The position numbers and the translations under genes were made by a program. 64,000 nucleotides of DNA from Takakia lepidozioides (Eukaryota; Plantae; Bryophyta): NCBI GenBank assembly GCA_030704615.1, contig CM060732.1, positions 50,096,001 through 50,160,000 on the forward strand. The letters are read 5' to 3'. This document shows, piece after piece, positions 1 to 64,000 of the stretch; positions within the stretch are counted from its first letter, which is position 1, and each line of letters opens with the position of its first letter. Below the pieces are notes generated by a model, which did not search any database, was not told where the DNA came from, and saw only the letters and a list, made by a program, of their open reading frames with translations.

Positions 1-586
1 GGCTTGCCATGCCATTGGAAACGCCACTGCACTACATGATGGTTAAAAACACCTACACTGGGCATTTGAACTTGGTTTCGAAGCAGCAAAACAAGATGGG
101 ATGCAATGTTTTCTTCATTCTCAGCAACAGACATATCGTGGCGCAATTCAGGGACCTGAGGCACGGCTGGTACTGGCTGCACGTTGTGCTTTCGTGGTCA
201 GAACAGTTTGAGAGGACCATGAAAGGAAGGTGACGATTGGAGGTTGCCTCTCATTACACATACTTCCTGGTCTCATCCATCCGTACCTACATACATCCAT
301 CCTAAATCCTAGAAGTAGACCCAATCCATAAAATAATACTAAATTTCAAATTTGAATTTTGAATTTTGAACATGTACAACCTTGTGTATACATGCATATG
401 TGAGGGCTTCATGCCTATGGTCATCATGTGACTTTCGTGATGGTCATCATGTTACTTTCGTGACCATCATGTATGTGTCATCTGCCATGTATGGATCCAT
501 GTTTTCGACTCACGATGTGTCCCGCGCGCGATGTTGGGTTGTGGTGAGAGGTGTCATGTGCCACAGAGTTCATGTGGTGTGGTGAC

Positions 587-727
587 GGGCGGGCAGGGGG
601 ATGGGGGGCGTGGGGCGGGGGGGGGGGGAAGGGGTGGGGTGGTGCGGGGGCAAGGGGGCGCCGGGGCGCAGCGACCGCGAGCCGCGCAGGAGCCGGCGAA
701 GGGGGTGCGGCTGGGGTGGCGGGGGGT
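587..727 (+). repeat. G-rich low-complexity tract with many G3+ runs (G-quadruplex-capable)
   Basis: More than 10 runs of GGG+ with short loops (gggcgggcagggggatggggggcgtggggcgggggg...). Overlapping ORFs are compositional artefacts. Confidence 0.6.
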
Positions 728-1297
728 GCCACGCAGGCAGGACCAAAGGGGTCGCATTAAACTCCCGGGCCTTTTCTAATGTGCGCCATTAGGAATTGGG
801 CCTCCCAAAGAAAATGGAATATTTTGAAACCCCCCCCCCCCCCCAAATTTGTCACTACAATGGAGCCCACTTGAGAACATACCCGAAAAAACTGAAAATT
901 TCTGAGAATGTGTGTTATCAGGTATGGAACAACATTCTTGAGACTCTTTAAAAAAGAAAAAGAAAACCTGCCCAAATACGAGCAAAAAACTGCTTTTTTT
1001 GGCACCTATTTCTTGGGGAAGAGTTTTTTGGTGGGTCCCCACTCTACACTTATAATCTGGCGGTTGGATGTTGATGAAATTTTTTGTGGTAGGAGTGGGG
1101 TAGGTTGGAAGTAACTCCAATGGTCAGTTTACAGAGAAAGAGAGATTCTCCAGATCAAAAAGTTTTTGTGGGATAGGGTCATGTTTTTCCACGAGTGCTT
1201 GAAAATGAGTTTTTTTTGTTTTTCTCAAATTTTTTTTATAAAGGGAAACACCTGGGAGCGACAGCTCACAAATCAGGCCCCATAATAGTGAGAGGAG

Positions 1298-1440
1298 AAA
1301 ATAACCTCTTTCACAGTAACCGAGAACATGGAGGCTGAGAAATCGGACACCGCCGGGGGAAGGGGGAGAAGAGCATACCCACACCCGTCAAGGTAGCAGG
1401 ATTTGACCCCAGAATCATCTGGGTGGCACTCAGTGCACTA
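1298..1440 (-). mobile_element. tRNA-derived SINE-like repeat, copy 1 (5' truncated)
   Basis: Reverse complement aligns with 5980-6120 (…ccacccagatgattctggggtcaaatcctgctaccttgacgggtgtg…ttcccc…ggttactgtgaaagaggttat). B-box-like ggtcaaatcc present; A-box missing. Confidence 0.65.
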
Positions 1441-1642
1441 GTTTTGACATGTAAGGGTTAAGGGGCCATGAACACAAACAGGGGCAGAGCCCCCAAAGGC
1501 AGATAGAGACAGCTTACAGGGGTTTGAACCCCAGACCCACAGTCGATGCACAGGGTATCTAAGCATTCCACAAGCCTGTTGTACATGTTTCCTTTTTCCC
1601 AAAATATCAAAAGATTATAGATTTATCCTACTTAAACAAGGG

Positions 1643-1714
1643 AGGTCCCGGCGAGATTTGAACTCGCGTTACTGGATTCAGAGTCCAATGTCCTGACCAC
1701 TAGACTACGGGACC
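1643..1714 (-). tRNA. tRNA-Gln (anticodon CTG)
   Basis: Reverse complement GGTCCCGTAGTCTAGTGGTCAGGACATTGGACTCTGAATCCAGTAACGCGAGTTCAAATCTCGCCGGGACCT: 72 nt, 7-bp acceptor stem, anticodon loop CT-CTG-AA, TTCAAAT T-loop, no intron. Confidence 0.97.
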
Positions 1715-2352
1715 AAGCGATGACAATCGCTGTCCTAAAACGGTTAAGTAAAGACAACTACGCGTTGCTCCGCACTAGTGACCACTGACAACCTCTGAGA
1801 ACAACGTTCTTTTTTATTGGAAATATATTTCATTCGAAAAAAATAGGAACAATGTAGCTTTGTGGAGAAAAAAGGGGTACTGAATCAACCCACTCTTAAT
1901 CCTCCCACATTGCCTGCGGCAGTTAAAAGGTGTTTACCTTCCAAAGGAAAGGCAGTAGCAATTGAGGGTGATGTGTTGGTGACCCCAATCAAACAATCTA
2001 CATTTTCTCGCTCACAATGAATAGAAATCTGGCTTTGGGAGGCTTGCAGGCAAAAAATTCCAGCCAAGCATGAGACACCACTTGTATCTCACTTTTAGGT
2101 TTGTCATCTCATGTTGAACTTGAGGCTTCCATGCCGAATCTCAGTTGAAGTGATGCCATGACAAGCTACTTACCACAAACTGTGGGGAAGTGATTACAAA
2201 CTAGTGACAATTGCAACAAATCTCACCAATGGTGTATCCTGTTTGGAAATCAGGCAGGGTTCACAGTCCCACCATTTTTTATTTGCTAACCTCATATCAT
2301 ACATGCACTACTGTCGTACAGTGGTGGAAGAATACACAAAAGAATTCCACTT

Positions 2353-4229
2353 TCAAAAGCCTTTTAGGCTTATTCTTGTATGCAAGCTACACATTGGGGG
2401 CTCTCTCTGCAACGAATCTGGTACAGGGGGTGGGACAGCATAGACATCATCTGTGCCAGAGGTTGGCAGCAAGCTTCCATCAAAAATCTCCATTCGAGCG
2501 CGCTCTCCTTGTGTCTGATTAAGTCGTAGAGAGGTCAGCGCTGCAATGTAGAATGCAACTCCTAAAAATGTTGAGGCTAGTGCAAACACACCCGCTGCAG
2601 CAAACTGCCCTTGCCCCACCACCAGACAGTGTGAATGCAGGCCTTTGTGGTCCAGGATATGGCTAGCTTCCACACTTATGCCAATGAGAAGTAGCACTGC
2701 TGTAACTGCAAAGCTTACCCTGCCACCCCCACATCCCCAAGTTCACAGAGAAGCTTTAAATAAGGTTGGTATACACATCATCCAAGAAACTATAAGGTTT
2801 CTGACACTCCTCCTGTAGGCCCCAACTTGATCACAGATGTGACGTTGCATGTCGCCATGAGTCTAGAGGAGCGCAGGGAGAGAGGGAGGGAGAGAAACAA
2901 AGAAAGGGCCTTTTAGATGTACATGACGCCCCTGAGAAACAGAAAAGAAGAAGACAAAATGTAGTACACCCACCATCTCACACTATGATGACATTCTCCT
3001 CAATGGAAAAACGAGAGAACCTGAAACCTGGGACAAATTACACAAGGATGGATCGATGAGAGTACCATGACAAAATAAAGAAAGTCGCCGCCTGCCAGCG
3101 TAACGATTCTGGTGAGATGGAGCTGGAAATCCAGGCCATGGAAGAGTGTGCGAACGAATGCGATGCTGGATTACAAAGTTCCAAGCCCATGAAGGCTTGC
3201 CCCACGGCCAGGGCTATTACTACAGCTAGCAATCCCCCGGCAGCATACCCCAGGGTGGCAGTGCCGTCACTAGTGTACTGACACTGGGGGATCTGTACAT
3301 GTTTGGCTGAGACTAATTCTGGCACATACTCCCATATCACCTGCACGACAATAGCAAATTTGGGAGGTGTTAGTCAAACATTGGAGCTTCTGAATTGTGG
3401 TCTTTGGTTGTGATTCTGGAAATGGATTCAGCATTGGATTCAATTGGACACTTACAAGTAACCAAGTGAGAGAGTTACTTTCCCCTGTTTGACTACCGGT
3501 ACTTGCGGTAAAATACCTGACCTAATAAAATGTTGCCTCTACAGAAGGCAGAGGATTGGAACCGCAATACACAAGCATGCGAACGAAATAATGTGAGCCT
3601 GAGAAATGAGTTAGTCACAGGCAACAGGTGAACCTTCATTTGCAATCAAGCACAGCTATCGCACCATCCTTGCGGACAAGCTGAAATTTGGAAAATGTCC
3701 CCTCAGACAGTCCAGCCTTACAGTCTTACCTAAACTGACAGGTTATGATGAGGCATATCTATTGTCAACTCACAGATTATTTTTTCTGTTAAATTAGTTG
3801 ATAGCATTTCCTACCAAGACAATTGGATAACAATGTCATGCACCCAGAAAGAAAGCAGCTTTATAGAACACCACAAAATACGTTTCAAACATCCGCGGGA
3901 AGCCAAGAACTAAGAACATCCATACGACGCCCAGACCACACATGGGACAAAGATAGTCTCGTCTCGGAAATGAGAGTGCTTCACGAAGGTTAGCTACAGA
4001 GAAAAAGAGACAGGATTCACAGCAAGCACAAACCTGCACAGAAGCACAGACTGTCCAGGAGGGTTTGTGTTCATACCTCTGATCTGGTGGTTTCAGCAAT
4101 GAGGCACAAAACGAAGGAGGTGATGCCCATGAAGATACAGAACATGATGATACTTGTGCCCAGCCTGCCCCTCAGGCATCTCTGCCTGGGCTTCATTTCC
4201 ACATCTGCATGAGTAACTGCCACCGCCAT
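2353..4229 (-). CDS. DUF1218 family membrane protein; exons 4229-4077, 3340-3066, 2719-2353
   Basis: N-terminus MAVAVTHAD…FVLCLIAETTRSE, C-x-Y motif (CQYTSDG), CLVVGQGQFAAAGVFAL and hydrophobic helices. GT-AG junctions keep phase (0, 2). Confidence 0.85.
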
Positions 4230-5955
4230 AGCTCCCTTCTCTGCACCCCTTGTCCTTCTTGGTTCACCTCTCAGTCTGCAGGCAAAATTTGCACCACCTG
4301 TGAGGACACTTTTGGCCAACCCCAGCAGAACTAGAGAATCAGAAATAGTTGTCAACATACTGGAAGCACCTGCCAATAACGCCCACAATGCAGCAACCCG
4401 TGCAGGGAAGCTGATGATAAGATTACTCAGCAAACGTCCCCGGACCCTTTTCCTATTGGAGTCCTTCCTCCATGAGCCCCAAAAGCCAACTTTCTATATC
4501 GCAACCACCCGAAAGGTACATCCATATCTCCCCACCGCATGTGCAAGTTCGTCGCGCAAATATTTGATCTTCAATAGACAACCGCACCCAGTACTGAGTC
4601 TTAGGAGCTTACAAGGTATGGGTGTCTGTCTTCACCAGTTGAACCTTCTGATCGTTAGATCACCACGCGACTTTCAGCTGCTCCTGGGCACGAACACCAT
4701 TCACACAAATCACGATAAAATCGTGGGGTTGACAATAGGGCTTGTCTGAAACCCGCTGGAAGTGTGGGGATTCCGGGGGGATCTTGTCGAGGGGACGGAA
4801 AATACAAGTATGGAAGGAAGAATGCGACGCAAACACCCATTCCAGCTAAGACTTGAGCTACTGATCAGGCAAGAACTAGCCGAGATTGCATACTTACAAT
4901 TGGACCGATCAATTTCGAACGCATTGTGTAAATTACACCAACAGCGGCCATGCACAGATCTACTGAGAGAGAGAGAATGTCGTTCGGAAAGTGAAATTTA
5001 TGGAAACGTAGATGCCAAACTAGACGAATGCGTGTGCTTGCCACCGAGATGCTGAAAGGACTTTTGAATACAGAGCTGCCCAAAGGCGACTGGGCTACAA
5101 TTTGATGAGTTTTACAAGGAGAGAGGATGAGAGAGGCAGAGACTGCTGATGCTATCGACTGCTTGACACTGCAACATGAAAGAGTTGAGAGCATAGCAAA
5201 TAGGGGATTCAATCGATCGACGCATGAGACAACTTGAGATTAGGACAGAGATTTGGGAACTGAGAGAGTGAAGATGCTAAAATAGAGGGAAAGAGTCAAA
5301 ATGGGAGGGCTATTTGGAGTAGGGGAGAATGGCTTTAGCTGATGGGACATCAATATTTTGGAGGCCTACATGATAGAAATTGTGGATTCTCCGAATGATC
5401 GTGCAATCAGGAAGCCATGAATGAACAGTTAGTGTGCGCAGACAGAACACCAATTGAGAGCTGGGAGGGGAGAACGATGACACGTTGGGCTCGACGCGGA
5501 CCTTCCCTCTCTCCCACGATTATGTGCCCATCTCCCCGCTCCACCCACCTTACCGCCTCGTGCCGGTTTCCGGGTGAAAAACTGAAAGTAACTTGAAATA
5601 CATTGAAAACTGCATCCACGACACTAGGGCTTCATCCACATTCAACGACTGTCGTCCGTATTGTGGCTTTCGTCCATGAGGATGGCGAACGGCTGCATTC
5701 ATCCAATCTAGGAGGATCATTTGGCTCCTACTCAGCACCAGAGCGATAGCGGATGCGACGCGTGGCTGGTGATGACAAGTCAGATTTGTTAGGGGCTAGA
5801 AATCTCCACGTGGCATTATGGGTCCATTGTGACAATAACTTAACTTTAAGCTTAAGTTTACTTTAATCTTGACTGACTTAACTTAACTTAACTTTAAAAC
5901 TTTGTTTTATTTGAACCCCAAATCCGAAAATGAGACGGAATTAAAAAACCGCCAC

Positions 5956-6120
5956 CAGTCTGTAGCTCAGTTGCATACAGCACTTAGTACCACCCAGGTG
6001 ATTCTGGGTTCAAATCCTGCTACCTTGTCGGGTGTGTTGTGATCGTCTTCCCCTTCCCTTGGGCGATGTCCTTTGAGCCTTGAGCTACCTCATGGCTAGG
6101 TTACTTTGAAAGAGATTATT
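5956..6120 (+). mobile_element. tRNA-derived SINE-like repeat, copy 2
   Basis: Pol III A-box-like tagctcagttgc (5963) and B-box gggttcaaatcc (~6006), followed by a non-tRNA body shared with copies 1 and 3. Confidence 0.7.
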
Positions 6121-6425
6121 GTCAGTGTTGTACTGGTATATAGGGTATGGTCCAAGGCAAGAACAGACCGAGCAAAGCAAACAAGTAGTGCTAATTTATA
6201 TCAAGCATTCCTCCACATTTAATGTTCATAAGGAAACAAGTAAGTGCAAGAGGAAGGGAAGGGAGGGAGAGAGTTGCTAACAAACAACTTGCGTGAATGC
6301 ACTTCACTGTCTGTTGATCAGTGTCATGCAGGGTGGATACCCTGCAAACAGCACACAATCCAACGCAAGTATGTACATGTGGGTGCTAATGCAAGTTGAG
6401 GAAAAACCACTAGTAGGGGCACTGC

Positions 6426-9400
6426 TCAACTGGGCTGGTCATAATTTTTTTCCAGTTTGAAGGGGATGTCCATGTCCGTTATGTTCCAGCCTTGCAGAAG
6501 CAGCTTTGGTTCAGTATCAGCATCCAGCTGAAATGATACTCGCACACTGATGGTTTCCCCAGGTGCCAGTGAGAAGAAGTTGTCTGAATATGTGACTGGC
6601 AGAATGCGCTTATCTTGGGATAGTGTATTCGAGGCCAGTACTGTAAAATGCAGCCAGAAGGCGACCCCCAAACCTGCTGCAGCCCTTTTGGATTCAGTTA
6701 CCCCTACACTTTGCACAAGATTCTCAATTCTGATACTGATATCACACACTTTGCCAGTAAGGGATGCTTTTGCATGTGTTTTGACGGGCACTCTCTTTCT
6801 CTGGAATTCCCCCTCCAGACGGGAATAGCTCCCACCTGGCAAATGCAGCCAGTAGAAGTTTCGGGAGACCTGGTCCCCCAAGGAGTCCAAGAGCTTGAGC
6901 AAAACAAAGTAGAGGTGCTGGGCATTCTCCAACTTGTGGTAACCAACCTCACCAACAGAAACTGTCTTATATGGTGGGGCCACCTTTTGTTTGAATGTGG
7001 TGTGATATGGGCAGCTGCCATCCAAGTCATATACAGTGGCCTCCACTGTGAGGTTTGAGAGGACATTCTTTGTAGTATTGATTATCTGTCAGCATCAAAT
7101 CACAGAATTATACATAGACACTTGGCTGGGTGGCATACCCCCTCACAGTGGGTGTCCTGCATGATCTTGACCTCCATACCCAGAAACATGTGTATAACTT
7201 TCTAGAAAATTGTGGATAACTTGGGACTCAAAATTCACCTTACAAACCCAGATCGTATTGGAAAGGAAACGCAAGGAGCTGACCTCAACAGAATACGTGA
7301 CAAGATTGAGTTGAACATGAATGGGCTCTGCTGCACAGCGTACACCAAAAAAAGCTCCTGTCTGATCCAAAAGGTGGTCATACATCTGGCCCCGAAGGCC
7401 CGGCCATGGGTTCTGCGTCTTCCAGATAAGTAAGCCTGTGTAGTGTGTCCACATGCGTGAATTCCAGCTTTCTATGAGGGCCCTATATTGAGTATAGTTC
7501 ACCAGCTGTGCCTGTCAATGCATAAATGTGCAGCATCAATAAACCTTCTCATATGGTCAATAACTAACTGTACATTAGTCCTATGAAGCCACTAACCTAC
7601 CAGATTCCTTCTTCTCTTTCACATCACATAAAAAGACTATTTTACTTGCTCAACACAGAAGTGATACAACACCAGTAGCTTAATGGAAAAAATTCAAGTA
7701 CAAAAGCTAGAGCAACTGGACCAACCTTCTCACAGAAATCATCCAGATTTACCGGCTTGCCATAAGACGCAATCTGGTGGGGGAGTAAATTCGCAGGATC
7801 TGAGTAAGAAATATACTTGTGATAGTCCCAGGTAGCATTCGGGACCTCAGTTACATAACCACCTTCACCCTCCACCAGCTGAGGAGGGTCCCATGCATCT
7901 GGTTGCATAGTCGCTCGAATGGTTGCTGCCACTGGCACACCAACGGACCCAATTTCAGGGTTGAAGGCATATGTGTAGTAACCGTCCTGGAAGAAGTTTT
8001 CAGGGTTTTGAATCCCATAGGGTCCATCTGTGAACGCCCCATTCCCTGCAGCAAATCCACTCCACAGAGATCCTGGGATGTACACCCTAGTCCCATCCAG
8101 ATCATGACTTGGGTTACGTTCACTAGGCATGATGGTGGTGTCAAGGTCTGCGCCAGAAAGTGCCCCAGAGACTTGGAAAGAGGGGTTGAGCTGAAGCTCA
8201 GATGTCAGTGCACTATTTATATCTGCAGCTGGGTACTGTTCGTTTCCCCCCACCCAGAGGGCTAAGCTAGCATAATTGCGGAGTAGCTTCACAGTGTCTC
8301 GTGCACATGTGAGAAATAGGTTATGGTCTAAAGGCCAATTAGGGTCTGATGGTGCAACGCCTCTTCCATCACAATCACCTGTTATCCAGAACTCCTGCCA
8401 GACCTGTACAAAAGCTGCGAGGTAAGTTAATGGGTGTAAGCTCTCTCAATTGCACTGTGAGCTGCCTGTCAAAATAAAGCTTGTTCTATCTGACATTTGT
8501 GGAAAGTGACTCGCTCACCTTAGTAAAAGCTTGCATTCATAGACAGGCAGCAAGCACCTGTCTCATCAGATAATCCCATGGCCCCTTAGGTCCGTCAGGT
8601 TGGCAGCAGTGCAGTGGGAGACGTAGAGAGTTTTCTAATAAGACAGCCATGTATATTTTTATATCCACATGAGAGTCTATCTACTTGCAGATTTTGAGAC
8701 CTAAGACATCTCTGTTTTCATTCAGAGGTTTAGAGAGGTTCAAGACTCACCAGAATGCCTCGTTTGTCACAAGCCCTGTAGAATTCGGGCCGCTCTGCCA
8801 AGCCTCCACCCCACACACGCATCATATTCAAATTCATGTCTGCATGGAACCCAACATCGGTATTGTAACGGTCCTCAGAAAGGCGCAACAAGCCATCTGA
8901 GACAATCCAGTTTCCCCCACGTATGAACACTGGCTCCCCATTTACCTGAAACTTTCTGCCAGCCCTTTTGCAAATTAGTACCAAGCGCACACACTGCTCG
9001 CTCGCTTTGCCTCAAACTAAACTGGTACTTAAGGGGGGGCTTCTGAGCCCCTCCAGGAGATTGTGTAAGAGGGCATATCGTCTACGAAGGAGAGGAAGAG
9101 ATGCATATGGTAGGCATTGGGACTGTCAAGTATTTCATACATCTTTCATTGAACAAAGTAGAGAGAATGAGGGTATCAGGGAAGAGGGGAGCACCTGCCT
9201 CCCGTGAGAGGGTCAATGGAGGTGTGAATGTGTCGAAAACCAAAGGGATGAGTCCATGAATCAGACTCGCCATGCCCATCAGTGTCCACCACAATGTCCA
9301 CTTTATAGAGTGGTTGCTCCCCCATCTGATTGGGCCACCATAACTTCGGCTTGTAGAAAAAGAGCTGCCACAGGCAAAGTGTTACATGAATAGTCTGCTG

Positions 9401-12400
9401 CAACATACTAGAGCTGATGTGGACGTCATGATGAAGAGCATAGCATTCAGGCCTAAACCAAGCGGTAACAGTGGAGAATCTCTGCAGTCATCTAACAGCT
9501 TCTCTCCTAGTCTACTTGTCTGCTCAATCCTTCCCTTTCGTCTTGGATGCTGGCGCATAGACACATTATGTATCATCTCTGCTTTATTGCATTTGTGCAC
9601 TTCAAAGAAAGACATCTTATGACAACTTTAAGTTGGAACATGGGTGAGAAAGAGAGATGTACTCATAATATTTGCTGGCAAGCCATTTTGATCAATCAAG
9701 AGAGGAGGGAGGGAAGGGGAGGATAGCAGTAGGGGAGCCCAGTGCCCTTGCTGAAGGCTGTGTCAACCGATGAGAGAAAGAAAGAAGAAAGACAGGAAAT
9801 CTATAACAACCAGAGCAAGGGAACATGTATATCAACGTGAAAGCCTTAAACTCTGAACTCACATTTGAGAGGTAACCAAAGATTAAAAGATTACTGCACA
9901 GGAATACAAAGAATATGGAAAAAAGAAGGTATATCAAAAAAATCAAAGCCTAACAGCTGCTTGATGACAGAGCACCTGTGAAAATAAGATACCAAGCACT
10001 TCTGTTCTTCACAACAAAATGCCTCTCCAAAGACGAGCAGCGTGTCAAAAGAGTGATATCTCCCTCGAATCTCTGGCTACACTTAGGGATCTCTGGAACA
10101 TACAAGTGCAATAGATGGCATATTTCAGGGTTTGTCTCCACTTCTTTTATTTCCTCCTGGGAAAAGCTGCTGTTTAGGGTCCATGTCTGAAGAGAAAATG
10201 CAGCTAGCCTTCTGAAACAGTACTTTTAGTGAGTCTGTGTCGGCTAATCCCGTGAGATGTGAGGCACTCTTGCTGGTAATGAACATCTGGTAGTAATTTA
10301 GCCTCTGCAAGGTGATACTAATCCAGTATAAGGCTTGAAGCCCGGTGCGGCACCCAAATGCTCCCCAGCAAATGTAATGAGTGGTGTACTATCCCTACTT
10401 TTGCACAAAAGCAGATCTGCAATGGCTCCATACTCCACATTGAGAAAGAGAGACAGAAGAAACTTCATAAGGTTCATGGGGTCCCCTGAGGATCCACGGA
10501 CAAAGTACAGAGAGAGGGAGCTTTTCCAGGTAATGGTCACAAAATTGGTCAACAGAATAGAAAAGTAGCTTACAGGGCGAAAGGAGTGAAGAATGGTGGT
10601 GCTGCCTTCTATGAGCACATCTTCTATAACGACATGGTCAACTATGCAAAGGTCCCCTTCCACATCAAGGGAAACCTGCAGTGTGATGGTGCAAGATGCT
10701 GATGCAGAACTGGTGTTGATGAGCTCTAGGCTGGCATCCAGGTAGATCCTCGTGTACTCATCGTAGAATGTTGCCACCAAATGCGGATCAGATATTTTGA
10801 CTGGCTGTGCAACTCATTGAACAAAAGTGCATGAGATACATTTTTATCTCAATTCACGTAATATAGTTGCTTCAAACCTACAACTAATTCAAGCAGAATT
10901 GGACTTCACAGTGACACCCAATGGGAAACTTACAGAGGACAAGGCCACTGGCCAAATCCCACCACATTAGATTTGGCTTAGAGTAGGGTAACCAATTTCG
11001 AAGACAAACCAACTCAAAATCCAAATTAAGAGCATACCCCTGTGAAAGAGATCGTGACCTCATCCCAGATGCCTGTGTTCCGGTCCCTGCATGACTTTCA
11101 GAAACCAAAATGGTCATGAGAACTCATCATCTCAAAGACTTCCACATCAAAAAGATAGAGACGGATTAACTAGTCATTGAGAGAGCAATAATGTCCTACA
11201 ACTTAAACGCTGTCTTAAAGGACAATAAATGCGCAAACAGGTGTCCACGGGATTCTTGAGGGACAAATTGGTGCGAAGGGCATACATTTGCCCTCAGAAA
11301 CTTTTTCCAAACCAATGACAAAACAGATGAAAGCACGTTTTCGGAGAAGAAAGAGGGAACTTAATAAGATCATAAGAAGAGTTGAAGTGCTACCGGATAG
11401 GACAAATCCAATCCCAACCCTCCACATACTGTGCTGCAACATCCTTTGCAATCTGGAGGATTTCACATCAAGGTAGAAATCACACGAGAATAATGTTTAT
11501 GATAACAGTAAGACCATATTTCAGCTTGACCTTCCCTTGAGAACTTCTTAGTAGCAAAGATGATACTTCTGTCACTTGAGCAAAAACCCTCAAATGTAAG
11601 GTACATAATCGCAAGCACGCTCAATACATCCAAACCCACTGACACTCTTATTCCAACCTTTAAGCTTCCTAACTAAAAAAACACCAGCATTTGGTACCAA
11701 AACCCATAAAACCTTGACATCTCTGTTGCAGAGTGTGTCAAGATGGAAGTCTCGGTAAGTTTGGGAAAATCAACCATCTGAAAGCTCAAGAGCATTTGCA
11801 AGGAATGGCATGCATATGGTACTGGGCTGTTCATAGATCAGGCAAACAGTCTTAGAATTTGGTAGGAAAAAGCTAGAAGAGCTGAAAAGTGTACAAATAT
11901 GTCACTCACATCATGGTCCCCGCCTTGGCCGCCTTCTGGCGGGATCCTCCCTGGATGATCTGGAGGATGCACCAATACTGCCAGGAAGTTAAGTCCGTCT
12001 TGGTTCAGCCAATGAGTGATGTCCAATGTGTGCCGCAGAAACATACCTCCAGGCAGTACCTTGCTGTGCCCATTCACAAACACCTCTGCTGAATAGTTGA
12101 TGGCTCTGAACGTCAGCCATGCCTTCCCCTTTCCAGACTGAATCACAAATGTACATTCAAAAATCACTAGGCTTGCAAAAAACAATACTCCCACATCAAG
12201 CATCACTTTCCATCTCTCTGAGAAAAGGGGGTATGGATCATACAACCAATACCTCACATCCTGAATGGATGACATCACTGGTCCAAAAGGGGACACATTC
12301 ATGGCATGATTGTTCTGTAGTATGACTCCTGTTATCTGAGAAATCTGAAACAAGCACTCTACACAAAAAGTGAATTAGCAGTGTCAGAGAAGTGTGGGAA

Positions 12401-13090
12401 ATATTTGACCATGTTGGAAGATTTCAAATGGAGCCTGTCGGTATTTGAGTGAGAATAGATATATATGTACCACGATGGGTAGATTGACTCTGTTGCAGAA
12501 CCAGAAGGTGTAATATTCACGCCCAGCATCTGCAATATCGGGAATCTTCTCATTGTTGAGGCCATAAAATGGATCCTCTATCGCATTGTTCTTCAGCAAC
12601 GTGGTCAAGACTCTGCAAAATCATACAAATCTAAGTGTTTTGGAGATTTATGAGAAGCGATGCTCGAGAATGTCATAGATTCGAGTCACAGCGGTGCCTT
12701 TGAATCAGCTGACGCCTACTGCTAGTACACATCCAGGAGAGGGAAAAGTCTTTTGAGGGTTCACTGCCGTGATCTCTCCTGAGACTGAGGCCCTTATCTT
12801 CAATGGAAAATCTAATAAGTTACATGAATTTCACTCACAGCAAACTGGACGACTGTTGTTATAATCTACCCATTGTTCACTAACTTATACACTCCGGAAT
12901 TTACGATTTCGATGATGACACAAAGGATTCGTGTTGAAGGTGAAAGGGAAAACAGAACATACGTGCCAGGCACAACTGCCTCCATCCATCCCTTGCTCTT
13001 TGCAGAGGGCACATGCGAGGTCGTGAGCTCTTGGCCTGTCTGTGCCACATCGGATTCCCTCGCCGCCACCCATCCAACATTCAACTTCAT
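6426..13090 (-). CDS. EBM: Mannosylglycoprotein endo-beta-mannosidase (glycoside hydrolase family 2), multi-exon
   Basis: Exons encode GWVAAR…[18 protein letters not shown]…[27 protein letters not shown]…[40 protein letters not shown] (acid/base Glu), FNPEIGS (nucleophile), [13 protein letters not shown] and YSDNFFSL. The start codon is tentative. Confidence 0.93.
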
Positions 13091-16000
13091 CGCTTAATGC
13101 CCACACTCTCGATGAGCAATCTCACAGAGCCTTCATCACACCAAGGCTGACGTTACCAACTCTGCCAGCAGATCCCTTTCTTGCTTATGCTCCACTCTCA
13201 AGAAAGCCTGCATTCCTACGATCCCTTGTCATACAGAAAAGCTGGCATCAAAGGAAAATCCGCAAACGACCCAATTAGAAACAGGCGTATATACATCTGC
13301 ATCACTCCAACAACTAAAGCTTATGAGTTTTATCAAAACAGAGACATACTACTCTTTCTCAGCAGATTGAGGCTGTTTGAAGCAAGCTGGTACTTACTTC
13401 TTCACTAACGGGTAAGTAACACTGTGATGCATATGTCCCACGAGTCTCTCAGGAAACGAGATTATCAGTAGATGTTGATTGGAATTCACAAGAGGATGCA
13501 TGGGATTCGCACGTATGTAAAGGACCCAAAACGGAAGGCAGTCTCCCTTCGGTGACACCACGAGTTGTGCTTCCTAAGGCAAGAGTCTTCATTCTCGTAA
13601 AGGATGACACCATAAGTTCCACTTGCTTCGGCAAGAGTCTTCCTTCTTGTAAGGACCTAAGTAGTAGTGTTGTGTAGCTACTGATGATTTCAGACTGGAT
13701 GGTGACTGTGGTCTTAGAAGTGCACAGTCAGTGTCACCAACTTGGAATGGAGTTCACTTATGTCACACATTTGATGTGATGGTAATGTAGGTATACCATT
13801 CTTCCAAAAACATTCTGCATCATGAAAGAATTCCTGAAGCATAATGCGCATCCTAAGGGTTGAACAAAGAACTGGCTCACTCCACACAACGATAGAAATC
13901 AAGTAAACTTGTACCACAATCCTCTCACAATTTGATTCATGAAGCTTTCTTTGTTTAATCCATGGTCGCAGCAGATGGTAGCCTTTGAAGTAGATTAGCA
14001 GAAGTGAGTTTCTTTCAAACATAACTGTGACTGGATGATTTGTTCATCCTTATATTCTATTAGTTATCTACTAGGCGCAGTTGAGGCCTGTTAACAAGTG
14101 CATGTCATCTACCACAAAGACAGAAGAGAACTTAAGTTTTCTGAAGGCCGGGGTGAATCACTTCTCACGAAAAAGAATGAACTGATCCACTATACTGGGA
14201 TCTGCAAGTGTGCCAATGTCACCCAATTGATCAAGCTGCTTAACTGCAATCTTCCGCAAAGTTCTAAGCATTATTTTCTCACTCCTTGTCTTTGGCAGTC
14301 CTGGCACCCGATGTATCTTGTCTGGTGCAGCAAATGCTCCAATCTAGCAAGCAAGGGAGTGACATGGTTGATTTTCACAAATAAAGTAGGGTTAGGAAAA
14401 TTTGTGTTAGAATGTACTCCTTAAGACGTAGCCATAGCCATGTCGAAGAATATCTCTGTTAGGGTGGTGCACAAGCGTAGCTCCAAGACTCCTTGGTGCA
14501 TCCCCGAACAAAAGAAGGTCATGAACCTCTCAACCTAGCCTCCCCACTGTGGATAGCACCAAATATATACCACTGCGTTAAATATTAGGGTCTAGGATCA
14601 CCCTGTTTCTATAGCATGCTGCTGTTACCACCACCTGTCCTTCACAACTTGTCCCGGGTGGAACAGTACAACATAAGAATATTGACTCAAGGCTGCTGTT
14701 TTTCCTACCACCTATGGAACCCCTTACCCTTGCACTGAAGAGCACTTTCAAATTGTGTACCCATTCTGAGTTGCAACCTTTACTAAACTTCCTTTCTTTT
14801 TCTTTCAGTAAATCGACATGAAACTCCTGTCCTTGCTGCCCTTGAACATATCTATGACCAGTCTTCCAGGTCTTCAGTGCACCTACCAATTTACCCGACA
14901 AACCCCCTTGAGCCAGGCTGATTAACTGCTTAGGGCTACATGCAACATAGGCCTCTCATCGATGTGAATTAGGACAGAAGGACTACATAACTAGCACCAC
15001 AGCACCTAGTACCCGGCTATCTGCTGGAACTGGACATCACACACCCATGTGATGGTTGAGGAGAACAGACCTAGCCGCGTACAGCATAGGCCCTTTCACC
15101 TGTATCACAGAACACAAGGAGGCATGTCATTCTAACTTTGGATTATTTGTAACCTGGCCGTCAGTGGAACATGTTGGTTGGGTTCCAGCAATGCTTCAGG
15201 CATAGATGAGAAGTTCCAAGAATGTACAGACAACCCTGAGCCACACCAAGGATTCTATGTTTGGCTGGTCACTGACAGTGGAAGAAAACGATACTAGTGA
15301 TGCATACACAGCCCTTGACCTATCTATGCCCCTACCTGACTTGTCAGGGACAGCAACCAAGACTTGGGAAGGACTATGGGGACAAGCAGATAGGCTCTCA
15401 CTATACTTTCTGGCAATCCACAAATTCAGAACCAATACAAAAATCTTTGATCAAGAACCTGGTTGGAAAAAGGGTTACTCTATATGTGAAGACAGAGATC
15501 TTTTCAGAGAGACGAACATATAAACCAGAAAAAGTAGGAAAGGAGATTGATTAGCATTATCACAAGAAAAGAAGAAGAAAGAGACTAAATACCTTCATGG
15601 GAGACCAGGAGGGCCAATTGGACTAATGAGATTTTCACAACCAAGGTCAGACTTTAAGCTTGGACTTGGTTGGTACCTGCCCAACACAACAGCACGTTGT
15701 GCAGGAGTATGCTGAGCAATAGAAATCTACTACGCCCACGGAGACCAACAACAGCAAAGAAGAATGAAGAAACACTTAAAACAACCAGGGGGCATGGGAC
15801 AGAGAGATAGAAGGATAAACTCTCCCTGTGAGAGGCAAACATTGAAGCACATATATATATATATCTTACCTGATGGTCAACCCTAACAGCTGCCGCTTCA
15901 GCACATTCTGGATGGGACAGCGGTGCTGCCTCAACCTCTGCAGGGCAACCAGCATCCCCAAGCCACCCACCTTTCTATGTACAATCTAATTTCCAACAAA

Positions 16001-16854
16001 AACTCATAGCTTTTCCATTCATGACTATGGAGGAACAAGGATGTGCAGCAGTAAACATACAGCTCAGATACAGGGCACATAACAAGCTATCGCATCCACA
16101 AGTGAACTCTACACACCTGTCTACCAATAGGGAAGAAAGTTCAAGTTCAAGGGAGGGACAAATCATTAACCATACTTCTAACTTCCGCTACCCTTGTAGC
16201 AATCTAACAGGAAACAAGGCCGGAACGTAAGGAATTCGTTGATGCCATTGACATCTACCGACTGGGTTCTCATACAAGCTGTATATCCTTGCAAAAGCAA
16301 GCACACAATCTGAAGCCCAAACACCAAGCTTAGCTTCTCATCAAACAGGTTACCCCACATCTTCATATCACTGCATGGCAAATGGTATTGTTGTACCGAT
16401 AAGAAACTCATCATGGCAAGCAATTACGATTAACTTTGAAACTCATCAAATACACAAGTGATTTGAAAAATCTGCCTGTTTATATCAATCTTTCTGATGC
16501 TAAATCAACATTAGCTAAAATCTGTGGTAGTGCCAACCCCAAACCCATGTAATTGATGACTGCACATTTCTGCCCTATTCCATCCTTATGGCAGATCACC
16601 CAGCACAGCCATAACCAATATAGAAGACTGACTATACACCACTATTACAAGGTGAAGTTGGTTGTTGCCTGCCCGAGAGAGACAGGAGTGAAGGACCAAC
16701 CCCATAAAGAATGCAGAGTCTTTTCTGTTGGCCGGAAACAGGTCTTTCCACGTCAAATTGTAGGCTACGAGTATGCTCCAGAAACTCCATGTACATGTGC
16801 TTGTCCTGTTCTACACTTACTGAAAGAATTGTATAGTGGGTGGGGTTCCTTCTG

Positions 16855-19800
16855 TCAATCATCGTCCTCTTGAATAATGGTCAAAACTCCACGAGGTGAC
16901 AAGTTGCTGGAGACAAGCTCTGTCTCCAAATTCTTTGCAGGCAATCTATCGTACAAGCTTCGGGTTCGTACCACAAGCACACCCTTCCATCTCTGCTGCA
17001 CGTAGACCATGGCTGCAAGAGTCAATGCCAACACCGGAATCACAATATCACCAGCTTTGGAATAAAAATCCATGGCTGGGTTTGCATATATATAATCACT
17101 GGAGTATGGGTAGAAGGGAGGTGTGCGGAGCCTATCGTACATATGAGGCAGCAATCGTAGCATCGTAACTCCAATATAGTACATGACATGAAGGGGTTCC
17201 CCTTTCACAACCCACAGAGCTGAACCCACAACCTGCGGCAGCAGGAACAGGTCCTCCACCAGTCCCCAATACTCCTTTGCTTCCTTCTGCAGGACAGGAG
17301 TCCCGGACATTTGCAAGTCATTGACTTCCTTGATTGCTGCTGTTTGGTCATGGTTAGTCCTAGCAACCTGAACAGCAAGCACCACCAGGAAACTCACAAC
17401 ATGGGTGATCCCACAGACCAAAATTACGTTGCTTTCTCTCGGGAGTTCCACTGCAGCTGATTTGAGCTCTGCCTGAGAGGCAGCTATCATACGTTCCTTC
17501 CACACCTTTTCGGCAAGGCGGATGATCAGGAGGAAAGCTACCAGCGTGAGGGATTTCACAAGAAACATGATGCTTTGGGTCCACTGGCCCTCCCTTAGCG
17601 GGTTGTATCCAGTGTCAACTTCTGTGTCTGAATTCATCCGTGCAAACAACGCTTCCGCCCCTGTTACAACAGCAGGCAGTTGAGATAACTCAGTCACGAA
17701 CCTTCCAGTGTGAGATAACATGCAAATCTAGCCAAATATGTGAGTGTACTAGAAAATCACATTCTGCCCCAAGCACCCCACTGGAAGGTGCAGGAAGAAG
17801 TCTCTTCAGCCAAAGGTTGCTGGGCCACCTAGTTCAGAGTAACTGTGACGAAGGGATGGAACAGATGGAAGCTGAAACTGAAATGACATGGTGATTGTCG
17901 AGATGATCTACTGAACTTTGCTAGAATTTCACACCTTCAGCTTACCACACATGATTGCTAAAACCCCGTCAATCATGCAGCTACATACATGTTCCTACAT
18001 TGCTGATCCAGTATGAAAAGATTCACAATGCGATTGGTGTCGAAGAGGCTCTCAGAAGTAGTTGCTACCCTCATGAGGTAGGCTTTCAAGTTACTCATGT
18101 TCAGTACAGATTCCATTTGACAATCGGGGCAAATTAGCTTGCTAGATACTAGATCTTCAGTAACATTACTAATTCAATAAAACTTGCTATTCCATTTGGA
18201 GCCAGTATTGAGAACAAAAGTACATCAGAGAGACAAATCCTTGTACAGAAGGGCACAGATCTTAGGTGATCAGTCAGCTACTAACCTGTGATAAGAGGAA
18301 TTATGTAGCCTACAGCCTGCACGCCAAGCATCCCAAGCGAGATGTAGGGCGTCGACTCCGGATGGCGCTTGACATGTGACAACTGGGCACCAATACATAG
18401 CAGCATCAGAGTTAGGGTTGCCACACTCAATGACCCTTCCAGACTCTTCCGAGAAATGATCTCATCCCGCTGTCGCTTGTAAGTGATCGGGTACGTCTCA
18501 AGATTCATCGGTTTGAAGTAGAAAGCTTCGTCCACATTCCGCCGGCTGGTGATGTCTATCTTCACAGTTGGTCTTGTCAGCCACCTAGCCACCACTGAGG
18601 GGTACTCCAGAACAATTTCAAGGGAACAGTCAAGCCCATCATCTAAGGAATCTGCATTGTCCTGGAGCAGCGTCCAATTGGCATCTACTGGTCGACAGCC
18701 CTTCATGTACATTTTCCCATCCTTGGGATTATACAGACCTTCTGCAAAATACACGAGCGGATTTTCAAGAGAAAACCCAGCAGGTGTAATCTTCAAGTGA
18801 GCTCCCACTTTGAAAAATTCTGGTTGCTTGCTTGGGCGGCCTGCACTTGGGCGAGGATTTGCTTTTAACGGCATCATCCATTGTCCCTCTGGAACCAAGG
18901 TAAAATTACTCTCCTCCCTCCAGTTTATTGTCATGTGGTCCTCAAGTGCGATCACACTAAAGCTCAGGTAATCCAACCTGGACTGCTTTTTTTGCTGTGG
19001 AAGCAGGAGTGATTCAACTGAAAGATCTCTGCTTAAGATGTTGTAATCATCAAGTCCATGCAGAGCAGGGTAACGAAACACACTGGCCCGGATTCTGGAC
19101 CGAACGAGGTTAGGTTCATACCTTTCCATCACTGCACCTGCCTCCCTGATGTTGTCGTACTTGTACCGAAGCTGTTTTTGGATACTGGCGGGAACATCCT
19201 GGTTGTGGAGGGACATGTGGAAGGAGAGAGGGTTGAATGAACCAGAGTGGTTGAGAGGCCAGATGCTGGAAATGGTTCCTTCCACAATGCTGCGCTGCTT
19301 GAGAGATAAAGCCGCTTGAATGTGGAGGCAGATCTTGATATCACAATCACCACTCATATCGCTGTTCTTTGCACCAGCATGGCATGCCACCATGCATATC
19401 TGCCCAGACTCGTTTCTCCAGGAGCCTTCCGCTGCAAGAGTGTGCCCATTCAAGCCAGACCTTTGAAATGCAAGGTTGGGACTCTCTCCACCAAGTACAG
19501 CACGGAAAACAGCACTAACATGCGTGTTGGACTTTGCACCCATTCCATCCGCCAGGGCATCACATCTAAGGTACTGAATGAGAAGGCGACCACGAGGGAC
19601 ATTCGCCCCATGGGATGCCCCAAAGCCAAAAGGGGCCAGCTTGAAACAAAATTCTTCGGACTGGGTGCATTGCCAAAAAGGCTCAACATCCAGCCACTGT
19701 CCAGCAATGAGTTGCAATGCAGCTTCGCAAAACTTAGGCCCTCGGAAGGTATCTGTCTTTGAAGAACTCTGGGGACAAGTCTCGTTGCAAATTCCAGCTG

Positions 19801-20890
19801 TGAGAGCTCCTGCGGTGTACTCATAATCTGCAAATGCCTCCATCTGCGAAGACACATTGATAGGATTGAAATAGTGGTTGTCACCAGGAGCTGCAATGCT
19901 GGTGACTTGGCCATGGATGGCCCGGTTGGTGAGAGATTGCCGGCGAGGATACTGCAGTTGCACCATGACGTTGCAATCCTTAGTCAATTGCTTGGCCTCT
20001 TTCGCTGGGAACAGGGTACAGCCAAGCATACAAAGCGTGTACTCCTTCTCTGTTTCTATAGAGACACCCTCCAATTCGATGCTCATTTGCGAGAAACCAG
20101 GGGTCATCTCAAAGCGGGGGTGAATGCCCCCTCCATAGAAGATGCTTCTCCGGGATGTAATTGCCAGCTGAAGTACACCTGAGACATTAACAATGTTCTT
20201 CGAACCTCCTGCATTCTTATTCACATGCATATCTGTAAGCGAGAATGTTGCCAGTTGCACAGGTGTCGATGCATCCAATTCATCAAAAGTGGGGTATCTT
20301 GGAATTGAATCTCTCCTTGACGAATTTGGTTCTGGGAGTGGATTGTAGAGCATAATGGGCTTGGAATCCTCAGACTGCAGCCAGTCCCCATTTTGAAACG
20401 AAAGACGGCTCTGCAGCACCCACCATGTAGGATCTCCCTCTGAGACCGGGGTGTGAAACCCATCCGCGCTCAAGGACGCGGGGACACCATCGTCCCTCCC
20501 CCCCGCTGCAAGACACCTCTCCCGCACTTCTGCGAAGCGGCTCGGCATACGCTCGTCGTAAATTGCAGATTCCACCCAGGATGACCCCAGACGATGATCA
20601 CTTCGAGACAAGGGAACCAAGCGTGTTAACCTTGAGGATCCATGGAATGCAGCCTTGACCTCCGTACCCCCACCATCACCGTCCACCTGGGTAACTAGCC
20701 CATGACCTAAACTCTTTTGGCTGCCAGAGATTGAAGCATCCTCCGAATGAAGTCTCCTAGAGGCACCTGCTTCCCCCCTGTGATCCTGACTTACAACCGT
20801 CTGCGGCAGTGGCAATAAAATGCACACCAGCAGCCAAGCCACCGCCCGCCTCCCTAAGCTCCCTCGAGCCTGGCAGTCATGGCCACCCAT
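16855..20890 (-). CDS. DUF2921 family multi-pass membrane protein; exons ~20890-18286 and 17660-16855
   Basis: Signal-peptide-like AVAWLLVCILLP, repeated AEG-x-W/Y…CMxxC units, PYISLGMLGVQAVGYIIPLITG|AEALF across a phase-1 GT-AG intron, EYWGLVEDLFLLPQV, and YYIGVT…RLLPHMYD. Confidence 0.88.
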
Positions 20891-21436
20891 CGTCGCCTTG
20901 GAACACAATGTCTTCGAACCAATGTATTCTCCTACTACCACTGAGCGATATGCACATGCTTGGCCGTTCCACTCATACTCACTGCAATGACAATGCCCAG
21001 CTCTAACCACTCTTGCGTCACTTACGACCGATGCCCAACGAACACACACACAACCACGGTAGAGAGAGAGCAGGGATTACGAACTACTCTCAATCAAACA
21101 AGCTACAGAAAAAAAATCAATACAGCGCCAGTGCATGTCAGACACTTCACATGATAAAGCATTTGAATGTTAGAAAGGAAGAGATATAGAAACGTTCCAC
21201 TCACATTCACTGCAATGAGAATGATCAACGGAAGCTCTTCTCTTCTCTTGTCTGTCGGTGGAGAGCAGCAGCCTTCAGAGAGACGAAGGACTCTTCTCTC
21301 TGCAATCAATAATGCCGCCCTCCGCAGCTCCGACGGACATCGACGGACATCGACAGAGCTCATTAATTGAAGACGCCGTCGCTCGTTTCGACGGAAAAGT
21401 GAAGTACCGACTACCGACGGGCGGCTCAAAAGTTTC

Positions 21437-21750
21437 AAACAACACAAACACGTGTTTACTTTGGATGAGTTGGGGATGGATGTAGATTTCTGTCATAGGA
21501 TGAGTTCTGTCATCCCCAAACAACGCAAACACGTGTTTACTTTGGATGAATTGGGGATGGATGTGGAATTCTGTTAGAGAATGAGTTCTGTCATCCCCAA
21601 ACAACGCAAACACGTTACTTTGGATGATTGGGGGATGGATGTGGACTTCTGTCACAGGATGAGTTCTGTCATCTCCAAACAACGCAAACACGTGTTTTCC
21701 TTGGATGATTTGGGGATGGATGTGGGATCTGTCAGAGGATGATTGCTGTC
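21437..21750. repeat. Tandem repeat, ~4 units of 78-81 bp
   Basis: Units start aaacaac(a/g)caaacacgt at about 21437, 21518, 21599 and 21677. Three carry CACGTG and the units carry an internal ggggatg…cat(c/ct)cc inverted repeat. Confidence 0.9.
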
Positions 21751-22499
21751 GATGGGATGGCTTATGGAAGGGTTACGTCTATGAGTCGGTATTTGTTCAT
21801 CTTCAGTATATTCTTCGGTATTATTCCCTCGTCTCCTTCCTCGGCTGATATTGCTTCTTGCATCCTCGTGCACCTTTGCTTCGAGAGATGACCGAGCTGT
21901 TCTCATGCAAAACGTTCCCCGCATAATCGTGGACAAGTCTCTTCACAATCACACGGTTTTACCAACTTAATTCAGATCCTAGCTGCATAGCCTTGTCGAG
22001 ATCTTCAAGCGGCGGTCCATAGTCGCGCCCAACTTGTTCTTGGCGAGTCCCGCCAGTCGCAAATCGTCAAAGGGGTTACTGGATGCTAGTTCGTCTACTT
22101 TCTGCAAATCGGTGAAAGACCCCTTGTACTAGAGTCACTCAAGCAGGACTTGGTGGATCCTAACAAGAGCAAAGTTTCAGCATTATCTGGTTGGAGGTGG
22201 TGTGCAGGGTTTTCGAAGTAGCTGCCAAGGGCGGCTTCTTCGTCTTCCAATGGAGAGCAAATCTTTGCCTGCCTCTGCAAACATTCACTGTTGGTTGATT
22301 GGCTTCTTTGCTGTAAATCTGTTGTACTCCGGCGTCTACTCGACATCTGCTCCTCGCGCTTTTTTTTTCCAGAACATATTCGCTTTGTTGTGGTCACTCT
22401 AACCCTAGGTGCCTACATAAATTGCGTGAATCTGTATCTGCGGTCTAGGACCTACGAATTACCAATATAGATCTTGAGCAATAACAGAGTTTCCCATTG

Positions 22500-23975
22500 C
22501 AAGCACGTGCATCCATTGAGATGGAATTTCATCTGATTTTCACAGCCTCCCTAGCTAGTTGCCCCAAGGACTTGGGAAAACCTAGAAGATCGCGCAATGA
22601 CTTAGGTCCAAGTTGATCAGATTTTTTAGACGGCTGATGGACTGCTCTGGCAATTTTTTCAAGTTACAATAAATGACCATCAGCGATTGCAGAGCTTCCC
22701 ATTCCCCTGCTGAATCTGACTTCTGGCAACCTCTCGAAGTTCAGAGACAAATCACACAAGGCGAGGTCGAGGAGCGCGAGCTTTGAGAGCCCCCCAAGCC
22801 TGACACCCAGTCCACCTTCGGCACTTACCATGACACTCATACATTCTAGCCATCACAGTGAGCACAAAAAGCATTCTCAGGCTCCTGAATTGAGTCATGT
22901 AACTTCTTGAGATCAGTACAACCTTCAAGATACCCAAGCTCTGTCAGCCCCACATATGGTTAGGGAAGTTCTTTGACACTAAAACAACATTCCCTTCATC
23001 CAATTCCTCCAACTGTGTTGTATCACCAATGGCACTAGGTAGCTACGTGAGTCTTGCACAAGTCCCCATAGATTTGTTAGGTGCAATCGGGAAGTTTCAA
23101 TAGCAAAGCTCGTCTGTAGCCAAAGTAGCCGAAGTAGCTATCAAAGACAGCATGCACTTGCTACATATTTATCAAGATTCAACTGTACTAAGGGTTGTCA
23201 CAAAAAACAATGTACTGAGCTTCAACTGAGCTTCAACTGTACTAAATGGTAATTGTACATATTGTTGTGGTGGTGCATCTTAACGTACCATCCACAATGG
23301 CAGGTCTCCTGCGCACTAGATAAAAATGAGATTAATGCTGCCTGGACCATCGATCATACCTTCATTCTGCCCTCCAAAGATGCTTGATGCATGCCCTGTT
23401 AATTGCTTATATTCTGTATAGCCAATTTCTTCAGCTCTAGCAGTCTATAAGGCAAACTCTCCACTCGCATGCCATGCCACTGCACCCATGCCAGCTCCTC
23501 TGGGTAATTAGCGCTACAACTCCAGGTGCAATCCGTTGATTGATAGCAACATGCAATCCCATCATGGGAGTTGAGTCTAGGTTGGGAGAAGCTGGTTTGC
23601 TGGCGACCGCAAGGGATAGTCTTTGTTCCGCTGTGCCGAGATGCGGAGGGGGAACTTCGTGTCATCTGCACAAAGGAAAATATGTAGATACAACCTGGGC
23701 GATGAGAAATCTTTGTGCTCACGTACTCGCATGGTCCCGACTTCCGATTCAAACATAATCATGTTCACTTGTAAGCCTTGCTTTTGATCAAGGAAATTCG
23801 CCAAATTCACACAAGAAGTTATGCACTTGCGACACCAACTGTCTTAAAATTGCACAAATATCTGCAAGTCTCCAGAGAGCTTTGAAATTTACCCAAGTCC
23901 CCTTCAGCATGGATTTCTCTGATACACCACAACCAACTGTGATGTCCACCATATCTCGTAGCAAGTCGTCCATGT
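22500..23975 (-). pseudogene. Degenerate NLR (NB-ARC C-terminus plus LRR) resistance-gene remnant
   Basis: YMDDLLRDM (MHD-like motif, ~23975), PEELAWVQWHGMRVESLP…LKKLAI (start of LRR region, TNL style), LPSAIGDTTQLEEL and LEGCTDLKKL repeats. Many stops and frameshifts. Confidence 0.65.
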
Positions 23976-24254
23976 AATGCGCAAGTCGTCGCTGAGTGGA
24001 GACATGTAGAGCCCATATTTAGAAAACATGCTTACCGAAACAATCTCACATCCTAGTACAAAAATGGTCTATCTATCTGTCCATCTCTCTCTATGTAGTA
24101 AGTTATGGGGATGCCTTCTATATGAGAGAGACTACGGTATGTGGCACCTATGTGGCAGGACGCTTTTGTAGGAGGGAGTCTATGCATCATGTTGAAGGAC
24201 CTTAGTACCTTAGTCTACTTAACCTTGTTCTGTTGAGTCATGTAGGCAACCAAG

Positions 24255-24357
24255 CACTGCCGGGGGAAGGGGAAGAGCCCAAACATTTAGATAGCAGGAT
24301 TTGAGCGCAGAATCACCTGGTGGTAACCAGTGCACTATCCAACTGAGCTACTCAGTG
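24255..24357 (-). mobile_element. tRNA-derived SINE-like repeat, copy 3
   Basis: Reverse complement: gagtagctcagttggatagtgcactggttaccaccaggtgattctgcgctcaaatcctgcta…ctcttccccttcccccggc. A-box TAGCTCAGTTGG is intact. Confidence 0.7.
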
Positions 24358-26545
24358 TTTTACATGAAAAGAGATTATTTCTAGATATATGTAGTGTATG
24401 CTTCGGATGAACTGTCATTGAATGATTAACCCTTTCCATACTTCATAAAGCAAAGCCTCTTGCCATGTACTATCTATATTGAGAAAAATTGCCATAGTTC
24501 AGTTCATGGGTAGAGCAAAGAACAACTATTCTACAATACCAAGGATACATGTACAGTATTTTGTTATTATTATTTTAATCATGATGGCTATGCCTTACTA
24601 AGTAGGCTCTTGAATCTAAAATGAGGGCATTGAGGGTCTTCGAAAAGATAAAAACAAATACCGCAGTACCTTGGCAAGATCAACAATCATATGTCGAAAT
24701 TTTATTTTATTTTGAGAATTTCATTTCAACATATGGAATATTTTTAAAGATACTTTATTATCATTCACAAATTTACTTAATTTCACAAAATAAATTTCCA
24801 ACAATCTTTGAAATATTAAAATTTGTGTCCAAGTTGCCAAGGTACTAGGGTAAAAGGGGAGGAAGACCTTTAATCCATAATAATAAAGGAGTCCTGGAAA
24901 AAATAACCAGGACAGGAGGCCATAAGGCTTACTGTACTACTGAGGGTCTTCATAAATCTAAAATATTTATATGGTGATCACTGATTATTATCATTATATT
25001 ATTATATATCCCGGGTGCTGATTGGTTTTGTTTTTATTATTATTTCCCCCATGAACCCAGGGTCCACAGATGTCAACATGGTAGAAAAAGGTGGCAATCC
25101 CTGACGCTTCTTATGAAAGCAGAGCAGCTACTGTAGGCTCCCACATGCCATCACATAACAAGCTCCCAGCAACCAAAAGGCCGCACGGTAGCCTACTTAC
25201 AGACCACCAAGTGTGAGGCTGCAAGGCATGCAAGCCTTGCCCCCACACGACACAGTACAGTAGGTAAATAGTGGAAAGAGGAAAACTCTACTTTTCTATC
25301 CAAGCATTGAAGGACGTGAACTTTGAAGATGAAGACAACCTTTCTGAATAATGGTGAAGAGATCGACATGGAACAACAGGAGGTACATGTACCGTATAGA
25401 AAGGACAACTACTTAGTTACATAAGGGATGGGTTGAAATTGTTAAGCTAAAGGGGTCGTAAGCACTCTTGTGGAAGTGGAAGTGAATGATCGCATGTATG
25501 GAACCCTTTGAGATTGGGGGCTGCCCTTTCTCAACATCTAGTTTCACAGCAGCTTTCCTCTGTTTGTGGGGGGCTCACCCACTGCTAAGCTAACCCCTCT
25601 CCAGGAACGAAGGGCAGTGGTCCATGAAGGGCCACCAGCATAGCCTGCTCCCCCTCTGACTTGCTGTTTTACTCGCAGCCTTGCAGGGGCGGTTTTCACC
25701 CCGTTGGGGAACCCGCCAGAAAAGGCCAGCCACATTCAGAGCTCCGCAAGGAAAGCTCTCAATCTGGACTACCATCTTCCTGCTGGCGGCTCCTCGATCC
25801 TCACAAACTTATGGCTGCTTGACCGACCCGAAACATTAGGGGCTAAGTAATAACTTTGCTCTAAACACACACAGACACAATCAAAGCTCGCTGCACTTTA
25901 ATGAGGGGTTGTTAGTGCATGGACAGAGCCACACCCACAGCAGACATGTGGCGGACACGCCCTCAGGCATGCAGATTATCTCGAGTGATTCTCTAATATA
26001 GTTTTCTCTTCTAAACAGTGTTTTCTACTCTTTTGTTTGTTCTTTCTCTTGTTTGCATGTGAATTGGGGAGGGAGTAGGTAATGAACTGGACACCGTGTG
26101 GGTGCCTGATTATATTTGTGGGTCTGTGTGTAGAGCATTCCACACTGGTCTAGAACTGAAATGGGGGCCTTGTGAAGCTGAATTTGGTGTGTTATTAAGG
26201 ATGAGGGATTGTTGTCGTTCATCGTAGGTAGGCCACATGGCGGGCTTGGTGATTGCCAACTCAGGGGGGCACACGCGTCAAGTAAATTCTGCATTAAATT
26301 GACACCTGGCGAGCCGGTATGAGTATATCACCAGCGTTGCAAGCTGCTCGTCCTATCTCTTGCTCTCTCGCACATCTCTCACTTCATCTCTCGCATTCGA
26401 GCTACCCATTGTGCAAGACGAATTCCGAGGGCAGGATCACACATTTTCTGCACCCACAGAAATAATCTGCACAGGTTTTTCAGCACGCACAGAGTGTCTC
26501 TATCTTGTGCTCTTGGGAGGGTGTTTAGCTGAAGTTGGTCTAAAC

Positions 26546-29180
26546 ATGGCCACCGAAGTCGAGTCCCAGAAGCCCAGGGGGGAGGAAGTAGATTTCGTGC
26601 ATCAGAAGATGGAGAAAATCGCCAAGGAAACCCAGGAGAAGCTAGGTGGACCGGAGGACAGCTCGGTTATTGCAGCGCAGATTGTGGTGCCATCCGAACT
26701 CGGCAAGGAAAATGAGAAGGTGAGTTCCTGCGTGCTCGAATTTTTTTTTAGTGTCAAGGAGAGCGAAGGAAGTTTAGCAAAGAGAAGAGAGAGAGACTCT
26801 CAGACAGTCTCATGGCGCTTGCTTGGAATTTTAGAGCTATTGTTTGACCAGCGATCAATCTTGATCTTCTGATGTAGTAGTTTGAATCACAATGTCTGTA
26901 CACAGCGACTTTGATCTTGCTCATGAGTAGAACGCACTGATGTTTTCAAGGGAGTACCGTAATCTCACATATTCCCGTTGTCATCGCAGAAGATCAAGTC
27001 TCTGGAGATCGAGAATGCGAGGCTCAAATCCAGCTTGAAGGATTGCGAGGAAGCGCTAAGTATGGCGAACAACGAAACGGAGAAGTCCAACCAAGTGGCC
27101 CGCGACGCTAAGGCGAAGATTGCGGATCTTGAGAAGGCGCTTGACGAGCTGAGGACAGAGGTACAAGAAGCTGGGGCGAAGGCAGCATCTCTGGAGCTGA
27201 AACTGAAGGAGGCTGATGAGAGATGTTCGGATGCTGAATCCAAAATCAAGGAGATTGAGGGTAAGACGCGATTTGTCGCGCAGAACAACGACGCTCTTGC
27301 GGAGGATCTGCAGAACACACAAACCGGGTTGCAAGATCGGGAAGTAAAACTGGCAAATCTGGGTGATGCAGTCGCTGCTAGAGATGCAAAAATCAAGGAG
27401 AAGGAAGGATTGGTTGGCGATCTTTCTCAAAAGGTACTTTTTTATGCATCGTATTACGTAATTTAGCAGGATATTTCATTGATCATAACAGCCTCATAAC
27501 TGTCCTTCTCGTTCTCAAAAGGTACTTTTTTATGCATCGTATTACGTAATTTAGCAGGATATTTCATTGATCATAACAGCCTCATAACTGTCCTTCTCGT
27601 TCCAAGATCGTTCAGCATGTAGTGCATGTTGACTTAGTCTAAATCAAATACATCATCTACAAAGATTTTCGTAACATATTCAATTTCCTGGACTCTCTTA
27701 CTCGACATTTCAGGCACAGAGCTTTGAGTCTCGAGCTATTCCAGCGGAGCAGAAGGCGTCACAGTTGGGCGGACTTAAAGGAAATCTCGAGGAGAGGGCT
27801 GCTGGGGCAGAAAAGAAGCTTGCCAACGTGGGGCAGGCCAAACAACAAGGGGAAGCAACCATAGCTGATTACGAGGAGGAGCTGAGGGATGCTGAAGCCC
27901 GCGCAAATAAGCTGGAGGCAGCTCTTAGGGCCGAGCAAGAAAAGACAGCTACTCTTGCAAGTGAAGTAGATGAGCTGAAGAAACAAACCCAGCAAGATTC
28001 CGGCCATGCGAGAGTGTTGGCTGAAAAAATTGCGGAATTGGACAGTGTACTCTCTGCTACGAAAGACGAGGGGGATAACACTAAAAGAAATTTGGAAGGG
28101 GAAAAACAGAATCTCGAACAAGTGAAGGAGGCGGAAGGCGAGGGGAAGAGTGCGGCTGAGAGAAAGACATACGAGCTTGGTAATGAAAAGAGTGGGTTGT
28201 TGTCCTCTATTGGTGATTTGAAGACAAGAATGTTGGGTGCATTTTCTAAGGCCGATGAGAAGGAAGCTGATGCGCAGGCCACTCGTGCGGAAGCTGAAGC
28301 CGCAGCTGGAAAGGCGACGAATTTGGAAGGTGTGCTAGGTTCGCAGTCGGACAAGGTACATGATTTAGAACAAACTGAGAAGGGTTTATCAAGTGAATTG
28401 GAAGCCGCCAAGGCGAAGGCCCAGGCAGGAGAGAGAGCCGCTACGGAATTGCAAGACAAAGAGGCAAAGCTTGGAGAGATGGATGCTGATTTGAAGTCAT
28501 CAGGAGAGAAGCTTGCAGATCTGGGGACAAAGCTCAAAAACTTACGACTGGAGCGTGATGAAGCCCAAAAATCTGCTGCTGACAAAGACGGCAGGTACGG
28601 GTTCCAGTTGAGAAAAGTTATTTCCTTTGAATTTCTGACTAACAAATGTGACGCAGTCCCACCACCCTCTCTTATTACTCCTGTTGTGAGACAGTACCTC
28701 TTCAAATCCGACTGAGGGAATTTCACAAACTTTCCAGAGCTACAAGAAAAGTGTCTGACATATTTATGATATTCACAATCAGTTATTCTCCCTAAAACAT
28801 AGAAATGAAAAGCTCATTGAACTGAGTAGAACTATGATGAAGTAACTGTACATGAGAGAAAAATGGCAGCGACGCTTATTTGGCGTGTTGAATTTATTTT
28901 CATCTTGAGCAGGGTGAAGCAGCTGGAGGAGAAAATTGCTGATCTCGAGAAGGAAGTGCAACGCCTCCGGGAGCGAGAGGTAGAACTGGAAAATCAACTC
29001 AAGTCTGTAGGTGGAAAGGTGGACCGGCATACAGCAGCCGTCCGAGGTCACCAAGATGAGACTGTGGCGAAAGCTCAGAAAGCTGCAGCCCTGCAGGAGG
29101 AGGTGAAGGAAAATGAAGAGCATATCCAAGCTAAAGAAGAAGAATTCGTGGAGAGTGTCACCGAACCAGTGCAATCCTAG
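26546..29180 (+). CDS. Long coiled-coil protein of unknown function (~590 aa); exons 26546-26719, 26990-27433, 27714-28594, 28913-29180
   Basis: E/K/A/L-rich heptad ORFs joined by phase-compatible GT-AG introns (0, 0, 2), with a NAGNAG acceptor at exon 2. No catalytic motif recognised. Confidence 0.8.
27424..27599 (+). repeat. Perfect 88-bp tandem duplication spanning a 5' splice site
   Basis: ttctcaaaaggtactttttt…tgtccttctcg occurs at 27424-27511 and 27512-27599. Confidence 0.95.
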
Positions 29181-30012
29181 ATGTGTAACGCTTTTATTAC
29201 GTAAATATCTCCAGTTCTCAGTCTCAGACTCTTAATTTGTAGACCAGTTCTGTTGCATTGATCTTCTCTGTACATGCTCCAGTACAAAGGAAAACTCTTC
29301 TAGTAAAACCAGACCAACCCACTTGTATAGATGTAGTCAAGTTTTGTTGGGCGCTGAAGAGGGAGAAAATACCTTTGAGCATATTCGTTCTTATCTATGG
29401 TAGGTGTTTAACTTCCTTGGAGAGAATTGGATTTTTATACTTCCATTGCAATAAATATTTCCATTGCAATAAATATAACTGCTAAATTTAATATTATGTG
29501 TATGCTTTTTCAACAATCTGACATCTAGACATTTTGTTGTCTGTCTACCTTACGCAACAAGTCAGGGAGTGGGTATGAGGACTAATCTTTCATGTGGGAC
29601 AATCCCTGGTTCAGAAAGGAGTATTGGTGAATGAATCAACACTGTTAGTTCTGAATGTAGATGTGGAACAAGGTAATTTTCATCCACTTTTTACAAGGCC
29701 CCAACTGAAATCATTAATGAAGTTACCTCAAAATCTTGCCCAAAATGCTGAAACCTCTGACGTAACTGCTATGTACATTGTATATCGTTTGCAAACACCA
29801 TTTAATACATTCCATGAGAGCTGACAGCTGTGAAGTTTTTAGAGCATAAGAAAAATTACATTACAACTTGCAGTTTACAAAAAATGCTATAATTTTGCAA
29901 GCGACGTGGTGAAACTTAGTATAGTGGCAGGCCAGTTGATGACATCCTTCTACCTTTAAGAATGTGTGAACAAGGGCGCTATCGTATACATACGAGTATT
30001 GTACTGGTCAAG

Positions 30013-31062
30013 TGTTGTACTGGTTAACCCGGGTATTAGCTTGGGATGAGAGAACCTACCAGGCGGGGTGGGTAGGGCGGGTAGGTGACGGCCACAATAC
30101 CCAAGATAAACCAAGGTTATCCTATCTCGGCCTACCTGCCCTACCATATCCATATTGATACCTCTCGTGAATGCAGAGCGCCATACCAGTTCAAAGACCC
30201 TGATGTCCTTCTTGAATCCTTGGTAGGGTCTTGCAATATACTAGCACACATTCTAGGGAAGGTTGACGGCTGTGTAGAGGGAACCTTTGGGCGGCAGACT
30301 GCAGTTAGGGTGAGAGATTTGTTAGAGGGGGTGGTTGTATAATTGACAATAAACTTCATACCCGGGTTGATATCTGCCTGGTATTGTACAATTCCAAACC
30401 CTACTATTGATACCACATATTGGATCTTGCAAAAACAATACTTATACTTCTATTTCAGAAATCCTTGTTTTGCAATACCTAGGGCCATACCAGTGTTGGA
30501 TTGTATTGAGAGTCCACCTGGTTGTCGTGCACCTAAGCATCGTGTCACAACATACATCGTTGTCCACCATACATTCTAAGCACACAATCCTAGAAAGCTA
30601 TGCCACAATGATAATGGAAGTGAACACACACTGGAAACACTCCACTCATGAATCCATTCAATCACATAAACTAAGTCAAGCCAAGGGCACCTTTGCTAAA
30701 CGAATCCACCCTACAAAGCCCTCCCACACTCCCTCTCAATACCTAGAGTTATGGAGGTTGGAGAGGCTCACGGAGGCTCAACTACAAGAAGATGAGCCCT
30801 CCTCAACACTCACAAGGGGAAAACCCATCCCCATGTCCCAAGTGAGGTTTGACATCTCACTTGGTATGTGAGACCAAATGAAGTCCCAACACACAAAATA
30901 CAAATATAAATATCCAAAATGTCCTAGTTAACTAGAAGTAGGTAATTCTAGTTAACCATGACTAAAACCATGACAGCTGTCGTACACCTAAGCATCGTGC
31001 CACAACATACATCGCTGTCCACCATACATTCTAAGCACACAATCCTAGAAAACTATGCCACA
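30013..31062 (-). repeat. 3' LTR region of the DNMT-Gypsy element (interrupted)
   Basis: Begins TGTGGCA just after the PPT. Probable end …TACAACA at 30013 (approximate). Confidence 0.6.
30609..30975 (-). mobile_element. Short solo-LTR-like element (367 bp)
   Basis: Termini TGTCATGG…CCATTATCA. The first ~70 bp are nearly identical to 43564-43634. Flanked by an 88-bp direct repeat instead of a 5-bp TSD. Confidence 0.6.
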
Positions 31063-31063
31063 A

Positions 31064-31073
31064 TCGTCCCCCT
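31064..31073 (-). promoter_or_regulatory. Polypurine tract of the DNMT-Gypsy element
   Basis: AGGGGGACGA followed by T-TGTGGCA (LTR start). Confidence 0.7.
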
Positions 31074-31319
31074 AGCTGGTGATTAGGTCCCTCTAACACC
31101 GGATAGCTGACAAGTATCCATCTCAATAAAATCATCGTTTGGTCTTCAATCGCACATGTCCTAGTATCTAAAGTCAATAGATCAAGAGGTCGGGTGCAAA
31201 AGTAGCCCCATCGTTACTCGCCTTCCTGCAATCCATAATCTTCAATTAAGTATCCATGGCGTTGAGCTCCCATCAGCTAGACCTTGGATCACTTGTCAAT
31301 TCCACCATTGTCATGCCCA

Positions 31320-32630
<1,311 letters not shown>

Positions 32631-33884
32631 TCTCTCTCCTTAGCAGTCACACTGGCTGTTGTCTCTCTAGTACGAAGGTAGGCCAACACTGTTGCATCTT
32701 CATGCATATCCTTAGCACCACCAAGCTCCTCACTGATCTCCGGATCGTCATGCACACCATCTACATGACCAATGCTATGGGATGGACCAGCTTGAGCTCT
32801 CATTGCTAGGATGCACAAAAAGGCAGATACATGTCATCCTGGCACCATCTCCTCATCCGTCTCACCATGCCACCGAGCTCCAGTATCATCATGCTCGCTC
32901 GTGCATGGATTACGACTCAATCCATCTGCATCCCGATTGACAATACCGGCTCGATGCACCATCTGAAAGTCGTATTCTTAAAGCATAAGTGCCCACCGTG
33001 CAAACTTCCCTGTAAGCTTGTCTGACTCCATCAATCACTTCAATGGTTGGTGATCCGTGACAAGGGTGAAGAGATTGCCATAGAGGTAGCATCTGAAATG
33101 TGCCACTGCCCATACCGCAACTAGACACTCCCATTCATAGGATTTATACTTCACCTCGGCATCATTGTTTGAGCGGCTAGCATATGCCACTACGAACTCT
33201 CTTCCCTCATCATCCATCTGTGTGAGCGCTGCTCCAATCCCGAGCTGTAGAATAATAGGAATTTCTGACTTAATGACAACTTTCAGAAATTTTTAATATC
33301 TTTCTAGCCTGCGATACCTTCGATATTGTTGCGATAGGGCAATGTTCTTCGATATCTTGTATACAGTCGATAGTCTATCTTGGACTGAATGATAGAAGAG
33401 ATGGATGAAAAATTGTAAATGATGGATGAAGGAGTTTTTGAGCGGTTATTACAGTTATTGAAATACTCTGCTATATAAAGCGTTAATGAGAAGCAGAAAG
33501 TGTCAATTGAGCCAGAGAGCCGTGACCGGGAGTAGAGAGAGTAGAGTGAGTAGGAGGTAGATTATAGAGTTATTCTGCAATGGTAGATTTAGTACTGCGT
33601 TCTTGCAGTGTTGTGATTTATGAATGAGAAGAAGAAAACAAAAGAAGTGTCATTCACTTTGTGTTTTCGTGTGTAAGAACTGAAGAACCATATGAGATGA
33701 TGAGAATGCGCATAAATGAAACAGATAAGAATTCGATGTGAGGATTAGTTCTGGTCCATCAAGAGGAATATCGATAGAGAGATATTCAAAGCTCAAGAAG
33801 GAGCCGATTAAGGAAAAGAAGACAGAGAGAGGGTTTTCAATTGGATTCATGATAGGAGTGAAACAGTGAATTAAAATCATTTGC

Positions 33885-34193
33885 ATGGTGGAGAGCAATA
33901 GTGAAGGAATAAAGGAAGTGTCAGAATTGATTTCTGGATTACCAGATCATTTATCGATAACAATCTTTCAGAAACTTTGTTATAGTGATAAAGAAGTATT
34001 CTTATTGCAATTGGTCAATAAAGGATGGCATAGGGAGATATCCATTCTATACCGGAGTTGTTATTGGAAGCATAGTTGGTTGCAGAAGTGGTATAGACCA
34101 TTTGAAGGCTATCCTGAACTTATGATAGAATGGAATCATAACTTTGGTGAGGGAAAATCCGTGGAACGACTTGAGAAACAGAATTGGTGGTGA
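33885..34193 (+). CDS. F-box-domain-only protein 1 (102 aa)
   Basis: LISGLPDHLSITIFQKL…LLQLVNKGW matches the F-box pattern L-x-x-G-L-P-D-x-L…I…L…V-x-K-x-W. Confidence 0.55.
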   Translation: MVESNSEGIKEVSELISGLPDHLSITIFQKLCYSDKEVFLLQLVNKGWHREISILYRSCYWKHSWLQKWYRPFEGYPELMIEWNHNFGEGKSVERLEKQNWW

Positions 34194-34209
34194 AGAATGA
34201 TCACTAGCG

Positions 34210-34407
34210 ATGTGTGAAGGAGAACAGATAGTATATCCTGTAGAATTGATTACTGGACTGCCTCATAGTTTGTCTCTAGATATCTTTAAAAGATTACAAT
34301 GCAGCGACAGGGAGATAATCAATCTATGGTTAGTTAATAGAGAATGGTATCGAGAGCTGTTGACTTTGTATCAGAGAGATTATTGGAGGAAGAATATAGT
34401 GGAGTAA
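34210..34407 (+). CDS. F-box-domain-only protein 2 (65 aa), paralog of the preceding ORF
   Basis: ELITGLPHSLSLDIFKRL…LWLVNREW…LY…YW aligns residue by residue with ORF 33885. Confidence 0.55.
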   Translation: MCEGEQIVYPVELITGLPHSLSLDIFKRLQCSDREIINLWLVNREWYRELLTLYQRDYWRKNIVE

Positions 34408-36180
34408 TGGTATTTGATTTCAGCCGATGGAGCAGAGTTAATAGAAGATAGAGAGAATATTCATGAATCTGGAATAATGATGATCGTGTTAGATGAAGAT
34501 GACTGTTGGTAGAAGTTGTTTCAAAGAAGGGATAGAGAGAGATAGAATAGTCTGGCATCATTATGTATTAGTCGTATAGTGCTTTCCCCAGTGAACGAAC
34601 CTTAGAACTAATTAATCCTCTTTTAGGATTGATTCTAGTTTTATTCTACACCAGCATACTCCAATCCGTATGTAGCTGGAAAGGCCGCCCCCGAATAGGT
34701 CGCCTTAGAATAGGTGCAAAAGTCAATCGAGCCTTGAGTTGCTCAAAGGCTTCCTCCTGCTCCTCCTCCCACTGCCACTCCTGACCCACCTTGGTCAACT
34801 TAGTAAGAGCCTTTGCAATGCTGCTAAATCCCTTGACAAACCATCGATAGTAGTTTGCCAACCCATGAAAGTACGAACTCTGCTAAAATCTATGGGGCGT
34901 GGAATGCGTGCAATGGCCTCCACCTTCGTCTTTTGAACACCCAATCATCCAGGGTATATCATGTGGCCCAGATACTCAATCTGGTTGTGGAAGAACTTGC
35001 ACTTCCCAAGGTGCAATTTCAACCCATGCGCTCTCAAGCGCTCAAACATCATCTGAAGGTGTCTCTCATGCTCCTCAACCGTAGCACTAAAGACGATGAT
35101 GTCATCAATGTAACACGGGGCAAAGTCTAGCCCCGCGAGAATCCTATCCATAACCCTCTGAAACTTTGCAGGAGCATTCTTCAACCCAAATGGTAGGAAG
35201 CGCCATTGGTACAAACAATCATTTTCATGTTGATCAATCCCCCAGAATGTCGTCTTTTGCTTGTCAGCCTCTTTGATTGGCAACTGGTGGTAACCGGATC
35301 GCAAGTCCAATGTGCTAAATACCTTCGCATGCCCAATGGCATCAAAGATTTCCTCTGGAGTTGGCATGGCATATCTATCGGACTTAGTCTGACGGTTCAC
35401 AGGACGATAATCCCCACACATCCTTCTTTCTGTCCAATTGCCATAGATATCCTTCTTAGCTGGCATCACCGTTGCCGAGGCATACTCCCCGCCTGACAAC
35501 TCCACCAATCCAGCTTCGAACAACTCCATAGTCCGTGACTGGATCAATGACCTCTCCATGTCACTATACCGGTAGGGCCTTCGAAAGATTAGCGTGTCAC
35601 TTGCCAAATCAATACGAATCTCTTGACCCTTCAAATTCCCCAAATTCTTCAAACCGAAGGCAAAACAATTTCTATAAGCCCTTAGAAATCGCTGGATCCT
35701 CCGTCTCTCTCCTCCGGTGACTGTAGGTCCAACATCTGGTTCCCAATTGTCCTCAGTGACTACAACCTTGGGTACATCAGGCTTGGATGTAGGAGACGAA
35801 TCCTTTGGTTGCTAGATAGCAACCTCTTGGGCCTTGTCCGCCCAATCTGACTGTGGCGTAGCCTCCACTTGCTCTGCCATAACCACCTTGAGAACATCCT
35901 CTGGGGAAGAAACATTCTTAACCTCTTCAAAAACATTCTCAACCTCTTCAAAAACATTGGCCACCTTGGCCTCCAACTGATCCTCAGTGTATGGCTCTCC
36001 CCACTCTTCATACTGCTGCTTGAGAGATCCAAGGACTCTCTCTTTCCGCATCTCATCCCACATCTGCCATGGGTGTTTGCACCCCATGATCCTGTGCTTG
36101 CCCCCACTCACTGCCTCAACCGTCCCGGTTGGCAGAGGGGATACAATACCAAATGGGAGTGCAGAAGTAGCCACCACTGT

Positions 36181-37150
36181 CTACAACCTCTGTTGCTCAG
36201 CCATGCACACACCAATGACCCATGTCAAGCAATTTAGATCCATTGCTTGACCCAACACATGTCGGCGTGATGCCTCTGACAGAGCTGGCACAGCTGTAGT
36301 GCCCGTGGCAAATCCCATTGCCCGCTCTCGCTCATCTGCATTGGGCTCCACCAATTGCTGTAGCACACTCCAGGACCATTGTCTCAAAAAACATGAGACG
36401 AGGGAAAGCTCATGAGCGTAGGCAAGGCCGCACGTGGCTGCCCCACTCAATTTACCACTGCTAGAGGTGGACGGTCATCATGTCGCACCCTCTGTGGTTG
36501 CCTCTCTTGGTCCAAAATTCCCTCAACTATGAGATTGGGTGGCCGTTGAATGGAATTGTATGCTCTCTTGAGCAGCTCTGGTGGTGCAAGATTGATCCAC
36601 CACAATCGAGGTCGATGTGCTCATGATCCCACCGCTGCTGCATCCAATAGCACTGTCGATCCAATCCAAGACCGCACCTGATGCACACTGGCCATAACCC
36701 TGGCCCGAGAGTCCCCTATAAGAGGAACATTCTCCAAGATATAGGCTAGAGGTTGCACTTGCCTCGTCTGCAAGTCACGCAACACTCTCAATATCTCCCA
36801 AAACAAATGCGATCATGCATCATGCAAGTCGTTCCCATGACCTGCGGGAGAGTGTCCTTGGCAATGCCATCCAGCTATCACCAAGTCAATGGCACCATGC
36901 CGGTCCAAATCATCTGGCCCCAGCAAGGTAATGTCTGTTGGCAAGGCCTTTTTGATACCCTTGAATTGCTGAGAGAGGCAACAACTCAAGATACCGGTGT
37001 GTGAGCAAGACGATGTGGCGCATAGAAATACGCCGAGCTATCTCATCCTTCTCCACATACAAGTACTTGCGTACTTTAATCCCAGCTTGCAACACTCCTG
37101 CAAGCCCAGTGCTCATGCCTCCAAACAAGTCTAGCAAACAAATCCCTGAG
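36181..37150 (-). pseudogene. DNMT3-like DNA (cytosine-5) methyltransferase domain inside pol
   Basis: Motif I LLDLFGGMSTG; II YLYVEKD; III TDIT; IV IDLVIAGWHCQGHS (PCQ altered to HCQ); V D-x-*-SHLFWE; VI YILENV; VIII AHRPRLWW; IX ERERAMGF; X RRHVLGQAMD. One +1 frameshift in an A-run and further frameshifts and stops. Confidence 0.9.
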
Positions 37151-37529
37151 TCAGGTGGTTGCCAGGTAATGGGCACTGTATCCAAAGGAGCTAACTGAGG
37201 AGGTCCAGGTGATGTCACTGAACTCCCCTCACTCACCAATGGATAGGCCTCATGCCATGCTTGGTGCACATATTCGCCTACTACTCGATGCAAATTCCTA
37301 ACTATACCCCACAGTGGAATATGAACAGACACATGAGGAAGCAAATCAGCCTTGTATGCCAATTGTTTGTCCTCATCAGGTGGGGGCCTATCATCTGCAT
37401 GGCTATTGCCCTCCAAGAGCTCACCACCCCAAGCCACCACCCCTGAGAATGCAGCCAATGTGGCATCATGTTCCTATGATCCACCACTACATTCCCAATA
37501 AACCACACTAGGAACAGTGCACGTCGACC

Positions 37530-37900
37530 ATCCCCTGACTGCCATTCCGGCCTATAGGATGTCGTTTCCTCCCAAAAGTCCAAAGTAAAGCCCATTGGGT
37601 ATAACACAGCCCCACCAACAAGCACATCATAAGACATCGCGTCCGTAACAATGGCTTTAGCTCTCATGACAGAGCCATCTGTAGGATGATCTTGCTGCAA
37701 TCGAATGAAGAGCTCATGGCGTGTAATCCCTCGTGTCTTCTCTAAACCGCCCAAAGATGTTTGAATTTGGAAAGGACAAGGCTCCAAATCCGCCTCTGTA
37801 AGGCCCAAGCCTGCAATTGCTGCTCTCCCCAACATCAATGGTTGTGCTCCCGAGTCCAACAAGACCCGCAGTGGCCTATACCTCCTCCCGGCTGGGCCAC
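37530..37900 (-). pseudogene. Retroviral-type aspartic protease
   Basis: LRVLLDSGAQPLMLG…YDVLVG. Confidence 0.85.
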
Positions 37901-38699
37901 CCAACTGAAACACACCATCATGATTGTCCACCAGGACTACCCCGTGAGTCACCATACTACGCTCAATGGCTGGTCTAGCTGGCAACTTCTGCAACCTTGC
38001 AGCTGCCATTTGCCATGGCACAACTATGGTTGTTTTCACCCTTGAATCCAAGGCATCCATGCAATGCACCTGATCCGCTATCCCCGCAGATAGTGCCGAT
38101 GCATCACCATTCTCATAGAGTCTAGCTGTCAGTCTAAACACTGCAGCTGGCCGCATCCCCGGCATTGCAATTGTCGTGGCAGAAAACAATGGAGCTTGGC
38201 AAATTGCCGTAACCGCCCCCAATAATGTACTGGCTGCACCTTGCTTTGCAGTACCACCCACTGGCATTTCCCGAGCCGCGCATACCAACTCTCCCCAATG
38301 ACACTCGTGGCTTTACTTCTGACACACTTGGGCGAGCGGGTGCCATCGATGGCATAGTTGGCACTGTCTCAGCCAATGTGAAAGACTGTGGAAGCCTTGT
38401 CTGCCGACTTGCTTCCCATCTTTGTGGATCAAAATCCACATCCACTCCTCTTGGCTCAGGAACACGCGTTGCTGCTCGAGTGACTGCAGCTGCAGAGTCC
38501 ACATGTAATGGTCTTGCAAGTGCGGCTCCACACATGAAGCCCATACCAATCTGGTCTTCCCTAGGCATAGGAGGTTGTGCAGGTGGGGCTTGAACCTCAA
38601 GCCTTGGAGCTGGGGCAACGTGAGTAGTGGCCATGGCAGCAAGACGTTGCTCTAGCTGGGCAAGTCTATCCACCATGCCTTGGTCATGACCTTGACCTT

Positions 38700-39598
38700 G
38701 ACCCTGTGCTCCTTGGTTTTGGTTATGTTCTCCATCCCGACCTCTGCCTCCTCTACCTCTCTGGACTACATTGCCTCGTCCTCGGCCACCATTGTTCCCT
38801 TGGAACTGGCCTGGCCGTAGCTCAGGATGCAAGTCATAACAATGGGCCTCTTCATGCCCATACTTGCCACAATGCCCACATTGTAGTTGTGTAGGTTGTG
38901 CCTGTGCCGGCCCTTTGCCTCTTTCCAGACAATCTTTCTTAACATGGGGTCCTCCACAATCCCGACATGTCACACCCGACTGTTGTTGGCCTGAGAATGA
39001 AGGAAGTGACCTCTGCAATTGAGATCCTCTCGGCCCTTCCCCGGGCTTTGCCTGAACCCCCTTGTTGCCTTGAGCACATTGGGGTAGTGGTTGTTGTGGC
39101 TAGGAGCCCCACCTCGTTGTGTCTCCTGACCAAACCCCACCATGACCACTCGCTCCTCCACCATATTGAGCTCTATCCGCTCTGCCAGCAAAAACACATT
39201 TGCTAAGGTGGGTTGGTCCACTTGTAGGAGAGTTGCGTCCCGCACCCTTCTCCTCAACTCCTTGTCCAGGATCCCATACCAGAACTGGACTGCCTGAGCT
39301 TCTGTAACCCCTTGGGTTACGTTTATCAAGCGTCTCATGCGAGTGTAAGCCTCCCTCAAACTCTCGACAGGCTTTTGTTGGAACTCTTGCAAACTCCGCA
39401 ATTTCTCCGTCCTTATCCAGGAAAGGGGGGGGGTTTGCGACGCCGCGACGTCGTAAAACAACCCTTTTCGGGCAGGGGGAAAACCCAAATTTGCGACGCC
39501 CGGGCGTCACCAAAAAAATGTCGCAAATTTGCGACCAATGGGGTCGCAAATAGGCGAAACCGCGATTTGCGACGCCGGACGTCGGAAATAAATTTTAT

Positions 39599-39635
<37 letters not shown>

Positions 39636-41161
39636 ACTCTGCAATGCAGAATTAGCACTGTCCGGGGCTCGCAAAGTGCGATGCCCGGACGTCACAATTT
39701 AAGGGGGTACATTTGAATTTAGGCAGGAAAATTTGAATTTGAAATTTGAATTTCAAAAACTTGTTGACCATTGACTCCGGTTCTCTCTAATGACGATATG
39801 TTCATTGTTCTATAAACATCATGCAATGCGATGCATACTTGAACCTAAGACCTCCACGTTATAACTTTTCTAGGACATTACAAACTAACCAACACACCTA
39901 TGCTACATCTATGTATCACAAAAGCAATCTAAATATATATATACACATATAAAGAAGTCCTTCAAGAGCCTTCAAGTTCCTTCTAAGGGGGTCTCTCTTG
40001 TGACGCCGGGGAGTTACAACCTCCACAGCCTTAGTGCCCAGCTCTAGCCCCAGCCCCAGCCCCAGCATCGTCGCCGTTGTTGCACCCCCCCCACTGCCAG
40101 ACGCCCTAAGCGACGTCCTTGTGATGACCTAAGCTAACCACAACACCATTGCGACCCCTGTGGCAACGCCATTGCGACCCCCTGGCGTCGCAACGTTGGG
40201 CGTCCTAGCGCGAGGCGCCCCCAGCGACGCTTTTGTGAAGTTGAGGGCCGCAAAGTCTATAATTTTTTTTAAATTAAAAAAAAAAAAACTCTCACTATGG
40301 TGATGCTGTTGCGACGCCCTGGCGTCGCAGAGGCACTGGGGCGCCCTTAGTGACGCCGAGGCGTCGCAACGTCCAAAAAATTAAAAAAAATTAAAAAAAA
40401 AAAAAATCTGACGCCGGGGCGTCGCAAGAAAAAAAAAACCGTCGAAACGAGGGCCCTCTTTCCCCCTTCATGCCACCTTACGACGTCTGGGCGTCGTAAT
40501 GGTGTCGCAGCGGGTGATTTCGACGCCGGGGCGTCGCAAACAAATGCCGCGGGCTCGGCGTCGCACGGGGCATGGGGGCACGGCTAGCGTCGCAAACCCC
40601 CCCCCATTTGCTGTAGTGCTGGTAGTTTCTCTTTAACTCCTCGAAAAACTCCACAACTGGGTTAAAGGCAGGCACGGGTGTTGGTGCTGCAACAGGAGCT
40701 TGGGTGGACTTCCCAGCTCCTGTTCCACTTGACGTCCCACTGCTACTTGCAGAAGCTGCCAGTGTAGCTACCGGTGTCACCACTGCCCTTGTGCCTCTAG
40801 TGATGGAGACATAGTCAGGTGACCAATACACCCGTCATTCCTCAATCTCCACCTCATGTCCTCGCCTAAACTCATGGTAGTCATCCATGGACGGCCCCTC
40901 AAGGTGCTGAAACAACCCCTTCCACGCCATAAAAGGTGTAAACAGTTGTGGATTGCGCATCTGCTACAAATCACACCAACTATCAAACTCCTGTATGAAA
41001 TCATCAAGCTCGATGGTGCCCACAGCTCCAGAGTACCGACGTGGCCTCTTGGTAGCTCCATACATTTCCTCCATCGTATCCCACAACAATGGCACGGAAA
41101 TGGCTTGCACCCTCGGCGAGAATCCTCCTAACTCTGAGTCTGAACCTTCCTCAGAAGACAC
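38700..41161 (-). pseudogene. gag with two Zn-knuckle motifs (split by the CACTA insertion)
   Basis: MSSEEG…RYSG…LDDFIQEF…LKRNYQ|GIRTEKLRSLQEFQQKPVESLREAYTRMRRL…, CRDCGGPHVKKDC, CGHCGKYGHEEAHC. Confidence 0.85.
39418..40618. mobile_element. Non-autonomous CACTA (En/Spm) DNA transposon inserted in gag
   Basis: Right end …tttgctgtagtg (CACTACAGCAAA on the minus strand). Left end caggaaaggggggggtttgcgacg is the matching, clipped TIR. Dense subterminal cgacgcc/ggcgtcg motifs at both ends; no transposase. Confidence 0.8.
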
Positions 41162-41661
41162 TGAAAGTGAAGGTGCCTAAACCGCACACCTCATCTTGTA
41201 TACCCACTAATATCACTGGTGCTCGTACCGGCACTCTCTTCAGCAACTGGTGGCACCTCCGTGATGAAAACTCACAACCACACCTGTTGTAAACCTGTCT
41301 CTAATCCCCCTTTCCACAAGATAACCGGGTAGAGAACCTGTTGCGGCTTATGGCTTAGACTACTAGGTTCGTAACATAAACCTGCACCTGCATCCACCGC
41401 AAGCACTCATATGGTTTGCTGGTCATCAACCCAGCCTCACCATAAGAGAAACAATGGTGGTCTGACTGGTCATCACCCCAGCCTCACCACCGACAACATG
41501 CTCTAGGATTGGCCGGTGATCAAATCCGTACCAACCTCCTATGAAAACAAACGCCCACACAAACTGACATGGCGCACAGTCAAGCATGCAGGTGTGGGGG
41601 GGATCCAAACACAAGAAAATCAAGACAGTAACTCCCCCACACAAAAAAAAACACTCCACAG

Positions 41662-43634
41662 TGTCGCTCCTGCAAAGACACCCCAGCCCAAACCCAGACT
41701 GACTCTTGCCTCTACCTACGGAAAGGTTTTGGCCTACATAGAGGGTGGAAGACTACGAGGAAGAGAGACTAAAGCAATTCCTAATCCCAGAATGCTCTCA
41801 TCCCACTAGTCTCCCCCTATCTCTAAACGCTCTTGCTCATGACCAACAGACATAACTACCTTCCAGGGTCTCTCAAATAACTCTCCAAGAGCCCTCAAGA
41901 TGTCTCTCAAACAATCTCACTAAGGCCCCCAAAGCCTGCCAAATCTTGGCCCTCAAGGACCCCAAAAAGTCCTTCAGACAAGTTGCCAAAGACTCCTTAA
42001 GCTCGCCAAATATTAGCCTCCAAGGACCCCAAATTAGTCCTCCAAATAGCCCTCCAAAGCTCCAAATGTTTGCCAAATATTGGTCTTCAAGGACCCCCAA
42101 TAGGCCTCCAAACAGTCCTTCAAACACCCCTTCAAGAGCTCTTTAAGTGTCTTACAAAAGCTCCTCAAAGGACCCCCCAAAAGATCCTCCAAAGGCAATA
42201 CTCCTCCAGATACACCCTAGATGTCATACACTTTTAATGAAAACGTATGGTAGGCAAAGTCTCTCCACTTGTATCCATACCTTGTTCACAAAAGTGTATG
42301 GTGGAGCCCATACACTGTTCACAAAAACGTATGTTGGGCAGAGGGGGCCCATACTCTGTTCACAAAAATGTATGTTGGGCAGAGGGGTTGCATACACTGT
42401 TCACAAAAGTGTATGATGGGCAGAGGGAGCCCATACACAGTTTCTTGAAGAGTATGGAGACTAGGGTTTGTAGAGTATAGTAAGAAACACCTTCTTCATG
42501 GTATCTTCCCCCCTAACATGCATGCAAGATTGCATTATCTTACTTTGCAATGCATTCATCCCAAATTGACAAATTCCTCTTGATCTCCTTGGAACTCATA
42601 GCAAGCTAATGTACCCAATGATAAGCGCCAAGCCTTGCTTGAATTTGAATTTTATATGCCATCTTCCATGTGCTAGTCACACATACTTCCACCTCTTGAC
42701 CTAGGTGTTCTCTTCATTCATCATAATGTGTATCCACACCTCTATTCAAGAGCTCATCTTCTCAAACTTGAAGTCACAAGCCCTCAAGAGCATGCTCCAC
42801 ATAAGCATCACTTGCTTGATCAACCATCCACCACAAAACTTTAAGCAAAAAGGGAATGAATACATGAGTTTCACCTTCCCCTTCCTTGTCTTGTCACATG
42901 CTAATATATGGTTGAAGTTGCTATGCATGCCGTGAGCCACAATCTCCTTTCTTCATGAAGACCACCTCCAATGATTTCCCACATGTGCTCCAAGCTCTTC
43001 AATACTCTAGGCTTGGTTTCACATCATCATGGATAAAATTCTCACCCACTTGCTTCTCTTTGGAGTCATCTTGAGCTTCTTGATGCTCTCCAAGTGGTTG
43101 CTTTTGTTGTCTTCAAGCCCTAGCCTATGTAGCTCCTTGGCTTTTCTTCCACAACATGCACCACCTCATACACAAGGAATGAACTTGCTTTTAGCTCTCC
43201 TCAAGCTTGAATTGGAAGCCACACTTGGAAAGCATGCTCCACACATGCGTCACTTGCTTGGTCAATCACTTGCTTCACCAAGAGCAATCTAAGAACTCAT
43301 AGAACTAGCAAAAGCACTCCCTTCTAGCGCCGCCTTCGCTTGCTTCTTGTCAACCAAATGAAACCCCACTTGGCTTCATTTCACCATGGATAGAACAACC
43401 ACTTCTTAGCTTCTCTTGAGCTACTCAATGCTCCTCAAGCTACCCTTGTTGTACTCCTTCTATGGTGTTTCCAACCCAAGCATGTGCCGCTCTTTGGTTT
43501 CTCTCTCACACCATGAACAAGTACTAGAGCTTGCTCTTGAAACCCTAGTGTTTATCTTCTCCATATAAATATCCAAAATGTCCTAGTTAACTAGAAGTAG
43601 GTAATTCTAGTTAACCATGACTAAAACCATGACA
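41662..43634 (-). mobile_element. LTR-like sequence (~2 kb, TGTC…GACA), possibly composite
   Basis: Its ~180-bp end (41662-41840) is the inverted homolog of 48830-49002. The other end matches 30905-30975. No TSD. Confidence 0.5.
42270..42440. repeat. ~40-bp tandem repeat (4-5 units) inside the LTR-like sequence
   Basis: catacactgttcacaaaa(g/a)(t/c)gtatg..gggcagaggg units, each with a catac…gtatg inverted repeat. Confidence 0.8.
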
Positions 43635-43907
43635 TGGTTATTAACCCGGGCAACAACCCGGATATAAGCTAACCTACCAGAAGGTTCTTGAAATTTGCGA
43701 ATTACATGCAGAACAGGCCCGGCGGTTAGGGCTTGCGAGAGTGATCGGCAAGAACCTTACCCGCCTCGGCTTCCGGCGATAGGACCCGTGTTGTTACCCG
43801 TGTTTATGGTTATGTTGCAACTCCTGGTATGAGCTTTCTGGTATCAATGTGGGAGGGGATATTGTAGCAGCTTCGACATATATGGTAGGATTAGCATTGC
43901 CACAAAC

Positions 43908-46787
43908 TGTGGATTTGAAGCTAGGCATTGAAGATAGGCAACAACATACTGAGCTCCCTGGTGATCTGCAGATTGGATGTCGCAGCCCTTTGCCTTGAGG
44001 GCAGGGGGTCGGGACACAAGAGGAGCTGCCCCTATGGTGGGGGCAGTGGCAACAATAGGTACGGGGGCTGAAGCACCCTTGAGTGCCCAAGGCTTTCAAG
44101 GAGGCGGAGGCGCTCACTAGGTGGAGCCCCGCACACCGGGTTGCGGTGGGGGTGGTTCCACGAGGGGTGGTGGTAGCTTAGTGGGTCTTAGTGGGGGTGG
44201 CATAGTACTCACCATGGGGTAGAAACCTTGTGGTGGGAGTCGTGGGGAGTCTTGGGACTCATCACGGTCCAATGGGGCCGTGGTGGGTGGGCCAAGACTC
44301 ACCGTGACTCATCACCGGGAGTCAAGAGTCTTCGTGGTGGTTCGCCATAAAATGACTGGGTTGTTTGTGAAACCCCCGCGGACAGTCACAGAAGTATATA
44401 TAGGGAGTAGTAACCCCGAGAACGGTGCAAGCCCGTTGGTGACCCAAAACTAGTGAGTAAGCGTGCGAGCCGGAAAGCGACCAAGGTGTGGGGAGCTGCT
44501 CCGGACTGCCAACAACCAAAGGGAATTTCCACTAGGCCTGAATTGAGCGAGGGTCTTGTGGAGGAGTAAAGGGGGACCGTTATGTCCCGGTGAGCAGCTG
44601 AAGCTCCGAGTTGGCCCAGCGGCCAGTTTGGGAGTTAGGCGCGCGCATCAAAACGAGTAATTATGACTTGAAGGGGAGCTTACCGAAATGAGGTGCGCGA
44701 CACTTGGTATCAGAGCTTAGAATTGAGTACGCGATCGTCCTTGAGATCGGCCTCATCATGGGGTCGGGCAAGACAAAGCGAAAACGGAACGGCCCGAAAG
44801 ATGATGATCCTGGTGAGCCCGGCGAGGGCGACGTGTCACCGAAGCGGTAATTGGAAGAGGCGATTCATGCTTCTAAAAGTGAGGCCACTCAAGAACAGGA
44901 GGAATTTTGGGAATTGGAGCCCGAGGACTTCCCGGAGGCTCCGCCAGACCAACAGATGCCTCCCATGCCAACAGCCTTTTGGGAAGGGCTGTTGGCGCAG
45001 TTTGGCGGGACATTAAAAGACATGTTGAGGGTGGCTAATGCCACTTCCACTAAAGCAAAGTTTAAGGTGAAGCCTAAGGAACCCGGCACCTTCGAGGGCG
45101 TCCGAAATCGGAAAGCACTCAACACTTGGCTCTTGGAGCTGGAGCAGTACTTCCGGGCGGCCAAGTTGAGTGACGAGGATCGGGTGGAAGTGGCTCCCAC
45201 CTATTTGAGGGGCTATGCTCAACAATGGTGACAGAAACGCCTTCATGACCAAGGTCCAAACCCAGAAACCTTGAGCTGGAGTGGGTTCAAGGAACTTATG
45301 AAAAGATAGTTTGTGCCTCTCAATGCGTCTTGGCTCGCCCGTGACAAGATGAGGAATTTGAAGCAAACGGATGACATTCGGGGATATGTTCAGGCTTTCA
45401 ATGTGCTGTTGCTCGAAGTCATGGATATGGCAGAACTAGAAATGGTCTTCAACTTTGTGGTGGGACTGGCCCCATGGGCCAGGCGGAAGTTGGAGGAGAA
45501 GCCACCTAAGACTTTGAACGAGGCAATTGAAAGGGCTGAATGTTTCTCGGATATCCCTAGGGGTGAAATGACGGCTTATGGCAGACAGAAGACAATCTTC
45601 GATGGAATGTGCTTTAATTGCGGGGAGCCCGGGCACATGGCCAAGAAGTGCACAAAACCTCGACAATTGAACATGACTCGGGCGACCGCGGAGCTGTCCG
45701 AAGATTCCATCAGCCGCTTGGTGGAGGCGATAGTCGCCAAGACTTGCAAGGTAGGCAACTACTCTTGTGAGTTGTATCAGGAGACTGGTCCCTTACGTAA
45801 AGGGAGTTAGTTAATGTTCGTGAGTGGGATAATTTCCGGAACTAACGTGTCGTTGTTGGTGGACACGGGAGTGTCGCACTCCTTCATGACACCGGCAACG
45901 GCACGGAAGCTGGGGCTCCTGACAAGTGATGTGGGGGCCTCTATTGAAGTGCGTTCTGCCAAAGGAGAACCACAACTTGCGATGAGGTTGGCGTTCGATG
46001 TTCCTCTTCAGCTAGGAAGTTGGGAGGGACATGAGAACTTCACCATTTGCGAGATCGATGGAGTGGATCTCATTTTGGGGATGACCTTTTTAAGCAAATC
46101 CGGAGCGGTCATAGATGGCCGCAAGAGAGTAGTCACGCTACCGTGTGGGGATAGTGGTGAAGTTTTACGGGTGTCGGAAACTCCCAACCGAGTGGGATGG
46201 CGAGTAAACCTGCTCACAGCAAAGGAGTGGATCGTGGAGGAGCCACACGAACCCCAGTTTTTGTTGTACGTAAGACAAGTGGAAGGAGAAGTTGATAAGG
46301 AGCTGAGCCCAGATTGGATCAAGGGGATCCTGGAGAAATACCAGGATGTGATGCCGGAGGATTTACCAAGCGGCTTGCCAGTGCGAATAGGAGATGACCA
46401 CAAAATTGAGGTGATACCGGGATCGGAGCCGCCTGCCAAGGCGCCCTACCGGTTGAGCCACAAAGAGTTGGTCGAGCTGAAGGCTCAGCTCAAGGATCTA
46501 ATGTTAGAGGGGTACATCCGGCCGAGTAAGTCACCTTACGGAGCCCCGGTGATATTCGCAGACAAGAAGGATGAGACGTTGCGGATGTGTGTCGATTACA
46601 GGGCTCTGAACAAGGTAACTATAAAAAACCGGTACCCTTTGCCAAGGATCGACGACCTCTTCGATCGGTTGGCAGGAACAAAGTATTTCAACCGGATCGA
46701 TTTGCGTTCAGGCTACCATCAAATCCGAGTGGCGGAAGGAGATGAGGAGAAGACCGCGTGTAAGACAAGATATGGTTCATATGAGTT
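43908..46787 (+). mobile_element. 5' part of a Ty3/Gypsy (chromovirus-type) retrotransposon: LTR, PBS and gag-pol truncated in RT
   Basis: LTR end …GCGCGACA at 44702. gag ATG at 44758, [49 protein letters not shown], then abrupt truncation. In-frame stops; LTR start approximate. Confidence 0.85.
44705..44716 (+). promoter_or_regulatory. Primer-binding site (tRNA-iMet)
   Basis: TGGTATCAGAGC, 2 nt after the LTR-terminal CA. Confidence 0.92.
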
Positions 46788-48377
46788 TGTCAAGTTATTT
46801 TACCACTAGTGTGAAGTTAGCTAAGAAATAATTAGCTTGTATATATTGACATTTGGGATTGACCCAAGTGTCAATCCAGGGGCCAATACATGTTTGGGCA
46901 CCTGACGTTGTTATCTTCATGGCAGATCGCGGTGGGCTCATCTTTCTCGAGTTGAGCCTCACCGTGACTAGCTATGGCGTCGTAGTATGGTTTCCCCATG
47001 GCGTGGGGTGCACTTGGCTCGACTTAATATATGAGTGATATTTTTATGTGCAAGTATGTGAGTTTGAGAGAGCTTATATGCTTGTATCATTCCTTTCTTT
47101 ATCACTCGAGAAAGATCAGCTCGAGTCTATGAGTGCCAGGTTCGAGTTAATTGTAGCACTTATGTTTTCAGATCATGAGAAGCGGTTCAGCCTAGAGTGC
47201 AGGGATTCGTGCATGAGCCTATCCAAAGCGAATAGAGTGCAAAGGCAAGCAGGTTGCAGGTTTGCAATGGATAGAGAAGCGGATAGCCTATGTTGAAGGG
47301 CGGTCAGTGTTGCATAGCTCAACGCTATGACAACTGAGTATGCGGTTCTGTGTGAAGCGGAGGAGATGTTGGCCACGAGTGGGCGAACTGTGGTCATCTT
47401 CTTCAGCTGCAGGCCAAGCTGAGGAGCTGCAGAAATATGGGCTACGCATGGGAAGCTAGCATGTTGCAGGTTGGAGATGATATGATCAGCTCTAGGTATT
47501 TCTGCCTGAAACTAGTTGTTGGGGGTAGATGAGGAGCAGCCGAATGGTGGAGCTGCGAGGGGATGCATCGCAGTCCGTTGGGAGCTTCAGCTCCAAACTC
47601 ATGAAGAGGTATGAGTGAAGAGAGGGGGCAGGTCCCTCTTGTGTGCAAATCAGTGCACTTGTGAAACATGTGTTGAGTTGGAGTTTCAATCTGAAACTCA
47701 GCAGTGTAAGGGCTCTTGGAGTGTCAAGAGCGGGGAAGGAAGGGCAGCAACGAGGTGCCCTAGAGCCAAGGGATATGCATGAGAAGTGCAGGTGCACCAA
47801 GTTTGTAAAGGTGTGTATTTTCAGATTCGTTTTAGTGAGCTTCATGAAGAAATGGAGCTTGTTGGGCAACATATTGCTTGCTTGTTGAGTTTAGGGTGCT
47901 TCTAGTGGGCCATGAGAGCTCAGGAGTGCAGGGCGACCGGGCTGATGGCTCCGCAGAAGCCATAGCTCAACGGCAACAGGTGCAGGAGCAAACCCCAGCT
48001 CGGGGAGAGCTCGGGAATGCGGGGGAACGCCTGGGAACGCCTTGAGAACGCATGGGAACTCGTTGGGAGTTCCAGGGCACGCAGGGAACAGTGGCCGTGA
48101 TGGGCCGTGGGGGTGGTATCACAAGATACCACGAGCCCAGGCCGTGACTGTTGACCGTGACCGTTGACCGTGACTGTTGGAAACCGTGGTGCGAACACAA
48201 CGGGTGGGCACGGTGACCAGATCGTGGGGATGGCGGCCGTGAAGGCTCGTGGGAGTGGTACCACGGGGTATCATGGGGCAGCCCGTGGCCAACGAACGCT
48301 TAGGGCGGGCCGTGAGGAGTCGTGGCGGTTGGAGCCATGGAAGGCCGCGAACAGCCAGAGTGGAAAAATAAAATAAA

Positions 48378-48410
<33 letters not shown>

Positions 48411-49002
48411 CACTCGTTTCGTGGGACCTTGATAGGGAAGCTGGGCTCTGTAGAACAATGGTTTTGAGCTAGCTGATCCGGCAGAAAAGTCGGAATTGCC
48501 TCTTTGTTGCATTTTAACAAAGGGGATTACTTCCCTGCAAGTAATATTTTCGGGTTTTCAGCCCAATTCTTAACTATGGGGGAGACCAGCCTGCAGGTTA
48601 TTCCTTTGGACAGAATGTTGTTGGGGCCTATATGTACCTCTATTTGCTCCATTTTTTAACCTTCAGTGAACGGCGTGGTTTCCTAAGGTGGTTCCATTCT
48701 GAGGAATGGTTGGTGGACATAAGGAGGCACTGGCGGACCCTATGGAGGCTTGCATGGGGCCTTAGAGGCCAAGTTTCATGAGCTCGTGGAGGGCGGTTTG
48801 AGGAGTGTCTACATGATGCCCTCATGGTCATGCAAGTGAGAGAAGAGAGGAAAAAAGAGGGTGTTGGGATGAGAGCGTGCTGGGGATAGGCATTGCTTTA
48901 GCTTCCATTCCTCGTAGCTTTCCACCTTCTCTGTAAGCCGAGACCTTTCCGTAGGTGGAGGCAAGAGTCAGTTCGGGTTTGGGCTGGGTTGCAAGAGCGA
49001 CA
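46788..49002 (+). mobile_element. LTR-like sequence (~2.2 kb, TGTCAAG…GAGCGACA) truncating the RT
   Basis: Starts with TG exactly where the RT stops. The 3' end is homologous to 41662-41840 in inverted orientation. Internal (TAAAA)n and ccgtgac repeats; no TSD. Confidence 0.55.
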
Positions 49003-49441
49003 ACGACGCTACCGCGTGAGCGTGCGCTCACGCTATGCTGACATGGCGTGAGCGTAGGGGACCAGCAGCTCATGTGGCGTAAGTGTCGGCTCACACTGAC
49101 GTGGTGTGAGCGTGAGGGTGATGTGGCGTGAGCGTGCTGACATGGCAGTGAACAACGTGATGTGGCAGTCATCATGCCTACGTGGAAGTCCACGTGTCCA
49201 CGTGGGATTCGGCCAACGTGGCGGACGCCATGTCAACAGAAACATGTAGGTCTTATAACCGAGGCACCTGTTGCCGTGGCATTCATTCAGGGTAATTAGA
49301 ATACGAAAACACCGGAAATGGGAAACCGGAAACAAATCCACGCATGCTTATCCATCCCATTTATGTTGCATTGATCACACTATTAAAATGGCACACATTC
49401 ATCAGTTGTGGAAATTGAATTGGACGAAAGTCAGCTTCTTC

Positions 49442-52400
49442 CTATGTGCTTTTATCCCGCTGCATAAGTGTATTCACCTCGTTGAAACTCATGGTGGCCT
49501 GGTGAATGAAGATGTCGGGTTTGGGATCACAAATCATTCTGTTCAAGAAGATAAAATAAAGATGTTTGCAGGGTACAAATTTGCCTCTCTTTCCCAAACT
49601 TGTTGAAAGCATGCCAACAAAATCAGGACAGGTGCAGTTGGGGAAATTTGAAACTGTGATGTCATAGAATCTGTCATGGATAGCAGATGTAGAGGTCATC
49701 ATAGTGTAGATCCGACCATACCCGGGATCTGCAACTTCCGTAGTGCCTACAACACGTCCTAGAAGCATTCGAGCGGATTCCACCTTGCCGAAGTGCTCGG
49801 CAGTTGGAGGGAAACGACGTACTACCTTCCTATTTCTTTTTGTTGGCCATGCATCTGGGTTGGCTGGTGGCACTCTAGAACTTCCTGAAGTGGAAGCACT
49901 TGCACGCACAGAGGCTTCTCGCTGAAGGGAGAACCCTGCCTCCTCCAACATTGCAATCTCCTAACTTGTGAGATGTGTCCCCACCTTGACTGGCCAAACG
50001 GTCGGTGGAGGAGGCTTCATGACCACTGATGGTCGCACGGTCCCATGCACGCACCTACCACAGTTGTCAGCGCAGACCCAGAATTTATGGTTTTTCGCCT
50101 CTGGCTGCCCATAAGGTTGGAACAAACCGTTGAAGGTCGGTGCTGGAGTGCAGGCACTGCCTCTGGATATGAAGGACTTGCACTTCTCACGATTGGTGGC
50201 TCTGATTGCGGAGCACTTCACTCGAGACCCAGCTCTCGTGCGTTCTATATGCCACACTTCATCGGAGCAGGTGGACTCCACCACATGCGAGAGCAAGTTC
50301 GATTCATTGAGAGTAGGAGATGTTGGCGTACTTTGTGAGAAACGTTGCTCCGCACTGGATATTCCAGAGACGAACCTCTCATGTAATGGAACACGCGGAA
50401 TGGAGAAGTTGTCCTTGTCCGCCCTGTACGAGTCTGCATCCGACCCAGGAGGGGTGTTCAATTTCCGTTTACAGGACCCGAATCTCTCCTTGCCCTCCAG
50501 ATGAGGAATTCTGGACACTAGAGGAGTTCCCTCCGCACACATGCTGACAGCTCTGGCAATCTTGTTTGGATCCCCCGATCTTTTTGCAGCTCACAACATC
50601 AACTCAGACTTGTCAGGGCCTTTGCCACCAATGCCACCCCTCAAGAAATCGCGATATCTCGTTTGTTGCTGCAGAGCTCGGATGAGATCATCTGCCGTCG
50701 CCAGATACAAATCCCGTCCCCGCTTTCCAGACTGCTGCAACCATGCATTGTGCACTGTTTCCGCTCGATTGCAAGAGGGCATGTCCGCCATCTACTCAAT
50801 TGACAAGTGCTGCAGAAAAGGGAAAACACACATCAGGACAGACAGGTACACCCCATGACAACAGACATGATTGGAAATGCATACAAAGCCAATGAGAATA
50901 CATGATCTGAAATTCAGGTACCGTTGTCATGCATGCTCCCCATTGTCTGTACCGGAAGTGCCAAAATGCTAGCCAGTCTTCCAGCGCTCTTATACTGTCT
51001 TCTGATACAGCCCCAGATGAGAACCACCAAGCACGAATCGACTGGAACAAAGTATTCGCCTCCACCATGCTTTTGGCATCTTTGTACTGTTTGCATAGTT
51101 TAGGATGAATCGCCCGCATGTCCGGTCTGATGTCTGCCTTGGTATGTTTCTCAAGGGACTGCGTCCAATGGAAAAGACATGTTCGCTCTCTTCCTGGCAT
51201 TGGCACTTTTGGATCTCCTGAGCCGAACACAATGCGAATAGCATTGAAATTCGCTTGAGCACTGTCGGCCATAAAACCAGCGAAATTTGGGGATGGGACA
51301 CCATGGGATGCCATCGCGCGAATGAGACATCTCCACATAAGCTGCTGCGACTCCGCATCCTTCGATTGCATGTCACACACTGCAATAGACATGACTCGCT
51401 GGTAGAAAGGATCGTAAACATGGCACACCATTGTTGTCCAGTCTTTCACTTGTTTGACGTGATCAAACATAAGGAAACAATTCTGCAGATCGCCATCTTT
51501 TTGCATGTGCTTGACAAGGCTTACTCCGCTGCCCTCCCCTTGTGTTGACATTTTGAAATTGTACACTTTGTTGGATCCTTGACCTGGGAACACGCTGTCT
51601 TGGATGTAGTCGTACATGCTCCGAGATTTCAATTCCAAAATGTTATCAATATACCCTCTGTTTGCAGAGCCCATCCTCAATGCATTCACCTGGTTTCTAA
51701 TGTTCGGTGAGCTCAAGGTTGAGAAGTGATCCATAACATTGTCCAAGGCATGCCCGTCCAGCTTCCTGCCCACAGAGTCCCCTACACTCAGAATATGGCT
51801 TTCCAGGAAACTCTTGCTTGCTCCAAGCACAATTGCGGAGGTGGTGGCTGTTGGATTGCTCTCATACTCCTGTCTTATCAACTTGGACACTGTTTGAACA
51901 CTCTCCCTGCAATCCCCCTTCGCCACAAGATGGTTGTGGAATCCGAAATGTACACAGGCTCTAGTCATGTTTTTCAAACGGTGAACAACATAGTACTTGC
52001 GTGCTGCACACATTGCAAACGAAAGTGTTGGAATTTGGAGGTGCCTCACCGGGTTTGAATGGATTTTTGGCGACACCCTCCCACTCGCACTGGTTGTGAA
52101 CCTTGAACCGTTGGAAATGCCTACAATTCAAATTCTCGCACATGAGGTGCCCATTGCACAGCCTTCTTCGGAAGACGAGGTTGTCATGATTTTGAATATT
52201 GGATGTCTTCGTTCTGCACCACGGGTGTCCATCTCCTCTCTTGTCCATTCCCTGCATGAGGCTAGTGACGGGTCCATCCTGCCCAGGTGGAGGTAGCTCG
52301 AAGACGACATCCCCATCATAAGCATTCGGCAGGAACTCCACACACTCAATAGGGACTGTGTCCCAATCAATCCCCCGCAATTCACTCTAGAAACCGGGCA

Positions 52401-53250
52401 TTCCTCCCATTGACTTCAGTTTAGGAATGATACTGATAAGGTGTGTCACTTCCGGTTTGACGACAGGCGGTGTTTGCACATAAATTGGGATGTTGGGAAT
52501 GTCCTCGGCGCTCAACTATTGGGGTGGAAGTAGTGGTCTCCGTCTTCACGACGATATTCCTTTTGTCTTGAGCAACAGAACCAGCTGTTCCCGGGGAGAC
52601 ATACGAACCATTGGACTGCCGCCGATGAGCTCCGACGACCCTGTATCTTCCTGGAGGCACTCTTCACTGACTCACAAAAGAATTATCATCCGGTTTCTGA
52701 AATGAGTACTTGATCAACTTCCCATGCACATCGTAGACCTCTTTTTCGAGGAAAACAATGCCAATCTGGTACTCGAAACGCGTTGCCAGGAGATGCTCCT
52801 GCGCAATTGCGTAACCATTGGAATCAGCATCCTTCGAGAAAGGGACAGGCTTCTCCGTAGAGTAAAACTCCGCTTCAGCCGAACCCATGGTGGAGGACGA
52901 CTAATTCCGAGGTAGACGGAGCTCGAAAGTGGAGAGGCCCACGACTCCCGTGGATATCTTTCATCAATACATGACAGACAGTTAAAGGGTCCTTGAAGAA
53001 CAGTTGTGTAAACAGTTGCTAAAACAGATGTGAAACAGTTATGTGCCTGCCCACACCCAGTGCAAAAGACGGCTAAGTTGGAAAATCTGGGATATGTAAT
53101 GTTTTCAGGCACGTGGGCCCAGACATTGCATTCATAGCACGGCTGCCAGAATGGGTGCAGAACCAATGAGAAAATCTGAACCGCCGGAATGCGAAACTCA
53201 ACTTGCACATGTATGGACATCGAATCCAGGGTATGGCCATACGGACACAA
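49442..53250 (-). pseudogene. Mutator-like (MULE) DDE transposase with a WRKY/GCM1-like DNA-binding region and a C-terminal SWIM finger
   Basis: DGHPW…SN…C-NGHL-x-C-x-N-x-x-C…HFGFHNH; FDHV (D1), FMADSAQAN (D2), RTCLFHW (CxxH), AETVH (E, after a GT-AG intron ~50920-50812); SWIM CTCPDF…CKH. Frameshifts and stops. Confidence 0.8.
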
Positions 53251-53848
53251 GAGGTGACGGCGTCCAGTGCCAAATGCACAAATGTTTCTGTGCTACGTGG
53301 ACACGTGTGAGGTGAACCCATGCATAACCGTCGCGAGTGTTGCCCTGCTTGCATCCCCTCGCACAACGTTTTTGGGCCCAACAGACCCTCATTTTCAAGC
53401 TGGAGACTAGTAGGAGACTCAGTTCCCACCGAGAGAGCGGCAGACGTAGAAGGCAGTTTTTTTTTTTCACCTCAGTGCGAGAGAGGAAGAGGGCGAGAGA
53501 GAGAATGAGAGGTCGCAAGCTTGAGTTGACACTGCAAGAGATAGCAGAGGAGAGCTTGGCCCTGGAAGCAGAACACATGACGGCGCAGGACCAGGTGGTC
53601 GGAGCTGCCGAAGGAGGGGATGAAATACCATCAGATAGCGACACAGAGGATATGGACACAGATAAGCCCGACGCTGTTGCTAAGGAGCCCATGCCAAAGG
53701 GGAAGAGTGTTGTTGAGAAGAAGGCGACTCCGAAGAGGAAGCAAGCTGCGCAGACCTCCATTGCCGCTGCAACCAAGGCTTTAGGGAGTGCACCCCCGAA
53801 AGCACCGCAGGTTATGATCTTCCTTCCAGTATTCTGCTGCAGTTTGAA

Positions 53849-54633
53849 GGGCATGAAATTGCGTGCGCTGACGCATGCAATTTCATGCCCTGCATTATTG
53901 TCTTTTTCCACTTCAAAGTGGAGTGACAGACATCAACATGGGCTACATAGCAGGGCCTTTGAGAGCACCTCCTGAAAATTGCGTGCGTCAACGCACGCAA
54001 TTTCTGGAGGTGCTCTCAAAGCTACTTTCTGCACTCAGCATCTCTAAATGGAGCCATCAATAGAGGGAGATGGGCTGCATTATTCGTTTACTGATATCAG
54101 CTACAAAAATCTCTGAATGTCCCTAAAAGAAACCCCAGAAATTGCGTGTGTCAACGCACACAATTTCGGAGGGTGCTCTTAGGGACACGCAGAGCTCTAA
54201 ACAGATCTGACGAGAAACTCTTCATTGCACCCTCCGAAACTGTGTGCGTTCTCTGAAGGACATTCTCCTGAGTATCGGTCTGTCATTTTTGAGATCAATG
54301 CACATGCGTATCTTGAAGTTGAAGAGATGATGTACAGTTTGTAGAGGCTTCAGAAATGCGTCCGTCAACGCACTCAATTTCAGAGGGTGCTGTTATGGAC
54401 ATCCAGAGCTCTAAACAGATCTGAAAGGTCGAATGTGTGAGCACAAGAAGATCGTCTTATATCCACGAGAGACACTTCAGAGAACCCACCGAAATTATGT
54501 GCGTTGACGCACGCAATCTCTGGGTTAGTACTTAAGCACAGTCTCTTGCGTATGGGTCTCTCATTTTTTTAAACAATGCACATGCATAGTCTGTAGAGGC
54601 ATCAGAAATGCGTGCGTCAACGCACTCAATTTG
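53849..54633. repeat. Array of ~6 palindromic ~30-bp motifs plus one half-site in intron 1
   Basis: Consensus gAAATTGCGTGCGT-ca/tg-ACGCACGCAATTTc at about 53856, 53976, 54138, 54353, 54491 and 54605; half-site at ~54237. Confidence 0.9.
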
Positions 54634-54923
54634 TGACATTGCTTTTACATGGAGAATTTTTCTATTTCAATGCAGGCGAAGAAAAGGAGAGGTGTTCCCC
54701 TGGAGATGGATGAAGACGAAGAGCACGAACTTGTTGTTGTAGAGGAGGAAGGCGGTGGCAGACCATACCAGGACAGGGCAAAAGATCTGTTGTTGTTCTC
54801 GAAAGTGAACTCTGCCCAAGTCATCAAGACCATGGGCGTTCCTGGGGGCAAATTAATGATCCCATTGTGCAGGTTGATCTCGATGTCGTTCGTCCGACCA
54901 GCACTCACGAATGACATTGCAAA

Positions 54924-55087
54924 GAAGGGGCCCACGTAGGTACTCTGAGACGGTGGGCACCATTGAGTTGGATGATTTTATCCAAGAGTTTGATAGTTGG
55001 TGACTTGCAGCAAATACGCAATCCACAACTGTTTACGTCTTTCGTGGCATGGAAGGGGCTGTTTCAGCACCTTGAGGGGCCGCCCGT
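54924..55087 (+). mobile_element. ~160-bp gag fragment from another copy of the DNMT-Gypsy family
   Basis: gtgggcaccattgagttggatgattttatccaagagtttgatagttggtg…gtttcagcaccttgaggggccg aligns with the reverse complement of ~40890-41050. Confidence 0.85.
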
Positions 55088-56450
55088 ACCATGGCGTCCC
55101 ATGGTAAAGAACCAAACCCCCACTTGACTCAACTCTCCACTAGCTAGTTCGGCCGACTTTCTCCAAGTCCCGGCCAAGGGTGGAGCCTCTCAAGCTCCAC
55201 CCAGTGCACTCTTCTTGGCCCACTTCAAGGCCAAGGAACGATCCTCCCCGAGGATCGAATCGCCTTACTGCAACAACATTGCTTGCGACCGCTCATGATG
55301 CCGCTTTTGGCATCACCTTGAGCAAAAGTTCACCTTGAACCATTTTTTACTAGGAAGATAACCTTGAACCAACCGCGCGCCCCAATCACTACAATTGGGT
55401 CCACCTTGGAATGTTGGCCTGAGGTACGGGAACACCGCGAAACCGCACTACGACTTCGTCCCGAGGTTACACGATTATAGTACGTGAACGGAAGCACGTA
55501 GCTTCCGCGTTAATCCACACTACAAGACAACCCCTCGGTAGCGCAGTTATAATACGCGCATGCACCATGTGCGCACTAGCACGTGAACTCCCAAAGAAGG
55601 CGCAAGTTTCTTTGCACCTTAGATGGGAGTCACCCGATTTTGGCACTGCGCAAACACACAATTAATCCAATTTACCTCTTCCACTTTTGTAAGCTAGCAT
55701 GCATTCTACACACTAGCCAACCATACCATGCATCACCATTCCAAACAAAATATGAAGTACAACATTTGGAAACCATTTCATTTATAAACAAAATTTGTGC
55801 AACACAAGTTTTTGCAATCGGATTCCTGAGCTAGCTAAGCCGGACTAAGCATGCATTTCCTCCCCCACGATCCAAGGTTGATGTCCCCATCAACGGTTCT
55901 TCCGCTTTTGAGGTCGCCCTTCGAAAGCTGCAACCGCCTCGGATGCGTTTCCCATTTCTGAGGCATGCACCCAAGTTGCCTCTACTTGATGATAGCCCTT
56001 CCATTTCACGAGATACTCCGTTTCTCGATTCTTGAACCTCCTCGACCTAAGCACTGCCTCCACCTCGTACTCAGGTTCATTTTCATGATCCAACAGCACA
56101 GGTGGTGCATGCAACACTTGATGCCGATTCAGACGCGCTTCATCTTTGAAGTAAGGCTTCGAAAGGGAGACATGGAATACCGGATGCACCTTGTTGTTTG
56201 CCGGCAGCTCCAATTCATACACATCCTCATTCATAACCTTCCGGATGCAAAAGGGCCCCACATACGGAGGTACGAACTTCGGACTCACTTCCGGAGGTAG
56301 TCGAAAATTCTTGATGTTCAACCAGACCTCCGTGCCTACCTCAAACTTAACTTCCCTCCGCTTCCGATTCGCTTGCCGTTCATACCGTTTCCTAGCTTTG
56401 GCAATGTTGTACTTTGCGAGCTCCAACAAACGCTTGCGTTCTTCCAGCAC
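55088..56450 (-). mobile_element. 3' end of a chromoviral Gypsy element: integrase C-terminus, chromodomain, PPT and partial LTR
   Basis: YVGPF…YELELP…VHPVFHVSL, chromodomain YEVEAVL…EYLVKWKGY…ATW, then GGGGGAGGAAA PPT and TG. Confidence 0.88.
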
Positions 56451-58294
56451 CGCTGCTGCTGAAGTTTTAATAGACGAGACTATTGTTGGAGGCTAGGATC
56501 CAATTTGGCGACATATCAACGAGGAGTTTGAATCAAGCATTTGCAAGAGGCTTGTTACACAGGCTTTCTCAGGCAAGATGTTCCATGTCTGGGATGGCAA
56601 CCACCAATTGCTAGCATGGCAGAACATGATATCGAGGTATCATAGCACTGAGGAGGAGTGGCACTATTGTGTGGCCTCCATGGTGCTGGATCCCAAGGGA
56701 AACATCACTGCGCTCTTGACAGCAATGCATGACGTGAACAAGTAAGTGCCTTTCCTGAAATAACTCGGTTCTTTCCCTCATGTGTTTGGGAGTCAAATTG
56801 GACATGTCATGACATACCACTGCTTGTGGCAGGGGAACTAAAACCGCCCATGTTACAACAAACCTGGAACACACCCTGTTCAGGATCCAGAATATTGGCC
56901 AAATGCCCCTCAGCACATTCAAGAGCATCCTCAGTCCAGAAACCTTCGCGAAATGCCAGACCTCCAAAATTTCGGACACATGGTACAAGCTGACAAGGGG
57001 AGCATTCATGGAATACATGTACACGGTTAGTATATCATCACCTAGCACTTCCATATTCTAGTACAATTCAAATTATTCTTCTATTTGATTTTGGATTGGT
57101 TTTTGCAGCAAGAGATAGCGGAGGCTGGGGAGAGGGCCAAAATAGAGTACTACTTCAAAACCCCCGAGGGGATAAGAACATCGAAAGGAGTGGCTGAAGC
57201 AATGAAGTTAAAGATGAATGAGACTCGGAAGAAGATCATGAGCGTGGAGAATGGCAGACCCTGCCTTTGGGCCGCCATTGGCGTCGCCCAACGAGACGTA
57301 AAACACAGACTGACCCTCTATGTAGCCATGGCAAAAATCTTGTCCAACATCTTCATTCTCAGCTTTGTTTAAGAATGCAACAGTTTTGGTGTTGAAAACA
57401 TCTTGACAGTCCAACATGGCAGAGAAAGATGCAAATACGTCCAACTATCACCCACTACTGTATGAACAGAGTACTACAAGAGAGCATTGTAGATAGATGC
57501 AATGTCGTGAAACTGAGAGGAGCTGACAGGAGCGCAGCCCACAAAACCCACAAACCCTATTTCCTCCGCTTTTCAAGGAATGCCACAACCGCGCTTGGAA
57601 AATTCAAATCCATGGATCATGGCATGTCCTATGGCCTAACCAGATGATGACATGGATTATGGCTAAAGCTTCATGGCATGACAACCCAATGACTCACATG
57701 CCCAACACCTATACAGTGCAGATCATGCAGAACATTCCACCATGCATAACGCCATTGTGTAGAACAACCACTTCCTCGTGACCGCGGTTGTGGCGACATG
57801 TGGGGTCCATGGAGCCAAGGGATGGGTTGCCCACCTCACGCGCGAAGACTGTTGACATATGGCAGCGAGCAGAGCTCGTAGGGGTACATATAACGTCCTA
57901 CAGTAAAGGCAAAGGGTATATGCGTGGCGGGTAAATCCTAAGCTTTTGTCCAATTCGCTTGAGCCTTGCTCTAACTCTGCTATAGGTAATCCACTCAACC
58001 ACCTCACTTTTTAGTCGATGGACCCACCGCTCTCCACCCTCCCTTTTAAGTTTAAGCTGGGCCAACCCCCAATCTTTTGTTGCACTTACAAACCAACACC
58101 TCTTGTGGTGCTTCCAAAGTAGCTTCAATTGTGCTCCACCCATGTCCTAAAAATCTTAGTTTTAGGAACGCGAAGTTGGTTTATGTAGGTACGTTACCAC
58201 TGGATTGTTTTATCAATATTCCAAGCATTATTGAATGTATCACTCATATCTCTTGAATATATAATTGAATAAAAAATAGAAATATACTTATTTA

Positions 58295-58519
58295 ACTATA
58301 CCCGGTATTTATTTATACCCTCAGGGTATAGATGAGGCTTTTTACTATTTATTTATACCCTTCAGATTCTACCAGCAGTAATATACCCGTACCCGGAGGG
58401 TAAATATAATTTGGAAATATAGTATATAGTATACCCGGCCCGGAGGGTAAGACAAAATAAATTTTCTTCTTACCCAGACCCGGAGGGTATGTCTAAAACA
58501 ATATACCCGCACAACACTG
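58295..58519. repeat. Probable DNA-transposon/MITE terminus with tataccc/ccggagggta subterminal repeats
   Basis: Repeated tatacccg…cccggagggta motifs ending in cacaacactg (CAGTGTTGTG on the minus strand, hAT-like). Partner end not seen. Confidence 0.4.
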
Positions 58520-59045
58520 GATGAAACTTCCTGTCTGAGAAAGTAACTGTTTGATTCTAACAAAGAAAAATTGTTGGCAGTTTTTTCCGTGTATTGTCAG
58601 ATCTCCACTACAAACAAAGCCATTCCACTTGGTGTAAGTGACAGGGTTAGCAATTTGCTTTGTGCAAAACAGCTGCCATGAGAGTTGATACAAGGAGGCA
58701 CCCATAGAATTGGATTTGAAATCAAGGTGGAAAACAATGGTTAGGTCTTGGAATAAAAAGCAAAAGGCACCTTCTAATCTGCTATGTCTAGGGATTTCTT
58801 TCAAATCAGTGCACTGTCATGCGGTTTGAGTATTCTATACCCTACTATCCTTGACATCACTGACACCACTGACATCACGAGAAGCGGAAATGGTAAAGAA
58901 AGTGAACATGCAAAGACCAAAGTTTTCTTCACACAGGACTCCTCTTCAGCCTTTGGTAGCAACTCATTCCGCTGGCATACATATCACTTGCTATGGGCTC
59001 TCTAGAATATCAAATGTCCTCAAAGTGTGTACATACTAAAATCCA

Positions 59046-60578
59046 TTAGCTTGCACCAATGGGGTTAGTAATACGGCCAATGAAAAGAATGACATTTGTC
59101 AACTCTTCCTTAATCAAAAACAGAAATGGATGATCTGCCGCAAATTCTTCAGGTTCCTGATAACAAAGCAGACTAATGGAGACTCCAGTTGCAGCGGCAG
59201 CCTCAGTACCCTTTTCATTCACTTCCACAAATGCCTTATGAAAGATGTTGGAAATATAGAGGGGCTGTCCACTCGGACAGTCCACCAGCTCTGAAAAATC
59301 AGCATCATTCGAAAAGGGTAATACAAGACCAAGGTTTTTCAAGGCCTCAGGCACTTCAAATCCACTCGAAATCTGAAAGCGCGGCAGCTGAAAGTTTGTT
59401 ACTGTGACCTTCGATTCATATTGGACAGATCCTGCCCAAGCACTTTTGTATCCAGATTCTGCTCAAGTTGGGTCAGTCCATCTCTGTCATTGGGCAAGAG
59501 AATATACATTGAGAACAAGCGCTTGTCATCACCTGGGAAATGGCGGAGCCGAAGCACTTTGAATGACCCAAAGTTTTCAATGAACTGCTTTTTGTGAGTC
59601 CGCATCATGGGCACTGTTACGCTCTTTCCATCCAGCAGATAAAATGTGCCATCTTTGGTCTCTGATTCCTGGAATGGTTTCTTCCAAGCTCCCTTGAAGT
59701 AAAGAGCATTGACCAATACAACCCTCGTAGTATGGTCCACAGAACCTTGGGGAAGGAGGTCCTCAATCTTTCCCCTGGTTTCATCCTTGACCCATGTATT
59801 TATACTTGTTCTGGCTTCCTCAGCCTGTCTCACCATCAAAACAAAAGTACATGAAAACCCATGTTGAGAATTGGTGACTGACTGCATATTTCCTAGTGTA
59901 GGTTGGATAGAAAATTGACACTGCTAGATACCCTGGCATCCCACCACGAATTCGGACACCAAGGGTTGACATGGGGTAAGCCCCAAATTTAGTTCAAATT
60001 GTGTCATAGACGATGTGGAATTCAGTTTCTGCTTCATCTCTCTAATAAACGAGGCAGCATGAGCAGAAAACCCGTTACCTCAAAGTAGTAGGCCACGTCG
60101 AACATTCACAGTAGGCTCTGAATTTGACTACGGGATAACATTATTCGGAATTAGGGAGAGGAGAAAAACATTGAGAGAGCCGGGAAAACCACCCTACTTT
60201 TGATTGGAAATGAGCCTGTCCAGCTTCAGATCCATAGCGGCACTTCAGCAGCTCCATAAACGGGGGCTTGGGAGGTACCGTTTGCTCCACCCACACTTTA
60301 TTAGCGGACGCTAGCAAGGGCCCCCCTTGTGCGCTGCCATCAGCCAACACAACGTTCCTCAAATGCGACGAGAAATCGTGCATAACATCTCCCGCAAGCT
60401 TCAAACAGGACGAGATCTGGTCAAGAGTGGCACCCTTCGCGCCAGCTCCCGCCATAGCCAAGGTGAGCCCAACACTGAGGGGAGAAAGCACGGCATTCTT
60501 ATCACCTTGATGCTTCACCACCGCTTTGTACAGGTCCAGTGTAAACTCTGTCTGCCCCACTAAGGTTGCCACATCCAT
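59046..60578 (-). pseudogene. Serpin (serine protease inhibitor); exons 60578-60198 and 59824-59046; single frameshift near 59410
   Basis: NAVLSPLS, INTWV…T-x-GKI, LVNALYFKGAW, VPMM, LPRF, HKAFVEVNEKGTEAAAAT, FAADHPFLFLI, FIGRITNP. The frame shifts at NR|x-VTVTNFQLPRF. Confidence 0.9.
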
Positions 60579-60878
60579 CGCTACGCACCTCCTGTCCAGA
60601 TATCACTGTGAACAGCAGTGTTCGGTTCCAAGTTCCCGCCTGAAAGTTTGTGCGTGTGTTCCATAGAAAGAAAGACAGAGATGGGTTTGCAGACAAGCCA
60701 TGGGGGATTGTAGTTCAGTATATGGCGTAGCATATCACGCTGTGCTCGTGAGAGAGAGAGACACAAAACGAGGGAAGAGGCGAGGGGCTCGTTGTCAGCA
60801 AGCCGCTGTTGCCCTGCCGTATGGCGACAACTTGTTGCAATAGAACATGCAGTTTGCAGTTTGCACCATAATCCGTAG

Positions 60879-60879
<1 letters not shown>

Positions 60880-60910
<31 letters not shown>
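60880..60910. repeat. (TTA)n microsatellite
   Basis: About 10 TTA units upstream of the serpin. Confidence 0.9.
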
Positions 60911-60911
<1 letters not shown>

Positions 60912-62361
60912 TTTCCGGAACAGGGACGGTGCCCTGAGAACTTTATTAAAACTTACAAGTGTAAGGCAGAAAGCTGCAAATTTTGTCGAGGTCACCGCAA
61001 TATAATAGTACCCACTTGGGCTTAATATCCGAGTGAATTGACAGAAAGAAATCACAAATGCTTACTTCATGCGAATGAAAAAACTGTCATCTTTCACACT
61101 ATGCTTTAGGCCTTCAAGAATCTGGTCAATCTTTGAGGTTTTCAAATAAACTTTAAATTGAAATTCTCACATTTCATAGTTGTGGTTTGAGTCTAGGTCA
61201 TTGGAAAACAAGTAACAAACTACATACTCCTATGTCTATTCAATAGCATCTGTTTCAACACCAAAGTGAACCTGCCAGTGCAAGCATCATGCAGATCACT
61301 AGGCTGTGAAACCAGCACACTTCTCACAATGTTAGCACACCGACACAATCAGAGCTGCGTCATGGATATACATTTCGATCTACCTTTCAGACTGATGGAA
61401 GTAAACCAGAGATAGATGGGGTAGTAGAGCATGAGCAAGTCATAATCAGATGGTCCAACTATCAACAACAAAAACAGCGGGTAACGATCTGAACTTGAAT
61501 ATATTACAGATGTACATCCCACAATTCGGTGGGATGAGTACCAAACTACAGGATGTTTTCACTTATTCCAGGATGCAGCAAAAAGAACTATTTGCAATAA
61601 AATCAAACGCCGAAGAATCTGTGTGTCAATAGCCTGCTCAGAGATCTGAAAAACTAACAGCCACATATACAGCCTGTAAAGCCCTGGAAACAGCAAATGA
61701 TACAGACCTGACATATGTTGTGCAAATTTGCATTTGAGTGCTTGCTACTCCTGTACTATGAAAGGGTTAACAGGAACAGGCACCAGTGCAGTAGACCAGC
61801 TTTCTATAAACATGCTCATGAAATCAAAGAAGCTACAATAGACAAGGAAGACTTCAAACCTCATCTTCCACCCTCCCTCTTCAAACCCCTGCAGAACAAC
61901 ACCACCTGTGCAAACACTGACTAGATCAGGTGATGTGGTAAGACAACCACCCACCACCTTTACATCCCTTGATACAGTGCAATTTGTCTGTCGGTTGCGT
62001 ACTCACCGAGTTCAATCCTTGTCAGATTTGCAATGACACAAGCAAGTTCCCCATAGGTCAGGCTAAGAGCTGCACACGGTTGTGCAGGGTCAAGAAGTGC
62101 AGAACACGATGCATCTGACGTGTGAAACACATCCATGACATGCTCCTTGCTTTGCCAGCTCCATTCTTTCTGAAGTGACAAGCTTTTCTGGTTGCATAAT
62201 TGTGATACATGCACTCTCAGTAGACCCTTTCAACTTCTCTTTTGGATACTGACACCCACAAAATGCTGGAAGCACCTCCCGGCCTGTGTGGCATTGGTAC
62301 CATGCGCGGAGTAATGATTGAATGCTGAAAATGCAGCATAAAAAAAAAGACCCCATTAAGC

Positions 62362-63041
62362 TCAGTCATCTTCTAGCTCTTCAAGCTGTGCCCGTCTCGC
62401 AGCTGCCCGCTTGCGTATAAAAATACCCCAACGCAGTGCTGCCTTCAGCTTTAGCCACCCCACATAGGCCTTGCCATTGGCACGAGGTTTCTCTTCACCT
62501 ACACTGACAGTGGGACCAGGAGAAAAGCTGAAAGGAAAGGGGTCATGCTCTTGGAATGAGCCGTATGGGTTACCCGGGAATTCGCCAGCAGCAGTTGCAT
62601 TGAACATTCGCAACAGCTGCTGCATGTCCTCATTTTCAAGCATCTCCAGACTTTTAGCACGCAGATCATCTTCATTGGTGAAATCGTCAACCTGCATGCT
62701 CCTCGGGAAGCTCTCTTGGCCCCGGGTTTCACGATATCGTGGCCCATCATTTGCTCCCGAGTTCACAACCATTACACCTGGGTTCATGGGAGCAAGCACA
62801 ATGCCAGAGGAAGGTATCATGGCAGTTTGTGGCGGACCAAGGGCCAGCCCTGTCATGCCAATGCTGCCCCCTTGAAATGACGAGCTTGCTTGGGTGCTTG
62901 ACTCCATGCTGTTGTTCATACGGAGTGCAGATCCCATCGTGTTCTGATCTGGTAGAGGCTGAGTGGCCTGACTGGTATACGACCGGGCAAAGTTTGACTT
63001 TTGATCAGGTCCATAAGCATGAGGTCTGGTCGCTCCACTGC
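62362..63041 (-). CDS. CBP60: Calmodulin-binding protein 60 family, last coding exon (gene continues upstream)
   Basis: SLEMLENEDMQQLLR and C-terminal CaM-binding KAYVGWLKLKAALRWGIFIRKRAAARRAQLEEL; acceptor catgcag|G at 63041. Confidence 0.88.
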
Positions 63042-64000
63042 CTGCATGTTGATGGAAGAACATTCCCAATCAGCTCAAAAGGGGAGATTCAATGTCATCA
63101 AAGAGCACATCAGGACCAGCAGAGCGACAGGGAAAGCTTCAACCATCATACCAGCTAACTGAGTTTTGGTCTGAAGGTAAAAGTTTCAACATTTGTCTTC
63201 AAAGCAGACGACAGCTACAATGGTGATAAAACTTACGTCCGGGCATCACAAAAGCAGGATAACCAGTAGGAAATTAGAAGCCGGCTTTAGGGGAAACACG
63301 CGAGTTGACCAACCAATTACTTTAGTCGCAGAATCCTAAAGTTGGATCTACTATGATGGGTGGGCGCCTACCGGTCCGGCACTGCAAGGCCCCTGGGTGG
63401 GCCAGACGTACACCTGGCAGCCCAGTAGCTGCACAACTTGGCTTTTAGCACTGCACAGCCAGCACTGAGTTTTGCAGACACAAAATGATCACGCTCAGTT
63501 GGATGTGAACGTGCGAATTGTTGTCTAACTACAACTATGGAGATTCGTTGCCAAAACGCCCCGGTCTGTTAGGACCAAATGAGGCACAACTGACATGACA
63601 GATCAGAACCTAATTTGTGAACAGAAGGAGAAAACAACACAAACAAAAAGGAATAAGCAGAATGCAGGAGAGAGTAAATAGAAACAGGAGCCACAACTCT
63701 GCAGAAAAGCCAGAAAAGGGATTCAGCCCAGCTGTTAGCCATGCTGGCATCTTCATGATCCAATATGACCCAATCTAACGTTCTTGAGGCAGAGGAAACA
63801 ACAGAACTTGTCTGCAGGAAAAACCAAAGACAGCTGACAGACCTCAAAGCCGGCAGCATAGATATGCATATCAGAAAAGAGGCGTGAGAACTGAATAAAA
63901 GAGCCCAACTTTCAGGCAAAGTAACAACCTCTTGCTGTGCCTCTTCAACTAGCTCAAGAGTGCAATTTCCAAACCGTCTTGCTAAATCATAGGAGAGTAC

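Follow-up and report, generated by a model that had tools for sequence, protein, structure and literature searches.

The insert of 1405 bp at positions 33246–34650 is a solo LTR, in the plus orientation, of a multi-copy retrotransposon of the Ty3/gypsy type, and the two ORFs that it carries are, as judged from their substitution patterns, apparently both kept by purifying selection. Taken together, the description of a solo LTR with two ORFs under selection can be considered highly probable. The ORF products are probably, though with somewhat less assurance, true F-box proteins, as their sequence motifs suggest. The present copy is decaying.

A solo LTR inserted into a decayed Ty3/gypsy pol gene

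The window, i.e., the whole analyzed stretch of 64,000 nucleotides, is nuclear land-plant DNA in which decayed gypsy-type elements surround intron-split genes that encode a serpin, a DUF2921 protein, and a protein resembling glycosidases. The DUF2921 exon is only 38–45% identical to its best protein matches; the best named ones come from a lycophyte, from an entry designated 'Gb_' (likely Ginkgo), from Sphagnum, and from a fern, with angiosperms behind them at 29–35%. The DNA therefore likely belongs to a seed-free plant.

The insert is located within the RNase H region of a decayed Ty3/gypsy pol gene on the minus strand. The Pfam profile RT_RNaseH_2 is split by it exactly, profile positions 1–39 being found in the right flank and 39–99 in the left one; by Pfam profile matches, the C-terminal part of the RT-RNase H of the host element occupies 33035–33245 and its RT with the N-terminal part of RNase H occupies 34651–35811, both on the minus strand. 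Empty-site contigs from the runs X1, X3, and X5 lack 1410 bases, which corresponds to the 1405-bp element and a 5-bp duplication. The element starts with TG, ends with CA, and is bounded by a perfect 10-bp inverted repeat (33246–33255 and 34641–34650 on the plus strand). The 1.4-kb insertion with such ends, described in the initial annotation, is thus confirmed, while the 5-bp target-site duplication (TSD) claimed with it is present according to the empty sites, but its left (33241–33245) and right (34651–34655) copies are identical at only four of five bases. A terminal inverted repeat accompanied by a near-duplication is a weak signal by itself, 29 candidates with 8-bp repeats, the insert among them, being present in the window; the insert is regarded as real on the basis of the exactly split RNase H and the joints of 1410 bases rather than of its end signals. 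Its GC content is 0.36, versus about 0.48–0.50 in the adjoining bins of the host element.

Between 34 and 44% of the words of the insert are present in five DNA runs from two studies. When contigs are aligned at 80% likeness, all 30 bins of the insert are covered in each of the four runs tested, and the 506 contigs of X5 that correspond to the insert with short flanks are distributed over every likeness class (56, 145, 173, and 132 contigs), which indicates a diverse multi-copy family. Behind position 34650, six contigs of X1 (agreement 0.55) and one contig of X2, a run from an independent study, continue through a T-rich spacer into a PBS motif. The contigs of X6 and X7 match only the segment at 34572–34642 (plus strand), which is common to related LTR families, and then run into the same PBS motif. 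The loose ends of X5 at 34650 (none being listed for X3) are mixed and do not contain the motif; mixed, too, are the six loose ends of X5 (agreement 0.5) at 33246, where a preceding PPT was sought. The PBS motif behind the 3' end of other copies places the ORFs in the sense direction, inside the LTR and downstream of its TATA box. The reverse orientation, with the LTR on the minus strand and the ORFs antisense in U3, was rejected as contradicted by the position of the PBS.

Initially, two carriers had been proposed for the ORFs, an LTR and a non-autonomous TGT..ACA element. The PBS motif located 3' of other copies bears out the first of them. The second, in the form of a non-autonomous DNA transposon or a Pack-type element instead of an LTR, is very improbable: although the insert has a terminal inverted repeat, no second copy of it was found within the window, and the interior of the parent element is unseen, the repeat is just 10 bp long, the PBS motif follows the 3' end elsewhere in two independent studies, and TG..CA ends with a 5-bp TSD are the norm for LTRs in the accessible text of PMC6317226.

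The retrotransposon is likely Athila-like. The first eight nucleotides of the PBS motif are those of the Athila tRNA-Asp/Asn PBS, as quoted in the available part of the ATHILAfinder preprint (bioRxiv 10.64898/2026.03.20.713144); the later bases differ in part. The accessible text of the survey by Neumann et al. 2019 (PMC6317226) gives a 5-bp TSD for 95% and tRNA-Asp for 72% of Athila elements, mentions tRNA-Asp also as the primer of TatII, and ascribes a 4-bp TSD and tRNA-Trp to Phygy, a moss lineage. Two features by which Athila is recognized, the 5-bp TSD and an LTR of 1–2 kb, are both found in the insert. A search with the pattern of LTR end and PBS yielded 45 matches (46 loci being present), none of them similar to the element by blastn. 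As for the origin of the solo LTR, a full-length element would have inserted into the pol gene, its interior being subsequently lost through recombination between the LTRs.

The TATA box noted initially in the element was also found: TATATAAA at 33472–33479, 226 bases into the LTR, is the sole motif of this kind on the plus strand of the element and presumably belongs to the LTR promoter. With transcription starting about 30 nt past it, the ORFs would be located in R/U5. The purine-rich leader at 33500–33884 (plus strand) contains 11 short upstream ATG frames (33580–33849) and tolerates frameshifting indels among copies. ORF1 could be reached past these frames via splicing or re-initiation; a candidate splice donor at 33546 combined with a weak acceptor at 33855 would, speculatively, remove all 11 upstream ATGs. 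In X6 and X7, presumed to be RNA runs, coverage of the insert is restricted to 34572–34642 and derives from related families, the ORFs being uncovered, so that these runs have no bearing on expression. A third F-box relic, suspected upstream at 33729–33869, was rejected, with scores of 24–26 and no Pfam match.

Two paralogous ORFs and their variation among copies

ORF1 (33885–34193, plus strand) is open and encodes 102 aa, with an F-box-like motif in codons 19–48 (33939–34028) and a tail without a known domain. ORF2 (34210–34512, plus strand), its paralog of 100 codons with the F-box-like motif in codons 17–46 (34258–34347), starts 16 nt past the stop codon of ORF1 and is broken by an in-frame stop at 34405–34407. 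Of the two open, mutually paralogous ORFs reported initially, the paralogy and the open state of ORF1 stand, and the open ORF2 of 65 aa does not: this short frame is due to a stop that is private to the present copy. The site is occupied by a sense codon in all covering contigs (11 in X1, five in X2, five in X3, and ten in X5), at full depth in all four runs from two studies.

As regards length by itself, the probability that the longest ORF reaches at least 102 aa is 0.06 in resampled sequence. The alignment of the two paralogs is more informative: with the stop read as X, 89 codons of ORF1 and ORF2 align without gaps with a score of 152, the best of 5000 shuffles scoring 70, and all 34 codons of ORF2 past the stop align gap-free to the ORF1 tail with a score reached by none of 5000 shuffles. 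The tails of the two proteins, each about 50 aa, are equally long and without a recognized domain, and several W/Y/E/G anchors in them are common to both paralogs. In divergent members of the family the ORF2 tail is in frame and stop-free, as judged by eye in the ORF2 register from the loose ends at positions 34388 and 34445.

A comparison of the paralogs over 88 codons gives a pS of 0.74 and a pN of 0.40 (Fisher p = 9e-6), silent sites being near-saturated. The difference is most pronounced in the first 48 codons (pS 0.78, pN 0.29, p = 2e-6), and in the tail it is not significant (pS 0.69, pN 0.53, p = 0.24). In a neutral simulation at similar divergence at most one stop was found in 1 of 3000 runs. 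The gap-free alignment, together with a pN that is lower than at the near-saturated silent sites, indicates that the ORFs evolved as proteins. Tests of selection and of ORF conservation among copies had been suggested in the initial annotation, and the outcome of both is favorable.

The substitution and indel counts that follow apply to the differences listed, which are biased to the best-supported sites, with 293 + 166 substitution and 27 + 11 indel entries lying outside them. Among the listed differences between the present copy and the family within the ORFs, the stop excluded, 11 of 23 are silent. Those present at less than 95% of depth are silent in 8 of the 14 listed cases (p = 0.002 against 0.2). 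The nearly fixed differences, with the stop included, are silent in 3 of the 10 listed (p = 0.32), as is expected for decay of the present copy. At four of the ten amino-acid differences listed in aligned register, other copies have the residue of the paralog. Small indels form nine listed clusters, none of them within the ORFs, although these account for 44% of the element's length (P about 0.006). Minor variants, at about 1–3% of local depth in X1, X3, and X5, have lost a part or most of ORF1 (joints 34072–34143 and 33888–34174, respectively), and in one contig of X2 76 bases of ORF2 (34330–34405) are skipped or replaced.

These observations bear on the view that the ORFs are relics or passengers, that is, F-box genes which came from the host, or were once useful to an ancestral element, and now decay passively in the LTR. 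The broken present copy with its neutral-looking private differences and the deletion variants would agree with it, the selection visible between the paralogs could predate the capture, and capture of F-box gene fragments by a transposable element is described in the accessible part of PMC13534243; it is nevertheless unlikely, since silent changes are enriched among the extant copies, the listed indels avoid the ORFs, and intronless genes 16 nt apart are unlike host genes. The base composition of the ORFs also argues against such an origin, as it is fully that of the rest of the LTR (A/G-rich, C-poor) and unlike that of the flanks, so that the ORFs appear to be long-standing residents rather than recent acquisitions.

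Nor was a host donor found in protein searches: a search for proteins of near ORF1 length gave one candidate and none at E ≤ 0.01, the two-sequence alignment compared with longer proteins gave 260 candidates, none of which passed (a weak piece of evidence), and no homolog was present at E ≤ 0.001 among 1.84 billion protein representatives. In viral contigs none of 159 stretches was confirmed. A single metagenome locus, one of 84 stretches, was rejected as a chance match, since the surrounding DNA is prokaryote-like, the matching part is interrupted by a stop, and blastn similarity is lacking.

Likeness of the ORF products to F-box proteins

F-box proteins are recognized by the signature LP..L...IF..L...D...V..W near the N-terminus. 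It is present in both ORFs, at the motif codons given above, and its positions are the best-conserved columns between the paralogs. Thus, of the initial description of each ORF as essentially an F-box motif without a substrate-binding domain, the F-box-like motif holds for both, but each protein has its tail of about 50 aa as well.

The profile check proposed at the same time, with PF00646 and PF12937, gave a divided result. Both ORFs match these two Pfam families and no other, with E values from 3e-4 to 4e-3, but every score, obtained with the present decayed copy only, is below the curated cut-off: 19.2 (ORF1) and 17.4 bits (ORF2) against 20.5 for PF00646, and 19.0 (ORF1) and 21.1 bits (ORF2) against 24.3 for PF12937. 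When a two-sequence profile was compared with the PDB, the F-box of Cdc4 was at the top of five matches (E 0.0077, positions 13–91); as this match extends to position 91, a part of the tail may represent F-box extension helices. In the ESM Atlas, F-box clusters appear at 0.94 (rank 3) and 0.90 beside unnamed clusters at 0.94, and all ten of the best family-bearing matches have a family or clan in common. The matches have 111–118 of 256 features in common, compared with 170 typical of the same family, and so are distant or weak. The tail alone gave one unnamed cluster at 0.89, which can be treated as a lead only.

The AlphaFold model is of low confidence (pLDDT 48.8, pTM 0.31); the helices that it places over the motif, 21–30, 35–45, and 49–57, have a pLDDT of about 55–62. 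With this low-confidence model Foldseek returned no matches at E ≤ 0.001, and in a VIA-wide structure search the best Z was 4.5, with F-box absent from the list.

The sub-threshold profile scores and the low-confidence fold could also belong to a small helical accessory protein acting outside SCF, in which the likeness to an F-box is superficial or repurposed, for instance a regulator of element transcription or a factor in Gag turnover or particle assembly. In the accessible texts of PMC6317226 and PMC7264820, plant LTR elements have extra ORFs of heterogeneous kinds, for most of which the function is unknown. Such a protein is rather unlikely here, because three methods (Pfam, the PDB profile, and the ESM Atlas) each indicate an F-box and no other family, and because it is the signature positions that are best conserved between the paralogs.

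Possible role of the LTR-borne ORFs and comparison with known systems

If they are F-box proteins, the ORF products may act as element-encoded mini F-box adaptors which recruit host SKP1/SCF; this mechanism as a whole is tentative, but is favored over a relic, a non-SCF role, and a decoy. In a more specific and more doubtful form, which relies on analogy, the LTR-borne pair of mini F-box proteins would allow each copy, solo LTRs among them, to express SCF adaptors in trans that destroy a host silencing or restriction factor. Each 5' LTR, 3' LTR, and solo LTR would then be a potential expression cassette, with ORF2 reached via re-initiation across the 16-nt spacer. The N-terminal F-box would bind host SKP1 and the faster-evolving tail of fixed length would bind the substrate; the two paralogs might be aimed at different targets. 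In this way SCF ubiquitin ligases could be steered onto a host factor that restricts the element, and, if polerovirus P0 is taken as a model, the target would be a protein of silencing or restriction. It is well known that the substrate-binding parts of F-box proteins diverge faster.

The proteins might also be SKP1 decoys, as suggested in the initial annotation; they would then bind SKP1 without recruiting any substrate and benefit the element by titrating host SCF complexes or blocking them. The concentration of selection in the F-box half, the lack of a known domain in the tail, and the minor variant with the joint 34072–34143, in which ORF1 ends soon after the F-box, are all compatible with a decoy; it is improbable, as the tails have exactly equal lengths and common W/Y/E/G anchors in both paralogs, and that of ORF2 is maintained in frame and stop-free in divergent family members. 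Moreover, titration of an abundant core protein requires high expression. An adaptor, being catalytic, can work at low protein levels, and is favored over a decoy, for which titration of SKP1 is indispensable.

Accessory genes of LTR retrotransposons are known, and it is the location, within the LTR, and the domain, an F-box, that are unusual here. An LTR-encoded F-box protein was not found in the literature searched, most subscription papers being outside its scope, and an anti-silencing strategy based on ubiquitin, of the kind proposed here by analogy, has no description for LTR elements in the same literature. The means by which LTR retrotransposons of plants evade silencing and the function of their extra ORFs are open questions, most of these ORFs being without a recognizable domain. 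The two LTR ORFs offer a testable biochemical handle, through SKP1 binding and substrate pull-down. If they are functional, solo LTRs, usually viewed as scars left by deletion, would form a dispersed set of protein-coding cassettes with an effect on the proteasome system of the host.

Among known elements, those of Athila/Tat (non-chromovirus OTA) resemble the insert in the 5-bp TSD, the LTR of 1–2 kb, and the tRNA-Asp/Asn-like start of the PBS, and its family in the family-wide extra coding capacity and the frequent solo LTRs. The extra ORFs common in Athila/Tat are, according to the accessible text of Vicient and Casacuberta 2020 (PMC7264820), placed in the interior of the element, for the most part in the stretch from pol to the 3' LTR, in contrast to the two paralogs of about 100 codons within the LTR described here. 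In the accessible part of the Neumann survey (PMC6317226), ORFs of at least 250 codons were counted, and F-box is absent among those domains present in no fewer than five elements. With such a length requirement, and with LTRs treated as non-coding, LTR genes of 100 codons would be missed in surveys.

Domains of host type are gained by retrotransposons in other cases: the orchid Gypsy AlkB demethylase is one (PMC9289625, available part), although the text of that screen of 121 angiosperm genomes, as far as accessible, does not name F-box among its domains (15 in total, some unnamed), and a Drosophila telomeric transposable element carries F-box gene fragments of 140–235 bp that are not described as a selected protein in the available text of PMC13534243. 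Exchange in the opposite direction, with domains of transposable elements captured by host F-box genes, is reported in the accessible part of PMC12062965. What the AlkB and Drosophila cases have in common with the insert is that a domain resembling those of the host, with a possible role in counter-defence, has become fixed in a family of retroelements; AlkB, however, is encoded by an additional ORF of large size, unlike the ORFs of about 100 codons in the LTR. ORFs inside LTRs are also known from retroviruses, in which MMTV sag and the overlapping part of HIV nef are located in U3 and thus precede the TATA box. They resemble the insert as accessory, host-manipulating genes in a terminal repeat and differ from it in position, its ORFs being downstream of the sole canonical TATA box.

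The closest functional parallel would come from plant viruses. Polerovirus P0 is a binder of SKP1/2 with a link to the degradation of AGO1, and nanovirus Clink binds SKP1 and RB (PMC3588083, accessible text). Like both ORF products, P0 and Clink are small proteins encoded by a parasite, which have an F-box-like motif but neither a WD40 nor an LRR domain; their SKP1 binding and targets are demonstrated, whereas the LTR ORFs are known from sequence and are likened to them by motif description. The LTR ORFs differ from P0 and Clink in being encoded by a retrotransposon LTR, in their size of about 100 aa, and in their tandem duplication. Should the proposed role prove true, they would constitute the transposon counterpart of polerovirus P0.

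Insertion site and contig depth of the LTR

The left junction of the 1405-bp solo LTR (33246..34650, plus strand) is spanned by one contig of X2, a DNA run from an independent study, which aligns to window positions 33198-33460 at about 92% identity and consists of 48 host bases followed by element sequence. This contig thus shows the element at an identical position in either a diverged plant or a paralogous locus, and the insertion event may be ancient and held in common. Within the sample of the DNA run X1, contig depth across 33290-34650 is several-fold higher over the ORF half, the downstream part with the two F-box-like frames, than over the 5' half, whereas in X3 and X5, from the same sample, it is near-flat; contig depth is a poor measure for this contrast.

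Subfamilies and related LTR families

Loose ends of contigs from the two studies, at 33309 and 33660, mark subfamilies that have the downstream LTR in common and differ in upstream sequence. Being alike downstream of these points and unlike upstream of them, the subfamilies suggest an exchange of U3/leader regions between LTR families. The 3' segment (34572-34642) and the PBS type recur in related families whose LTRs differ farther upstream, and this segment of the related families is present in X6 and X7, two runs guessed to be RNA.

The host element and other features of the window

The LTR lies in a decayed Ty3/gypsy element (about 32090-39500, minus strand) with Pfam matches to integrase, RNase H, and RT, and with gag/protease-like frames lacking such matches; its family reaches very high depth in all four DNA runs examined (X1, X2, X3, and X5). 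The frame at 36910-37473, between the protease-like frame and RT, gave zero Pfam matches at E<=0.001 and holds 'LLDLFGGMSTGL', which resembles motif I of cytosine methyltransferases. The region 39550-40720, possibly a CACTA-type non-autonomous element within the host gag region, contains many copies of GCGACG/CGTCGC motifs along with abundant poly-A runs, and terminates in CACTAC/GTAGTG-like ends near 40715.

Elsewhere, an approximately 81-bp tandem repeat (21275-21772) is located upstream of a DUF2921 gene, and a gene for a long coiled-coil protein (26963-28715) has no Pfam match. Of two further gypsy fragments, one spans gag-protease-RT (45310-46809, plus strand), and the other is an integrase end of the chromovirus type with SH3 and chromodomain (55890-56492, minus strand). 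The fragmented frames at 49442-52127 (minus strand), with a weak SWIM zinc-finger match (E 9e-4), are probably the relic of a Mutator- or Zisupton-like DNA transposon.
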